A stretch of DNA of 63,510 nucleotides, counting the filler, from Collodictyon triciliatum (Eukaryota), in the NCBI GenBank assembly GCA_043381765.1. It is 57 parts of 57 records of this genome, joined end to end, with 100 filler letters (N's around TTAATTAATTAA, not from the genome) between each part and the next. Parts side by side here need not be neighbours in the genome. Positions count along the whole stretch, not along the records: positions 11,199 to 12,217 come from JBHJMP010012687.1; 56 more parts are not named here. One strand, written 5' to 3'. Shown here one piece after another: positions 1-63,510 of the stretch (positions are counted from its first letter, which is position 1; each line of letters starts with the position of its first letter). A program made the position numbers and the translations under genes. The notes under the pieces were generated by a model, which saw nothing but the letters and a program-made list of their open reading frames with translations, searched no databases and was not told the origin of the DNA.

Positions 1-1487
1 TAAACATAAAATAAAATTTTTCTTAAAAAAAAATTGATCAGAAACAAACAAAAAAAAAAAAAAAACATACTGCCTGCGAAAATATATGATATCGTGGAAT
101 CGGATCGGTTCCATACAAGTATGCCATCACTAGAGAAGTGATGTATACAACAAGAAATAAAATCCAGCAAATTTGATGGTAATACCTGTGGAAAAACTTC
201 ATGAGTGGTTGAGTAAATCAAAAAAAAAAAAAAAAAGACACGCGTCGTAATGGTTGACTGGTAAAGATTGTCTAATCTGAGAAGTACTTGTGTATTTTTG
301 ATGGCTGGAACGTAAATGTTGATAAAATAATCAGGATGACAGAAGAAATCAGCCCAGATATAAACCGAGAAAAGCTATTCTGATAACTGTATGTGATTTA
401 GGAATCAGGGCAAGAAGTATAGATAAAAGTCGGATTGATAAATGCTAAGGAGTGCTCCCATGATGCACAGCTCTCACAAAGGACAAGTACAATAATTGAT
501 TCAACTGCCTTATGAATTCAATAACTAACAAACCTGTCAAAAAGACTAGAGAAAGTGTAGATTCCTACTACAAGTACAGTTATCCATATGACTACCCTCA
601 AAGAAATCCCCAACCTGTTTGCCAGTCTGGATTTGTATTCATCTTCAATCTCATTACTTTCAAACCTATGTAATTGAAAGTAAGATATTAAGAACACTTA
701 ATAATGGTATATTAGATCCAAGTGACGACGGCCAACGCCGCCCCTTAAATCTATACATTAGAAAGATTCGTTCGGAGATAATAATCTACAAAGTCTTTCG
801 ACTGGAGCTGTAACCTTAAAGAAAATCTATTCATCTCTTGCAGGGTGCTGGTTCCAACAGGTACCTCCTCCCCAAATAGGAAGTCTATCTCTCTTTGCTC
901 TGCAACGCTATTACCTCTGCTCCTCTCTGAAAAGTCAAAGGGCGTAACCCTCATGACAAAGACGCTCCCGTTCCGCTCGGCTCGTGCGATACCTATCGAA
1001 CTACTTTGCGAGCGGCGACGNNNNNNNNNNNNNNNNNNNNNNNNNNNNNNNNNNNNNNNNNNNNTTAATTAATTAANNNNNNNNNNNNNNNNNNNNNNNN
1101 NNNNNNNNNNNNNNNNNNNNACCTTTTATGTTTCCAAAGGATTTTTAAGCAAGGGCAGTCTTCTGTCAAGCAGAACCACTCAAACCAGCCCCCACCCATC
1201 GTTATTGCGCCCACCCACCCACCCACCCACCCACCAACAAAGTACGCACCTATTCGCCCGCCAAAAAACAAAACACCCACACAGCTCCACCCAGCGAGAA
1301 AAGAATCCGAAACCGAAGCCGAAACCAAAACAAAAGCAAAATCAAAGGCAAGACCAAAAACCATTTCTTTTTCCTCCGCACGAGCGTCAAAGCCATTAGG
1401 GAGCGCGGTGTTTTTATAGGCAGAAATCTGCGTTCCTCAGAGAAGCCGAATATAAATAAACACACACACACACACACACACACAGAC

Positions 1488-1535
<48 letters not shown>

Positions 1536-1649
1536 GCAGCAGCAGCGATAGCGACAAACACGACACAGCAACCCGCAGAGACGACCACCGCGCCCGTGCC
1601 TGTGTTTGGTTTCATCAGACCCGCATTCCACCGCCCACCCGCCGCGCCA

Positions 1650-2140
1650 ATGACCGCCACCAACCGCAGCCACCCCCGCCTGGCAGAGCTGCTCGATGCC
1701 GTGACGATCGTGACACGAGGCAGCAGCCCCCCCACGCCCACCTCTGCCTCTGCCTCTGCCTCCACGCCCACCCCGCTCCGCCCGAGACCGCGACGTGCCC
1801 GCCCGGACGACGAGATCCACGCTGCGCCGCTGCCGAGGAGCCCTGCCACGCCGCTGCCGAAGCGCCCGTGCACAGAGCCCGGCGGGGAGAGCGACGCCCT
1901 GCCTGTGCCTGTACCTGTGCCTGTACCTGTGCCTGTGGCTGCGCCTGTGGCCATGCCCCTGCCCTACGCCTATGCCCCGCACCCGTACCCGTACCCGTAC
2001 CCCTACGCAGCGGCCCCCACACGCGTGCCCACCTGCCCCACCTGCCCCCCCGGCCCCGCCTGCCCCCACGCTGCCGCCCAGCTGGCCCACGTGCTCATCA
2101 CAAACCCGGCGCTGGCCAAGCTCGTTGCGCAGATCATCAC
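1650..2140 (+). CDS. Pro/Ala-rich hypothetical protein, N-terminal fragment
   Basis: GC-rich open frame MTATNRSHPRLAELLDAV... runs to the scaffold end. TATAAATAAA at ~1451 upstream. No family recognised. Confidence 0.4.
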
Positions 2141-2240
2141 NNNNNNNNNNNNNNNNNNNNNNNNNNNNNNNNNNNNNNNNNNNNTTAATTAATTAANNNN
2201 NNNNNNNNNNNNNNNNNNNNNNNNNNNNNNNNNNNNNNNN

Positions 2241-2376
2241 ATGCAATTCCTGATTACCGACTACTTCTCCGCCACCCGGCCACCAAGTAGCGTCCATGCA
2301 AACGATGGCTAGCGAACCAAAGCCAACACCTTCACCATCCTGCACAAAAGTTGAAAGGAAGAATAAAAAAAAAAAA
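2241..2376 (+). mobile_element. LINE 3' end (ORF2 C-terminus, 3' UTR, poly(A)), copy 1
   Basis: Near-identical to 24036-24167, 33160-33290, 39980-40136(-) and 62214-62399(-). Ends AATAAA plus an A-run. Confidence 0.85.
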
Positions 2377-3361
2377 GTTATCTGCGTGATTAACCAACTT
2401 AAATATGAATTCTTTGATTATTCATCAACGTGAGCTGTGAAAATGTGTACCATTGAGGACAACGCTTTTTATTCTGGCGGTTTAAATAATTTTTTGCTTC
2501 ATTACATCAGTTTATTGAAAGGTAACAGAGCTGAAAAAATACCCTCCTTTCGAGTTACATAATGACAGTCCAATAAATATTTATTTAGTAGATAATCACA
2601 AAATGTGTACTGTTACAAAAACAAATATATTTATAGTTTAATTTATTTTAATTCACATTTTTTTTACATGCAAAACAGCACAACATAAAATAGAAGAGAA
2701 ATTCAATTATATATGTTGTCATTTTATTACCAATTAAACCTCGTTCCGTGTTATATCTCATATTGTACATTGGCTACTAAACAAACCCCAAAACTCCCTA
2801 TCTCACACATATGTATGGAAGAGTAGAAATTATGTTGTGCATCTTATCAAGTTTCTATTATTCGGCAATATGAATTTTTTGCGCTATTTATTTTATACGT
2901 GCACTTAGAGCCGTATTGTGCGTAATAATGCCATACAATGATGGCTAAGTCTTGAATAAATGGAATCATAATCATGGCTAAGACCATTTGTAGGCGTTTT
3001 AATCATTATATTTATTGCTCCGGATGTTGCACTTTTTCATTTATAAACTTACTAGGATTAATACCCATGCTTCGCAACGAGCGTTTAAAATCCCATCTAA
3101 GATAAATAAAATGTAAAACACTGTCCCTATATTACACATATCAACATGAAATTCTACATATCACATATTTTGTGAAAACAGAAGCTTGTATTATTTGAAA
3201 ATATTTTAATTTTATTGATTATTTTATCTTTTTTTGTTTGTTGTTGGATGTATCCATTAANNNNNNNNNNNNNNNNNNNNNNNNNNNNNNNNNNNNNNNN
3301 NNNNTTAATTAATTAANNNNNNNNNNNNNNNNNNNNNNNNNNNNNNNNNNNNNNNNNNNNG

Positions 3362-3580
3362 TCGAGCTCTGTTAGAAACATGAGCATTCAAAGACTGACG
3401 GCTTATCTCGAGGAGAGGAATGCCAATCCGAAGCTGATACAGGCCTGCAAAGAGAACGACATTGGGGGTGCAGAGTTCGTTGTCCTTACCGAGGAGGATC
3501 TGAAGACTCTTGTTCCAGAGTTTAAGATCTTCCACATCCGAGCCGCCCTCAATCTCATCGAGGAGGCCAAGCGCACCTAA
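3362..3580 (+). CDS. SAM (sterile alpha motif) domain protein, C-terminal fragment
   Basis: SVRNMSIQRLTAYLEER...CKENDIGGAEFVVLTEEDLKTL fits the SAM pattern (eneIdG..Ll.LteedLkel). The frame is open from the scaffold start. Confidence 0.7.
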   Translation, partial: SSSVRNMSIQRLTAYLEERNANPKLIQACKENDIGGAEFVVLTEEDLKTLVPEFKIFHIRAALNLIEEAKRT

Positions 3581-4675
3581 TCACCGCCCCACTCCCTCGT
3601 TCATTCCATGGGTTTTGCAGCATTCGCTTGACCCTTTGTTGATTTCTGTCCCAATCCCCACACATCCCTATCGCACCCGCAACTGAATAAAGGAAAAACA
3701 AAACTATTCTTTGCCCCGCTCCTCCGTCATCTCGCAATAGAAAAAAGTAACCGTTTGCTGCTTTTGTTGATTGGTTGCATTGCTGGAAAAAAAGCTGGTT
3801 CTTCCGCGAGCCTGTGGTGCGTGTAACCGAAATCCGTTTTCACGGAACGGGAAGTCGTTACATTGGTGTCATTTATACAAAAGTGGATAATATATTGACA
3901 AGATCATATTTAATTATAATAGATATTAATTATCAGTTGTATTGAATTGTTTGAATAAATATATTATTAATAATATACATAATGATTATTTTACTTATGG
4001 TGCACCGTCACTGAATGTTCCAATTACAAATGCGACACAGAAACACCTTTGCACAGACCCGAAAATGCTGCAGTGCAATTGAAAAAAAAGTCGGCTTCTC
4101 TTGTGCGCTAGGAAAATAGTATAGATAGCAGGCGACTTACATAAAATCGCTATAATTGCCAAGTTGACAGATTGCCTATATTGGCCTTAATCTGGTGCAT
4201 TTTGGGTAATTTTCTTTGAATGGTTCGAAAATCGTGACAGAAATTCTCAACCCGAATTTGGAATTGACTACATGAACTTTTCGTCCAATTGGTTCATATT
4301 CACTGAATTGAAAGTTTTGGCGATTTACTTCTTTTGTCATAGTTCACAGAATTTATAATTCAATGAATATATCCAAAATANNNNNNNNNNNNNNNNNNNN
4401 NNNNNNNNNNNNNNNNNNNNNNNNTTAATTAATTAANNNNNNNNNNNNNNNNNNNNNNNNNNNNNNNNNNNNNNNNNNNNAAGAGATAAAGAGATAAAGA
4501 GATAAAGAGATAAAGAGATAAAGAGATAAAGAGATAAAGAGATAAAGAGATAAAGAGATAAAGAGATAAAGAGATAAAGAGATAAAGAGATAAACATATA
4601 ACGATTGGGAAACGCGAAGTCGAAAAAAAATACTAAATGAAAGAAAATTCCATGGCATATGTAGAGTGGACTTAC

Positions 4676-5262
4676 TTTCGAACCGATGTGTTGTTTCCAA
4701 TCACTTTCGCTAGCGCTGCTGCCCCACGGTCTCCAATTTTATTGTAAGCTAGGTCAACTTCCTGCAAACTCATTTAGTTCATCTCATTTCCTTTGATGTC
4801 TTTCTATGTCACATCAACTTCCCTCCTCATGGCTGTGATAAATCGAAACTGGAACACATCTAGTCTGTAATCAAGATAGGTAAACTAAGTACACCCTTAC
4901 CTCGATCTGAGGGTTTGAGACAAGGAGTGATGCAATCAAACTTCCTCCGTCACTCGCGATGTGGTTGCTGCTCATAAAGTGACCCGCCACATTAAAATGC
5001 ATACAAACTTTTGGTTCATATCTACTCCGCATTACCAAGCTCATATACATTTCTTTTTTTTTAAAAAAAAATAGAGATAACAAAATAGAAGTATCATTTC
5101 GAATCACCCGCGTAGAATCAACGAGCGGATGGACTTGTTCTCTCGCATATACGTCATAAAGAACTCCAAATAAGAGTCTTCAATCCAATGCTTGGAAATA
5201 TCCAAGACTTTGAGACCCGTGTTCTCTCGCACCATGATACCGATGTGGCGCATGCTCTCTTC
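4676..5262 (-). CDS. LRRC34: RNI-type leucine-rich repeat protein, LRRC34-like (exons 5262-5108, 4967-4901, 4761-4676)
   Basis: Spliced GT-AG translation EESMRHIGIMVRENTGLKVLDISKHWIED...LILRGNHIASDGGSLIASLLVSNPQIEEVDLAYNKIGDRGAAALA resembles LRRC34 as recalled (EES..HIG.M..EN, KH.I). Orthology not verified by search. Confidence 0.7.
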
Positions 5263-5895
5263 CTACAGCCAGATTACGATTGGGTTATTGAAATTCTGCC
5301 TGTGTCCACCAGGGCGCACCGTTAGACTGTAAAGGGATGATAATGATAATGATAATGATAATGATAATGATAATGATAATGATAATGATAATGATTAAGA
5401 TTAAGATAAAGATAAAGATAAAGATAAAGATAAAGATAAAGATAAAGATAAAGATAAAGATAAAGATAAAGATAAAGATAAAGATAAAGATAAAGATAAA
5501 NNNNNNNNNNNNNNNNNNNNNNNNNNNNNNNNNNNNNNNNNNNNTTAATTAATTAANNNNNNNNNNNNNNNNNNNNNNNNNNNNNNNNNNNNNNNNNNNN
5601 TTTTTCTTTTCTTTTTTCTTTTCTTTTTTCTTTTCTTTTTTCTTTTCTTTTTTCTTTTCTTTTTTCTTTTCTTTTTTCTTTTCTTTTTTCTTTTTTCTTT
5701 TTTGAGCCCCAGTTAACAATATAATATCAACACCACGCTCAAGTCTTTTATGAATAAATAAAATGATAAATTATTGATTTTAAATATTTAGAATGAAGAA
5801 ATGGAAGGAGAGGGCAATAAAAGGCATGAACACCAAACAGCCTATAAAATAGTAAATGAGATCATATATTGATAGTCCCCCTCCCTATCCAACAA

Positions 5896-5967
5896 GCGGG
5901 TGTAGCTCAGTGGTAGAGCGTTCGACTGCAGATCGAATGGTCGCCGGTTCAATTCCGGTCGCTCGCT
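5896..5967 (+). tRNA. tRNA-Cys(GCA)
   Basis: Full cloverleaf: acceptor GCGGGTG/CGCTCGC, D arm GCTC/GAGC, anticodon stem TTCGA/TCGAA with loop CTGCAGA, T loop TTCAATT, discriminator U. Followed by a TTTTT Pol III terminator. Confidence 0.97.
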
Positions 5968-8900
5968 TTTTGGCCGGCGAGATGCTCATACGTTTCTCTC
6001 GGAATTATTCTCACTTGTGGTGTTTGGACAAAATTGCTTCACAGCGAGGAAAGTGTCACAGGGAGGAGTTCATATTGCCAAAGACAGGGAGCGCGCTGAG
6101 TCGCATAAGACACACTTTTTACTACCTCCAAAGAACAACCAAAAGAGGGGTAACCAGGGGCGTTCGAATACACGAACATAGCGGCGCATTCATAACTGGT
6201 ATGGACACCCAGAAGCGGTGGCTTTGCACCCGACAAGAATCGAATGGCTTTCCATCCCAGCAGTAATTCTTTCCAATTTTGTATTTATTTGTGGTTAACT
6301 TTTGAATCGTACGATTTCTCTGTATATTCCATGCAGCAAAGTTCTCGAGGCAAGCAGAAAGAGAGACAAACCTATGACTTAATTTACAGATAATCAACAA
6401 AGTCATAGGGTAAACGAATTTTTGCATTTAGGACTTTTTTTTCGTCTTTTTCTATATATATATTTTTAATTTACACCACAATCATTGTCCTAAATACAAT
6501 AATAGGAGCATGAAACGTATGAGAAAATATTATCCAGTTATGTATAGTTTCATCGAAAGTGGTCACATTTTCTTTCTTTTTTTTCCTTGCCAAACCACCC
6601 AGGGAAGAAAATTTTTTCATNNNNNNNNNNNNNNNNNNNNNNNNNNNNNNNNNNNNNNNNNNNNTTAATTAATTAANNNNNNNNNNNNNNNNNNNNNNNN
6701 NNNNNNNNNNNNNNNNNNNNAGCTTGGAATAGATATGATATCCAGCATAGCTCCCCATGCCGTTACTTTTTGCCGCGAAATGAAAGAAAGATTCATTGAT
6801 TATGTCTTAACATGTACAATTTTTTATGAATTATACATAATCTGCCGCGAAAATATGTCAATTCTTAGTCGATTCTTTTTTTTTTTTAGTAACGGCCTTT
6901 GAACAGAAGGAATATTACAACTGCACATAATAAAATGCGTACCTATGGAAAGTATATTATCATGAACATTATCATTAACATTATCATTAACATAGCAAAA
7001 AAACAAAAGCACCAGAACATCGCATTGTATTAGTTGAAGAGAAAAGCACATTGTGCGCACCAAATGGCCCACATATCGACAATATCCAATCATATATCTG
7101 ATGGAAAGGGAATGCAGTCCGCGATCTAAAAAACCATTAAATCAAAGCACTTTGATACATTCAACTGCTGATTGTTGCTCTTGAAAGCACTGCAGGCACA
7201 TATCGCTATTGGAATTCAAAGTCTAGTTTGCTAACTCGTTAACTTCTTTTCCTTCTTTTTTTCATTAGTTTATTGATCAAACACATCGCCAAAGATGAAA
7301 ACCGATTCTTTTTAATCTATGTTTTTTTGAAAAGGCTGATATTTTTGATGCGGGGTTAATTGACGCGCACCACCTTTCGAGTATCTTTACTGACCCATTA
7401 TAATGGCTTACAAAACCCAGCACAAAGAAAAGTTTTATGCTATAATATTACTTTTTTTTACTTTTCAAAAGGTATATGTGATATTGTTGGACATTCTGAA
7501 AAAATAATAACTTATTAGATCACTGCTAGAAATCTTTTTTTTTGTAAGTTACTGATCTCGCACTATCGCTAAGGTCAATGTGGCTCATTGATTTTTTCCT
7601 TTCATATTTTTTTTTAAAGTAAGGGTTTTATTATGATTCTACAGCCCGCCCTAGTTGTTGCGCCTTGGTTGAAAGCACGAACGCGTTTTGGATTCATATG
7701 CAGGTCGGTGTAGTATAGAAACAAAATTCATGACTCATCTNNNNNNNNNNNNNNNNNNNNNNNNNNNNNNNNNNNNNNNNNNNNTTAATTAATTAANNNN
7801 NNNNNNNNNNNNNNNNNNNNNNNNNNNNNNNNNNNNNNNNTGTTGTGAAGTTTAACATATCTTCGAAAGTTAGGATCGTGTAGAGAAAGCTATGTCGCGA
7901 ATAAATATATTTAGGGATTAAAGGAGCAGCAAATTTGATAAGTATTTATAAATATAATTGACGTTACCATTCGAACACCAAAGTTTTCTTCTCCATTTGA
8001 AGACGATATGCAAAGGGAGTGTGCATTTGAATTCATATCTGACAGCTTCCCATTCTATTTATAATTAACAATAATCGTTTCCTCTCCGAAACACTTAAGT
8101 TTGTATTTTTTTTTTAATAATTATTCTTTTCGTATGACCGACTAAATACTTCAATGCGGATTTCGTTGATGTGTGTCAAAAGAAGTCCAGTAGATAATCC
8201 ATCATATTGGGGCATATATTGAGGGGGATTTGATTGTATTGCATGGTTGTCATCAAAATCACGACACCTATTTTATTCAAATTCATACATATCTAAAAAA
8301 TGTACAATAATAATAATAATTTGGAAAATGAGAAAAAGGGAATCTAATGCATTTCTGTAAAAAGCAGACACGAGAGAGGTACTATAATGGATTACATACC
8401 ACGACTCTTTGTGGGCTATAATCTCCTTTTCCAAGATGTCGATATTAGACTTCGCCTTGTAGGAGCAGTCGAATATGTATATAAAAATGAAGTCAATTTA
8501 CAACAGGAACAAAAAAAATGTCAATTAAGTTTTGTATAGTAAGAGTCCTGAAAAATAGATGACAGTACAAGCAAACAAACATACCTTTTCTATCTCGGAC
8601 AGAATAGCAGCTTTAGATTTTTCGTATCTTTCAATCTCTTGCTTCATTTGCATCTTAATATTTTCAAGCTCCGGACAGGATGTTCTTTTTATACACGGAG
8701 CATAAATCGGACGAATTTCTCTTGGCTTTGACTACACATTTTTCTCATATGAGTGGATAAAAAAGAATAAAAGAATAAAAGAATAAAAGAATAAAAGAAT
8801 AAAAGAATAAAAGAATAAAAGAATAAAAGAATAAAAGAATAAAAGAATAAAAGAATAAAANNNNNNNNNNNNNNNNNNNNNNNNNNNNNNNNNNNNNNNN

Positions 8901-9176
8901 NNNNTTAATTAATTAANNNNNNNNNNNNNNNNNNNNNNNNNNNNNNNNNNNNNNNNNNNNTTTGTTTTGTTTTGTTTTGTTTTGTTTTGTTTTGTTTTCC
9001 TTTCCCTTCCTTTGTTTTCTCTTGTTTTCTTATCTAATCGTTGCTTTCCTACTCACTTTTTTTTTTAAAAAAAAACATGTACGCGAGTTACAACACAACG
9101 AGGTTTGTGAAAAAAAAAAACAGAAATGAAAAGAGAAAAAAATATACAAAAAGAAAAAGAAAAGAACTTGAAGTCT

Positions 9177-9456
9177 CTTTCCTCTATGGCTCCCTTCGCC
9201 ACCTCTCGTGTTTTGTGACCCAGACCCTGTGAGAAGGGACATCTGGAAAGGGGCTGAGAATGAGATTCACCTCACCTTCCCTCTCTCGTGCAAACATAAG
9301 ACACAGACTACTGATTAAAGCACGTGATGCAACTCCTGAGTACCGACTACTTCTTGGCCACTCGGCTTTTATGTTGCGACTCGAAAAAACAAGGCCAGCG
9401 AACCAAAGCCAAAACCTTCGTTAGCTTGCGCAAAATATACAAAAAATAAAAAAAAA
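9177..9456 (+). mobile_element. Diverged LINE 3' end, copy 2, followed by an A-rich microsatellite tail to ~9611
   Basis: Aligns with ~33020-33290 (GTGAGAAGGGACATCTGGAAA ... GATGCAACTCCTGAGTACCGACTACTTC ... GCGAACCAAAGCC). Reading frame is disrupted. Confidence 0.7.
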
Positions 9457-9510
9457 CAAAAAAACAAAAAAACAAAAAAACAAAAAAATAAAAAATAAAA
9501 AATAAAAAAT

Positions 9511-9547
<37 letters not shown>

Positions 9548-9551
9548 AAAT

Positions 9552-9584
<33 letters not shown>

Positions 9585-9810
9585 ACAAAAAAAAATAAAA
9601 AAAATAAAAAATTCAGGAATGCCTTTCGTTCACAACATTTGCCAGTTTATTCTATTGCGTATAAATACTCAGATTATAATACTTTTTGGTGAACGTAATT
9701 ATCTTTATCATCGAATACATGTACAGTTTAAGGCGATAATCCACATTTATGGGCTTCGCCTTTGAATATTCCATCCTTTGAGTATCCCTTTTTGATGGGC
9801 TGCGTTAACA

Positions 9811-9979
9811 GGTCGACGAAAGTACGCACATGGCAGTTACTTCTCAAATCGATTCCGACGAGTCCTTTCAACCATCTAACTCAGACAAGGTTTACATCCT
9901 ATTTCATTCCACTGGATGAGTCTTTTGAGGGGACAACGGGTCACTTTCCTTGCGTTTCTTGCTGGGCGACTCAGACAAA
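9811..9979. repeat. Unclassified dispersed repeat family B, partial copy
   Basis: Matches ~41611-41778 and, inverted, ~44925-45090 (GAAAGTACGCAC...CGGGTCACTTTCCTTGCGTTTCTTGCTGGGC). Confidence 0.85.
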
Positions 9980-11006
9980 NNNNNNNNNNNNNNNNNNNNN
10001 NNNNNNNNNNNNNNNNNNNNNNNTTAATTAATTAANNNNNNNNNNNNNNNNNNNNNNNNNNNNNNNNNNNNNNNNNNNNTATATCCGTGTTTTATGTCCG
10101 TGTTTTATGTCCGTGTTTTATGTCCGTGTTTTATGTCCGTGTTTTATGTCCGTGTTTTATGTCCGTGTTTTATGTCCGTGTTAAATGTGTTTGAAAAAGG
10201 ACAAGGTCGACAAATTGGATGGAAAGGAAAAGGAATCAACGAGAAGAGAGTATCTTTGACGCATGGATAAGCAGAATGTTGGCACAACCTTTTCTCGAAG
10301 GGTTAGTTTAGTGTTGGCGATGTTGTGGTGTGTTCATCGTTTGCCCATCACGAAAATGTCGTGCGCGATGTGATGCTAGAAAAAAAAAATTCGAATAAAA
10401 GCCTACATCACCCTGCATGATGGCGGAAGAGCGAGTCAAGTTAAGAAAAAATCCACCACAGCCCATGTATCCGGCAATGTCCATTAATTCATGGCTCTTT
10501 GGTGCAACGCGATATAATCGCTTGTGGAACCGCATAGTTATATTCGACAAAGTACCTCTCCTCGCAAAAACCTTTGGCCAGGAAGCGAGCCGGGGGATAC
10601 TACTTCAACTGTCCCGATGAAATACTCCTGCTATCGCCGCAATATGAGACATATCCAAAACATGCAGATATAACGCCGGCCGCGGGCTCTTTCGCCTGTG
10701 CCTTTTGTTGGGCAAATCTATATATGGCATCATAAACTTTTAAATAACCCAATGAACTCTTCCATAATTTATACATTTGTGGAAAATATGAAATATATTA
10801 ATTTATAATCCATAATGATTCCTTTACAACCTGAAAAGCACTAAAATAGCAATATATATATATATTAGAAGATTCTACATTGATCGAACAAGCTGGGTTT
10901 TCCTTCCTGTTCGCCGCAGAACAAATAAATGCTGCACAGTTGGATACTTTGCACATGAGAAAAAAAAAAGAAAAAAAAGAAAAAAAAGAAAAAAAAGAAA
11001 AAAAAG

Positions 11007-11098
<92 letters not shown>

Positions 11099-11198
11099 NN
11101 NNNNNNNNNNNNNNNNNNNNNNNNNNNNNNNNNNNNNNNNNNTTAATTAATTAANNNNNNNNNNNNNNNNNNNNNNNNNNNNNNNNNNNNNNNNNNNN

Positions 11199-11468
11199 TT
11201 CCAAGGAAGCACAAGCACACAAGTTCTGCACAAGTCGTCTTCTCTGAAAAATCCGCCGGCCTTTGCGGGATATTTAATGTCGTCTTGTCGAAATCCTCAC
11301 TTTTTTTTTATTCACAAAGTACTTTCTGATCTCCGTGTGCACAACCCCACCATCCTGACTCGAGTAATTCTGTCTGTGTGATTGTCAAGTCCACTCAAAA
11401 AAAAATAAATGATGTGTATTGTATTGACACCCAGCCAGTCCACATATACACAGACGGAATCTGTCCAG
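11199..11468 (+). promoter_or_regulatory. Conserved upstream block of the variable LRR family (promoter/5' UTR, possibly with a UTR intron)
   Basis: Near-identical to 13042-13321(-) and 59905-60177(-). Indels in its T-run argue against coding. Function is inferred from position only. Confidence 0.55.
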
Positions 11469-12217
11469 ATGTCTGACCACCTCACACCTGCCCAAGTGGA
11501 TGCACTGATGGAAGAAGTCCGGAAAATCTCTGGTGATGGCTATGGGAGATCATTTGCTGATATTGCCACTCTGAAAGGATCCACATCTCTGAGTCTCTAT
11601 GGCAGGAAACTGTCATCTGTGCCGCCTGGTGTTTTCTTGTTGACTGGTCTGAAAGTATTGGGTCTTGGTAGAAATCTGTTGTCATCGCTACCTGCACAAA
11701 TATCGTGTTTGACTGGTCTCAGTGTTCTTTCTGTTCGTGGCAATCAGCTGTCATCACTACCTGCACAAATATCGTGTTTGACTGGTCTCACAGCATTGAG
11801 TCTTGAAGGCAATCAGTTGTCATCACTACCTGCACAAATATCGTGTTTGACTGGTCTCAGTATACTTGGTGTTCATGTAAATCCGGTATGTTTTTATTCA
11901 TATATTATATTACTATTATGTTTAAAAGAAAATGACTGACAACGATACACGCAGATGGAGGAGCTTCCAGCACAGATCACAGCGCTCACAAATCTGAAAG
12001 AACTCTGTATAAATCTTGGAAACCCACAAACCATAAAGAGAGCCCCTCGTGGCATCTCAAATCTCCCCTGCTGGAGTAACACAGGACACGGTGACTACAA
12101 ACACATCCGCGCTCTGCAGCTCTACGACCCCGTAAGCACACATCCACCCCCAACCCCCACATACACAACACAGGACACAACTAACATAACCCTAGGTCGA
12201 TACCGCAGCTGAAGAAG
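11469..12217 (+). CDS. Variable LRR family protein, copy A (exons 11469-11885, 11955-12131, 12196->12217; 3' truncated)
   Basis: 23-aa LRRs LxxLxLxxNxLSSLPAQISCLTG. GT-AG introns with ACTGAC/ACTAAC branch points join NP|MEELP and YDP|VDTAAEE in frame. Confidence 0.9.
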
Positions 12218-12439
12218 NNNNNNNNNNNNNNNNNNNNNNNNNNNNNNNNNNNNNNNNNNNNTTAATTAATTAANNNNNNNNNNNNNNNNNNNNNNNNNNN
12301 NNNNNNNNNNNNNNNNNTCAGGAGATCTGCGTAGTTGCCGCGGGCTAGGCGGCTGGTTGGGGCTGCGTAGATGCCGGACTGGATGTTGGGACTGGCTGCA
12401 ACCTGTGTAAGTGGAGTGTTTGGGTGTCAGGTAAGTCTG

Positions 12440-25630: not shown

Positions 25631-28238
25631 NNNNNNNNNNNNNNNNNNNNNNNNNNNNNNNNNNNNNNNNNNNNTTAATTAATTAANNNNNNNNNNNNNN
25701 NNNNNNNNNNNNNNNNNNNNNNNNNNNNNNCAACTCATTTTACAAAGATTGGACTGAACAAAATCAATTACGTTTGGTTGAGGAAATTTGTTGGTTGATT
25801 GTCTGAGTTTCTAGAAAATTTTAAAAAATCTAAATATTTTTTCGTAATATATATTCAATATACTAGTATGAATTTAGAGGGGAAAAAGACTTTATCTAAA
25901 GAAAAGGACTCCAGAATGAATGGATCTGGTCCTTCAAAAATCTTTGATATTGCTCGGGCGATTGTTAAAAAGACAGGCTCTTTTTCCTTGCGATCAAAAA
26001 CATTATCAATCTATTAAGTAATACATAAAGATGAGTAAAGCCATTAAATCAGAAAAAGTGTACTTTACAGTTTTTCGTGTGCTCTAGGATTGCCCCAGCA
26101 AATCAACATTTAAATCGGCGAACTATTTACTTTAAACGATGTAATAAAATATATCTGAGCATTTACATCATTTTCTTCCTTTTCGATGGTATAAGGAACA
26201 ACGACTTCGGAAACAGCACGCCATAGATTTGCAGAGACAGAGCAAACTTGTCCGTAAAGATGGTCATCATGTCTCATTTCCTAAGAGATAAAGAAATAAT
26301 CACGAATAAGGGTGAATATAAAATTGATTTCTTTATTTGATTGTTGTAATTATGCTTTCTTTTTATTATCGAAATATATGAGTCTACATACAACCACAGC
26401 CTCAGAGGCGATATAGTTAACAATCTCGATAAGTCGAAGCGATGAGTTCAAAATTGCAGCTGATTGGGTTCTGATTTTAGCTTCGAATGCGTCAGAATCC
26501 TGATGGTCACTGTTTTCTCGCACTCCTTTTACAGGAGATTCCGAAGAAGCTTTCATTGGTGCATAGGGAGTTATATGGGACTCAAAGTCATAAGAGTAGT
26601 TTGCAGGGGAAGGAGTAGAAGGGGCAATGGTCGACTTTCCTAATGCAGATGACATTTCTTCGGTCAAGTGCTTTGACATATGAACTTTCGATGAATTGTA
26701 GAGTGTTTGCTCTTGTGTAGAGGCTGGTCGCATGTACAATAATGCTGNNNNNNNNNNNNNNNNNNNNNNNNNNNNNNNNNNNNNNNNNNNNTTAATTAAT
26801 TAANNNNNNNNNNNNNNNNNNNNNNNNNNNNNNNNNNNNNNNNNNNNTTTTCCGTTATTCGTAGACCCGTTTGTGCCTGTGCCCACCCGGCCAGCAAAAT
26901 GAGCTTCTAAACCCGTATGTGTAATATCTTTTCACCGATTTTTGTTATAATTGTGCGGCTTAGGATATGCAATTGTCATCATATTGCTGATCATCAAGTT
27001 CAGTATACCTGCAGTTGTTAGCGAACTTAAGAATAATCTACTAAACTGAAAAACGTATCATAGCTTCTGGGGAAAAGTTGTCAGTTTTGCATGAATCTCT
27101 CTCTTTGAAGGAGCGTTACCTTCTTTCAAAAGACATGCGACACTTTGTACAAGTTTCTTTACTATACATCCACACACAACCCGAGCATAGCATAATACAC
27201 CACTTTTGCTTCTCAAGCGCTTTTGCATAGTTTCTGTGTGCTATTTTACTCTTGAAGCACTTCATCTATCCTTATCTTTTCTTCTTCCCTTTGTGTCGAC
27301 AACCTACCATCGTTCAGTTAGGGCTTGTGACACACTATATTTTGTCTTCTTGCCATCGTTCTAAACCACGGACAAAAACTTATCGTCGAATTCACAGTCA
27401 TTTTTTTTCTTCCCTTGACTTCAACTCGAAAAAAAAGCTTTGTATCATTTTTGGACATCTTCTCTTCTTTCACTTTCGGGATATTTTTAACCCAGCCTCA
27501 CCCTTTCAAAAACAAACGCAAACAAAGAAGCTCAAATCAAGGCCTCATTTAGTATTTTCAGCTTATTTTTGCCTTGAAAAACAAAACCGAAACACTCTCG
27601 TACCCTCTCGCACCTTCAAATAACTATAGCAGACAAAACCAATGGAAAACCCTGAGAATTCCCGTCGTAAGTTTGCACACACATCAGCCAGTTTAGAGCT
27701 ACTGGATGTCTTTATTTTGAAAAAAACCAAGAAAAAAAAAAGCAACAATAGCTTATTCATACATTGACTAACTTGAACAAATAGAGCAAAGCGAACCAAG
27801 TCAGACTGAAGTGCTTGCAAAAGAACTCTCTCACATGTGCGTGGCGGAGTCTTCTGGGAAAGAANNNNNNNNNNNNNNNNNNNNNNNNNNNNNNNNNNNN
27901 NNNNNNNNTTAATTAATTAANNNNNNNNNNNNNNNNNNNNNNNNNNNNNNNNNNNNNNNNNNNNAATTGAAAGTGTGGGTGCGCGCGACACCATGCATTT
28001 ACCTATAAATTGCCATTTTCCTAGTACTCGAAGCCAACGAATTGAAATGGCAGAGTATAAATAGCTCAGAGGCGGCCTGGAAATTCTTTTCAGAAAAATT
28101 ACTCCTCACAAAACACAGCTGAATCTCTCCGTTCTGTGGGAATTACGCGATTCTCTCCGTTTATCCCCGCAAGATTTGCTATACAGAAACATGGGAGTAA
28201 TTTTGAATGGCACATATGAATTTCATGATGGTACTCAC

Positions 28239-28444
28239 CTTGACCACGATTTTCATCTTCATCTTCATCTTCATCTTCATCTTCATTTTCATCTTCATTT
28301 TCATCTTCATCTTCATCATCATCTTCATCTTCATCTTCATTTTCATTTTCATCTTCATCTTCATCATCATCTTCATCTTCATCTTCATTTTCATTTTCAT
28401 CTTCACTTTCATCTTCATTTTCATCTTCACTTTCACTTTCGTCT
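28239..28444 (-). CDS. Acidic (Glu/Asp/Asn) low-complexity exon
   Basis: The hexamer tract reads DESESEDENEDE... on the minus strand between a CAG acceptor and a GTGAGT donor. Confidence 0.45.
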
Positions 28445-29296
28445 CTGTCTCCATCACCAATTTATTATCATATTTTCCTGATTTTTCTTGACTTACTTGC
28501 CCGAGAATATGTCCTCGTCCTAGCACCAGTCCACCCTCGTGGATCTTTCTCGATTTTCATTCTCACATGGGCCATTTATTTTCCCTTCTGCCTTTACTTA
28601 GGCCTTCCTCTTCCATGATATTCCCTCTGCATCCCGATCACTTTTTTGACCTCGAAGTAGTACCTATTTATTTTTTCCTGTAGTCAGTATTCACCTGTCC
28701 CAGTCTTTTTCCTCTCTTTCGACTATCTTGTGCGCCCCTTCCCCTCCTCTTTGTTAAAGGCGCACTTGCTTCTCGATGTCCGTTTTCCCTACAAACAAAA
28801 ATCATTTAATCAGTAACAAAGCCCTCTCCATCTGACAATTCATCACTACATCTTTTCACCTCATCTTTAACTTTGATTCTTTTTCCTGTCTTACTCTTGC
28901 TTATTTAAAAATTCAGTGAAAAATTCCACATATTCTAGATAAACCCCCTTATCCCAAGCAGAGGACAAATGAACCACCACGNNNNNNNNNNNNNNNNNNN
29001 NNNNNNNNNNNNNNNNNNNNNNNNNTTAATTAATTAANNNNNNNNNNNNNNNNNNNNNNNNNNNNNNNNNNNNNNNNNNNNTATGATGTTCTTTTATGTT
29101 CTTTTATGATGTTCTTTTATGATGTTCTTTTATGATGTTCTTTTATGATGTTCTTTTATGATGTTCTTTTATGATGTTCTTTTATGATGTTCTTTTATGT
29201 TCTTTTATGTTCTTTTCTTTTTTGGATTTCTTGCATGTTATTTCCAGACATATACATTTCACAGCAACTGGTATATACTTATGTGCAACCTTTCAG

Positions 29297-30012
29297 AAAT
29301 ACATCTCAGAGCGAGTGAATGCTGATCCATCGGTCATAAATAAAGAACTCGACTTTTGGCATCGTGGTGTCCTTTACTGGTCTGCATATTACGGACACGT
29401 CGATGTGCGTGGTGCTTTATTGGCGATGCCAGAGTTGATATTCTTTGTGATTGAAAATAAATTGACTTGTAATTTTTTTTTTGAATTGTGATCCAATTGT
29501 CCATATAAATTTGTTTCTATTATCTAATAAAATTGCAGGTGGTAAATTATGTGCTGGAAAATGGAGCCGATATAAATCATCGATCGGAAACGAATTGGAC
29601 TGCTTTGCATGCTGCTGCTATCAACAATCATGTTAATATTGTGCGCATCCTTGTAGAGGTACCTATGCTTACAGTCTTATTTTACCTTTACATTTTATTT
29701 TAACAAATGTATGCGCGTGTTTATATATTCATGACTTACATTTACGCCATTGTGTCCAAAATTGTCATGTCCTTAATTTGATTCAGAAAGGAGTCGACCT
29801 AACTGTGCGTGACCTGAACAATTTGAGTGCCAGGCAATTACGAAATCATTAATTTCACAAAATAAGAAGAAAAGACATATAAGTAACCATATATGAGGTT
29901 TATTGTTTTCTCTCGAATCTTCTCTATATATTTAATCCGGTCCCTTCTTAAAAAAAAAAAAAATTAAACAGAAAATTGGCCGTGTTTTTTGGGATTAAGG
30001 AGGCAGCGGATG
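29297..30012 (+). CDS. Ankyrin-repeat protein (4 exon fragments)
   Basis: VLYWSAYYGHVD|VVNYVLENGADINHRSETNWTALHAAAINNHVNIVRILVE|KGVDLTVRD. Confidence 0.9.
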
Positions 30013-30048
30013 GTATAATTTTTGCTAGATTGATTGGGAAGCTCTAGC

Positions 30049-30095
<47 letters not shown>

Positions 30096-30450
30096 NNNNN
30101 NNNNNNNNNNNNNNNNNNNNNNNNNNNNNNNNNNNNNNNTTAATTAATTAANNNNNNNNNNNNNNNNNNNNNNNNNNNNNNNNNNNNNNNNNNNNAAAAA
30201 AAAGGAAAGTTTTTTTTTTTATATCTATTTGACCGTAGCTCCTGGGCTACTCAACAGGCTTACAATCCCACTGTTCTTTGATGATGATTTGGTGAGTTTT
30301 CTTTATTTTTCAAGAGAACAGGGAATCCACAGAATATCCGTTCTTTGAAATCGATAGGGATGAAGCTTTCTGAAGTGTAGGTTGGCAGGGATGTATCGTA
30401 TTGGGGAATGATATTTTTCTTCTGCCTCCGCCTGCTCTGAGCTGGAGCCT

Positions 30451-30867
30451 TTAGGATGTCTTCTGGGGGTTGGGGACAGACATATGGGTTAGGCGGCGGA
30501 GAATGCTGTCAGAGTACTTGGACATGGACTCATCGATAAGAGTCTTGATGAGGTCACAATACTCATTCGAGGGGGCTTCACTTTCATAACTTTCAAGGGC
30601 CAGGGCACGCGCGATAGGTATCCAGGATATGTCATTCTTATTCAGGCGGTCTTTGACATAGGATTCTAGAGTGTTGTGATAACCAGGCCGAGTTATATCG
30701 TGATATATACAGGTATTTGACTTGTTTCAATAATTTTTGGTTATGAAATTTATCATCAAAACCTTGCCCGTTGTATTCAGTCTCTTGCTTCTCGTGTAAG
30801 TAAACGATGAAGAATAGGTAGTGCCACATATTGTGGTCCCTTTTTATATGCTTCTCCCATCCTCCAC
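30451..30867 (-). CDS. IP3 receptor / ryanodine receptor-type Ca2+ release channel, C-terminal exons
   Basis: [56 protein letters not shown] matches the IP3R/RyR C-terminal motif H.....HNMW.YL.F...K..TEY.G.ESYV. Confidence 0.9.
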
Positions 30868-31311
30868 CTATTAATCATTTAAAGGTCTAAATACGCCACC
30901 AAAATTACAAAGCATATATAAAAATGGTGGTATGCTAATCGAGATGAAAAGCAATATTTACCGTGTTGTTCTATGAGTTCTCGTCCTTTACTGCAAACAA
31001 AACAAACATTGGCCATATCATGTTCTGTGGACATTTTTTCGTCTCTCATTGCACTGAAGGTGTCGATGATAATCTAATTAAACATATCGTAAATTTCCAA
31101 CACGAAAGAATAGAAATAAGATAAAAGAAAAAGAAAAAGAAAAAGAAAAAGAAAAAGAAAAAGAAAAAAGAAAAAAAGAAAAAAAAGAAAAAAAAGAAAA
31201 AAAAGAAAAAANNNNNNNNNNNNNNNNNNNNNNNNNNNNNNNNNNNNNNNNNNNNTTAATTAATTAANNNNNNNNNNNNNNNNNNNNNNNNNNNNNNNNN
31301 NNNNNNNNNNN

Positions 31312-31383
<72 letters not shown>

Positions 31384-32574
31384 CTTATTTTATGATATAT
31401 TCTTCATTTATCTCTGATATAACATTTATTTTATCTTCATGGAGTGATATACTTATTGTTGTAATAGCAAGTCGGAGTGACATCGGTCTCGGCCATGGTC
31501 TCTGTCACGGATAGTATGGACATGATGGATATTTTGGTTACCCTGTATCTCCGATATTTTTCTTTTCTTATTTTATACACATCTATCTGACTCACACAAT
31601 TCTCTCTCTCCTTTCTCTCTTGGATAGAGCTTGGGACGTACTTGGTTGCATCAGATAGGAAAGGGACTTTGTGCGCGTATCGGGTGCACGAATTGCTTTG
31701 GAAGACACGCCTTTCAGACATTTGCGCCGCTCCGAAGGATGGTCCGGTAAGATATTTTGTTCTTCATTTTGATTGTGCATTTTTCTTTCATTTTCATCAC
31801 TCCATTCCAGTCCTGATATTTCTCTTGCCTATCTGTAGAATTATATCGAAACACATAATTTTTTAAGCTTGCATATATATGACATCTTTTGCGTGATTTT
31901 CAAGCAAAGTTAAGCCATGTAATAACTCTGAAGTGTGACCTCCCAAAAACAGATATAGACTTTACTTTATTTCGTTGTCGTAAAACAAACAGTACTGCAT
32001 TTAATATTTCTATTTAAGCCAAAGAGCACCTCATTTTTTTTTATTTGGTGGGGTTATTCTTCCTCTGCAGTATAAAACGGAGACAATCATCTAATCACAC
32101 ACATTTTGTTTCATTTGTAAAGAGATCCGTGGAGGCGCTCTTACACACACAGATAACTGATCGGTTTGGATACAGTTGCCCGACTTTGATTGTGGCAGAC
32201 AACATGCAAGAAATTCATTTTATGCACCAGAGTGAATGGATACACAGCATCCAAACGCCGACAAACATCACATCAGTATGCTATATTACATGCTATGTCT
32301 AGCAGTTTCTCCAATTCTTTCCATATNNNNNNNNNNNNNNNNNNNNNNNNNNNNNNNNNNNNNNNNNNNNTTAATTAATTAANNNNNNNNNNNNNNNNNN
32401 NNNNNNNNNNNNNNNNNNNNNNNNNNCGCGATGAATACAAGGTGGGTTCCATTAACATCCTACTATGACTCAGATATAGTATTGTCATTCAAAGGTTTAA
32501 AGTGCGGCCGTATTGCGTTGTTTTGTCGCTTTACATGTTTAGAGATATGTGTACATAGATGAGCCGCTCACCGC

Positions 32575-33290
32575 AAGCTGGAGATAATCACGAACCCCGC
32601 AAGTCCTTCCAAATCACCGCTCTCTAATGCTTAGCATCACCAATAGGGAGCTATGAATAGGCACACGCGCGGCAAAAGCTGGCAAAGTCTCCCAACAATG
32701 CACACTTTGCAGCAACGGTGATGAATCCATTGAGCACAGATTTGTGCAATGTCCCTTCGCTCAAAACCTGCGCGAAACAGCCGGTGAGATTCTCCGACTG
32801 ACACTCAAGACGACTGCAGCTGTTTGTTCAATCCAGGCGATATTTGGGCCTCGTCAACAGCTGCGTCCAGATGCAAAAACATTCTGGGCAGTGACGGGAG
32901 GCCATTTGCTCTGGATTATGTGGATAGCATGCATATACTCACGCAAAGCAAGACTCAACAACCAGCCACCCATTCCTGATAACAGGCTGGATGACATCAT
33001 ACAAATATATTTTCTCAACCGTTTCCTTCCCCACCTGCACGTTCTCTACTGCTCGACCCCGTGAGAAGAGATATGTGGAAAGAAGCAGAGAAAGATTTTA
33101 AACCTCGCCTTGTCTCTCTCATGCAAGCACAAGACCTAGGCTACACGCCAAACTGCAGGATGCAACTCCTGATTACCGACTACTTCTCTGCCACTCCGCC
33201 ACCAAGTAGCGTCCATGCAAACGATGGCTAGCGAGCCAAGGTCGATACATTCACCGTTCTTGAGCTATTGAAAGATACAATAAAAAAAAA
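32575..33290 (+). mobile_element. L1/Tx1-like LINE 3' part: zinc finger, ORF2 C-terminus, 3' UTR, poly(A); decayed (copy 4)
   Basis: EL*IG...QCTLCSNGDESIEHRFVQC, then a frameshift, then MWKEAEKDFKPRLVSLMQAQDLGYTPNCRMQLLITDYFSATPPPSSVHANDG*, AATAAA and an A-run. This copy links the short repeat to the LINE. Confidence 0.88.
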
Positions 33291-34658
33291 TACAATCTGC
33301 ATCTTGGAAAATATTGCGTATGCTTGGAGTGTCTTTATTGAGTCTCAGTACTGGAGAGCTATGGCCATCCGGAAAAGCGAGTGAGAAAAGAAAGGCAGTG
33401 TCGCATGAGAAAAAGAAAGAAAAAGGAGGCAACATTTATCAGNNNNNNNNNNNNNNNNNNNNNNNNNNNNNNNNNNNNNNNNNNNNTTAATTAATTAANN
33501 NNNNNNNNNNNNNNNNNNNNNNNNNNNNNNNNNNNNNNNNNNGGCTGAAGATGCAGCATGATGAAAAGGGGTGAAAACGCAGTGAGAAGGTCGAGTATTT
33601 CAGAGAGAATCGACAAGTGGATTTTTCACTATTGTTTTCTCACAATTGAGTTTGTGACTGATAAGTTCAGTGCAAAGGGCTCTCGCAGTCCTTTCCTTCA
33701 TATAATAGTATCACGTTGTTTGGCATTATCTTTAGCCCCAGACTGCCGTTATTCTAATTCACCGACCCCATGGCCATGACGGATGGTGCCGCAATAAACT
33801 CATACATAATTGCGAATACACTCATGCGATGATGTGTTCATAAGACGACTCGCTGTATCTTGTAAAGGTTTGTAAGAGCCAAAGTCTGTTTAGCAGCCAT
33901 TGACAACTTTCCCTCTGTGGTGTTGGTGATGGGAAGGTTTGGTTTATTGCAGTAGCTTATCAGAGATAGACATGCGAGGAGAGGATGTAATGGAGGACAG
34001 CAAGGGAAAGAGAATAGAGACATGGAGCGTGCCTGTTTTGAGTTTGCACTACAAAAAGAACGGCGCTGCATCATCTTCACAAGAGACCGGTAAACGGAGT
34101 TGCGGTGTAGAACTGCGATTGGATGACAGGTGCCCGGTTGAACGGCCCGGTGCGGATTGGATTGAACGTGTCAAACAGCGCATTCTCACGATTCAAGGTG
34201 GTTGGTCTAGGAAAACGAGGGAGGATGGGGCTGATGTCCTTCTTTGATGCCTGGAGCACTTGCTGGTGAGATAGTTGGAAGGTGCTTGGGCAAGCAAAGC
34301 GCATCTGGGCGGCTCTTGGGTCGGGGTGCGGCAGGCTAATTAATCGATTGTTGAATTGTTGTATTAAAGCATATCCCGCATGACTCATCAGGGATGGGTG
34401 GTCGCATGCTGGCATTTAGGCCAGAGAAAATCAACTAATACTCAAATAAAAAGTGGGAGAGAAGAAGAAGAAGAAGAAGAAGAAGAAGAAGAAGAAGAAG
34501 AAGAAGAAGAAGAAGAAGAAGAAGAAGAAGAAGAAGAAGAAGAAGAAGAAGAAGAAGANNNNNNNNNNNNNNNNNNNNNNNNNNNNNNNNNNNNNNNNNN
34601 NNTTAATTAATTAANNNNNNNNNNNNNNNNNNNNNNNNNNNNNNNNNNNNNNNNNNNN

Positions 34659-35674
34659 TGATTGTCTCTTGTTGCTTGGTTTTATCAGCTTCCAATGTCT
34701 TGATTGTCTCTTGCTGCTTGGTTTTATCAGCTTCTAATGTCTTGATTGTATCTTGCTGTTTGGTTTTATCAGCTTCCAATGTGTTGACCGTTTCTTGTTG
34801 CTTGGTTTTATCAGCTTCTAATGTCTTGATTGTCTCTTGTTGCTTGGTTTTATCAGCCTCCAACGTCTTGATTGTCTCTTGCTGTTTGGTTTTATCAGCT
34901 TCTAATGTCTTGATTGTATCTTGCTGTTTGGTTTTATCAGCCTCCAACGTCTTGATTGTCTCTTGCTGTTTGGTTTTATCAGCTTCTAATGCCTTGATTG
35001 TTTCTTGTTGCTTGGTTTTATCAGCTTCCAATGTGTTGACCGTTTCTTGTTGCTTGGTTTTATCAGCTTCTAATGTCTTGATTGTCTCTTGTTGCTTGGT
35101 TTTATCAGCTTCTAACGTCTTGACCGTCTCTTGTTGCTTGGTTTTATCAGCCTCTAATGTCTTGATTGTCTCTTGTTGCTTGGTTTTATCAGCTTCTAAT
35201 GTCTTGATTATTTCTTGTTGCTTGGTTTTATCAGCTTCTAGTGTCTTGATTGTCTCTTGTTGCTTGGTTTTATCAGCTTCTAATGTCTTGATTGTCTCTT
35301 GCTGCTTGGTTTTATCAGCCTCCAACGTCTTGATTATCTCTTGTTGCTTGGTTTTATCAGCTTCTAGTGTCTTGATTGTTTCTTGCTGTTTGGTTTTATC
35401 AGCTTCTAATGTCTTGATTGTTTCTTGCTGCTTGGTTTTATCAGCCTCCAACGTCTTGATTGTCTCTTGCTGTTTGGTTTTATCAGCTTCTAACGTCTTG
35501 ATTGTCTCTTGCTGTTTGGTTTTATCAGCTTCTAATGCCTTGATTGTTTCTTGCTGTTTGGTTTTATCAGCTTCTAATGTCTTGATTGTCTCTTGCTGCT
35601 TGGTTTTATCAGCTTCTAATGTCTTGATTGTATCTTGCTGTTTGGTTTTATCAGCTTCCAATGTGTTGACCGTT
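34659..35674 (-). CDS. 42-bp tandem repeat encoding a 14-aa coiled-coil unit (TIKTLEADKTKQQE) x ~24
   Basis: Uninterrupted frame. Most unit differences are synonymous in this frame. Period equals two heptads. Confidence 0.8.
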
Positions 35675-38600
35675 NNNNNNNNNNNNNNNNNNNNNNNNNN
35701 NNNNNNNNNNNNNNNNNNTTAATTAATTAANNNNNNNNNNNNNNNNNNNNNNNNNNNNNNNNNNNNNNNNNNNNGGAAGAAAAAAAAAAGAAAAAGAAAA
35801 CAAAGAAAACAAAAAAAAAAACATACAAAAACAAAAAAAAAAAAAAAGAAAAGAAAAGAAGAAAAAGAAGTAGCAAATGAAGCATCACTATTGCCACGAT
35901 GAGCCAAATAATCGAGAAAGAATATGCCAACAAAGCATCGCGCCGTCTATCATCGCAATGGGTGCAGCTTCACTTTGTGCGGTCCTACCCGCGACTTGCA
36001 AAGAGTCAAGATGGACGCGAAGAAGGCACCAAACCAAACTAGTGGGGGATCGGCCAATGGCCGGACAGGGTTAAGCTAATAGGCGATTGAGGCGACAGGC
36101 CAAGCAAGACACAGCGCCGATGTTCACGACGGCGATGAAGGCCCGACCGCTTCCCCGCCCTTGAAATATCGCCCAATCACTACGAAATCATGATGCTCCG
36201 CTTCTGGATTTGTCGGGGCGCGTTTGGCAAAGTCATCCGCAACTCGATCGAATCATGGGAAAGTCCGCGGCCGTGTCCTCTGATTTGATCCCCGTGACGA
36301 TGGCCCAAGAGAAAAAAGAAAAGAAAAAGAAAAGAAAAAGAAAAGAAAAAGAAAAGAAAAAGAAAAGAAAAAGAAAAGAAAAAGAAAAGAAAAAAAAGAA
36401 AAAGAAAAAACTGAGTGGCAATTCTTTTGTTCGGCGCGATCATTGCTTGTGCAATCAAGGATCGAGAGGAAAAAAACCCGCCCCGAAGCAGCAGCAGCAC
36501 CGCCAGTAGAAGATGACCGAGCCAAGCGCAGGTGCTGAAGACAAGCTGAAGCGTCCTTTCATGGAGAACTTTCCAAAGATCCCAAACTTTGGGACAAGCA
36601 AGCAGCCGGACGAAGCCCGCTCGACAGAGACGATTGGTAGTGCTTTCTCCAACTTCGGCAAGCAAATGGTTCAGGTCAGAAAGCTCAAAGCACAAAAAGA
36701 AAAAGAAAAAGAAAAAGAAAAAGAAAAAGAAAAAGAAAAAGAAAAAGAAAAAGAAAAAGAAAAAGAAAAAGAAAAAGAAAAAGAAAAAGANNNNNNNNNN
36801 NNNNNNNNNNNNNNNNNNNNNNNNNNNNNNNNNNTTAATTAATTAANNNNNNNNNNNNNNNNNNNNNNNNNNNNNNNNNNNNNNNNNNNNGGATGGCTGC
36901 GTATGGATTTGAATTTCTTCTCTCTTTATTAACTGTTGATAACAGACCGAGGCAAATGCGAATTATGTGGCATCTGGATTTGTATGAAAGAACCCATCTC
37001 CTAGTCTTGTAATATATTATAAGTGAATCTTGTTTAAAATCGCCAATTATACATCGCAGTCTGTTTCTCTCAAATCACACAACTTTAAAATTAACGTCTA
37101 TATGATTGAATCGAAAAGAGGAAATTTTCATGAAACATTATGAGCAAGTCCATGAATATGAATGCAATGAAGGTTCTTTTTTCAACGAATAAGTGGAAAA
37201 CAGTCAACGCTTCTGCTTTGTGAGAGTATTGCTAAATCGTCTGGATTGCATCCAGCTTTGAGTAAAGTCCAATGGACAACATTAATTGCGATGATTATAG
37301 GGAATTTCATTTATCCCCCACCCCCGGTAATGCGAAAAACTTTATCGTGCAGTGGATTAGGGGAATGGAAGTCAATATTGATTTCGATTGAAATAGCATA
37401 AAAATGAATGTCAACTTTAGGTGAATAGTAATTATATGACATCTGATTGCTTCTGTATATAAATTTAAAAATCTGAATAATTGATCGAACATTAATGTTT
37501 AGTTTCTTTGATTCCAATTCCTATATGTAAAAGTTTTATTTCACCAATCGGCAACTTGTGTTCATAATTTCTTGGTTAATTATGCCCACTGCTCATCAAA
37601 AAGCATTAAAGCAGTCGGCTCGAAGGTAATAATTTAACCTCAAGCATCATTATAGTTCAGTGAGAATGCCCATCTATGTAGATTTGCTGCAAAGAGCCCC
37701 AAATAGAATTTTCTTGATTTTTAATAATATAATTTATTGAGAAAAACGTACAATTGCTTCTTATTTGTTCTTAATTCTTCTATGAACTTTGATTGACAGC
37801 TGGGGCACATATAAGTATCAGAAAAATACGAATGTACTCGTGGGCACTATGAAGGGCTTATATTCTACTAAAATATCCAGAGCTCAAAATCAAGGAGTTT
37901 ATCAGCNNNNNNNNNNNNNNNNNNNNNNNNNNNNNNNNNNNNNNNNNNNNTTAATTAATTAANNNNNNNNNNNNNNNNNNNNNNNNNNNNNNNNNNNNNN
38001 NNNNNNAACCAAAAAACCAAAAAACCAAAAAACCAAAAAACCAAAAAACCAAAAAACCAAAAAACCAAAAAACCAAAAAACCAAAAAACCAAAAAACCAA
38101 AAAAAACAAAAAAAACAACAAACATGTTAAGAGCTTTAGCTACAATATGCATCATAAGCCAGTAAAATGAGTTTTTTTTATTTATCTAAAACGAAAATGA
38201 TATTTGATGCTGTACAAAAGCTATTGCTCACAAGAGACCCCACCAACAGATGCGCTTGTTTTGTTACGGAAACACTCACAAACTTGCCTGCTCTTTTTTT
38301 CCCGCATAAAACGTATCTGCAAGTTTTCTTTTGCCAGGAAAGAAATGAGGTCAGAGGATCCGCAGCGTAACCCGAGTTTTCCTTTTCTCTTATTCACAAA
38401 ACATAGAGCTGGGCCTGTCGAACGATTCTTACTCAAGGAGGGATGCAGAAGCCACCAGTTCCGAGCGAAACTCCGTTGGATGAGTCGGAATGCCGCTTCT
38501 TCTTTGGTGCTATCGGACACGGCCGTTGCTTGACGAAAATCATGGTATTAGTGTGTTTGACTCTCTCAAAATATAATCGACATCCCTTCTATCCCATTCA

Positions 38601-39339
38601 AAGTACCCAGTGAGTTCAAGTCGATGCTTTCGACAAAATAATTAAATGTCTGGTTTTTATTTTTTCATCATTAAACATTCTTTTTTTTCGGTTGGGGCTC
38701 ATACAATCTAATCAACTTCACGTATGATCTCTATATATTTATTACACATCTTCGATGGGGTTTTCACCTTCTGACACTATATTTTTTTATACGTATAAAG
38801 GCAACCCCGGGAAAGCTCACCAGAAATAAGGAATCCTTGGCACGCATGATGGATTATGGAGTTTGCATGATGCGTTTGAATATGTCTCATGGAACTCACG
38901 AGGTATGTATGTATGTATGTATGTATGTATGTATGTATGTATGTATGTATGTATGTATGTATGTATGTATGTATGTATGTATGTATGTATGTATGTATGT
39001 ATGTATGTATGTATGTATGTANNNNNNNNNNNNNNNNNNNNNNNNNNNNNNNNNNNNNNNNNNNNTTAATTAATTAANNNNNNNNNNNNNNNNNNNNNNN
39101 NNNNNNNNNNNNNNNNNNNNNTTTTTATCTCTCTTTTTTTATCTCTCTTTTTTATCTCTCTTTTTTTATCTCTCTTTTTTTATCTCTCTTTTTTTATCTC
39201 TCTTTTTTTATCTCTCTTTTTTTATCTCTCTTTTTTTTTACCTCTCTTTTTTTATCCTCTTTTTATCTCTCTTTTTAATTTTCTTTTTCAGTGACTTTAT
39301 GGTTATTACTTCTGAGAAGCTCGTTTACTTTGACTGTAG

Positions 39340-39567
39340 AGCGAACGAGACTCTCGCGAAGAAATCTTGAAAGCTTTCCGTTTATTCGACGATGATGAGA
39401 CTGGGAAGATCAGTTTTAAAAATCTAAAGCGTGTGGCCAAGGAACTGGGTGAGAACTTGACAGATGAGGAGCTGCAGGAAATGATTGATGAGGCCGACCG
39501 GGATGGAGACGGAGAAATCAGCGAAGAAGAATTCCTCCGCATCATGAAGAAAACAAGTCTTTATTAA
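39340..39567 (+). CDS. CETN: Centrin (caltractin), last exon with EF-hands 3-4
   Basis: [74 protein letters not shown]. Confidence 0.97.
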
Positions 39568-52366: not shown

Positions 52367-53454
52367 GTAAGCACGTAAGGGGAGTGAAGGACAANNNNNN
52401 NNNNNNNNNNNNNNNNNNNNNNNNNNNNNNNNNNNNNNTTAATTAATTAANNNNNNNNNNNNNNNNNNNNNNNNNNNNNNNNNNNNNNNNNNNNTAGTTT
52501 TAGTTTTAGTTTTAGTTTTAGTTTTAGTTTTAGTTTTAGTTTTAGTTTTAGTTTTAGTTTTAGTTTTAGTTTTAGTTTTAGTTTTAGTTTTAGTTTTAGT
52601 TTTAGTTTTAGTTTTTGTTTTAGTTTTAGTTTTAGTTTTAGTTTTTGTTATTGTTTTTCTTCTCGTTTTCCTTTCCATTTTTCTTCACCACGGGCCAAGG
52701 GGTTATTTCTTGTGTATCCAACGTCCATTAGTATAGTACCATCTTGAGTTTGTATAGATTTAATATGATGAGCAATTCAATTGATTTGTTCTTCTGCAGA
52801 AAACCGAAAAAAACGAGAATCAAGCCAGAACCAGAAGAAATTACAGCGAGAAAAATTTCAGCTGTAAGTCCCTGTTGATTCCCTGGTGGATGGGGATGAT
52901 ATACCCAATTAATATTATTTTATTGTAATTTGGTGGACCGAATGGTTCATCTCGCATCAAATAAATCACCCATCCACCCGCACACAAAAATCACTGAATT
53001 TCTACTCTTGCGAATGTGATTCTTTTAATTTCTTTAATATGTCACCAGAGGAAAAAATCTCGAGACAGCAACATTAGAGACCAACACACTAAAGATTCAA
53101 CTAATTAAAGAAAAGGAGGCATACGCAGCTAGAGAGAATGAGGCAAAGTATGTATTCCTCATCTGCAGATATCTGTGATAATACATAAGACCTTTATCCA
53201 AACGCACAGCCTCTTTAGATATTATGAATTCGATTTTATGACTGCTCTTACTAAATAAAAAAGAGCAATAAATCACCTTTCACGACCATATATTCTGCTC
53301 AGAAAACTATGCCTACAATTGGAAATATTGCACAACGAAGTGGAACAAGATCGCAAGCAGTACGAGGAAAAAATGGTTCGCACAATGATAATTCTATAAT
53401 CCTTCTCATGATTTCATAGGAACATATGCCGCGGTATCTTTAAGGAATTTACGA

Positions 53455-53507
<53 letters not shown>

Positions 53508-53607
53508 NNNNNNNNNNNNNNNNNNNNNNNNNNNNNNNNNNNNNNNNNNNNTTAATTAATTAANNNNNNNNNNNNNNNNNNNNNNNNNNNNNNNNNNNNN
53601 NNNNNNN

Positions 53608-53960
53608 ACCTGGAGAAAGCATACGACTATGTGAACCACGAAGCACTGGAAACCATCCTACACAAAAGAGGCTTCTGTACCGGATTCACCAGTCTTATCA
53701 AGAAATTGCACGACAATGCAACAGCAAGGGTACTCACGGCACACGGACCTACGGATGCAATTCAAAGACAGAGCGGGGTGTATCAAGGCTGCCCACTTGC
53801 GCCACTGCTCTTCAACTTTGTTGCTGACTGCCTTGCAAACCACTTCTGAAACGAAAACAAGGTACGCAACCAACTGCTACTTCAATATGCAGACGACACA
53901 GCATTCATCTTGCGGTCTCCCGAAGGCGCCACAGTCACTAGGACTGACTTTTTGTTGGTA
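53608..53960 (+). mobile_element. Non-LTR retrotransposon reverse transcriptase fragment, decayed
   Basis: LEKAYDYVNH...GVYQGCPLAPLLFN...QYADD (YADD at 53886-53897). In-frame TGA at 53847-53849. Confidence 0.93.
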
Positions 53961-55023
53961 TCATCTATCTGTTAATTGGTATATAACAGAGTCTGCTCTC
54001 TAATACGCAACGATATACATCTCGTTATTGTACAACCGACTTGAAATTGGAAATGATAATGAGACGTTTAAGAATGAAAAAGAAAAAACGTTTTGAGTAA
54101 AAAAAAATTTTAAAAAAAATTAGGCATATACAATTGAGTTATAAGTGGCTTCGTTAGGTCGCAATCTAAGGGTACTCCCCCAATAAACACGATCGCTCAC
54201 AATATCCGGCATTGAAGATACGATTGGAGCAAAAAGAGTGGGATATTACCATGGATACTATGTTTGGTGGAACATCAAGTGAAAAAATTGATAAAAGTGT
54301 GCGTCACACGTTGCAATGCGGACGTGAGTATGGATGAATAAGGAAAAGATTGAATGCTTTCATATAATATATTCGGTGTTAGAGAATGTGTAGCTAGTTG
54401 TGTATTATTTTTCTTTTTTTTTAAAAAAAAAAACAACTAATTTCGAGAGTTTAATCAGTTGATGGTCGAAAGGAGTCAAGGGATTGAGGCTAGGGCATTT
54501 TTGCGTTAAAAAGGAGAAATTAATATTCAATCCAGTAGGAAAACAACAACAACATAAAAAAAAAAAAAAAAAAAAGGGGGGGGGGGGGTGTTTTTTTAAA
54601 AAATAATTCTTAAACCCAANNNNNNNNNNNNNNNNNNNNNNNNNNNNNNNNNNNNNNNNNNNNTTAATTAATTAANNNNNNNNNNNNNNNNNNNNNNNNN
54701 NNNNNNNNNNNNNNNNNNNTTTGAAAAAAAAATCGATTTTATTCTATAAATCCTTTCTAAGAACTAAAGTGGATTTAAACACGCAGGAAGTTTATGGAGA
54801 TGTCAAAGCTGCCACACAACATTTGCGAGATATTTTTGATCCTTCTATCGAGCTTTTTTGTCCAGAGCAGGCTTTTTTGCAACCAAAAACTAGTCCGCAG
54901 TTTTTTTTGTGAGAATTTTACCCATCACAGGCCATGGCTTTTTTCTATACTTGTCGCATTTGCCACCTTTTTTACATGTTTTTTTATAGCTCTTGTCTAA
55001 TTTTCTCAAAAAATTATTTGTAG

Positions 55024-55360
55024 CTTCATTCAAGCACTATTTGAAAAGCACGATCGAAACCAACAAGGATGCCTTGATGTGAGCGAAATGAGCATGCTTC
55101 TCAATAAAGTTGGATTCCGACCAAGTTTGATTGAAGTAATTCTGGATCAATTGCTGTTAAAAATTTTGATGTATTCTATAATTAATTACTTGCATATTCA
55201 ATCTTGAATGGAATTACTTGAATGACTAAATCAATTTTTTCATTCCTTTTAAAATCGATGATAATTGAAATAGATAAAGAAGATATTTAAGAAGGTAGAT
55301 TCAGACCAAAATGAACGTATATCCTTCTCAGAGTTTCTTGAGTTTATTGCTGAAATTACG
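55024..55360 (+). CDS. EF-hand pair protein (2 exons)
   Basis: LFEKHDRNQQGCLDVSEM...|IKKIFKKVDSDQNERISFSEFL. Confidence 0.85.
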
Positions 55361-56018
55361 GTTTGAGTCCCATTTTATTATCATTTATGAGACTGCATTC
55401 AAATGCCTTTTCACATTTGATTCAGAATTTAGAAGTTTAAAATTAAAAATAATTACATGTCTATTTACCGCTTTGAAATGCGTATCCAACCTACTCATAA
55501 CGACCAATTTATTTGTACCAATAGGATATCCCTTTAAAGTCTATCAAAGTACAAAAACAAGCTTTTGAAAGGCAATCCACTGCAGATAAGCAGCTTATAA
55601 AAACGCTCGGGAAGCTTTTTGCGTCTCATTTCGGTTTGATAAAGACAATCTGATTGTGATTCATAATGCTTTCATTTTGTTGAAAATGTACGAATTTGGT
55701 TTGATTTTTCTAACGGCAGTATCTTTTATGCNNNNNNNNNNNNNNNNNNNNNNNNNNNNNNNNNNNNNNNNNNNNTTAATTAATTAANNNNNNNNNNNNN
55801 NNNNNNNNNNNNNNNNNNNNNNNNNNNNNNNAAAAATAAAAAATAAAAAATAAAAAATAAAAAATAAAAAATAAAAAATAAAAAATAAAAAATAAAAAAT
55901 AAAAAATAAAAAATAAAAAATAAAAAAATCTCCGCCACTTCACGACACTATCTTTAAATATTCTTCCACTTTCTCGCATACAATACAGCTTCCGATAACT
56001 ATTTCCATACAAAACCAG

Positions 56019-56554
56019 GGACCAAGGGTCTGACCTCGACGGGGTAGATACAAAATTCCTCAGCAGTGTGATGTGCTCTGAATGCTTTGAGCCGAGCAAG
56101 CACGAAAATCATGAATGTAATTTTCACAATGTTTTTTTTTTCACTTTGAGAAAATCTACTTCTATCTGTATCTCAATTACTGTATTACTAAGACTATGAC
56201 CTCATACTTTGGATCAAATAAAGGAAAAAAAAAAAAAAAAGAGACCAATATCTCATTGGTACACATACATTATCAGCGTGCCTATTATTCGAGAGTAACA
56301 CCAATATTGGGATTAGTTTATATGGTTTCCGTTCTTGGAGGATGTTGCGACTGCGGAGATCCGCAGGCACTTGGGCGGTCAGGGTATACATAAGTTCATT
56401 CAAACAGCGAGCCAATACATCATATTTTGAAGTGCTATGCATATACCATAAGTAAAGAATTAACCCGGCGATAAAAAAAATGCTAAATAGATTTTGTAGT
56501 AAGCACCAGGGATCCAATTATGATGATGATCCGACCATCAATTTCCCGAGCATG
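56019..56554 (+). CDS. UBR-box (N-recognin) E3 ligase, zinc-finger exons
   Basis: SVMCSECFEPSKHENHE|..GGCCDCGDPQALGRSG|FCSKH. Confidence 0.9.
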
Positions 56555-57331
56555 GTTAAGAATGTTCTGAATTCAGTTTCATGGGTAGGTAAATATGAAG
56601 CACGTCCATACAGATAGCTACAGTTGATTGTCTTTGTACTGTTATACAAACATATACATTTAATCAAACTTTTTTAATATTCTAATTCTGGAACATAAGC
56701 ATTCAAAACCTAAATTACTCATCAATAATAACAATAATAACAATAATAACAATAATAACAATAATAACAATAATAACAATAATAACAATAATAACAATAA
56801 TAACAATAATAACAATAATAACAATAATAACAATAATAACAATNNNNNNNNNNNNNNNNNNNNNNNNNNNNNNNNNNNNNNNNNNNNTTAATTAATTAAN
56901 NNNNNNNNNNNNNNNNNNNNNNNNNNNNNNNNNNNNNNNNNNNTTGTTTGTTTGTTTGTTTGTTTGTTTGTTTGTTTGTTTGTTTGTTTGTTTGTTTGTT
57001 TGTTTGTTTGTTTGTTTGTTTGGTTGTTTGTTTGGTTGTTTGGTTGTTTGTTTGGTTGTTTGTTTGTTTGGTTGTTTGTTTGGTTGTTTGTTTGGTTGTT
57101 TGTTTGGTTGTTTGTTTGGTTGTTTGTTTATTCTTAAATAAGTTTCAAGTAGTTTGATAAAAATCTCTCAACTAGAAAAATAGTTATAGACTCAGAAATT
57201 TACTGATTTTGACTTAGCCATATGGCGTGGGATAAACTGTAGCTTAGGCAAACCAAACCCAACCTGCGCGTCGACGTAAGAATTAAGTATTTATCATTTA
57301 CCATAAAATTATATGAAGACTTCAGACTTAC

Positions 57332-57896
57332 GTAACAAATATATAGATGACAGATTTGTTTATAGCAATTTCCAAGTGACTCCTCTTCGAGGGGGCTTGG
57401 CGAGCATTTCTCATCAATTTTGTATCACCACCAGTGTTAATGACGATTCCATACACATACTTCGTATTTCTCAGCGAAGTCCCCCGCAGCATAATATTTT
57501 TCTCATTTATGGTAACTAAGTTCGATTGGAAGTGAATATCCCGGTACAAGCTAAAGTGTTAAGATTATTTTTTCCCTTTATTCAATGCAAGCGAAAGTGG
57601 TAAGAGTATAATCATGTATGATAGCAACTCACTCTTTGCGGAGTTATTGACATAATTTCCTGTAAATGAATACAAATTGTTGTTTGGCTGCTCGCAATTA
57701 ATAGCACCTTATTATTCGACAAGTATGTATGACCCAATCAGTTTCAAATCATAATATTCAAATTATTTATATTTATTCTGATAATAGAAGATAAATTGCA
57801 TATGGAATTCAACTACCTGTATATTTGCTAATAATAGATAGATCGCTGCACGCCTGAGTCTCAGCCAGGGCATAATGGACTTTGAGATTTGTCTCC
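57332..57896 (-). CDS. P4-type ATPase (phospholipid flippase), actuator-region exons
   Basis: GETNLK...|INCEQPNNNLYSFTG...|NIMLRGTSLRNTKYVYGIVINTGGDTKLMRN...SKRSHLE. Confidence 0.93.
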
Positions 57897-58055
57897 CTAT
57901 TTAGTAACAAAAACATTAGCAAATGAAGACATGATGAACTCATACTCAGTTCAAGNNNNNNNNNNNNNNNNNNNNNNNNNNNNNNNNNNNNNNNNNNNNT
58001 TAATTAATTAANNNNNNNNNNNNNNNNNNNNNNNNNNNNNNNNNNNNNNNNNNNN

Positions 58056-59066
58056 TGAAAGAGCAATTTTGAATATGAGAAAAACAACATACCAGTAATC
58101 GAACGTGCGAATCATGTATTGTAACATAACAAAATTAGACATTAAAAATATTTGGGCGCATAAAAAAAATATTGCCACAACTGTTAAGGATATGCCAATA
58201 TAAAGAAAGACAATTCCCAAATCTATCCCGGAGGCTAGGAAAGGTGAAGCAAATATAGAAAGGCAAAAAATTGTGGAACTAAATAAGAAGTATGGCTTAG
58301 ATGTAAAAAGTTTCGAGATGACATGATATCGTCCTTTGATGTACTTGTGATATATTGTTTGATGTGTTTCATATTCAATTGCCTTGTCCTCCATAATTCC
58401 GATTACTAAGGCACATTTCTTATCCATGATTTCTGCACCAACAATAATTTCATGATGACTAAATATTTGTTGTTCTCCTGGGTCATCTTTTCGATTGTTT
58501 TGTGTATGTGAGGTACTTGGGATACTAACTTGGGGCTTTATTCGATGCGTTGAAATAGGTGCGATGGAATCCATAATGAGGCTCGCTGGTGATTTTTTGA
58601 TACTTTTGTTGTTTTGTGGAGATGACTTACTATCTTTTTGCAAATCATTTGCTCCTATGTCAATATTTCCCTCTTGAATCTCGTAAAATTCCGATAAAAA
58701 TACCACTGTCGAAGCTCTTTTCAAAATGAAGTGATTGTAAAATATGCGAAGAAGGTAAATCATCACAGTACTTATGTTGTCTATTGCTTGTAATCGCAAA
58801 TCTACAATTTCCAACCCAGTTGCAGAGTAGTTTATTTTCTCTATCTCAAAATCAATTAATTTAAAGCACAGGCAACATATTACTGGCACATAAAAGAGAA
58901 GCCCTATAAAGGAGGCTGCTTTCACTAATTTTGTCTCTTTTGCTGCGTGTGCGTCAAATAGTAGCAATATCACGCATGTACTTGTAAAAGAATGGAGCAT
59001 ACTGCAGAGAATCTCGGAGGTAAATCCCCAAAGAAATAGCATACAAACGTGCATCGAGATGATATT
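58056..59066 (-). CDS. Hypothetical multi-pass membrane protein, internal fragment
   Basis: >330-aa open frame spanning the scaffold, with two hydrophobic clusters separated by a polar loop. Confidence 0.65.
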
Positions 59067-59166
59067 NNNNNNNNNNNNNNNNNNNNNNNNNNNNNNNNNN
59101 NNNNNNNNNNTTAATTAATTAANNNNNNNNNNNNNNNNNNNNNNNNNNNNNNNNNNNNNNNNNNNN

Positions 59167-59904
59167 AGCTCTTTTAGCTTCTTCAGCTTTTTTAGCTTCT
59201 TCAGCTCTTTTAGCTTCTTCAGCTTTTCTAGCTTCTTCAGCTTTTCTGGCTTCTTCAGCTTTTTTAGCCTCTTCAGCTTTTTTAGCCTCTTCAGCTTTTT
59301 TAGCTTCAGCTGCGGTATCGACCTAGGGTTATGTTAGTTGTGTCCTGTGTTGTGTATGTGGGGTTTGGGGGTGGATGTGTGCTTACGGGGTCGTAGAGCT
59401 GCAGAGCGCGGATGTGTTTATAGTCTGCGTTCTCTGTGTTATTCCAGCAGGGGAGATTTGAGATGCCACGCGGGGCTCTCTTTATGTTTACTTTACCACT
59501 CCCATCTACCATGTCAAGTTTCTGTAGATTTGTGAGCGCTGTGATCTGTGCTGGAAGCTCCTCCATCTGCGTGTATCGTTGTCAGTCATTTTTCTTTTAA
59601 ACATAAATAGTAATATAATATATGAATAAAAACATACCGGATTGTTATAAACATAAAGTTCTATGAGACCAGTCAAACACGATATTTGTACAGGTAGTGA
59701 TGACAGCTTATTGCCACCAAGACTTAATCCTTTCAGACCAGTCAACAGAAAAACACCAGGCGGCACAGATATCAGATTCTTGCCATAGAGATTCAGATAT
59801 GTGGAGCTTTTCAGAGTGGCAATATCAGCAATTGGATAGAAAGAGAGTTTCCGGACTTCTTCCAAAAGCGCTTCCACTTGGGCAGGTGTGAGATAGTCGG
59901 ACAT
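59167..59904 (-). CDS. Variable LRR family protein, copy C (exons 59904-59638, 59566-59387, 59322->59167; 3' truncated)
   Basis: Same structure as copies A and B. Exon 3 reads VDTAAEAKKAEEAKKAEEAKKAEEARKAEE..., an 18-bp repeat. Confidence 0.9.
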
Positions 59905-60860
59905 CTGGACAGATTCCGTCTGTATATATGGATAGACTGACTGGGTGTCAATACAATACACATCATTTATTTGTTTTATGAGTGGACTTCACAATCACAC
60001 AGGACAGATTAACTCGAGTCAGGATGGTAGGGTTGTGCACACGGAGATCTGAAAGTACTTTGTGAACAAGAAAAAGAAGCAAGGATTTCGACAAGACGAC
60101 ATTAAATATCCCGCAAAGGCCGGCGAATTTTTCCGAGAAGACGACTTGTGCAGAACTTGTGTGCTTGTGCTTCCTTGNNNNNNNNNNNNNNNNNNNNNNN
60201 NNNNNNNNNNNNNNNNNNNNNTTAATTAATTAANNNNNNNNNNNNNNNNNNNNNNNNNNNNNNNNNNNNNNNNNNNNTTCTCATTCTTTCTCATTCTTTC
60301 TCATTCTTTCTCATTCTTTCTCATTCTTTCTCATTCTTTCTCATTCTTTCTCATTCTTTCTCATTCTTTCTCATTCACTCACTCTCTTTCTCATTCTCTC
60401 ACTCTCTCATTCTTTCTCATTCTTTCTCATTCTTTCTCATTCTTTCTCTTTCTTTCCCTTTCTTTCCCTTTCTTTCTCTTTCTTTCCCATTCTTTCTCTT
60501 TCTCTTTCTTTTTCTTTTTCTTTTTCTTTTTCTTTCTTTCTTTCTCTTTCTTTTTCTTTCTTTCTTTCTCTTTCTTTTTCTTTCTCATTCTTTCTCATTT
60601 TTCTTTATTGCGATATTTTCTTGTTCTCCTGAGAAACTCAATCAAACACTATTTCTTACAAGTAACAGATACTGCCAGTTCATTCCATCGAGCCCAGCTC
60701 GCATTTCCTTGCACACCCTCATTGTTTTTAGTCACACAGCATCTACTTCCTCACCAGCCTTCTATTACTTTCGTTCACACACACATCACTCTGCTCATAG
60801 TAGTACCCTACCCACCGATCAGCCATAAGCTCACCGCTTTTCCCACCCGGACCCGCCACG

Positions 60861-61288
60861 ATGACCTTCCCCAAAGTGCCTTCCTCGAAGGTTACTAGGG
60901 TAACAAAACTTCATATACACATTTGGAGTGCATAATTAATGGCTCATTGACGCAATTGTGAGACATCTGGAACTCTAAACACATAAATTACCCTATAGTG
61001 TGTTGTGTATGCTGTCATTGGCCTGGTTTCCCTGCTTCTCGCTTACCCTGCGCATGGACAATGCACTGTTCCGAATCCGCAACCATTTGGTCTTGTGCTG
61101 AATCCTAACCTGTCCATCGCTGTTTGCCTCGGCTCCACCATCATCCCGCAGCCCCCAAGCATGGTGGCCTCTGTCAACCAGTGGCTACCTGAGAGAAGTC
61201 ACCCGAACCCAGCCATCATCAGCACCAGCATCAACCCGAATCTCATCTTTACTTCGACGAGCACTATCTACATCACCTTCATCACAGA
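60861..61288 (+). CDS. Secreted protein, N-terminal fragment, possibly LruC/DUF4114-related (intron 60891-60998)
   Basis: Signal-peptide-like VIGLVSLLLAYPAHG-Q, then VNQWLPERSHPNPAII...NLIFTSTSTIYITFIT, which resembles from memory the IN..LPE...HP.yI....nL.....vwVTF(EGAG) motif. The scaffold ends before the diagnostic residues. Confidence 0.45.
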
Positions 61289-62213
61289 NNNNNNNNNNNN
61301 NNNNNNNNNNNNNNNNNNNNNNNNNNNNNNNNTTAATTAATTAANNNNNNNNNNNNNNNNNNNNNNNNNNNNNNNNNNNNNNNNNNNNTGCTGTATGCTG
61401 TATGCTGTATGCTGTATGCTGTATGCTGTATGCTGTATGCTGTATGCTGTATGCTGTATGCTGTATGCTGTATGCTGTATGCTGTATGCTGTATGCTGTA
61501 TGCTGTATGCTGTATGCTGTATGCTGTATGCTGTATGCTGTATTCTGTATGCTGTATTCTGTATGCTGTATGCTGTATGCTGTATTCTGTATTCTGTATG
61601 CTGTATGCTGTATTCTGTATGCTGTATGCTGTATGCTGTATGCTGTATGCTGTATTCTGTATGCTGTATGCTGTATGCTGTATGCTGTATTCTGTATGCT
61701 GTATGTTGATTTTTGGATGCTAAATTTTTGATGCTAAATTTTTGATGCTACATGTTACATAATCTATACTCCATGCTGAGTTTTGAATGCTACATAATCT
61801 GTAACTATGATGATTTTTTTATGCTTATTGGTCTGTGCTTTATATTTATATCCTATAATGTGCGCTACATTCTCATTACTCTAGAATATGTTTTCTCGTT
61901 TTTCTTTTTAACTTTTCTTCTTCTATTCAACTTTTCGTGATATTACGTTAAACATGTCTCTTTTTAAAGGTCTCGCATCCATATGCTCTCTTATCTCTGT
62001 TGTACTCTAATATGGAATAGAGAACGAACAATCTATTCCATATATACGTATGAATAAAAATTTTCAATCAACTATATTTTTGTGTGTGCCTTTTTTCTTA
62101 TCAAAAAATTTTTTCTCTGATTACTAGATTTTTTCGCCCGTACCATTTTATATATTTTTTTTAATTATTCATCAAAAACGATTGATTTTATATTTTAGTA
62201 TTTTAGTTTGGGA

Positions 62214-62399
62214 TTTTTTTTATTTTTTATTCTTCCTTTCAACTTTTGTGCAGGACCGAGGGAGGGGGGTGTTGGCTTTGGTTCGCTAGCCATCGTTTGC
62301 ATGGACGCTACTTGTTGGCCGGGTGGCGGAGAAGTAGTCGGTAATCAGGAATTGCATCCTGCGGTTTGGCCTGTAACCTGGGTCTTGCGCCTGCATGAG
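62214..62399 (-). mobile_element. LINE 3' end, copy 7
   Basis: Reverse complement of the LINE terminus, with poly(T). Confidence 0.85.
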
Positions 62400-62516
62400 N
62401 NNNNNNNNNNNNNNNNNNNNNNNNNNNNNNNNNNNNNNNNNNNTTAATTAATTAANNNNNNNNNNNNNNNNNNNNNNNNNNNNNNNNNNNNNNNNNNNNT
62501 GTTATATGTGTATGTT

Positions 62517-62629
<113 letters not shown>

Positions 62630-63510
62630 GTGTGTAATTTATAGTTATTGATAATTTTCTGTTTCGTACTTTCGTTCTTACTTTTAATTATTTTTCTTCA
62701 TTTCCTATTTCAGTTTATTTATGGTTTTTTAAATCTCATAGGTTAGTTTGGATTCTCTTCCACCTCCATCAGGCGGCAAAATCTTTCACAATATGGACAG
62801 ACTCCCAGAGAGAGTCAGAGCTCATGCGAAAGATATTGAAAACTTCGCGTTTGCAAATTCCCAGGTAATATATCGGTAACATTACGCGCGCTAAGATTAA
62901 TCTAGGCATATAACTAAAGCACAAGGTCTTGCAGGGAATTTCTTCGTCTACTCAGGCCATCGATTCTCTCCTGGCCTCGTAAGGAATATCACATGCACTT
63001 TATCGTCTCCAAATTTCATAACATATATATAATTACATATACAGAATAATATATGTTGTTTCAAACTGGATGACAAAATATTCCTTAATTCATGCAGGCC
63101 TGCTGCCGAAAAGCGACCAAAAGATCCGAGTGTACTATTAAATGCTCATGCATTCTATTCTAAATCGTTGATGGTATCTCATTATTATTTTTTTCTTGTT
63201 TCATAGACACCGAAGATGACAGAGATAGAATTGGAGCAGCAAAGTGAAGGAGAGTCGTCGGACTCTAGCTCTTCATCGTTTGTTTAATTAATCAAAATAT
63301 ATATTCTCTATAAAGTTTTTTTATTGTTTTTATTGTTTTTTTACTTGTTTTTTATTGTTTTTTTATTGTTTTTTTATTGTTTTTTATTGTTTTTTTTATT
63401 GTTTTTTTATTTTTTTTATTGTTTTTTATTGTTTTTTATTGTTTTTTATTGTTTTTTATTGTTTTTTATTGTTTTTTATTGTTTTTTTATTGTTTTTTTA
63501 TTGTTTTTTT

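What the first reader, a model, noticed from the sequence alone, without database searches (positions are those of the whole stretch)
11199..12217. Multicopy LRR gene family with hypervariable binding face in an invariant frame (VLR-like repertoire candidate)
Seen: three independent scaffolds (11199-12217 +, 12318-13336 -, 59167-60177 -) carry the same three-exon LRR gene. Upstream DNA, both introns and the scaffold codons (TCATCACTACCTGCACAAATATCGTGTTTGACTGGTCT) are almost identical. The x positions of LxxLxLxxNx differ in every module: KVLGLGRNL, SVLSVRGNQ, TALSLEGNQ, SILGVHVNP; KRLVLHYNN, TWLTVFSNP; KGLSLGGNK, IELYVYNNP. Intron 1 of A and C differs by only two 1-nt indels, while the 30 coding nt just before it differ at 10 positions, all in five x codons that each change amino acid. 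Known: these positions form the concave ligand-binding sheet, and the same pattern occurs in lamprey VLRs and plant NLR LRRs. Inference: three hits among ~57 size-sorted scaffolds suggest a large repertoire of recognition proteins for pathogens, prey or self in a microbial eukaryote.
Basis: partly seen in the sequence, partly recalled or inferred. Interest (0 to 1): 0.88.

Follow-up and report, generated by a model that had tools for sequence, protein, structure and literature searches.

The report
Hypervariable LRR binder family, protist
Three short scaffolds of a freshwater microbial eukaryote carry copies of one small leucine-rich-repeat gene whose DNA is almost identical except at the codons of the predicted binding face, the hallmark of a fast-evolving inherited recognition family known from plants, fungi and brown algae.

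Summary
Three of the 57 scaffolds carry the same intron-bearing LRR gene. Upstream DNA, introns and framework codons are 90-100% identical. The six exposed codons per 23-residue module differ at 47% of bases, and nearly all those changes alter the amino acid: pN 0.59 against pS 0.15 in disjoint module pairs, versus 0.008 against 0.10 in the framework. Copy A has two more 69-nt modules than B and C. Contigs of other public runs show intron 1 spliced out, seven further binding-face variants and up to 15 distinct contigs over one site, so the copies are not assembly artefacts. The gene ends in a cap motif with no Pfam or PDB match. Its closest long relatives are Diphylleia rotans transcripts that join the same LRR+cap unit to Roc-COR, kinase or RING domains. 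There is no signal peptide, and every copy is a complete germline reading frame. Best reading: an inherited cytosolic binder family diversified by positive selection and repeat-number change, probably for non-self recognition. Nothing supports VLR-type somatic assembly. Genome-wide copy number, 3' ends and targets remain unknown.

The parts
11199..11468 (+). Copy A: conserved upstream region or 5' UTR
   Evidence: 90-94% identical between copies. An RNA-library contig of run X7 matches 11199-11297 with no difference and runs on 123 nt further upstream (table 8).
11469..11885 (+). Copy A exon 1: N-terminal helix, first LRR (11583-11651), three near-identical 69-nt modules (11652-11720, 11721-11789, 11790-11858) and the first 27 nt of the last module
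   Evidence: Gene model. Pfam LRR_8 E 5.8e-13. TRF finds period 69, 2.7 copies. AlphaFold model has pLDDT 90.8 with one strand per module.
11886..11954 (+). Copy A intron 1 (69 nt, GT..AG), placed inside the last LRR
   Evidence: One X2 contig removes exactly this stretch. Seven further X1/X2 contigs join a variant module directly to 11954/11955 (tables 5 and 5c).
11955..12131 (+). Copy A exon 2: rest of the last LRR plus the family-specific cap (RAPxGIxxLPCW ... LQLYDP)
   Evidence: No Pfam family. No PDB chain is matched beyond profile position 39. Relatives come from unnamed NCBI contigs and Diphylleia rotans.
12132..12217 (+). Copy A putative intron 2 (12132-12195) and start of exon 3; 3' end missing
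   Evidence: GT..AG with an ACTAAC-like branch site. No spliced contig was seen for it. A contig of X1 covers 12114-12214 unspliced, so this model is uncertain.
12318..13336 (-). Copy B: exon 1 13041-12778 (two fewer modules, starts MGNTLS), intron 1 12777-12708, exon 2 12707-12531, long intron 12530-12403, distal exon 12402-12318
   Evidence: The join of exon 2 to the distal exon is seen in an X7 RNA-library contig (loose end at 12133).
59167..60177 (-). Copy C: exon 1 59904-59638, intron 1 59637-59567, exon 2 59566-59387, intron 2 59386-59323, exon 3 59322-59167 (an 18-nt repeat that reads AEEAKK x ~8 under the spliced model)
   Evidence: TRF finds period 18, 7.8 copies at 59167-59307.

Best explanation
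These are germline members of a lineage-specific family of small cytosolic LRR binding proteins. They are paralogs, and some may be alleles. Each protein has a short N-terminal helix, three to five 23-residue LRRs and a novel cap, followed by variable C-terminal exons. All copies descend from a recent common sequence, so introns, upstream DNA, framework codons and synonymous sites are nearly identical. Diversity arises in two ordinary ways. First, amino-acid-changing point substitutions accumulate and are kept by positive selection at six exposed positions per module (positions 1, 2, 4, 6, 7 and 9 of xxLxLxxNx), which lie on and beside the beta strand of the concave face. Second, whole 69-nt modules are gained and lost by unequal recombination between the near-identical repeats. 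Shown here: the sequence pattern, the non-synonymous excess, the difference in module number, splicing and presence in RNA libraries, and the LRR fold prediction. Inferred: the family is a recognition repertoire, most likely an innate-immunity-like set of sensors or adaptors for intracellular non-self such as viruses, bacteria or prey-derived molecules. The inference rests on the Diphylleia relatives, which wire the same LRR+cap unit to Roc-COR/STAND, kinase and RING signalling domains.
For: Copies and gene model.
Non-coding identity is 90-100%.
Nei-Gojobori counts over 16 module pairs: x codons dN 1.04, dS 0.20; framework dN 0.017, dS 0.12.
Four disjoint module pairs: x codons pN 0.586 against pS 0.152, Fisher p 0.0015; framework pN 0.008 against pS 0.103.
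Inside x codons, codon positions 1, 2 and 3 differ at 52%, 60% and 29%.
A has a 69-nt period in 2.7 copies, and two more modules than B and C.
The AlphaFold model (30-sequence alignment, pLDDT 90.8) puts strands at residues 63-65, 86-88, 109-111 and 132-134, which are module positions 2-4. Its fold matches Leptospira LIC LRR proteins, SHOC2 and RSU1.
Independent runs: 113 (X1) and 169 (X2) contigs lie on the 1019 nt at 85% or better. Eight joints lack intron 1. Seven new last-module variants all keep xxLxVxxN. Up to 15 contigs cover one site.
Relatives: 33 of the 150 listed hits of the exon-2 profile reach the cap. Of 13 long hits looked up, 11 are Diphylleia rotans transcripts, carrying Roc, COR-A, DUF4062, AAA_16, Pkinase or RING domains.
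The N-termini are hydrophilic with no signal peptide (by eye).
Against: Only three partial genes are in hand, and module pairs are few and related, so the dN/dS figures are rough and no site model was run.
Third positions of x codons differ more than framework third positions (29% against 6%). Some older divergence, or exchange of short tracts, may therefore contribute.
No genome was held, so paralogs cannot be told from alleles and loci cannot be counted.
The C-terminal part of the proteins is unknown. No Roc, kinase or other effector domain lies on these scaffolds, so the signalling role is by analogy only.
X1 and X2 are only guessed to be RNA, and may be different species.
No close exon-1 relative exists in the 5.8-billion-protein collection, and none was found in JGI metagenome contigs.
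Confidence: 0.62

Rival explanations
1. Few loci, many alleles. The three scaffolds and the variants in other runs are haplotypes of one or two extremely polymorphic loci, for example an allorecognition or mating-type-like system, sampled from a non-clonal or polyploid source. They are not a large paralog repertoire.
For: No genomic context exists for any copy, because the scaffolds end about 270 nt upstream and inside the 3' repeats. Fungal het-type NLR alleles show the same combination of repeat-number polymorphism and hypervariable positions (PMC4986451, passages read). A and C share an identical intron 1 apart from 2 indels.
Against: B has a different N-terminus and a different distal exon from A and C, so at least two gene types exist. 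Up to 15 distinct contigs cover one site in a single small run. Seven short exon-2-like ORFs at 46-64% identity come from separate unnamed NCBI contigs.
Confidence: 0.15
2. An old family homogenised by gene conversion. The copies are ancient, and conversion keeps framework and non-coding DNA alike. The x codons simply escaped conversion under relaxed constraint, with no positive selection.
For: Concerted evolution of repeats within and between family members is documented for fungal NLR repeats (PMC4986451). Third positions of x codons are more diverged than framework third positions (29% against 6%).
Against: Variable and conserved bases interleave at single-codon scale: the L and N codons and many third positions inside the 27-nt variable segment are conserved. 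Conversion tracts cannot produce that. pN is about 4 times pS inside the x codons themselves, whereas relaxed constraint gives a ratio near 1. pS in x codons (0.15) is close to pS in the framework (0.10).
Confidence: 0.1
3. Programmed diversification: somatic or templated change of the x codons or modules. Candidates are VLR-like copy-choice assembly, or mutagenesis targeted at the first two codon positions as in diversity-generating retroelements.
For: The invariant 42-nt frames between variable segments would be ideal short-homology anchors. Two x codons are NNT in 8 of 8 and 7 of 8 modules, which resembles the AAY-to-NNY outcome of retroelement mutagenesis (recalled knowledge). Zambounis et al. 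raised somatic recombination for brown-algal LRR-ROCO genes (PMC3341825, abstract).
Against: All three copies are complete, intron-bearing germline frames. No incomplete receptor gene, cassette bank, template repeat or linked reverse transcriptase is seen; the two zf-RVT fragments lie on unrelated scaffolds. Variants in other runs form graded series (TRLDIFLNP, TRLDVESNP, TRLDVDVNP; translated by hand, table 5c), as expected of ordinary descent. Positive selection on a young family explains the NNT pattern equally well.
Confidence: 0.05
4. Assembly artefact: the variants are chimeric or collapsed contigs of one repeat-rich gene.
For: All three scaffolds are about 1 kb and end in or near repeats, which is typical of a broken short-read assembly.
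Against: Reading frames, splice sites and the LxxLxLxxN periodicity are intact in all three copies. Independent public runs hold further in-frame variants, both spliced and unspliced.
Confidence: 0.03

Closest known systems
Highly internally conserved (HIC) repeat domains of fungal NLR-like STAND proteins (Podospora HNWD/NWD; Dyrka et al. 2014, PMC4986451, passages read)
   Same: Repeats are near-identical at the DNA level. Repeat number is polymorphic. Positive diversifying selection acts on the codons of the ligand-binding surface. Evolution is concerted within and between family members.
   Different: Fungal cases use WD, ANK or TPR repeats, and that paper found no LRR motifs. Here the repeat is a 23-residue LRR, the array is short (2-4 internal modules), and no NOD domain is seen on the scaffolds.
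Brown-alga (Ectocarpus) LRR-ROCO candidate immune receptors (Zambounis et al. 2012, PMC3341825, abstract and outline seen; PMC11378527, search listing only)
   Same: A protist-grade lineage with cytosolic LRR domains under diversifying selection, variable LRR number and rapid birth and death. Relatives of the present family in Diphylleia are LRR-Roc-COR proteins.
   Different: In Ectocarpus each LRR is its own exon and variation comes from exon shuffling. Here all internal modules lie in one exon and differ by point substitutions and module indels. The cap motif is different.
Lamprey and hagfish variable lymphocyte receptors
   Same: An invariant LRR frame with variation confined to the concave face, and a variable module number. 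VLR and repebody chains are among the Foldseek matches, from rank 9 (repebody) and rank 27 (VLR).
   Different: VLRs are secreted or anchored, have cysteine-rich LRRNT and LRRCT caps, and are assembled somatically from cassettes into an incomplete germline gene (recalled knowledge). Here the germline genes are complete, with no signal peptide, no such caps and no cassettes.
Ras-group / SHOC2 / RSU1 / Leptospira LIC type 23-residue LRR proteins
   Same: These are the best sequence and fold matches of the LRR part. They are cytosolic LRR adaptors with the LxxLPxxIxxL convex motif.
   Different: Those are single-copy conserved adaptors or bacterial proteins, without hypervariable paralogs and without the RAPxGIxxLPCW cap.
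Plant NLR and receptor-like protein LRR domains
   Same: Diversifying selection on the xxLxLxx solvent-exposed residues, and multigene families. The Atlas look-alikes of the cap exon are plant resistance-protein LRR fragments (a weak lead: recognition 2003, 146 or fewer shared features).
   Different: Repeat class and architecture differ. No NB-ARC domain is seen here.

Membership tests
Leucine-rich repeat superfamily (Pfam LRR_8 / LRR_4) | Tandem LxxLxLxxN-type repeats that score above the Pfam cut-off | tested here: met
   LRR_8 scores 48.8 bits against a cut-off of 27, and LRR_4 38.1 against 27.
Leucine-rich repeat superfamily (Pfam LRR_8 / LRR_4) | Curved solenoid with one beta strand per repeat on the concave side | tested here: met
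   The AlphaFold model has pLDDT 90.8 with five evenly spaced strands. Foldseek matches LRR structures at E down to 7e-8.
Lamprey VLR system | Incomplete germline gene completed somatically from flanking LRR cassettes | tested here: not met
   All three copies are complete frames from ATG through the LRRs to the cap, with introns. Somatic change itself could not be tested.
Lamprey VLR system | Signal peptide and cysteine-rich LRRNT/LRRCT caps | tested here: not met
   N-termini are hydrophilic. Pfam finds no LRRNT or LRRCT. The cap has no PDB relative beyond profile position 39.
Lamprey VLR system | Variation concentrated on concave-face residues of an invariant frame | tested here: met
HIC repeats of fungal NLR-like proteins | Over 85% identity between repeats across at least 100 residues (criterion in PMC4986451) | tested here: not met
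   DNA identity of the 69-nt units is 86%. However, only 3 internal modules (69 residues) exist in A, and 6 of 23 residues per module vary.
HIC repeats of fungal NLR-like proteins | Repeat-number polymorphism plus positive selection at binding-surface codons | tested here: met
   One internal module (B, C) against three (A). pN is well above pS at x codons.
HIC repeats of fungal NLR-like proteins | Repeats attached to a NOD (NACHT / NB-ARC) STAND domain | not testable with these tools
   The scaffolds end before the 3' end of the genes. The Diphylleia relatives carry Roc-COR and AAA_16.
ROCO proteins | Roc GTPase and COR domains after the LRRs | tested here: inconclusive
   Neither is on the scaffolds. 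The visible third exons encode an AEEAKK repeat (C) or an unrelated peptide (B). Relatives P0123, P0150 and P0145 have Roc; P0123 and P0150 also have COR-A.
Diversity-generating retroelement targets | Template repeat plus reverse transcriptase, with variation only at template adenines | tested here: inconclusive
   No template copy or linked reverse transcriptase occurs in the window. The rest of the genome was not available.

The most novel reading that the evidence does not exclude
The near-perfect DNA frame is maintained because it is used. In this reading, a deep-branching unicellular predator (a relative of Diphylleia, in the CRuMs group) actively reshuffles or mutates the binding-face segments of a cytosolic LRR family. 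It would do so by short-homology copy-choice between modules or by targeted mutagenesis, so that cells or clones differ in their repertoire. That would be an anticipatory recognition system outside animals.
Probability: 0.05. Interest if true: 0.92.

Novelty: new member of a known kind. Interest (0 to 1): 0.55.

Why it matters
Fast-evolving repeat receptors with a fixed frame and a hypervariable face are the common design of plant, animal and fungal non-self recognition. Finding the design in such a clean form in a free-living heterotroph that appears related to Diphylleia would extend it to one of the least-studied deep eukaryotic lineages. Here it uses LRRs, a new cap domain and relatives wired to Roc-COR, kinase and RING modules. 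The result offers a compact natural scaffold (23-residue modules with 6 variable positions) and a testable candidate for how a single-celled predator tells food, parasites and self apart. My searches of the held library found no paper that describes an LRR family in Collodictyon or Diphylleia. One search returned one unrelated paper, and none of the 10 papers listed mentions Diphylleia.

Tried and rejected
- No whole genome is held for this window, so copies could not be counted.
- Exon 2 searched against longer proteins found nothing.
- Exon 1 against longer and near-length proteins gave only generic LRR and ROCO hits at 56% identity or less.
- JGI metagenome contigs gave no relative by protein and none by a 28-mer. 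IMG/VR and GTDB genome contigs gave 0 exact matches.
Depth comes from contigs and is not a copy number.
- Parts of the stretch without cover in X3 and X7 are not evidence of anything.
- A single-sequence AlphaFold run was poor (pLDDT 54) and was replaced by the alignment-based run.
- The Atlas hits for the cap exon are a weak lead only.
- The Atlas result for a fatty-acid-synthase-like fragment did not settle the taxon.
- Earlier scan notes hold nothing on this genome.
- PAML site models were not run: the program is not installed and only three genes are in hand.
- The first literature search was uninformative.
- Supplementary files of the papers were not seen.

Full report
**What the window is.** The 63,510 bases are 57 separate scaffolds of 1020 down to 1011 nt. 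They are sorted by size and joined by runs of N around TTAATTAATTAA. GC content is 28-45% per 2-kb step. Many scaffolds are microsatellites, minisatellites or poly(A)-rich stretches. No whole genome is held, and earlier scan notes have nothing on this genome.

- Scaffolds A (11199-12217, +), B (12318-13336, -) and C (59167-60177, -) align end to end.
- BLASTN and TBLASTN find no fourth copy in the window.
- All three copies share one gene model:
  - an ATG about 270 nt into the scaffold;
  - exon 1 of 417, 264 and 267 nt in A, B and C;
  - a 69-71-nt GT..AG intron placed inside the last LRR;
  - exon 2 of 177-180 nt;
  - a candidate 64-nt second intron.
- Exon 1 of A matches Pfam LRR_8 (E 5.8e-13). 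Exon 2 matches no Pfam family.
So is the count of 10 differences in five codons before an intron 1 that differs between A and C only by two indels.

**Where the differences lie.**
- Non-coding DNA is 90-94% (upstream), 96-100% (intron 1) and 95-98% (intron 2) identical.
- I cut the coding sequence into 23-codon modules and compared like with like: first modules, internal modules and last modules, 16 pairs in all.
- The six x codons (module positions 1, 2, 4, 6, 7, 9) differ at 136 of 288 bases. The L/L/N core differs at 19 of 144, and the 14 framework codons at 30 of 672.
- Nei-Gojobori estimates are dN 1.04 and dS 0.20 for x codons, against dN 0.017 and dS 0.12 for the framework.
- Those pairs are not independent, so I repeated the count on four disjoint pairs. 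There, x codons give pN 0.586 against pS 0.152 (Fisher p 0.0015). The framework gives pN 0.008 against pS 0.103.
- Inside x codons, the first, second and third positions differ at 52%, 60% and 29%. Two x codons are NNT in 8 of 8 and 7 of 8 modules.
- Variable and conserved bases therefore interleave at the scale of single codons, and synonymous divergence in the variable segment is close to that of the frame.
- This argues for recent common descent plus retention of amino-acid changes. It argues against an old family whose frame was homogenised by conversion tracts.
- The higher third-position divergence in x codons (29% against 6%) is a caveat that I cannot resolve with three genes.
- A also carries two more 69-nt modules than B and C (TRF period 69, 2.7 copies, 86% matches). 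That is the expected product of unequal recombination between near-identical repeats.

**Structure.**
- A single-sequence AlphaFold run was poor (pLDDT 54).
- With a 30-sequence alignment (the three window exons plus the 27 near-length LRR hits; alignment), the model reaches pLDDT 90.8.
- It shows one short strand per module at residues 40-42, 63-65, 86-88, 109-111 and 132-134. These are module positions 2-4. A helix follows over the invariant AQISC segment.
- By established LRR geometry, the strand and its flanks form the concave face. That is where all six variable positions sit.
- The best fold and sequence matches are Leptospira LIC LRR proteins, SHOC2, RSU1 and LRRD1. Repebody and VLR chains rank lower.

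**Independent support from other runs.**
- No public run holds more than 0.19 of the sampled words. The holders are freshwater and lake metagenomes plus two small runs of coded organisms.
- I laid four runs at 85% likeness: 113 (X1), 169 (X2), 8 (X3) and 5 (X7) contigs lie on the 1019 nt of A.
- One X2 contig removes intron 1 exactly.
- Seven further contigs join an LRR frame, through 12-27 unmatched letters, directly to the first base of exon 2. The skipped lengths minus the inserted letters equal 69, 138 or 207 nt, which is the intron alone or the intron plus one or two modules (my arithmetic on tables 5 and 5c).
- Translated by hand, the inserted letters give seven new last-module faces: TRLDIFLNP, SSLYVFDNL, EVLFVFNNP, SVLSVCANP, IGLYVSDNP, TRLDVESNP and TRLDVDVNP. 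All keep the L and V/I core and the N.
- Up to 15 distinct X1 contigs cover a single site (11609).
- A 449-nt contig of DNA run X3 spans intron 1, exon 2 and intron 2.
- The family is therefore real, is present in RNA-type libraries in spliced form, and has at least some tens of sequence variants in nature.
- The runs may be of related species. X1 and X2 are only guessed to be RNA. Contig depth is not a copy number.

**The 3' end is unresolved.**
- In C, splicing of the 64-nt intron opens a frame of about eight AEEAKK units (18-nt period, 7.8 copies) that runs to the scaffold end. This looks like a charged single-helix spacer (recalled knowledge).
- In B the same model hits a stop. However, an X7 RNA-library contig joins the end of exon 2 to a distal exon that matches B at 12402, which implies a 128-nt intron.
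- An X1 contig covers 12114-12214 unspliced. Read through, A and C would end 27 codons after exon 2.
- No effector domain lies on the scaffolds.
- B begins MGNTLS, a myristoylation-like start (recalled motif). A and C begin MSD. None has a signal peptide.

**Relatives.**
- A profile of the three exon-2 peptides was searched against 1.84 billion representatives. It found 363 proteins at E of 1e-3 or better.
- Most of these match only the LRR half. By my count, 33 of the 150 listed reach profile position 40 or beyond, which is the cap (RAPxGIxxLPCW ... LxLYD).
- I looked up 20 hits:
  - all 7 short ones (68-121 residues) come from unnamed NCBI contigs of 523-734 nt;
  - of the 13 long ones, 11 are Diphylleia rotans transcripts in EukProt;
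  - one is a plant NLR and one is a JGI contig.
- The short ones are 46-64% identical to A and mostly begin at the same exon border. Five of the seven read on through a V just after the YD/YE, as the window's own copies do when read into the GT of the intron.
They place one to about eight LRR+cap units ahead of Roc and COR-A (with DUF4062 or AAA_16), a protein kinase, a RING finger, or a weak NYN-like match. SAM-like tails are my reading of the sequences, not a Pfam result.
- The cap has no PDB relative beyond profile position 39. Its Atlas look-alikes are plant resistance-protein LRR fragments, which is a weak lead.
- The source organism is thus probably a relative of Diphylleia, a freshwater collodictyonid. 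This is an inference from one fast-evolving domain.
- The absence of near-identical EukProt hits for exon 1 suggests the source is not that same strain.

**Interpretation.**
- The best-supported reading is an inherited family of small cytosolic LRR binders. It is kept diverse by positive selection on six exposed residues per module and by module gain and loss.
- A recognition or innate-immunity-like role is inferred from the pattern of evolution and from the signalling domains attached to the same unit in Diphylleia. It is not shown.
- The closest known analogues are:
  - the highly internally conserved repeats of fungal NLR-like proteins, which share the evolutionary mode but use WD, ANK or TPR repeats and never LRRs (PMC4986451, passages read);
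  - the brown-algal LRR-ROCO genes, which share LRRs and diversifying selection but have one exon per repeat and exon shuffling (PMC3341825, abstract).
- Earlier notes of this scan on other genomes describe the same frame-and-face pattern in phage, giant-virus and bacterial LRR arrays. I treat those as leads only.
- The VLR comparison holds for the pattern of variation. It fails on the defining features I could test: complete germline genes, no signal peptide, and no LRRNT or LRRCT.
- Rivals are many alleles of a few loci (0.15), an old family homogenised by conversion (0.10), programmed diversification (0.05) and assembly artefact (0.03).

**Verdict.** This is a real and unusually clean example of a known evolutionary design, in a little-studied protist lineage and with a new cap domain. 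It is a new member of a known kind. Interest is moderate to fairly high, limited by three truncated genes, an unknown copy number and an unknown function.

Noticed in passing
window 1-63510: The window is not one locus. It is 57 unplaced scaffolds (1020 to 1011 nt, size-sorted) joined by N runs around TTAATTAATTAA, so neighbourhood in the window says nothing about linkage.
   Followed up: yes
window 45918-46325 (+): An open frame that resembles the region around the N-terminal ketoacyl-synthase domain of fungal-type fatty acid synthase. Atlas score is 0.96 to clusters from Basidiomycota and Zoopagomycota; Pfam finds nothing.
   Followed up: partly
window 16321-16689 (+) and 32657-33061 (+): Two fragments with the zf-RVT zinc-binding region of non-LTR retrotransposon reverse transcriptases. 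They lie on scaffolds unrelated to the LRR genes.
   Followed up: partly
window 24962-25630 (+): A 223-residue open frame with bacterial-type cadherin-like / Big_9 domains. It could be a contaminant or a lineage-specific adhesion protein.
   Followed up: no
window 58056-59066 (-) and 40460-41251 (+): Long AT-rich open frames that look like multi-pass membrane proteins. No Pfam match.
   Followed up: no
window 5895-5968 (+): A tRNA-Cys (GCA) gene, the only Rfam or ARAGORN hit in the window.
   Followed up: no
window 14554-15572, 34659-35674, 10980-11098: Whole scaffolds made of simple repeats: a two-codon unit (reads SQSQ...), a minisatellite of about 57 nt, and a long poly(A)/(A8G) run. This fits a repeat-rich genome that broke up in assembly.
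   Followed up: no
window 11199-11297 (+): The far-upstream conserved part of copy A is matched without any difference by an RNA-library contig (X7) that continues 123 nt further upstream. The 5' UTR may be long, or there may be an upstream exon.
   Followed up: no
window 13041-13024 (-): Copy B starts MGNTLS, an N-myristoylation-like motif (recalled consensus), whereas A and C start MSD. The first ~10 codons are as diverged as the x codons although the flanks are conserved.
   Followed up: no

What the first reader, a model, noticed from the sequence alone, without database searches (positions are those of the whole stretch)
11571..11885. Variable LRR codons are NNT/NNC: first two bases randomised, third fixed (DGR-like signature)
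Seen: across the 11 exon-1 modules of the three copies, motif position 5 ends in T in 11/11 (AGT,GGT,TCT,AGT,GGT; TAT,GTT,ACT; AAT,AGT,TAT). Position 7 ends in T in 10/11 (TAT,GGT,CGT,GAA,CAT; CGT,CAT,TTT; TAT,GGT,TAT). Position 8 ends in C in 8/11. Bases 1-2 vary widely. Known: prokaryotic diversity-generating retroelements give this pattern by adenine mutagenesis of AAY template codons. Inference: this could reflect targeted template-driven mutagenesis, which would be remarkable in a eukaryote. Strong positive selection on young duplicates gives the same pattern and is the more conservative explanation. The indel and non-A changes in exon 2 of copy C favour selection. No template repeat or DGR-type RT is in this window.
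Basis: partly seen in the sequence, partly recalled or inferred. Interest (0 to 1): 0.7.

Follow-up and report, generated by a model that had tools for sequence, protein, structure and literature searches.

The report
Fast-evolving LRR gene family, no DGR
Three scattered copies of a small leucine-rich-repeat gene differ almost only at the residues lining the binding surface, which is the usual mark of strong diversifying selection in a young gene family and not of a template-driven mutator.

Summary
The codon counts are correct: position 5 ends in T in 11 of 11 modules, position 7 in 10 of 11, and position 8 ends in C in 8 of 11. Three caveats apply.

- **The copies are not neighbours.** The window is 57 unrelated ~1 kb contigs joined by N/TTAATTAATTAA linkers.
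- **The third base is not specially fixed.** Between copies, synonymous divergence is the same in variable codons (dS 0.10-0.21) and framework codons (0.10-0.16). Non-synonymous divergence is 7-37 times higher in the variable codons (dN 0.60-2.65 against 0.07-0.09).
- **The rule does not cover all variable codons.** Positions 2 and 3 also vary at base 3. Other family members in public runs carry CAA, GAA, GAC and TCA at position 5.

Adenine-specific mutagenesis is contradicted. Third-base A is kept where bases 1-2 vary (GTA/CGA/GGA). Eleven A columns, five of them silent, never vary. The cores fall into three lineages with different silent states.

The best reading is a large, expressed, germline family of small LRR proteins. 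It evolves by diversifying selection on the concave face, together with module duplication and gene conversion. This is a new member of a known kind. No template or DGR-type RT was found, but no genome was available to search.

The parts
11199..12217 (+). Copy A: one whole unplaced contig carrying upstream region, exon 1, intron 1, exon 2, intron 2 and the first 9 bases of exon 3
   Evidence: Contig borders. Alignment to B and C. Gene model.
11469..11885 (+). Copy A exon 1 (139 aa): N-terminal helix plus five LRR modules. The finding's range 11571-11885 lies inside it.
   Evidence: Translation. Pfam LRR_8 E 5.8e-13. AlphaFold2 mean pLDDT 90.1, with strands at LRR positions 3-5. LRR fold matches in the PDB.
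11580..11606 (+). A module 1 core (irregular first repeat)
11649..11675 (+). A module 2 core
11718..11744 (+). A module 3 core (extra module, absent from B and C)
11787..11813 (+). A module 4 core (extra module, absent from B and C). Its silent states at positions 4 and 6 are of the module-2 type.
11856..11882 (+). A module 5 core (last of exon 1)
11688..11858 (+). Three 69-base units whose 33-base framework is identical letter for letter (11688-11720, 11757-11789, 11826-11858)
   Evidence: 0 mismatches in all three. family D1, spacing 69.
11886..11954 (+). Intron 1 (69 nt, GT..AG)
   Evidence: A contig of run X2 joins 11884 to 11954, skipping 69 bases with GT..AG ends (table 5).
11955..12131 (+). 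Copy A exon 2 (59 aa): a last LRR-like unit with its own variable patch (about 11994-12032) and a conserved tail. It matches no Pfam family.
12132..12208 (+). Intron 2 (77 nt, GT..AG), inferred only
   Evidence: No joint was seen.
12318..13336 (-). Copy B: a whole contig. Exon 1 is 12778-13041 (88 aa, three modules, a different N-terminus) and exon 2 is 12531-12707. Cores are at 12919-12945, 12850-12876 and 12781-12807.
59167..60177 (-). Copy C: a whole contig. Exon 1 is 59638-59904 (89 aa, three modules) and exon 2 is 59387-59566 (60 aa). Cores are at 59779-59805, 59710-59736 and 59641-59667. Exon 3 is a low-complexity repeat from 59309 downward.
59486..59527 (-). Replaced patch in exon 2 of copy C. 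It has one extra codon and silent changes in its conserved Leu/Gly codons, and sits between introns that are nearly identical to A.
   Evidence: Codon lists. Intron counts.

Best explanation
These are three germline members of a large, expressed multigene family in a freshwater eukaryote. Each encodes a small LRR protein with no visible signal peptide. The 69-base LRR units share an almost invariant framework. They differ at the five x positions of the LxxLxLxxN core (positions 2, 3, 5, 7, 8), which lie on and just after the beta-strand of the concave face.

The NNT/NNC pattern arises as follows. The copies are young, so silent sites, including the third bases of variable codons, have hardly changed. 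Meanwhile amino-acid-changing point substitutions at the binding-face codons have been fixed many times faster, by diversifying selection.

Two further processes add variation: unequal crossing-over between the identical frameworks, which changes module number, and short-tract gene conversion between family members.

Shown: the divergence pattern, the fold, splicing of intron 1, and the family's size in RNA runs. Inferred: selection as the cause, a role in ligand binding or recognition, and the recombination mechanisms.
For: 1. **Site classes between copies.**
   - Bases 1+2 of the 15 variable codons differ in 23/30 (A-B), 13/30 (A-C) and 22/30 (B-C).
   - Their third bases differ in 3/15, 3/15 and 2/15.
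   - The 49 framework codons differ in 6/98, 9/98 and 9/98 at bases 1+2, and in 5/49, 5/49 and 6/49 at base 3.
   - Upstream differences are 16/243, 15/242 and 25/246. Introns 1+2 together give 6/146, 1/146 and 7/147.
2. **Nei-Gojobori.**
   - Variable codons: dS 0.10/0.17/0.21 and dN 2.65/0.60/1.35.
   - Framework codons: dS 0.10/0.14/0.16 and dN 0.07/0.09/0.09.
3. **Fisher tests.**
   - Silent differences, variable against framework codons: p = 1, 0.64, 0.65.
   - Non-synonymous differences, variable against framework codons: p = 4e-14, 3e-5, 7e-10.
   - N against S within the variable codons: p = 0.00024 and 0.032 for two pairs.
4. **Structure.** The AlphaFold2 model (pLDDT 90.1) places strands at residues 40-42, 63-65, 86-88, 109-111 and 132-134. 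These are LRR positions 3-5. Foldseek matches SHOC2, Rsu1, Leptospira LRR proteins and lamprey VLRs.
5. **Descent, not redrawing.** A and C share their N-terminus, their introns and most variable bases of modules 1-2 (5/20 differ), while A-B differ in 14/20. Third-base A is kept where bases 1-2 vary (GTA/CGA/GGA; ACA/GCA/ACA). Cores keep module-specific silent states at positions 1, 4 and 6.
6. **Family size and expression.** 129 contigs of run X1 and 178 of run X2 lie on copy A. Among them are exon 1-exon 2 junctions carrying at least seven other last-module cores.
7. **Repeat-number difference.** A has 5 modules, B and C have 3, and the frameworks are letter-identical for 33 bases.
Against: - The sample is small: three copies, 15 variable codons, and only about 10 synonymous sites in them. 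The dS of variable codons rests on 1-2 differences.
- The N-against-S test is not significant for A-C (p = 0.29).
- To compare copies I dropped A's modules 3-4 (46 codons) and paired A's last module with the last module of B and C. That pairing is an assumption.
- I fixed the variable set (positions 2, 3, 5, 7, 8) from the textbook xxLxLxx rule, but after I had seen the data.
- Between paralogous internal units the variable codons also differ more at silent sites (pS 0.435 against 0.124). The cores may therefore be older than the frameworks around them. That points to concerted evolution of the framework and not only to youth.
- Introns are more alike than silent exon sites for A-C (1/146 against 6/42, p = 0.0005). 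Plain divergence does not explain this.
- Selection is inferred from sequence alone. There are no population, clonal or functional data.
- The contigs are short-read sized and could be chimeric across the identical frameworks.
Confidence: 0.8

Rival explanations
1. Template-driven mutagenic homing, as in diversity-generating retroelements. An A-rich template module (AAT/AAC at the variable codons) is reverse-transcribed with errors at adenines and copied into the LRR modules.
For: - Positions 5, 7 and 8 follow NNT/NNT/NNC in the window: 11/11, 10/11 and 8/11.
- The frameworks flanking the cores are identical for 33 bases and could serve as homing arms.
- Gly is always GGT at positions 5 and 7 and always GGC at position 8 in the window.
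Against: - Third-base A is kept while bases 1-2 vary (GTA/CGA/GGA; ACA/GCA/ACA).
- 11 of 66 columns of the five internal units are invariant A, five of them silent third positions.
- The Asn codon AAT is intact in 8 of 8 regular modules.
- The variable bases are G-rich: 27 of 66 are G and 20 are A.
- Three core lineages differ in silent states at non-variable positions, so one template cannot fit.
- CAA, GAA, TCA and GAC occur at position 5 in other members.
- The copies are separate loci with their own indels, N-termini and module numbers.
- There is no inverted repeat downstream of the LRR region.
- The only RT pieces are LINE-like and lie on unrelated contigs.
- A published screen found no DGR in eukaryotes (PMC3575424, passages read).
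Confidence: 0.02
2. Programmed cassette exchange. Cores are swapped by copy-choice or gene conversion between the identical frameworks at a high, possibly somatic, rate, as in lamprey VLR assembly or as proposed for brown-alga LRR exon shuffling.
For: - The frameworks are identical for 33 bases.
- Module number is 5 against 3.
- A's module 4 carries module-2-type silent states.
- Exon 2 of copy C holds a wholesale-replaced patch between near-identical introns.
- Many different cores are joined to the same exon 2 in RNA contigs.
- pS between paralogous cores is 0.435 against 0.124 in the frameworks.
Against: - Every copy is a complete gene, with conserved upstream region, start codon and introns. 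None is a bare cassette.
- Between A and C most variable codons of modules 1-2 differ by single bases. That looks like point substitution, not swapping.
- Nothing here shows somatic change. Ordinary germline gene conversion explains the mosaics.
Confidence: 0.06
3. Relaxed constraint only. The exposed positions are simply free to drift, while gene conversion keeps everything else uniform. There is no positive selection.
For: - Framework and introns are kept very uniform.
- The N-against-S test is not significant for A-C (p = 0.29).
Against: - Neutral sites cannot evolve faster than silent sites. Yet dN of the variable codons (0.60-2.65) exceeds their own dS (0.10-0.21) and the framework dS (0.10-0.16) in all three pairs.
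- Conversion tracts cannot spare bases 1-2 while homogenising base 3 of the same codon.
Confidence: 0.08
4. Assembly or sequencing artefact: collapsed or chimeric short-read contigs of a repeat.
For: - The contigs are ~1 kb, unplaced, and contain exact repeats of 33 bases.
Against: - The differences respect codons and LRR positions and keep the frame open.
- The same architecture, with further cores, is seen in independent RNA and DNA runs.
Confidence: 0.02

Closest known systems
Hypervariable xxLxLxx positions of plant resistance-gene LRRs (NLR and receptor-like proteins)
   Same: The solvent-exposed x residues of the LRR beta-strand evolve under diversifying selection, with repeat-number change and exchange between paralogues. 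This is described in the introduction of PMC3341825 (passages read). PMC3113787, PMC6771003 and PMC3510248 were seen only as search listings.
   Different: Here the proteins are very small: 3-5 modules in exon 1 plus one in exon 2. The contigs show no NB-ARC, kinase or transmembrane part. The framework repeats are far more uniform. The host is an unidentified freshwater eukaryote.
Highly internally conserved (HIC) WD40/ANK/TPR repeats of fungal NLRs, e.g. the Podospora HNWD family
   Same: The repeats are nearly identical to each other. A handful of codons per repeat is hypervariable and positively selected on the binding surface. There is repeat-number polymorphism, with shuffling within and between genes (PMC4986451, passages read).
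   Different: That paper reports no LRR motifs in fungal NLRs. No NOD/STAND domain is seen on these contigs. Whether this organism is a fungus is unresolved.
Ectocarpus ROCO LRR and NB-ARC-TPR families (exon shuffling)
   Same: This is a protist LRR family whose positively selected sites lie on the concave face. It was proposed as an immune repertoire (PMC3341825, passages read).
   Different: There each repeat is its own exon and shuffling is exon-based. Here three to five modules share one exon and no ROC-COR domain is seen.
Lamprey and hagfish variable lymphocyte receptors
   Same: Small LRR proteins with hypervariable concave faces. They are structural neighbours of the model (3g39, 3g3a, 2o6s).
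   Different: By my recollection, plus one passage in PMC3341825, VLRs are assembled somatically from cassettes into an incomplete germline gene and are secreted or membrane-anchored. Here each copy is a complete intron-containing gene without a visible signal peptide.
Diversity-generating retroelements
   Same: NNY-type codon variation at chosen positions of a binding protein.
   Different: DGRs mutate only template adenines, need a nearby template repeat and RT, and were found only in bacteria and phages in the screen read (PMC3575424). Here adenines beside the variable bases are stable, and no template or DGR-type RT was found.
SHOC2 / Ras-suppressor-1 type cytosolic LRR proteins
   Same: They share the same 23-residue LRR type and fold. 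Foldseek gives 7tvg and 7lt8 with probability 1.00 and TMq 0.72-0.73. Sequence hits are to Roco-type and other bacterial LRRs at 24-57% identity.
   Different: Those are conserved single-copy scaffolds, not hypervariable families.

Membership tests
Diversity-generating retroelement (DGR) | A template repeat close to the variable region, differing from it only at template adenines | tested here: inconclusive
Only the three gene contigs hold family sequence. However, the contigs are 1 kb long and no genome is held.
Diversity-generating retroelement (DGR) | A DGR-clade reverse transcriptase beside the target | tested here: inconclusive
   I scanned 165 of the 171 ORFs of at least 70 aa that passed my low-complexity filter. 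The other six are the LRR gene ORFs, covered. One RVT_1 fragment was found (53610-53846). Its best PDB matches are R2 and LINE-1 RTs at E about 1e-8. Two zf-RVT tails were also found. All lie on unrelated contigs.
Diversity-generating retroelement (DGR) | Variation confined to adenine-templated sites, with silent templated adenines varying too | tested here: not met
   Third-base A is kept in GTA/CGA/GGA and ACA/GCA/ACA. 11 of 66 columns are invariant A, 5 of them silent. AAT is intact in 8/8 regular modules.
Diversity-generating retroelement (DGR) | Non-adenine positions of the variable region copy one template | tested here: not met
   Three core lineages have different silent states at positions 1, 4 and 6: TCC..CTG..CTC, CTG..TTG..CTT and CTC..CTT..GTT.
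Diversity-generating retroelement (DGR) | A GC-rich homing element and hairpin at the 3' end of the variable region (feature recalled, not from a call) | tested here: not met
   The only inverted repeat on contig A is a 13-base palindrome upstream, at 11312-11329.
Diversity-generating retroelement (DGR) | Prokaryotic or phage host | tested here: not met
   The gene has GT..AG introns, one of them confirmed by a spliced contig. A published screen found none in eukaryotes (PMC3575424).
Leucine-rich repeat proteins (Pfam LRR_8 / LRR_4) | LxxLxLxxN repeats forming a solenoid with a parallel beta-sheet | tested here: met
   LRR_8 E 5.8e-13 (A), 6e-11 (B) and 4.2e-7 (C). The model has pLDDT 90.1 with one strand per repeat. 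PDB LRR matches have probability 1.00.
LRR receptors under diversifying selection (xxLxLxx hypervariability) | dN above dS at the exposed x positions, and not elsewhere | tested here: met
   For the variable codons dN/dS is about 26, 3.5 and 6.4; for the framework it is 0.55-0.72. The result is significant in two of three pairs. The sample is small.
Highly internally conserved repeats with concerted evolution (as in fungal NLRs) | Near-identical repeat units, repeat-number polymorphism and a few hypervariable codons per unit | tested here: met
   Framework differences among the five internal units are 18/340 (bases 1+2) and 12/170 (base 3). Three frameworks are identical over 33 bases. Module number is 5 against 3.
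NLR / STAND receptors | A NACHT or NB-ARC nucleotide-binding domain in the same protein | tested here: not met
   There is no such domain in exon 1 or exon 2. Exon 3 is a low-complexity repeat, or ends after 8 codons in B. The contigs end there, so the full protein is unknown.
VLR-type somatic cassette assembly | An incomplete germline gene plus cassettes lacking start codon and introns, with somatic assembly | tested here: not met
   All three copies have the conserved upstream region, a start codon and both introns. Somatic change itself is not testable with these tools.

The most novel reading that the evidence does not exclude
The cores are diversified by a programmed process and not by ordinary mutation and selection. 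One route is high-rate copy-choice or gene conversion between the 33-base identical frameworks, possibly somatic. The other is template-driven rewriting. Either would give a freshwater eukaryote a VLR- or DGR-like repertoire generator built on small cytosolic LRR proteins.
Probability: 0.05. Interest if true: 0.9.

Novelty: new member of a known kind. Interest (0 to 1): 0.3.

Why it matters
A DGR-like mutator in a eukaryote would be a first. The evidence here speaks against it, so that claim should not be carried forward.

What remains is a large, expressed family of very small LRR proteins. Their binding-face codons evolve about 4-26 times faster than their own silent sites, inside almost invariant repeat frameworks. 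This is the LRR counterpart of the highly conserved repeats of fungal NLRs and of plant R-gene LRRs. It is a reasonable candidate for a recognition or immune repertoire in an understudied freshwater eukaryote.

The case also shows that an 'NNT' pattern follows automatically whenever dN is much greater than dS in young paralogues.

Tried and rejected
- **Whole genome.** None is held. A genome-wide search for a template or an RT was therefore impossible.
- **Earlier findings of the scan.** Nothing by place or by sequence.
- **Protein database.**
  - Exon 1, lengths 76-244 aa: 89 hits among 923 candidates, all generic LRRs at 24-57% identity.
  - Exon 1, lengths 30-75 aa: 2 weak hits.
  - Exon 2 against longer proteins: 6 candidates, none scored.
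  - No family member was found, so the amino-acid test on a large sample (absence of K/E/Q/M/W at positions 5 and 7) could not be done.
- **JGI metagenome contigs.** Two conserved patterns, 24 and 22 bases, gave 0 hits each.
- **Public runs.**
  - No run holds half or more of the sampled words; the best share is 0.19.
  - The holders are mostly freshwater, lake or aquaculture metagenomes from 17 studies, plus two organism-labelled runs.
  - Such small shares show family relatives, not this locus. I draw no conclusion about habitat beyond 'relatives occur there'.
- **Laid contigs.**
  - Parts of the stretch without cover, and the lack of a joint for intron 2, carry no weight.
  - The substitution tallies (reference A 39, C 31, G 37, T 32 places in X1) cannot test a DGR, because the reference is itself a variable copy.
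- **ESM Atlas.** With exon 1 it returned only generic bacterial LRR clusters. With a ketoacyl-synthase fragment on another contig it returned fungal- and oomycete-type clusters. The organism stays unresolved.
- **Rfam.** Only one tRNA, elsewhere in the window.
- **Literature search for the linker string.** It did not identify the assembly.
- **RIP-like or deaminase-like mutation.** Rejected by eye: the variable codons differ by transversions as often as by transitions.
Full report
**What the window is.** The 63,510 bases are not one stretch of chromosome. They are 57 contigs of 1011-1020 bases, roughly sorted by length.
- A = 11199-12217 (+)
- B = 12318-13336 (-)
- C = 59167-60177 (-)

Their closeness in the window says nothing about linkage. 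A tblastn and blastn of copy A against all 57 contigs finds family sequence on these three only. No whole genome is held.

**The gene.** All three contigs align end to end. Each carries:
- about 270 bases of conserved upstream sequence;
- exon 1: A 11469-11885 (139 aa), B 12778-13041 (88 aa), C 59638-59904 (89 aa);
- a 69-71 base GT..AG intron;
- exon 2 (59-60 aa);
- a 77-base GT..AG intron and the start of a third exon.

Intron 1 is confirmed. A contig of run X2 skips exactly 69 bases with GT..AG ends. Seven further contigs of X1 and X2 join other last-module cores directly to exon 2 (tables 5 and 5c; sides are 20-53 letters, so with some caution).

Exon 1 matches Pfam LRR_8 (E 5.8e-13, 6e-11 and 4.2e-7). 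Exon 2 matches no family.

An AlphaFold2 model of A's exon 1 has mean pLDDT 90.1. It shows an N-terminal helix and five repeats, each with a short strand (40-42, 63-65, 86-88, 109-111, 132-134). These strands are positions 3-5 of the LxxLxLxxN core. Foldseek places it with SHOC2, Ras suppressor-1, Leptospira LRR proteins and lamprey VLRs.

Copy A has five modules in exon 1, and B and C have three. In A, three successive 69-base units share a 33-base framework without a single mismatch.

**The observation.** Position 5 ends in T in 11/11 modules, position 7 in T in 10/11, and position 8 in C in 8/11.

Against the third-base usage of the other 454 codons of these genes (T 0.30, A 0.25, G 0.225, C 0.225) the binomial probabilities are 1.8e-6, 4.7e-5 and 5.6e-4. 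Codon bias therefore does not explain the pattern.

The modules are relatives, however, so the proper null is shared descent. Under that null the pattern is expected.
- Between the copies, third bases of the 15 variable codons (positions 2, 3, 5, 7, 8 of three modules) differ in 3/15, 3/15 and 2/15.
- Framework third bases differ in 5/49, 5/49 and 6/49.
- Upstream sequence differs in 16/243, 15/242 and 25/246.

By Nei-Gojobori, dS is 0.10/0.17/0.21 in variable codons and 0.10/0.14/0.16 in framework codons. The Fisher tests give p = 1, 0.64 and 0.65. So the third base is not 'fixed'. It is an ordinary silent site in young paralogues.

What is extraordinary is bases 1 and 2.
- They differ in 23/30, 13/30 and 22/30, against 6/98, 9/98 and 9/98 in the framework.
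- dN is 2.65/0.60/1.35 against 0.07/0.09/0.09.
- The variable-against-framework tests give p = 4e-14, 3e-5 and 7e-10.
- Within the variable codons, non-synonymous exceeds synonymous change significantly for A-B (p = 0.00024) and B-C (0.032), but not for A-C (0.29).
- The silent-site figures for variable codons rest on about 10 sites and 1-2 differences.
- For these comparisons I left out A's modules 3-4 (46 codons) and paired last module with last module.

**Limits of the NNT/NNC rule.** The rule holds for positions 5 and 7 and partly for position 8. It does not hold for the other hypervariable codons.
- Position 3, with 9 different residues in 11 modules, has third bases T 4, A 6, G 1. Position 2 has A 9, T 2.
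- Among the five internal units, third bases of variable codons differ in 23/50 pairwise cells (pos 2 6/10, pos 3 7/10, pos 5 0/10, pos 7 4/10, pos 8 6/10). Framework third bases differ in 12/170.
- I read further cores by hand from the joints and loose ends and dropped one duplicate.
  - Position 5: GAT, TAT, TTT, TAT, GAT, GAT, CAA, GAA, GAC, TCA (6/10 T).
  - Position 7: 8/13 T.
  - Position 8: 9/13 C.
- These contigs may come from other strains or species, and some are close relatives of each other.
- CAA and GAA at position 5, and GAA at position 7, encode residues that NNY cannot.

**Tests of the DGR-like reading.** A DGR mutates template adenines only and sits beside its target (PMC3575424, passages read). 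Several results contradict that here.
- Third-position A is retained while bases 1-2 vary: module 2, position 3 is GTA/CGA/GGA, and module 1, position 2 is ACA/GCA/ACA.
- In the five internal units, 11 of 66 columns are invariant A. Five of these are silent third positions in the framework that abuts the core.
- The Asn codon AAT is intact in 8/8 regular modules.
- Bases 1-2 of positions 5, 7 and 8 are A 20, G 27, T 12, C 7 of 66. The commonest state is G, with Gly codons prominent, and not A.
- The cores fall into three lineages with their own silent states at the non-variable positions 1, 4 and 6. Each lineage is conserved across A, B and C according to its place in the gene. A's extra module 4 is a hybrid of the module-2 type. 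One template cannot account for this.
- A, B and C are separate loci. They have their own indels in non-coding DNA, two different N-termini, different module numbers and different third exons.
- No inverted repeat follows the LRR region.
- I scanned 165 of the 171 ORFs of at least 70 aa that passed a low-complexity filter. The six others are the LRR genes themselves, scanned. The only reverse-transcriptase pieces are two zf-RVT tails (16321-16689 and 32657-33061) and one RVT_1 fragment with an internal stop (53610-53846).
- That RVT_1 fragment best matches R2 and LINE-1 RTs in the PDB, at E about 1e-8. All these pieces are on unrelated contigs.
- The absence of a template or DGR RT in 57 random kilobases proves little. 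The positive contradictions above carry the weight.

**Descent and mosaicism.** Variable-site similarity follows local genealogy.
- A and C share the N-terminus, have nearly identical introns (1/146 differences), and differ at only 5/20 variable bases in modules 1-2. Most of those are single-base steps.
- A-B differ at 14/20.

The history is nevertheless mosaic.
- In exon 2, A and B are close. C carries a replaced patch (about 59486-59527) with an extra codon and silent changes in its conserved Leu and Gly codons. That patch lies between introns almost identical to A's.
- For A-C, introns are more alike than silent exon sites (1/146 against 6/42, p = 0.0005).
- Between paralogous units, the cores are more diverged at silent sites than the frameworks (pS 0.435 against 0.124).

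Together with the 5-versus-3 module difference, this indicates unequal crossing-over and short-tract gene conversion that keep frameworks and introns uniform.

**Family size and spread.** Runs X1 and X2 are two organism-labelled runs of one study. They are probably RNA, given the spliced joints. They yield 129 and 178 contigs on copy A at 80% likeness or more. Two freshwater metagenomes yield 11 and 4.

No run holds half or more of the sampled words of this copy. The best share is 0.19, and the holders come from 17 studies. No family member is in the protein collection or in JGI metagenome contigs. The organism is not identified. It is a eukaryote with spliceosomal introns and LINE-like elements.

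**Comparison with known systems.**
- The pattern matches the hypervariable xxLxLxx residues of plant resistance-gene LRRs.
- In its near-identical repeats with a few selected codons and repeat-number polymorphism, it also matches the highly internally conserved WD/ANK/TPR repeats of fungal NLRs. That paper notes that no LRR motifs were found in fungal NLRs (PMC4986451, passages read).
- The Ectocarpus ROCO LRR family is a protist parallel, but there each repeat is its own exon (PMC3341825, passages read).
- VLRs are structural neighbours, but they are assembled from cassettes. Here each copy is a complete gene.
- Membership in the DGR class fails on four tested features and is inconclusive on two.

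**Verdict.**
- The counts are right.
- The 'third base fixed' signature is the automatic by-product of very high dN with low dS in young paralogues.
- The DGR-like reading is not supported.
- The best explanation is a germline, expressed LRR multigene family under strong diversifying selection on its concave face, with module duplication and gene conversion (confidence 0.8).
- A programmed diversification mechanism is not excluded, because neither a genome nor clonal data could be examined (about 0.05).
- Interest is modest, at 0.3.

Noticed in passing
whole window; linkers e.g. 11099-11198, 12218-12317: The window is a chain of 57 contigs of 1011-1020 bases. They are joined by N44-TTAATTAATTAA-N44 and roughly sorted by length. 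Adjacency of features on different contigs therefore means nothing.
   Followed up: yes
12778-13041 (-) and 12318-12453 (-), copy B: Copy B starts with a different N-terminus. Its first residues, MGNTLS, resemble an N-myristoylation signal (motif recalled, not tested). Its intron 2 ends in AAG where A and C have CAG. In phase 0 its third exon stops after 8 codons. B may be a short or decaying member.
   Followed up: partly
59167-59309 (-), copy C exon 3: A low-complexity repeat follows intron 2. It is open in two frames. In phase 0 it reads as a Leu-Lys-Lys type repeat; in another frame it reads as Ala/Glu/Lys-rich. A metagenome contig continues copy A with a similar repeat (loose end at 12214). 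The true frame and the C-terminus are unknown.
   Followed up: partly
11886-11954 and 12132-12208, with their counterparts in B and C: Introns are more conserved than silent exon sites between A and C (1/146 against 6/42, p = 0.0005). This suggests recent conversion of the 3' half or constraint on the introns.
   Followed up: partly
53610-53846 (+), contig 49: A reverse-transcriptase fragment (Pfam RVT_1, 28.4 bits, just under the cut-off). It has an in-frame stop before its YADD motif. Its best PDB matches are R2 and LINE-1 RTs, so it is a decayed non-LTR retrotransposon.
   Followed up: yes
16321-16689 (+) and 32657-33061 (+): Two ORFs carry the zinc-binding tail of LINE-type reverse transcriptases (zf-RVT).
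   Followed up: partly
45918-46325 (+) and 46601-46825 (+), contig 42: Fragments of a beta-ketoacyl synthase. Their nearest Atlas clusters are fungal or oomycete-like (score 0.96; Pfam ketoacyl-synt E 4.4e-4). This is a weak hint to the kind of organism.
   Followed up: partly
20620-20868 (+); 39340-39564 (+); 22655-22924 (+); 24962-25630 (+); 5896-5967 (+): Other gene fragments lie on separate contigs: a Myb DNA-binding domain, an EF-hand pair, an ion-transport pore segment, cadherin-like/Big_9 repeats, and one tRNA.
   Followed up: no
1121-2140, contig 2: This contig has 61% G+C against 30-46% for the others. It is full of low-complexity repeats. It may be a different genomic compartment or foreign DNA.
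   Followed up: no
10950-11098 and many contig ends: Many contigs end in long homopolymer or microsatellite runs (poly-A with GAAAAAAAA units, CA/GA repeats). This probably explains why the assembly broke there.
   Followed up: no
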